A DNA stretch of 14,414 bases from Candidatus Heimdallarchaeota archaeon (GTDB lineage: Archaea; Asgardarchaeota; Heimdallarchaeia; Heimdallarchaeales; Heimdallarchaeaceae): contig DAOVET010000066.1 of the NCBI GenBank assembly GCA_030668825.1, positions 1 through 14,414 on the forward strand, in the 5' to 3' direction. The notes under the pieces were generated by a model. That model worked only from the letters and a program-made list of their open reading frames with translations, was not told where the DNA came from and did no database searches. The position numbers and the translations under genes are program-made. Below, piece by piece: positions 1 to 14,414 of the stretch; within the stretch, counting starts at the first letter, position 1; each line of letters begins with the position of its first letter.

Positions 1-499
1 ATTCTTTAGCAGTTAATCCCATCTTTGGTTTGACAATGGTTCCAACGTGGGGACGATTAGGAAATTCACCTTTATCTGTTCCCAAGATTTTACGAACTCC
101 TTCAACACCAAATTTTGGTCCTGGAAAGTTTTCAGCGATACTACGTGGAAATTCTACATCCATCCATCTGATATTGCGAAGAGCACCTAAACCAAAAAGG
201 TTACCCGCTAACATGGATAGAATGCTTGTAATTCCTGCTTCTGTATCAAAAGTTTCTGTCTTAAAACCAATTAAAACTTCCCCACTCTGATATCCATCAT
301 GGTCACCAATAACTTTGGTATCCAGAATTTCCGCCCTTAACCTAGGGATGATATCAATTTCTGTGTTTTCAATTGTAGTAAGCTTGGTCCATGTACCAAC
401 ACTTTCTTCATCACATATTTCTTCTGCAGCCGTTTCGACTGACTTGACGTGCTCGACGTAGTAACGAGCAACTAATAATTCTTTATATTTATCTTTCAT
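1..499 (-). CDS. rbcL: RuBisCO large subunit, form III-like (N-terminal ~166 aa; runs off the window start)
   Basis: Not in the ORF track. Manual minus-strand translation from the ATG at 499 gives MKDKYKELLVARYYVE...ICDEESVGTWT...SMLAGNLFGLGAL...FPGPKFGVEGVRK...RPHVGTIVKPKMGL. This matches the RuBisCO ExSxGTWT, GNxFG, GPxFG and GTxxKPKxGL motifs. GGTGA RBS at 505-509; lies directly downstream of R15P isomerase. Confidence 0.93.
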   Translation of the reverse strand, partial: MKDKYKELLVARYYVEHVKSVETAAEEICDEESVGTWTKLTTIENTEIDIIPRLRAEILDTKVIGDHDGYQSGEVLIGFKTETFDTEAGITSILSMLAGNLFGLGALRNIRWMDVEFPRSIAENFPGPKFGVEGVRKILGTDKGEFPNRPHVGTIVKPKMGLTAKE

Positions 500-529
500 A
501 TTTGTCACCAAATTTAATCATAAAATGTT

Positions 530-1465
530 CTAAGTATCCTCACTAATTATCATAAAGGGATACTTCTCCTTAATTATCATATAAACTATTGAAGGTGAAA
601 AAACACCTGATTCTGTTATTATACCATCAATCAAATCAGAGGACACAGTTTCGAACGCAGGATTTAGAAAATTCAATCCTTCTGGAGGATTTTCCCAAAT
701 TTCTGTTCCTGCTCTCATTTCTATTTCTGATAGTTTGCCAATACTCGTTTCAGGATCATACTTTAGGAGATTAATCGCTGTATAAAATGGTATATCCATT
801 TCTTTAGCAGCAAGAGCTAATAACCGTGTTCCAATTTTATTAATGACTGTACCTTGACTTGTAATTGCATCTGCTCCCGTAATTATGATGTCAACATCAT
901 GCCTATTCAATACCCATCTCATTGCACTATCAACAACTTGAGTAGTTGTAATCCCTGCTTCAACTAATTCTTTGGCAGTAATTCGTCCTTGATATAAGGG
1001 GCGAGTTTCAGTACAGAAAACTCGTATGTCTTTGCCTTGATTATGTGCTTCTAGAATGACCCCAGTAGATAAAGAAGAATGACAATGGGTCATAATAGTA
1101 CTTCCTGGTTTAATTCTATGGGCACCATAGGAAATAACCTTCCTTTTCGATTCTTTGAGTAGGTTAACATACTCTTGAGTAAATGAGTTAGCAATTTCTT
1201 TGGCTTCTTGAACAGAATTTGCTTTTTCATGCAGATTATAAATAACATATCTCAAACCGTTTCGAAGAGCAGGTTCAGTAGCTCTAGCTGTAGCTAAAAT
1301 GTATCTAGCTTTTTCCAGTTCTTCAAAGAGATTATCTAATGAGGAAACTTCAAGACGAGTAGCTAATGAAGCAAAGGCTTTTACCCCCTCAATTGCGATA
1401 TTTGTAGCTCCTTGAATTCTCAAGGTTCGTATATCTTCAACAACTTGTTGAAATGCTGAATCCAA
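530..1465 (-). CDS. Ribose-1,5-bisphosphate isomerase (eIF2B-like family)
   Basis: Motifs IQGATNIA, ARATEPALRN, MTHCHSS, ETRPLYQG, VDSAM, GADAIT..G.VINKIGT and NPAFE. TTG start with GGTGA RBS 6 nt upstream. Co-oriented with rbcL, as in the archaeal AMP/nucleoside pentose-bisphosphate pathway. Confidence 0.9.
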   Translation of the reverse strand: MDSAFQQVVEDIRTLRIQGATNIAIEGVKAFASLATRLEVSSLDNLFEELEKARYILATARATEPALRNGLRYVIYNLHEKANSVQEAKEIANSFTQEYVNLLKESKRKVISYGAHRIKPGSTIMTHCHSSLSTGVILEAHNQGKDIRVFCTETRPLYQGRITAKELVEAGITTTQVVDSAMRWVLNRHDVDIIITGADAITSQGTVINKIGTRLLALAAKEMDIPFYTAINLLKYDPETSIGKLSEIEMRAGTEIWENPPEGLNFLNPAFETVSSDLIDGIITESGVFSPSIVYMIIKEKYPFMIISEDT

Positions 1466-1562
1466 TGTAATTCACCTATTAGGTATTTTATATATATCTT
1501 AAAGATAATAACATCAATATAAAACCCGTTTATAAAGACTTGCGGTTTGAACAAATTTTCTA

Positions 1563-2078
1563 CTAGGTTTTGCGAAATAAGCTTCCTAGTTCATGAGCCC
1601 ATTCCTTGACTTTTTCCAAATTTCTAGTATCATAACCAAAACTTGGCATCTTTTTCGTTGTTTGCAGATACCAAATATGAGGAATTTTTGCTCTTGGCAC
1701 TCTTCCACCAAAGGCTTTCATTGAAACTGGTTTTAACCGTGGATACTTCTCTAAGACCTCTTCAAGGAAAACTCGATGTGCTTGATTGTGAAGTCTTTCT
1801 TCTCCAGCGAAACCTGCACAAACGAAAACAGCAACATTCTTGTTAGTAAAATCATTTCTCAGAAATTCTTCAGCACTTTTTCCCCACTTTCCATGGAAAA
1901 TGCAACTTCCAATAATTATGCTTTCGTAATCAGAAGAATCGGGAGTAATTTTATTTTCTTCTAACTGATATAGATCAACTTGAAATCCGTAATCCTTCTC
2001 AAGAGTATCTGCAATTACAGAAGCAGCTTCTCTTGTTGCCCCATATAATGTTTGATAAGAAACTAATACCTTACTCAT
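1563..2078 (-). CDS. Flavodoxin-domain protein (HemG/Flavodoxin_5-like)
   Basis: N-terminal FMN phosphate loop VSYQTLYGATREAA, followed by IIIGSCIFHGKW, VAVFVC and FGG; C-terminal D.R..EKVKEWA. Confidence 0.8.
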   Translation of the reverse strand: MSKVLVSYQTLYGATREAASVIADTLEKDYGFQVDLYQLEENKITPDSSDYESIIIGSCIFHGKWGKSAEEFLRNDFTNKNVAVFVCAGFAGEERLHNQAHRVFLEEVLEKYPRLKPVSMKAFGGRVPRAKIPHIWYLQTTKKMPSFGYDTRNLEKVKEWAHELGSLFRKT

Positions 2079-2138
2079 AAAATCACTTAATAGCTATTTT
2101 TACAAAAAAGAGTTTTAACCTTTAGTATTTGACAAAAA

Positions 2139-2198
2139 TGGTGGGGCACGGCGGATTCGAACCACCGACCATCTGGTTTCTCAGTTTTGGCTCATAAT
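2139..2198 (-). repeat. Displaced partial tRNA copy (att-like direct repeat): 3' exon with CCA plus the canonical intron
   Basis: 2139-2198 matches 5291-5350 at 55/60 nt (50/53 over the first 53). Followed on the minus strand by a TTTTT tract. Confidence 0.93.
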
Positions 2199-2241
2199 AA
2201 CTCTACAAGCTTAATTACAAAATAGTTTAATTTTTACCACG

Positions 2242-2276
2242 TTTTTATATCATTTTAATCATTTAATGTTAAATGA
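2242..2276 (+). promoter_or_regulatory. Candidate TATA box and inverted-repeat operator for the island ORF
   Basis: TTTTTATAT at 2242-2250, followed by the TCATTTAA-tg-TTAAATGA dyad at 2259-2276. Confidence 0.35.
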
Positions 2277-2323
2277 ATCTGAAACTTTTCATTTTTACAA
2301 CTTAGAGGAAATCAAGTTTCTTC

Positions 2324-5284
2324 GTGGTGATTGAAATTAATCTCAAGGTAAATACACAGAATACTGCGGATAAACATACCAGAATAAAAGAAATCGAAGA
2401 AATGAAAAGAGAAGTACAAGAAGTTCTCCAATTTATCAAAAAAACAAAAAAGAATATAGAAAAGCTCCAGAAACACAATAAAGCAAAATTAGTCGAAGGA
2501 ACAGAAGAGAATTCAGGCCTTGAAACTATCAACTCAAATGAAATACAAATTGTCTGTATTGAATTTGATGATAACCTCTCCTGGGGAGCTTTAGAAAACT
2601 TAACAGAAAGCAAATACAACACTTTACCAGATAATGACAAATCCTTTGTGAAGCTTGTAAATTCATTGTTCTTTCCTAAAATGAGGTCAATTAGTGATAT
2701 TATAAATGATAACAGTAGCCTAAAGAGTTGGAAGGAACACATAAAAAATCTGAGACCAATAATTGAAAACAAAAAAGGAATTCTTTTTGGGGAGTATTTG
2801 TTCAAAGAAAGTTTGAAATTTTCTAAGGAAATCTATGATTCTTATACAAGAAATGTTCTTTTTGGAAAAGGATATGATGAAGATCATAAACGAAAAATTA
2901 CAAGGGAATTTTTCAACAAACATGGTTCGGATATAACTGAAAATATTAGGAAGAAGCATGATTTAACTCATGAAGAAGCTAGAATATTTACCATCTACTT
3001 GGCTTGCATGTCTGATTTTGATAAGAAAGTGTTAGGTTTTGATTATGGATCTATGCATGAGTTCTTCCAGAATGTTTGGATAAAAATAAATCATGATCGA
3101 GATGAGTTTAGAGGAAAACAACACATTTCAAAGGATAGTCAAAAAGTAATTGTTCATTCGGATTTCTCTAGGTTCAAATCCAGCGTATCTTTAGGTTTTG
3201 ATTCTTATTTTACTTTACTTAATCGCAATAAATTCGAATTATGGTTTTCAGAACAAAAATGTGGTGGCAGTTATTCTATATGTAAAAACTTCAAAAATAT
3301 AGGTGATCCTCTACATAAATCAGTTTTTAATCTAGCTCAAAAACGTACTAACAATAAGTTTCAAGATATTCTTCAGAAAATAGGGTTTACAGTACTTCAA
3401 AGCATTGACTTTTCTAATTCTTTGTTTAAACGATATACCTATTACTATGATGCACAGGGTAACAATTTTCTGCAAAAAATGAAATCAACGAAATATCAAC
3501 ATGACCTAATTTTTGGTTTGGAGAGAAATAAGATTCCGAATGCAAAACAATTGACAAGGAAATTAATTAAATCTGCAAAAGACAACCATCGTTTGATAGC
3601 CTTGATGCAGAATGGTTATACACTAAGTGACGAATCGAAAGTAATCAATCATCTAGATATCATAAATAGAAAAGAACAACCCCTTTGTATTATTGGTGAA
3701 ATATTTTCTTTCAAACCTATAAAAAATGAAAAAGGAGATTATATTGTATCAATTGAAGGGTATTCACAGAAATTACTTAAGAAAATACAAAAAACTCATT
3801 CAGTTTTTAATTCAGAATTATACTATCAACTGAACTCTATTTTCAAGTCTATCTCAATAAGTAGAAATTGTAAAATTGAAGAGACTGTAGCTTCTCCTAA
3901 ATACATTGAATCTCTCCTGTTTGCATATAATAAGATCCTTCACGAAATCTATCAGTATCTTATAGATAGCAAAAACTTTACATCATTTGAGATGCTCAAA
4001 GATGGTAAAACGTTTGTATGTAGTGAAATTGCTTCAGAAGATATTTCAAATGTTAAACTATGGCTTGAGAAAAACCAAAAGATGTATTCAGCAATTCCAT
4101 ATACAACGAATTACGTTTGGAAACTACCTCTTTATGGCAAACTAAAGGAAATAAGTCGAAACAATCCTATAAAATTAAGTGAAACCAAGGAACTAGCGTT
4201 CAAAAAACTATTTTCTTATAATGATAAAGAAGTATTAGATTTCCTTAAAGAAATGACTTCTAAAGATTTTTCGGAAGAAGATTTCGAACAAAAAGTAAAG
4301 ACTGATCCTGAACACTCCCTTATATTCAGCATTTTGTATTTGCTAAAAGGGAACACAAGGTTAAAACTTCGTAAGAACCTGTTTGAACAAGGAGATTTAG
4401 TTAGGTCGCTAATATTTCTGGATGAGAAAAGTAATCCAGTAAGAACATTTGGCGATGATAAAAATCTTTCTTCAATGGAAAATCCATATTTAAATATCAA
4501 GATTGACTTCAATGAGATTTTTAGCATAAATAGATTCTTAGATCGAAATGTTCTATCTACATTCCCTATAGCAATAAAGTCAGGAAAATCGTCAACAAGG
4601 CATTCTGAATTGAAATTTAGATTCTGCAGAGTCGATGGAATACGTGCGGGAAAAAAAGGGGTGAAGGCAAGAGAGATGTATATAGAAAGAATAAGAGAGA
4701 TGTTAAGCCATGTTGATGAAATTAACGATGCAATTGAGACATTGTATTCCAAACCTGCTATTTCTTTTAACCTATTAAGAGGTGAAAACAGAGAAATCAT
4801 GATGAAATTATTCATCTACTTGTTCTTTGAATATAATGAGGTTTGGAAAGAATTTAGTAATTCACTGTTGGATTATCTGAAGAAGAATCTCTTCCTATTA
4901 ACAGAGGATATGATTTTAAATAGCTATTTCATAAAATCTGGATGGAATATAACATTCAAGTCTATAAAAAAAATTGAAGGTCAAAAATGGTTAATCCACT
5001 ATATAGTGAATAAAAACTCTGGCAAAGTTTTTGACAGAAAGATAGAGGTGCTACCAGCATTTGCCAATATAAGGTTTAAGAATTCTAGTAAAGAGAGCAT
5101 ACGTGATATTAAGGCAGAGTTAACTTTGTTTTGTAACTACAATCCTTTATTTCTTAAGATTTTGAAGATTTTAGAGTCGGGGATAGCACCACTTGTTTTT
5201 AGCAAAGGTAAAGATAATTTAGATTCAAAAACAAGTTATTCGTGGAAAAATTCAGTAGATTGGATGGAAAAAGTGTGTGTTTAA
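2324..5284 (+). CDS. Large hypothetical protein (986 aa), putative PD-(D/E)XK nuclease-domain protein
   Basis: A 2961-nt uninterrupted ORF in AT-rich DNA, so almost certainly coding. N-terminal coiled-coil-like stretch; candidate motif GSMHE(246)...GFD(293)...SEQK(310-312). Start codon uncertain (GTG 2324/2327 or ATG 2402). Function is inference only. Confidence 0.75.
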   Translation: MVIEINLKVNTQNTADKHTRIKEIEEMKREVQEVLQFIKKTKKNIEKLQKHNKAKLVEGTEENSGLETINSNEIQIVCIEFDDNLSWGALENLTESKYNTLPDNDKSFVKLVNSLFFPKMRSISDIINDNSSLKSWKEHIKNLRPIIENKKGILFGEYLFKESLKFSKEIYDSYTRNVLFGKGYDEDHKRKITREFFNKHGSDITENIRKKHDLTHEEARIFTIYLACMSDFDKKVLGFDYGSMHEFFQNVWIKINHDRDEFRGKQHISKDSQKVIVHSDFSRFKSSVSLGFDSYFTLLNRNKFELWFSEQKCGGSYSICKNFKNIGDPLHKSVFNLAQKRTNNKFQDILQKIGFTVLQSIDFSNSLFKRYTYYYDAQGNNFLQKMKSTKYQHDLIFGLERNKIPNAKQLTRKLIKSAKDNHRLIALMQNGYTLSDESKVINHLDIINRKEQPLCIIGEIFSFKPIKNEKGDYIVSIEGYSQKLLKKIQKTHSVFNSELYYQLNSIFKSISISRNCKIEETVASPKYIESLLFAYNKILHEIYQYLIDSKNFTSFEMLKDGKTFVCSEIASEDISNVKLWLEKNQKMYSAIPYTTNYVWKLPLYGKLKEISRNNPIKLSETKELAFKKLFSYNDKEVLDFLKEMTSKDFSEEDFEQKVKTDPEHSLIFSILYLLKGNTRLKLRKNLFEQGDLVRSLIFLDEKSNPVRTFGDDKNLSSMENPYLNIKIDFNEIFSINRFLDRNVLSTFPIAIKSGKSSTRHSELKFRFCRVDGIRAGKKGVKAREMYIERIREMLSHVDEINDAIETLYSKPAISFNLLRGENREIMMKLFIYLFFEYNEVWKEFSNSLLDYLKKNLFLLTEDMILNSYFIKSGWNITFKSIKKIEGQKWLIHYIVNKNSGKVFDRKIEVLPAFANIRFKNSSKESIRDIKAELTLFCNYNPLFLKILKILESGIAPLVFSKGKDNLDSKTSYSWKNSVDWMEKVCV

Positions 5285-5329
5285 AGAAGTTGGTGGGGCA
5301 CGGCGGATTTGAACCACCGACCAACTGGT

Positions 5330-5350
5330 CTCTCAGTTTTGGCCCAAAAT
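5330..5350 (-). other. Canonical tRNA intron at 37/38 (21 nt)
   Basis: BHB motif: TGG-CTCA-TA|A ... TGAG-AG|A-CCA. Removing ATTTTGGGCCAAAACTGAGAG restores the 7-nt anticodon loop. Confidence 0.88.
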
Positions 5351-5364
5351 TATGAGCCAGTCGC

Positions 5365-5395
5365 CTTTTAGTTAATGGCACGCAGCCATTTGACT
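5365..5395 (-). other. Non-canonical tRNA intron in the D-stem at 23/24 (31 nt)
   Basis: Relaxed BHB: TCG-GTTA-GA|A-GT ... AC-TAAA-AG|G-CGA, with an internal AATGGC/GCCATT hairpin. Removal restores the D-stem GCTC/GAGC. Confidence 0.8.
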
Positions 5396-5452
5396 TCTAA
5401 CCGAGCTGAGCTAGTGCCCCTTTTCTACTTATACTCTCTCATTCTCTTTTTT

Positions 5453-6337
5453 TTAAGTTTTTTCTTCTCTTCTAAAAGCTTTGTTACATCTACAATTATT
5501 TTTTGATCTCTTTTTTGTAAGCAAGAAAGAAGCAATTATGATTAAACTAAGAATTAGATAATAACCAGTATAAGCAATTATTTCTAACCATGTTGGTTTA
5601 TCTTGATAACCAAATAAAGCCCTAAGAAATTTTCCTAGTTCATTTGTCTTATCGTTGAGAATTCCACTCATATCCCAAGCATGTTTTTGTAACCAATGCG
5701 TTTCAGATCCAAACCAACCAATTTCTTGGAATTCGTGAATTCCATGAGAAAACATACCTGCTGCAACAATAATTAAGACAATGCTTGTAAATAGAAAGAA
5801 CAATCGTAAGTTAATCTTTTTGCCAGAATAGAAAATCAGAACAGCAATTACTAAAGCGACAACGATTCCTAATAATCCTGACCAAAGAACAATCCAAGGA
5901 CTATCTTCAGTAGCCCCAATACCAGCAAGAAAAAGAACTGTTTCTACCCCTTCTCTTAGAACAGAGATTAGCGCAAGTGTCAGTAAACCATATTTTTGTT
6001 GTTGTTTTATTGAAATGTCTACCTTTTCTTCAAGTTTCTTCTGAACATCTTTTCCTGTTTTTAGCATCCATATTATCATCCATGTCAGCAACAATGAAGC
6101 TATTATCATTGCAAAACCTTCAAAGATTTCTTCATAACTTTCAAACCCACCTAAAGCAAATTGAAAGATAACAGCTGTAAGAATTGAGAGGACAATACCT
6201 GCAATTGTACCTATCCACACTTGTTTTTTTAATTTCCTTTCACCTATTTTTGTAACATAAACAAGTAAAATACCAACTATTAATGTGGCTTCTATAGCCT
6301 CTCTCAATGTAATCAGAAAACTTGCTAAACTAAACAA
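5453..6337 (-). CDS. FTR1/EfeU-family iron permease
   Basis: Two RExxE motifs (LREAIEA, LREGVET), about 7 hydrophobic segments, HGIHEFQE and LFGY; TTG start with GAGGGG RBS. Confidence 0.92.
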   Translation of the reverse strand: MFSLASFLITLREAIEATLIVGILLVYVTKIGERKLKKQVWIGTIAGIVLSILTAVIFQFALGGFESYEEIFEGFAMIIASLLLTWMIIWMLKTGKDVQKKLEEKVDISIKQQQKYGLLTLALISVLREGVETVLFLAGIGATEDSPWIVLWSGLLGIVVALVIAVLIFYSGKKINLRLFFLFTSIVLIIVAAGMFSHGIHEFQEIGWFGSETHWLQKHAWDMSGILNDKTNELGKFLRALFGYQDKPTWLEIIAYTGYYLILSLIIIASFLLTKKRSKNNCRCNKAFRREEKT

Positions 6338-6408
6338 AAATTCCCCTCTGGTTCAATTTAACAACACTAAATGGAGTTTATGAATGTTACATTTTTACAA
6401 AACAATTT

Positions 6409-6711
6409 TCATTGATTGTCTCTATTAGTTTTCGGTCCAGAAATAATGGGTTCTGCATATTTTGTAACTGATTCAGACAAGGTATTAATTTTTCCTGCAG
6501 AGAATCTATCAATACGATTCTTAGAACAACCATTACATAATCCCGCAGGTAACACTATTTTTGAAACCAGATCTTTTTTTTCTCTACTTATGCACCTGCC
6601 ACATAAATGTTTCCCACATTCTTCACATGCAAACTTTGCGGCTGCTCCACAGTTTAAGCAGATTAATACAATTTCTTCATTCTTTTCTCCTATAACTATC
6701 ACAATAGTCAT
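6409..6711 (-). CDS. Small Cys-rich zinc-finger protein (B-box/treble-clef-like)
   Basis: Four CxxC pairs: CLNC-x7-CEEC-x4-CGRC...CNGC. Start uncertain; the ATG at 6711 is preferred over the track's TTG at 6846. Confidence 0.65.
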   Translation of the reverse strand: MTIVIVIGEKNEEIVLICLNCGAAAKFACEECGKHLCGRCISREKKDLVSKIVLPAGLCNGCSKNRIDRFSAGKINTLSESVTKYAEPIISGPKTNRDNQ

Positions 6712-6930
6712 AGGATTCTCAAGTATTAAACCCCAACACTTTTGCATAAATAGAATAATCACACCAATTATTTTTTTCCTAAAAAAGTATAAAACAGTAA
6801 ATGTATGTGTTATGTGGCATTCTTTACGATCCACAATTTTTTGCAATCTCTAGTACAAGGGTACAAGAATAACGATAAATCAGTTCCAATAACCGAAGAA
6901 AAGTAAAACAAGAAGAAGCATTTTTTGATT

Positions 6931-7794
6931 TTATTTTTCTAATAAGAAATCTGCTTCTTCCGCATTAAAGGAGCTTCTAACGAAAGGCGCTGAAGCTACA
7001 AATTGAAAACCCATCTCATAAGCTTTTTCTTCATACTCCTTAAATAAATCAGGATGAACAAATTCTTCGATTTCTAAGTCAGAACTAGGGGGTTTAAGAT
7101 ATTGACCAATAGTTAGGATGTCACAATCTACTTTTCTAAGATTTTTCATTACTTCCAAAACTTCTTCCTTTGTTTCTCCTAAACCTACCATTAAACCTGA
7201 TTTGGTAAGAAGCTCTGGGTTCATCTCTTTAACCAATTTAAGTAATCTAAGAGACTTTTTGTAATCTGCTTGAGGAGTAACTTTTCTGAAGAGCCGAGGG
7301 ACTACTTCCACATTATGATTAATAATGTCTGGTTTTGAATCGACCACAGTTTTAATGTCTTGTTCTTTGCCTTTTAAATCTGGAATAAGTAGTTCTATTA
7401 TAAGATTCTCGTCATAATCCCTTAACTTCTCTGTGATTTTAGCAAAATGAGCTGCTCCACTATCAGGTAAATCGTCTCTTGTTACAGAAGTAATAACAAC
7501 GTGCTTTAGCCCTAATCTTTTTGTTGCTTCAAGTAAATGGTCTGGCTCATGTTCATCTAAGGGTTTAGGTCTTCCAAAATCTATATCACAGAACTTACAA
7601 TCTCTTGTGCATATGTCTCCCATAACAAGAAAGGTGGCTGTCTTTTTTTCAAAACACTTACCAATGTTTGGACACATTGATTCTTCACATACAGTATGAA
7701 GTTCTAATTTTCTCAGTATTTGTTGAACTTCACGGATTTTTTCTCTATCCATGCTTCCTATTCGTAACCATTCAGGTTTTCGGAGCCTAGTCAT
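6931..7794 (-). CDS. lipA: Lipoyl synthase
   Basis: CEESMCPNIGKC (CX4CX5C), CTRDCKFC (radical SAM), VITSVTRDDL, NHNVE, KSGLMVGLGE, TIGQYL and VRSSF. Confidence 0.97.
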   Translation of the reverse strand: MTRLRKPEWLRIGSMDREKIREVQQILRKLELHTVCEESMCPNIGKCFEKKTATFLVMGDICTRDCKFCDIDFGRPKPLDEHEPDHLLEATKRLGLKHVVITSVTRDDLPDSGAAHFAKITEKLRDYDENLIIELLIPDLKGKEQDIKTVVDSKPDIINHNVEVVPRLFRKVTPQADYKKSLRLLKLVKEMNPELLTKSGLMVGLGETKEEVLEVMKNLRKVDCDILTIGQYLKPPSSDLEIEEFVHPDLFKEYEEKAYEMGFQFVASAPFVRSSFNAEEADFLLEK

Positions 7795-8491
7795 CTTTCT
7801 TAATCATCTCTTCTAATTGATTTTCTGTGATTTTTTCTAGTTTAAAATTGAATATCTTCTCGAATGCACTTTCGAATTTCTCATATATCTCCTTTATGTC
7901 CAATGACTTTCCAAGAACCTGTTTCATTGAAATTGGCTCATATTCAGTAATCCCACAAGGAATAATTAAGCGAAAATGATCCATATTTGTATTAACGTTC
8001 AATGCCAAACCATGGGATGTAATCCTTTTTGATGCTCTTGCTCCTATTGCCGCCAACTTCCATTTTCTTCCTTGGTAATCTACCCAGACTCCAGGATATC
8101 CTTTTTTTCTCCACCCTTCAATCTTATATTCTTTTAATAATTCAATCAAAGTTTCTTCCATACTCCAAACAAATTGATCTACACCCATATTCAACTTTAT
8201 CAAGTTAAGATGAAAGTAACCCACAAGTTGTCCTGGTCCATGATATGTTACCTCTCCTCCCCTCCTTACTTCTATAATGTCAATTTCTTCTTCTTCAAGA
8301 ATTTCATTAGTTGCTAAAATATCCTCTCTTGATCCCTTTTTTCCAATTGTAAAAATTGGATTGTGTTGTAAAACTAACAAGAAATTGGCAAACTCACTGT
8401 CGTTTTCCTTTTTACTTCTAATCCTCTGTTGCAAATCGAGGGAATAACTATATTCTAGGAGATTGTACTCGACAAGATAGCAGTTTCTCAT
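7787..8491 (-). CDS. lipB: Octanoyltransferase
   Basis: QHNPIFTIGK, RRGGEVTYHGPGQLVGY, KLAAIG, HGLALNV and F..IIPCG; overlaps the lipA start by 8 nt. Confidence 0.95.
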   Translation of the reverse strand: MRNCYLVEYNLLEYSYSLDLQQRIRSKKENDSEFANFLLVLQHNPIFTIGKKGSREDILATNEILEEEEIDIIEVRRGGEVTYHGPGQLVGYFHLNLIKLNMGVDQFVWSMEETLIELLKEYKIEGWRKKGYPGVWVDYQGRKWKLAAIGARASKRITSHGLALNVNTNMDHFRLIIPCGITEYEPISMKQVLGKSLDIKEIYEKFESAFEKIFNFKLEKITENQLEEMIKKDD

Positions 8492-8597
8492 TGTTTTCTG
8501 TTTTTACATGTATTTTTAGCAATTTTGGTTTGTCAGTTTCTTGTGTGTATCAGTAAAGTTGAAAAGTGAGTTCGTTATAGGTAGTAATTGGTTATCT

Positions 8598-9338
8598 ATG
8601 GCGAAATTTCTGACAATTTTACTTGCGGAAGCATCTATCGAATCCTTTCCAGAAGAACTGATGAAGGATATGAATGTGAGAAACTTCTTTTCTAAACTAA
8701 AGAAATCACCATCTGAAGTAATGCTAGATGTAAACTATCATAAGCAACTCATCGGAGGACTACCAGATTTTGAGAGACGAGGAAGGCCTGATATTGTTCA
8801 TTTCACTCTCTTGTCTTGTTTTGGTTCTATTTGTGCTAGAGAGGAAAGACTCCAAGTGATTATTCACACATATGATAACAGAGTAATATATCTCAATCCT
8901 GAAATAAGATTACCGAAAAGCATTGAGCGGTTTAACGGTCTATTCTTGCAGCTGTTTAAGAATGGAAGATCACCTCCAACAGGAGATGAAGTATTAATGA
9001 ATCTTACAAAGAGTTCACTTCCGAATCTTCTGGAAGAGTTACGGCAGAAACATGACATGATAATTGAGTTCAGTGTTAAAGGAGAACAACTTACTTCTCT
9101 TGAATATTCAAAAATAATTTTTGAATCCACAAATCCCTTACTAATATTTGGAGCTTTTCCACACGGAGATATAAAGAATTTACCAAGAGAACTAGTTGAC
9201 AAGAAGTTGGGAATTTATGAAGAAGGTTTAGATTTGTTTGCTGTAATATCTCAAATCCTTGCTAGTCAGCATATGATTGAAGAAGATTCACTTTCAAAAG
9301 AAAAAGGAACTGAAGAACAAAAAATTTCATGGGAGTAA
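8598..9338 (+). CDS. nep1: 16S rRNA pseudouridine N1-methyltransferase Nep1/EMG1
   Basis: LAEASIE, RRGRPDIVHFTLL, IHT, RLPK..ERFNGL and GAFPHGD. ATG 8598 preferred over the track start at 8541. Confidence 0.92.
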   Translation: MAKFLTILLAEASIESFPEELMKDMNVRNFFSKLKKSPSEVMLDVNYHKQLIGGLPDFERRGRPDIVHFTLLSCFGSICAREERLQVIIHTYDNRVIYLNPEIRLPKSIERFNGLFLQLFKNGRSPPTGDEVLMNLTKSSLPNLLEELRQKHDMIIEFSVKGEQLTSLEYSKIIFESTNPLLIFGAFPHGDIKNLPRELVDKKLGIYEEGLDLFAVISQILASQHMIEEDSLSKEKGTEEQKISWE

Positions 9339-9407
9339 GAATGGAAGAATAAAAGAGCGACTTCCTAACGACATGTTTAAATTATTTCTTTAATTCGCTC
9401 AAAATAG

Positions 9408-11534
9408 GTGACAATACTGCCATTAGCTAAATTAGATAAGTTATTGCATCCAGAAAGTGTTGCCATTATTGGTGCTAGCCCAGATAAGAAGAAAGTTGGA
9501 TATGCTGCCTTAAGAAACATGGTGTTAAGCGGTTTCAAAGGAAGACTTTATGCGATAAATCCAAAAGCGGATCAATATGGGGAGATTGAGGGTGTAAAGG
9601 TTTATGCAAGTATAAATGATATTGAAGATGAAGTTGATTTAGCTGTTATCTGTATTCCTGCAAGATTTATCCCATCATTAATGGACGATTTGGGGAAAAA
9701 AAGCGTTAAATATGCTGCTGTAATCACAGCTGGTTTTAAAGAAACTGGTTCTGAAGGTGCTGAGTTAGAGAAAAAAATTGTAGAGATTGCACGAAAATAT
9801 GGCATAAGAATTGTGGGTCCAAATATTTTGGGTGTTATGGATACATCTGCTCCTATGAATGCTAGTTTTGCAGAACGCTCACCTATTAAGGGTGATGTGG
9901 CATTTCTGAGTCAAAGTGGAGCTTTGTTGACAGGAATATTAGATTGGAGCTGTGCTGAGGGAATTGGATATTCAAGTTTTGTTTCTCTAGGGAACAAAGC
10001 TGATTTAGATGAAACAGATTTTATTGAAGCGTTAGCAGATGATGAGCACACTCTAGCAATTTTGGCATATCTTGAAAGCATAAGTAGGGGGCTTGATTTT
10101 ATCAAAATTTGCAAATCGGTCACTCGAAAAAAACCGGTTATTATCTTAAAATCTGGATGTTCAATAGCTGGAGCAAGAGCTGCTTCCTCGCACACAGGCA
10201 GTATGGCAGGAGTAGATACAACCTATAATGTGGCATTTGAGAAAGCTGGTGTGATAAGAGCAGATGATGCTCAAGAATTATTTGATATGGCTTTTGCTTT
10301 TAGCTTTATGCCTATTCCTGAAGGAAATAAAATAGTTATAATTACAAACGCGGGAGGACCTGGAATATTAGCTACAGACGCAGCAGAAAAATCTGGTCTT
10401 GAACTTGCAACACTTTCTACTGAGTTTAAAGATAAATTAAAATCCTTCTTACCACCAGCTGCAAACTTCAACAATCCTATTGATGCACTTGGAACCGCCC
10501 AAGCAGAAGATTATGGGAAGGTTCTAGAGCTGTCCTTGTTAAGTGACGATGTAGATGGTGTAATTCTAATTCTTACTCCTCAGGCAATGACTGAGGGTCA
10601 AGAAACTTCAGATAAAATAATAGAAATACGTAAAAAATATCCACACAAGCCCATTATCACTGTTTTCATAGGTGGGGAGATTTTAGGACCAAGTATTTAT
10701 CATTTGAAAAAGAACAAAATACCTTGTTTTCCTCATCCAGAAAGAGGTGTGCGAGCAATGGGCGCTCTTGCTGAATATGATAAAATTAGAAAAAGACTCG
10801 TTGATGATAAAATTCCAAATCTAGATAGAGACAAAGAACAAGTTAGAAGTATCTTTGATAAAGTTAAATCAGAAGGGCGGAAGAACTTATTGGGTACAGA
10901 AGCAATTAACGTTGCAAAAGCATATGGGATTTATGTTCCTAATACCAAATTAGCTCGATCAAAAGAAGAAGCTGCATCTTTAGCTGAGGAAATAGGCTTT
11001 CCTGTTGTAATGAAAATAACAAGCCCTGATATTATACATAAAACAGATATTGGTGGAGTAAGGTTAAATATCAAAAGCAAAGAAGAAGCTACCAAAACAT
11101 ATGAAGAAATAACCGCTAAAGCAAAAGAACATTATCCTGAAACCAAGCTTCTAGCAGTTGATGTTCAAAAGATGGAAAAGATAGGAAAAGAGCTCATTGT
11201 AGGGTCAATGAAGGATCCTCAATTTGGTTCTCTTGTTATGGTGGGTTTGGGAGGTGTTTATACTAACTTCTTTAAGGATGTAGCTTTTGGGTTAGCTCCA
11301 TTGACAAAATTAGAATCTAAAAAGATGTTACAGCGTACAAAAACATATACTCTTCTCAAAGGAGTACGGGGAGAACCACCATCCGATATAGCAGCAGTGA
11401 ATGAAACTTTACTTAGAGTATCATTATTAGTTACTGACTTTCCTGAAATAGAGGAACTAGATATCAATCCATTTTTTGTTTATGAGGAAGGAAAGGGTGT
11501 ATCTGCTTTGGATGTGAAAATAACTCTCGAATAG
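9408..11534 (+). CDS. ADP-forming acetate/acyl-CoA synthetase, fused alpha-beta
   Basis: SVAIIGAS, GPNILG, SQSGAL, SLGNKAD, ASSHTGS (phospho-His), TNAGGPG, NPID, HKTDIGGV and DINP. Confidence 0.93.
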   Translation: MTILPLAKLDKLLHPESVAIIGASPDKKKVGYAALRNMVLSGFKGRLYAINPKADQYGEIEGVKVYASINDIEDEVDLAVICIPARFIPSLMDDLGKKSVKYAAVITAGFKETGSEGAELEKKIVEIARKYGIRIVGPNILGVMDTSAPMNASFAERSPIKGDVAFLSQSGALLTGILDWSCAEGIGYSSFVSLGNKADLDETDFIEALADDEHTLAILAYLESISRGLDFIKICKSVTRKKPVIILKSGCSIAGARAASSHTGSMAGVDTTYNVAFEKAGVIRADDAQELFDMAFAFSFMPIPEGNKIVIITNAGGPGILATDAAEKSGLELATLSTEFKDKLKSFLPPAANFNNPIDALGTAQAEDYGKVLELSLLSDDVDGVILILTPQAMTEGQETSDKIIEIRKKYPHKPIITVFIGGEILGPSIYHLKKNKIPCFPHPERGVRAMGALAEYDKIRKRLVDDKIPNLDRDKEQVRSIFDKVKSEGRKNLLGTEAINVAKAYGIYVPNTKLARSKEEAASLAEEIGFPVVMKITSPDIIHKTDIGGVRLNIKSKEEATKTYEEITAKAKEHYPETKLLAVDVQKMEKIGKELIVGSMKDPQFGSLVMVGLGGVYTNFFKDVAFGLAPLTKLESKKMLQRTKTYTLLKGVRGEPPSDIAAVNETLLRVSLLVTDFPEIEELDINPFFVYEEGKGVSALDVKITLE

Positions 11535-11757
11535 AGAGTAATTTATGCATTTGTTTTTGTATTATTTCTGTATTATCCACGTAACTCTTTAATTATTCTC
11601 TTCTACTTTCAGTTACTATCAAGGTAATTTCTCGCATTTTAGCAGATAACAAAAAAAGAAGTTCATTTTTGTTTGCTAATTAGTTTTTTGGGTAGTTAAC
11701 AAGCATATTAGGTTCTCTTTAAAACCTCAAAACCTTGATATGAATATGATTGGTTTT

Positions 11758-12369
11758 TCAATCAACTTTATCTTTCGCACTTTCAAAGATAATAAATCCA
11801 GTCTTTAGTTTTTCTGCTTCTTCTTGTGAAAGTTCAATTGTCTCTAGTTTATTTGGATCTGCAGGAATGATGGATGAATTTCCAAAAGGATCTTCAACAA
11901 CAATATCGATTGGAAGATTATCTTTAATATAAGAATCTAAGAGTTTAACATATCCTCTAATCTTTTCTCTTTCTTCATCTGAACCTGCATCACCTAAGAG
12001 GAAAAACGCTTTTCCTCTAATGTCGTGAAGTATACCTTCAATATTGTTGATAAAACCTTCCGCATTAGGACCTGGTTCTATCATAGCCCCTATTTGTGGA
12101 AAGATTATCGTTCCGTTAGCAGCTCTTATGATTTTTGTTGTATAATCATCCTTATTTTCAGCATGGTAAATGTACCTGATTGGATCTTTGAATGAGAGAT
12201 TGATAAAATCATTGTGCTTAAAATGACAGTCAGAACAAACCATATTGAAAAACCAAAGTTGAGGAAAATGAGGGATATCCATTATCTTTTGTGTAATTTT
12301 TGTATTGGTACTGTTGCACACAGGACATTTGACTTCCATCAATTCAAAATTATGTTCTTCTGTTGTCAT
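11758..12369 (-). CDS. zpr1: Archaeal single-module ZPR1 zinc-finger protein
   Basis: CPVC...IPHF...CSDC, IEPG, GFINNIEG and EDPFGNS. Confidence 0.92.
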   Translation of the reverse strand: MTTEEHNFELMEVKCPVCNSTNTKITQKIMDIPHFPQLWFFNMVCSDCHFKHNDFINLSFKDPIRYIYHAENKDDYTTKIIRAANGTIIFPQIGAMIEPGPNAEGFINNIEGILHDIRGKAFFLLGDAGSDEEREKIRGYVKLLDSYIKDNLPIDIVVEDPFGNSSIIPADPNKLETIELSQEEAEKLKTGFIIFESAKDKVD

Positions 12370-12426
12370 TTAATCGCTTCTTACTTCTTTATAAATCATT
12401 TAAAGTTTAAGATAGAATGAAACTTA

Positions 12427-12451
12427 GTTCAAATAATCTACAAATTTGAAC
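12427..12451. promoter_or_regulatory. Inverted repeat in the divergent zpr1/glycosylase promoter region
   Basis: GTTCAAAT-N9-ATTTGAAC. Confidence 0.3.
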
Positions 12452-12487
12452 AGTAAATTTTTTTAGATTAAAATTCAAGGAGTATTT

Positions 12488-13126
12488 ATGAGAGAAGAGC
12501 TATTGGACGTATACAACAACCTCTATGAAGAATATGGTTCTCAAAACTGGTGGCCAGGCAAGGGGTTGGAAATCGCCATTGGAGCAATATTAACTCAACA
12601 AACTAATTGGAAAAATGTGGAAAAAGCTCTTCTTCAGTTGAAGAATGCACATTGCTTGAATATGGAATGTTTGCAGAAGATTTCTATTGAGGAATTAGAA
12701 AAACTAATCAAATCAAGTGGATTTTACCGCATAAAGGCTAGACGTTTAAAAAACCTAATAGAACTACTATCAATCAACCCACAACCTGATCGTAAAACTT
12801 TGTTATCAATAAAAGGGTTGGGTGATGAAACAGCGGACTCTATTATGCTTTACTTATTCGAAAAGAAATATTTTGTAATTGATTCCTATACATTTCGAAT
12901 TATGAATAGACTTGGTTTATACGATGGCAAGAATTACTTGGAACTCCAAAGACTATTTATGAAGAATCTTCCAAGTAAGTTACAGTTATATAAAGAATAT
13001 CATGCGTTGATAGTGAAACATGCAAAGAGTCATTGTATAAAGAGCAATCCTCAGTGTGTTAATTGTGTACTCAACAAAAGATGTCAATACAGTATAGAAC
13101 AAAACAAAAAGAGTATGGAGCGGTAA
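12488..13126 (+). CDS. Endonuclease III-related HhH-GPD DNA glycosylase with C-terminal 4Fe-4S motif
   Basis: WWP, GAILTQQTNW.NV, SGFY..KA, HhH LLSIKGLGDETAD, VIDSY and C-x6-C-x2-C-x5-C. Confidence 0.9.
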   Translation: MREELLDVYNNLYEEYGSQNWWPGKGLEIAIGAILTQQTNWKNVEKALLQLKNAHCLNMECLQKISIEELEKLIKSSGFYRIKARRLKNLIELLSINPQPDRKTLLSIKGLGDETADSIMLYLFEKKYFVIDSYTFRIMNRLGLYDGKNYLELQRLFMKNLPSKLQLYKEYHALIVKHAKSHCIKSNPQCVNCVLNKRCQYSIEQNKKSMER

Positions 13127-13128
13127 AT

Positions 13129-14328
13129 ATGTTTCTTAACAAAGAACAACAGAAGATGCTAGATGGGGAATCTGGACATGCAATTGCTAAACTCATCCAA
13201 TTAATTGTAAAAATCGGTGAAGTAAATGGTGCAACAAAACTTATTCCCATAAAGAATGCACAAATTGCGGGTGTTTCATACTTAACTGTTGGTGAACCCA
13301 TTTTCTCTTTTTTCAATATGTTATCTGAAGATAATGTCAAAGTTAGTGTCCCTAGCTGGTTAAATCCTGCTGGGATGGATATGAAAAAATGGAAAGAAAT
13401 GGGTATAAAAAATGATTTTGCTGAAAAACAGCGTAGAATTATACAGCAATATCAGGAAATGGGAATACAAACAACACTTACCTGTACACCATACTTGATT
13501 GGGCATAAGCCAAAATTTGGTGACCATTTAGCATGGAGTGAATCATCAGCTGTATCGATAGCTAACGCTTATTATGGTGCAAGGACAAACAGAGAAGGAG
13601 GTCCTTCCTCTTTAGCATCAGCTATAACTGGTTTTACTGCTGATTATGGGCTACACAAAAAGGAAAACAGAGTTCCTAGAATAGTTGTAAATGTAAAAGC
13701 AACAATTAATCATTTTTCAGATTTCTCCGCTCTGGGCTACTGGTATGGGGAAAAGTTTCATGGAATTATCCCATATTTTACAAGTATAAAAAATGCCAAT
13801 ATTGATCAAGTAAAAATGTTGGGCGCGGCAATGGCTGCATCAGGAAGTGTGGCTCACTTTCACATTGCAAAGCATACACCAGAAGCTGAAAAAGTTGATT
13901 TGAGTTCTGTAAGTGAAACAGTTACCTTCGATGAAAGCGATAAAAAACAAATATACAGCCACTTCAACCAAACAAAGGAAAGAGTAAATTTAGTGGCAAT
14001 TGGGTGTCCTCATACAAGTATTGAGGATATAAAGCTTATTGATTCATCTCTTGGAGATAAGTCTATCAAGGAGGGGATTAAATTCTGGGTTTTTTCCTCT
14101 CAAAAATTGATGCAAAATGATAAAGCAAAGAAACTTTTAACTAATTTGGAGGAAAAAGGAGTGAAAATATTTACTGATACTTGCATGGTCGTATCTCCTG
14201 TAGTTAGAGAAAATTACAAAAATATTTTGACCAATTCTGCCAAAGCAGCATTTTATCTCACTAGAGAAGGTACAAATAAAATTAGCTTACTCTCTTTGTC
14301 TGAAATTATAGAGAGGGTTTCTGAATGA
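13129..14328 (+). CDS. Aconitase X large subunit (DUF521; phosphomevalonate dehydratase-like)
   Basis: TCTPY, AWSESSA, GARTNREG, GCPH, DTCMVVSP and TNSAKAAFY. ATG 13129 follows GGAG and sits 2 nt after the upstream stop. Confidence 0.92.
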   Translation: MFLNKEQQKMLDGESGHAIAKLIQLIVKIGEVNGATKLIPIKNAQIAGVSYLTVGEPIFSFFNMLSEDNVKVSVPSWLNPAGMDMKKWKEMGIKNDFAEKQRRIIQQYQEMGIQTTLTCTPYLIGHKPKFGDHLAWSESSAVSIANAYYGARTNREGGPSSLASAITGFTADYGLHKKENRVPRIVVNVKATINHFSDFSALGYWYGEKFHGIIPYFTSIKNANIDQVKMLGAAMAASGSVAHFHIAKHTPEAEKVDLSSVSETVTFDESDKKQIYSHFNQTKERVNLVAIGCPHTSIEDIKLIDSSLGDKSIKEGIKFWVFSSQKLMQNDKAKKLLTNLEEKGVKIFTDTCMVVSPVVRENYKNILTNSAKAAFYLTREGTNKISLLSLSEIIERVSE

Positions 14329-14414
14329 AAACAATAAAAATACGTACTATTGTTGAAGGCACTGTAGAGGGAGTTGCTTTAGTTTCACCTATTCCAATTT
14401 CGTTTTTTGGTGGG
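14325..14414 (+). CDS. Aconitase X small (swivel, DUF126) subunit, partial
   Basis: Not in the ORF track. ATGA overlap with the large-subunit stop; MKTIKIRTIVEGTVEGVALVSPIPISFFGG matches the G..EG.ALVS..PISF.GG start of DUF126. Confidence 0.85.
   Translation, partial: MKTIKIRTIVEGTVEGVALVSPIPISFFGG

Follow-up and report, generated by a model that had tools for sequence, protein, structure and literature searches.

A recurrent single-gene insertion cassette with duplicated target 3' ends and without a recognisable recombinase in Heimdallarchaeota-labelled genomes

Asgard archaea are the closest known relatives of eukaryotes, and their mobile elements are hardly charted. According to a 2024 paper (PMC11529989), no non-viral integrated elements other than aloposons had been reported for these archaea. 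Aloposons of Candidatus Heimdallarchaeum are defined by tandem genes of 3,000-6,000 aa and four upstream genes, one of them encoding a MinD/ParA-like ATPase (Wu et al. 2022, PMC8813620). Here, a much more compact island is described.

The window, i.e., the whole analysed stretch of 14,414 nt, belongs to contig DAOVET010000066.1 of assembly GCA_030668825.1 (Candidatus Heimdallarchaeota archaeon), and all coordinates are window-based (Table 1). The comparisons below support an integrase-less single-gene insertion bordered by att-like copies of a tRNA 3' part. The island of 3.15 kb was found to have the composition originally predicted, a leader and a single large gene, ORF986, whose stop codon is 6 nt away from the 3' end of the tRNA. 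The leader was near-identical in G012 and similar in L074, whereas G009 and a contig of run X14 had another sequence in its place.

Table 1. Features of the island and the adjoining tRNA gene (window coordinates).
Feature	Position	Strand	Basis or remark
Displaced repeat copy, attR-like	2139..2198	-	Repeat search and comparison; without 5' half, non-functional
Leader of ORF986, 125 nt, AT-rich	2199..2323	+	Sequence
TATA-like box in the ORF986 leader	near 2241-2250	+	Sequence
ORF986, sole island gene, 986 aa	2324..5284	+	ORF call; convergent with the tRNA
Motif codons E246 to K312 (E...GFD293...E310-x-K312)	3059..3259	+	Alignments and AF2 domain model
Proximal repeat copy, attL-like; intron 2 and 3' exon of the working tRNA	5291..5350	-	Repeat search and tRNA parse
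Gene for tRNA(CAU), either Met or Ile2, two introns, CCA encoded	5291..5420	-	ARAGORN with introns and parse
tRNA exons	5396-5420, 5351-5364, 5291-5329		Exon/intron parse and fold
tRNA intron 1, 31 nt, in the D stem	5365-5395		
tRNA intron 2, 21 nt, canonical 37/38 position (anticodon intron)	5330-5350		

The tRNA gene was called neither by default ARAGORN nor by Rfam at the gathering score. With introns allowed, ARAGORN reported tRNA-Met(cat) at c[5291,5420], and the parse bore out the expectation of an intron-bearing gene, yielding two introns and a spliced product of 78 nt including the encoded CCA. A search of the window for repeats returned a single two-copy family (2125-2198 versus 5277-5350; 74 nt, 85%). 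The predicted direct repeat of the tRNA 3' half, its 60-nt core, proved real but not exact, with 55 of 60 positions identical (92% by BLAST) and a spacing of 3152 between the copies, and a 136-nt query found just these two copies within the own genome by BLAST. The core coincides precisely with intron 2 and exon 3. One idea holds that introns shield tRNA genes from integration; the duplicated segment contains the intron, which thus gave the tRNA gene no protection here.

The two copies differ in type. The proximal copy belongs to the CCAGTT/TTCAAATCC type, accompanied by a compensating ACTGG within the tRNA 5' half, whereas the displaced copy is of the CCAGAT/TTCGAATCC type, which also occurs in the working tRNAs of G019 and G024. 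The proximal copy probably arrived with the cassette, and the displaced copy, which adjoins the flavodoxin gene 3.15 kb downstream of the working tRNA, is probably the former tRNA 3' part (intron 2 and 3' exon). In relatives, the displaced copy is shortened to about 45 nt (G009), 36 nt (L075) or 24 nt (G023). The layout was repeated in independent assemblies (G012, G009, L075 and L070), and one contig of run X2 spanned the entire stretch; an assembly artefact, which the original prediction had named as a possible objection, is therefore ruled out.

Among 25 genus genomes searched, the tRNA was near full length at 19 places, and occupancy was calculated over the 19 same-genus genomes having it. 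The site was empty in eight (G001, G004, G005, G008, G011, G014, G017 and G022), with flavodoxin or e2b2 within about 50-165 nt of the tRNA, as had been anticipated for uninterrupted relatives. The ORF was present in five (G000, G009, G012, G013 and G023) and reduced to remnants in two (G015 and G024); in the remaining four, the tRNA was followed by different content or the contig ended. In G023 and L075, the flank beyond the displaced copy corresponds to the flank directly after the tRNA in the empty G014 and G004. Broken family copies were found in G030, G002, G015, G024 and on contig C116 of the own genome. The tRNA-site island is old and common across the genus. Two unalignable intron types exist at this site, and both repeat copies in G000 and in G012 match the type of their own genome, an indication that this tRNA position was hit by two separate insertion events.

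Flanking repeats were sought at 11 distinct ORF986-family loci. Single-gene cassettes with a duplicated target 3' end were found at four of them and no flanking repeat at the other seven, so that, as foreseen, relatives of the gene are flanked by such duplications, at three further unrelated targets. Besides tRNA-Met (60 nt, 92%, spacing 3152), the targets are tRNA-Leu(TAG) in G027 (39 nt exact, or 56 nt at 88%; spacing 2830), the fumarate hydratase beta-subunit gene (128-135 nt, 70-76%; spacing 3090-3120) and, in G028, an M3 peptidase gene (repeat of about 270 nt at 94%; spacing 2857). The cassettes measure 2.8-3.15 kb, with leaders of about 80-130 nt. Two more family members abut tRNA ends, 3' or 5' (Arg-TCT and Pro-GGG), and another is situated 155 nt away from 16S rRNA. 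The cassettes are a previously undescribed family in Heimdallarchaeota-labelled genomes.

The cassette repeats, at 39-270 nt, are imperfect and target-derived, unlike a short exact target-site duplication. Terminal inverted repeats were absent from the five cassettes checked, which gave chance-level AT-rich inverted matches only. A DDE transposon, an IS element and a casposon were rejected on these two grounds.

The fumarase site was located at 29 places, of which 19 were empty, including that of the window's own genome (contig C98), 8 occupied and 2 cut by contig ends. The displaced fumarase fragment retains the C-terminus found in empty genomes, and the C-terminus of the working beta gene changes with the insert subtype. 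The fragment boundary was the same in seven of the eight occupied genomes and different in G004a.

No known recombinase was detected in any of the four cassettes. For the island of the window, the predicted lack of a tyrosine or serine recombinase agreed with the searches (0 Pfam and 0 PADLOC families, one weak PHROG match of unknown function). Integrase fragments, which the original prediction had named as evidence against itself, were found neither inside this island nor in any other, and the own genome, at 90.6% completeness, gave 0 matches to PF00589 and PF16795. In the contigs of four runs, the integrated form was seen together with allelic bubbles; no circular joint, island skip or empty-site joint appeared in these contigs, which drop rare forms. 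Among the sequencing runs listed as containing the sequence, none was an RNA run.

Members of the ORF986 family occur almost exclusively in a single archaeal family (Heimdallarchaeota-labelled MAGs). Codon substitutions against orthologues (dN/dS 0.14-0.21) show ORF986 to be under purifying selection. Its dS was 0.69-1.16, versus 0.1-0.2 for most flanks, with a raised value (0.5-0.7) also in the neighbouring LipA, and its alleles are mosaic. G012 and G009 share 98% identity in fumarase alpha but 55% in the insert, while the G012 insert reaches 77% identity with the insert of G025, another genus; flank identity between these genera is only about 80-86%. Divergence of the inserts thus greatly exceeds that of their flanks, and insert similarity conflicts with host relatedness, which shows that cassettes have been transferred between lineages.

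The ORF986 module is also found as the C-terminal end of giant proteins (1872, 2979 and 4628 aa). Its match to the C-terminal roughly 600 residues of the 4628-aa protein reached an hhalign probability of 97.6%, and that protein is encoded in tandem with a second giant gene in G025. In the single-contig G027 and G030 of a sister genus, the module occurs solely in frames of about 270-970 aa. A search of 5.8 billion proteins yielded no longer fused forms at E <= 0.01, which is weak evidence; the genome search did find fusions. Among IMG/VR viral contigs, 15 pattern matches included no relative. A free circle was considered, as the contigs of the closest proteins measure 3151-3900 nt, and rejected: the sizes vary and one member lies on a 400-kb contig.

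Searches for the function of ORF986 gave 0 Pfam families at E <= 0.01, 0 PADLOC families, no match among PDB sequence profiles, and a single weak PHROG match (E 5e-4) to a family of unknown function. ESM Atlas queries with the whole protein and with residues 205-620 were blank or weak. The AF2 model of full-length ORF986 was poor (pLDDT 58) and that of the domain moderate (pLDDT 71.5). Neither the PDB, searched with both models, nor BFVD yielded a Foldseek match at E <= 0.001, and VIA-align of both models reached best Z values of 5.3-5.8, for helical hairpins only. No nuclease was present among the listed Foldseek and VIA-align rows, and Pfam and PDB profile searches gave no hit.

A conserved motif set, E...GFD...ExK, was invariant or nearly so in two alignments, one with 19 and one with 22 diverse members. 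E246, D293 and K312 were retained in 20 of 22 members and the set overall in 20-21 of 22; E310 was invariant in the 10-sequence alignment A1 and kept at a level of at least 90% in the 19-row alignment, and was lost in two members. The motif glutamate was missing in the Arg-linked member of G027 and in the M3-linked one of G028. In the AF2 domain model, the motif region is predicted as a helix (47-65) followed by strands (79-84, 100-106 and 109-115). Motif order and the helix-then-strands arrangement are as in the PD-(D/E)xK core, although neither the listed fold matches nor the profile searches included a known member of that superfamily. The E246...GFD293...E310-x-K312 set thus hints, on the modelled fold, at a PD-(D/E)xK-like core and a candidate nuclease. 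Reverse-transcriptase, DDE, HUH and tyrosine-recombinase readings were rejected, as no fitting invariant residues were seen by eye in the alignments; no P-loop was seen by eye in ORF986.

The target varies, the gene is constant and no known recombinase is present, which points to the ORF986-family protein as the insertion agent. The best explanation, held with a confidence somewhat short of even, is a single-gene insertion cassette whose own protein inserts it. The unit consists of one large ORF986-family gene, its leader and a replacement 3' end of the host target. At the present locus, it would have given the tRNA(CAU) gene a fresh anticodon intron and 3' exon and pushed the old 3' copy 3.15 kb downstream, beside the flavodoxin gene. 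The protein may act as a nuclease that cuts the unoccupied target, with repair copying the cassette in, as in homing; alternatively, it may be a new kind of site-specific recombinase. E246...GFD293...E310-x-K312 would form its catalytic core. More tentatively, the family may be a new class of DNA insertion enzyme, nearly confined to the Heimdall-group archaeal family searched, a proposal that is possible rather than probable. Such an enzyme would be a single polypeptide, about 800-1000 aa long and equipped with a nuclease-like E/D/ExK centre, that would recognise the 3' end of a conserved tRNA or protein-coding gene and install its own gene with a replacement 3' end. Gene and 3' end would then amount to a minimal mobile element of one gene.

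Several findings speak against the enzyme reading. No catalytic domain was confirmed for ORF986, and the M3-linked member without the motif glutamate has the youngest-looking repeat. A module at the C-terminus of giant proteins is not transposase-like. Seven of the 11 loci are without a flanking repeat, and terminal inverted repeats are lacking. At 128-270 nt, the longer repeats are oversized for a recombinase core, and single-crossover homologous recombination also yields such repeats. Furthermore, conserved flanks allow a cassette to spread by ordinary recombination, with no enzyme of its own required.

The last points lead to the strongest rival, a passive cassette, which we regard as a serious possibility while not expecting it to be correct. 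The ORF986-family gene would then be cargo with a fast-evolving conflict or defence-type role, or another selected function. It would have entered once per site, by single-crossover of a small circular DNA with a captured piece of the target or through a trans-acting integrase, and spread among relatives by ordinary recombination in conserved flanks. Long repeats (60-270 nt) fit homology-driven insertion, and the near-constant boundary of the fumarase fragment (all but G004a) fits one founding event. Mosaic alleles and the raised dS of LipA indicate frequent regional recombination; a hypervariable insert in conserved flanks with patchy presence is typical of defence genes; and the low dN/dS implies a protein retained for function through long residence, in a family whose module is also found in giant proteins. 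However, four unrelated targets each carry only this gene family, whereas a trans-acting integrase would be expected to leave a constant site with varying cargo, and the own genome (90.6% complete) is without a tyrosine recombinase. A PADLOC match is absent. The nearness of the G012 insert to another genus (77%) rather than to the near-identical G009 (55%) also argues against passive spread, since flank identity of about 80-86% between genera makes homology-driven transfer harder, and the intron types of G000 and G012 suggest two insertions at one tRNA site.

A reduced remnant of a larger integrated virus or plasmid, which once had its own integrase and of which only the ORF986-family gene is left, is unlikely. 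Duplicated tRNA 3' ends are the usual scars of integrase-borne elements, and the start of the repeat, in the anticodon loop for tRNA-Met and at the T arm for tRNA-Leu, falls in what are regarded as the classic integrase sublocations. Decay is also seen, in the broken copies of G030, G002, G015 and G024 and in the shortening displaced copies. Nevertheless, four cassettes would independently have had to shrink to a single gene, always of this family, leaving no more than about 130 nt on either side; the M3 repeats (94% over about 270 nt) look young, yet that cassette is already single-gene; the islands hold no integrase fragments; and no family member was found among IMG/VR viral contigs.

That nothing was inserted, the second copy being a split-tRNA 3'-half gene or a local duplication beside an ordinary resident ORF986, is highly improbable: the copy does start precisely at the 37/38 intron boundary, the point of division in split tRNA genes, and its first 10 nt are complementary throughout to the anticodon region in the 5' part, but it decays in relatives to the lengths given above, is present only alongside the ORF and has no 5' half or promoter partner that a search could find (the own genome has two copies only), and the reading is contradicted by empty sites and by the same architecture at two protein-coding targets.

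Of the three options in the original prediction, argument alone thus favours a protein that mobilises its own cassette over a remnant or mobilisation in trans. The findings add a compact, recurrent cassette type in tRNA and housekeeping genes with no recognisable recombinase. If the protein is indeed the enzyme, it would represent a new, possibly retargetable DNA-insertion activity.

Among known systems, site-specific integrative elements of archaea and bacteria that occupy the 3' ends of tRNA or protein-coding genes (tyrosine-integrase islands, SSV/pNOB8-type elements) likewise duplicate the 3' part of the target and keep it intact, with the old 3' end at the far border; their repeats also run from the anticodon loop or T arm, and relatives have empty sites. 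Unlike them, the present island lacks a tyrosine or serine recombinase, the assembled genome lacks a tyrosine recombinase, and one orphan gene of the same family occurs at four targets with repeats of up to 270 nt. Free-standing homing endonuclease genes (phage seg/mob) resemble the cassettes as selfish-looking genes beside conserved ones (here fumarase subunits, tRNAs and 16S rRNA), with presence or absence among close relatives, degenerate copies, mosaic alleles, and divergence limited to the insert and its immediate target. In contrast to homing endonucleases, ORF986 has no recognised homing-nuclease domain and is three to five times the size of a typical one of these enzymes, and its cassette brings a replacement 3' end of the target.

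In Rhs/CDI polymorphic toxin loci, a new 3' end with cargo displaces the old one, which is left as a downstream orphan fragment. The incoming part is hypervariable there as here; however, toxin genes are the targets in those loci, whereas the cassettes occupy housekeeping genes and tRNAs and carry no immunity gene.

Finally, if the enzyme reading is true, the C-terminal module would place giant-gene elements beside tRNA genes. Compared with aloposons, the island has one 986-aa gene and just a 125-nt leader in place of tandem giants and four upstream genes. The section on aloposons in Wu et al. does not name an integrase as one of their defining features, and no known one is present here either. 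Like the island, the aloposons described there belong to the Heimdall group and set a large gene directly against a tRNA gene (PMC8813620).

ARAGORN with introns allowed placed a tRNA gene with anticodon CAU next to the island; the gene was missed by default ARAGORN and by Rfam at the gathering score. CCA is encoded in the gene, and the duplicated segment corresponds exactly to intron 2 plus the 3' exon. The original prediction of a single-gene island bordered by a direct repeat of the 3' half of an intron-bearing tRNA holds: the repeat is real, the tRNA has two introns, and only ORF986 and its leader lie between the copies. The window is the complete contig C59 (14,414 nt) of a 2.76 Mb genome (90.6% complete), and sources label its close relatives Candidatus Heimdallarchaeota archaeon. 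In a run on the own genome with introns allowed, ARAGORN listed only 25 tRNAs, the window's tRNA not among them; in this lineage, tRNA genes with multiple introns are probably numerous and missed by standard tools.

Features of the window
Feature	Positions	Strand	Remarks
Displaced repeat copy	2139-2198		55/60 identical to proximal copy
Leader of ORF986			125 nt; TATA-like box
ORF986	2324-5284	plus	986 aa; convergent with tRNA; stop 6 nt from tRNA end
Proximal repeat copy	5291-5350		60 nt
tRNA gene, anticodon CAU	5291-5420	minus	two introns
tRNA intron 2	5330-5350	minus	21 nt, canonical 37/38 position
tRNA intron 1	5365-5395	minus	31 nt, D stem
145-aa ORF	6409-6846		weak B-box zinc-finger matches (E 8e-4, below cut-off); kept between FTR1 and LipA in relatives
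LipA	6931-7794		

The island at tRNA(CAU) is an insertion. Among 19 same-genus genomes holding the tRNA near full length, eight have the predicted empty site, with flavodoxin or e2b2 directly after the tRNA (G001, G004, G005, G008, G011, G014, G017, G022). ORF986 occupies the same place and orientation in five (G000, G009, G012, G013, G023), two retain only a C-terminal remnant (G015, G024), and four show other genes or a contig end (G016, G018, G019, G020). In G015 (L050 8892-9292), the tRNA and an 88-aa remnant form one block whose orientation is flipped with respect to the flanking LipA and e2b2. In G024 (L049 8578-9560), the FTR1 gene is directly followed by a ~30-nt 5' tRNA fragment in which the D-stem intron is missing, a 102-aa ORF that belongs to no known family and the full two-intron tRNA; farther on, a TnpB-like 518-aa gene (PF07282) stands in place of most of ORF986.

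Displaced tRNA 3' pieces also lie beside the ORF in relatives (~65 nt in G012, ~45 nt in G009, 36 nt at locus L075, ~24 nt in G023; also at L070). The flank past the piece in G023 and L075 is the one found right after the tRNA in the empty G014 and G004. A role for these pieces as a working split-tRNA half was rejected, as they are shrinking relics in relatives. Displaced copies belong to the CCAGAT/TTCGAATCC type, which G019 and G024 have in their working tRNAs. Next to ORF986 (G000, G009, G012, G013), the working tRNA belongs to the CCAGTT/TTCAAATCC type, and the 5' strand of its anticodon stem carries a compensating change. Intron types are unalignable between G000 and G012, and within each genome both repeat copies have that genome's type. 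This pattern suggests that insertion took place separately at the same position, or that the copies underwent gene conversion.

Judged from its dN/dS of 0.14-0.21, ORF986 is a real, constrained gene. It had no match in Pfam, PADLOC, PDB-sequence, ESM-Atlas or fold searches, and its family is small, with only 11 proteins at E<=0.001 among candidates scored from 5.8 billion and six representatives among 1.84 billion. Its synonymous divergence is 0.69 from G012 and 1.16 from G013, and that of the flanking genes mostly 0.1-0.2. DNA identity of the window to G012 is 92-98% in the flanks versus 64-90% inside the island. The alleles are mosaic: G009 is 100% identical to the window at 4201-5200 and 60% at 2201-2400, and L076 matches ORF986 at 97.5% over residues 191-713 and 63% over 719-986. 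In one contig of run X14, 120 nt around the ORF986 start (2267-2388) are swapped for 118 unrelated letters resembling the alternative leader of G009. The exception among the flanks is LipA, with a synonymous divergence of 0.5-0.7 to close relatives and DNA identity falling to about 80% at 7001-7200; it looks like a second recombination patch.

Within the taxonomic family, own genome included, profile searches found ORF986 paralogues in 20 of the 31 genomes; among 52 other genomes of the class only one had a match, on a short contig that may be mis-binned. A near full-length match (E = 0) in G081 (C238:808-3504), a 69% complete genome of a different taxonomic family, reflects either transfer or a mis-binned contig. 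Further members in the own genome (C45:45674-47713, C116:50057-53395, C20:45163-45582) comprise an intact 741-aa paralogue, flanked by neither a repeat nor a tRNA, and fragments interrupted by stop codons. Two more family members adjoin tRNA-Arg(TCT) and tRNA-Pro(GGG), and another stops 155 nt short of a 16S rRNA gene. In G027, a 206-aa LAGLIDADG_3 ORF lies just upstream of tRNA-Arg(TCT) (L105 5498-6118); an 803-aa family gene adjoins the opposite side of this tRNA, and a DNA polymerase small-subunit-like gene comes next.

Four of 11 distinct family loci checked for flanking repeats are cassettes of one gene, with the host gene's 3' end duplicated at their border, which extends the association to three targets beyond the window.

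Single-gene cassettes of the ORF986 family
Target	Genome	Repeat	Spacing
tRNA-Met	genus g1 (window)	60 nt, 92%	3152
tRNA-Leu(TAG)	G027	39 nt exact; 56 nt at 88%	2830
Fumarate hydratase beta gene	G012, G001, others	128-135 nt, 70-76%	3090-3120
M3 peptidase gene	G028	about 270 nt, 94%	2857

The tRNA-Leu(TAG) cassette is internally deleted in G030, and the displaced piece at the M3 gene is still readable as its last ~72 codons. At the fumarase site, a ~910-aa ORF separates the beta subunit gene from the alpha subunit gene; 19 of 29 places surveyed were empty, eight occupied and two cut by contig ends. The own genome's site is empty, with beta and alpha 4 nt apart on C98. The displaced fragment retains the C-terminus of empty genomes, and the working beta gene has a different C-terminus co-varying with insert subtype. 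Alpha subunits of G012 and G009 are 98% identical, their inserts only 55%; the G012 insert shares 77% identity with the one in G025, another genus, and 81% with the one in G001. Host and insert histories disagree. In G004 (C76, 12986-17986; L166/L173), the alpha gene occurs twice, 3.5 kb apart, one copy preceded by a full beta gene and the other by the displaced beta fragment alone. A short non-coding motif, AAGATTTTAAA, lies ~30-40 nt before the displaced fragment (L135, L137, L126, L095), kept near the right end of these cassettes though their ORFs are only ~48% identical; it could be a terminator or binding site.

As expected, no known recombinase or transposase was found in any of the four cassettes, nor were terminal inverted repeats. 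The own genome (90.6% complete) yielded no tyrosine recombinase and only three small resolvase-type genes, all elsewhere. Of the proposed circular form, contigs of four sequencing runs contained neither a circular nor an empty-site junction, only the integrated form, although contigs may lack rare forms. One gene family recurs at changing targets, and on the simplest reading the ORF986-family protein would therefore direct cassette insertion; we tentatively regard the cassette as a putative one-gene element driven by a nuclease or recombinase. Few polar residues are conserved in alignments of 19 and 22 diverse members: E246, D293 (within GFD), E310-x-K312, K385, E568 and Y593. In a domain model (pLDDT 71.5), E246, D293, E310 and K312 are ordered as in a PD-(D/E)xK nuclease, with a matching predicted helix-strand-strand-strand arrangement; fold and profile searches gave no supporting match, and the motif glutamate is absent in two members.

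The main rival, in which the gene is passive cargo brought in by a homologous single crossover and now spreading via flank recombination, is possible, if short of probable. It is favoured by the long repeats, the near-constant boundary of the displaced fumarase fragment and the relatives in giant proteins: the ORF986 module also forms the C-terminus of such proteins (residues 213-856 against 3916-4525 of a 4628-aa protein, hhalign probability 97.6%, E 3.4e-12), this one encoded in G025 in tandem with another giant gene, and is present in 2979-aa and 1872-aa frames. That the island is what remains of a larger element is unlikely, since all four independent cassettes hold the same single gene and one has 94%-identical repeats.

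Literature searches and passages of PMC11529989 yielded no description of such single-gene cassettes. The nearest published case (PMC8813620) comes from Candidatus Heimdallarchaeum, whose aloposons have large genes set against tRNA genes. Aloposons are defined by genes of 3,000-6,000 aa in tandem together with a ParA-like gene set, and the island has neither. Although the integrase that defines site-specific integrative elements is absent here, the island has the same architecture as those elements.
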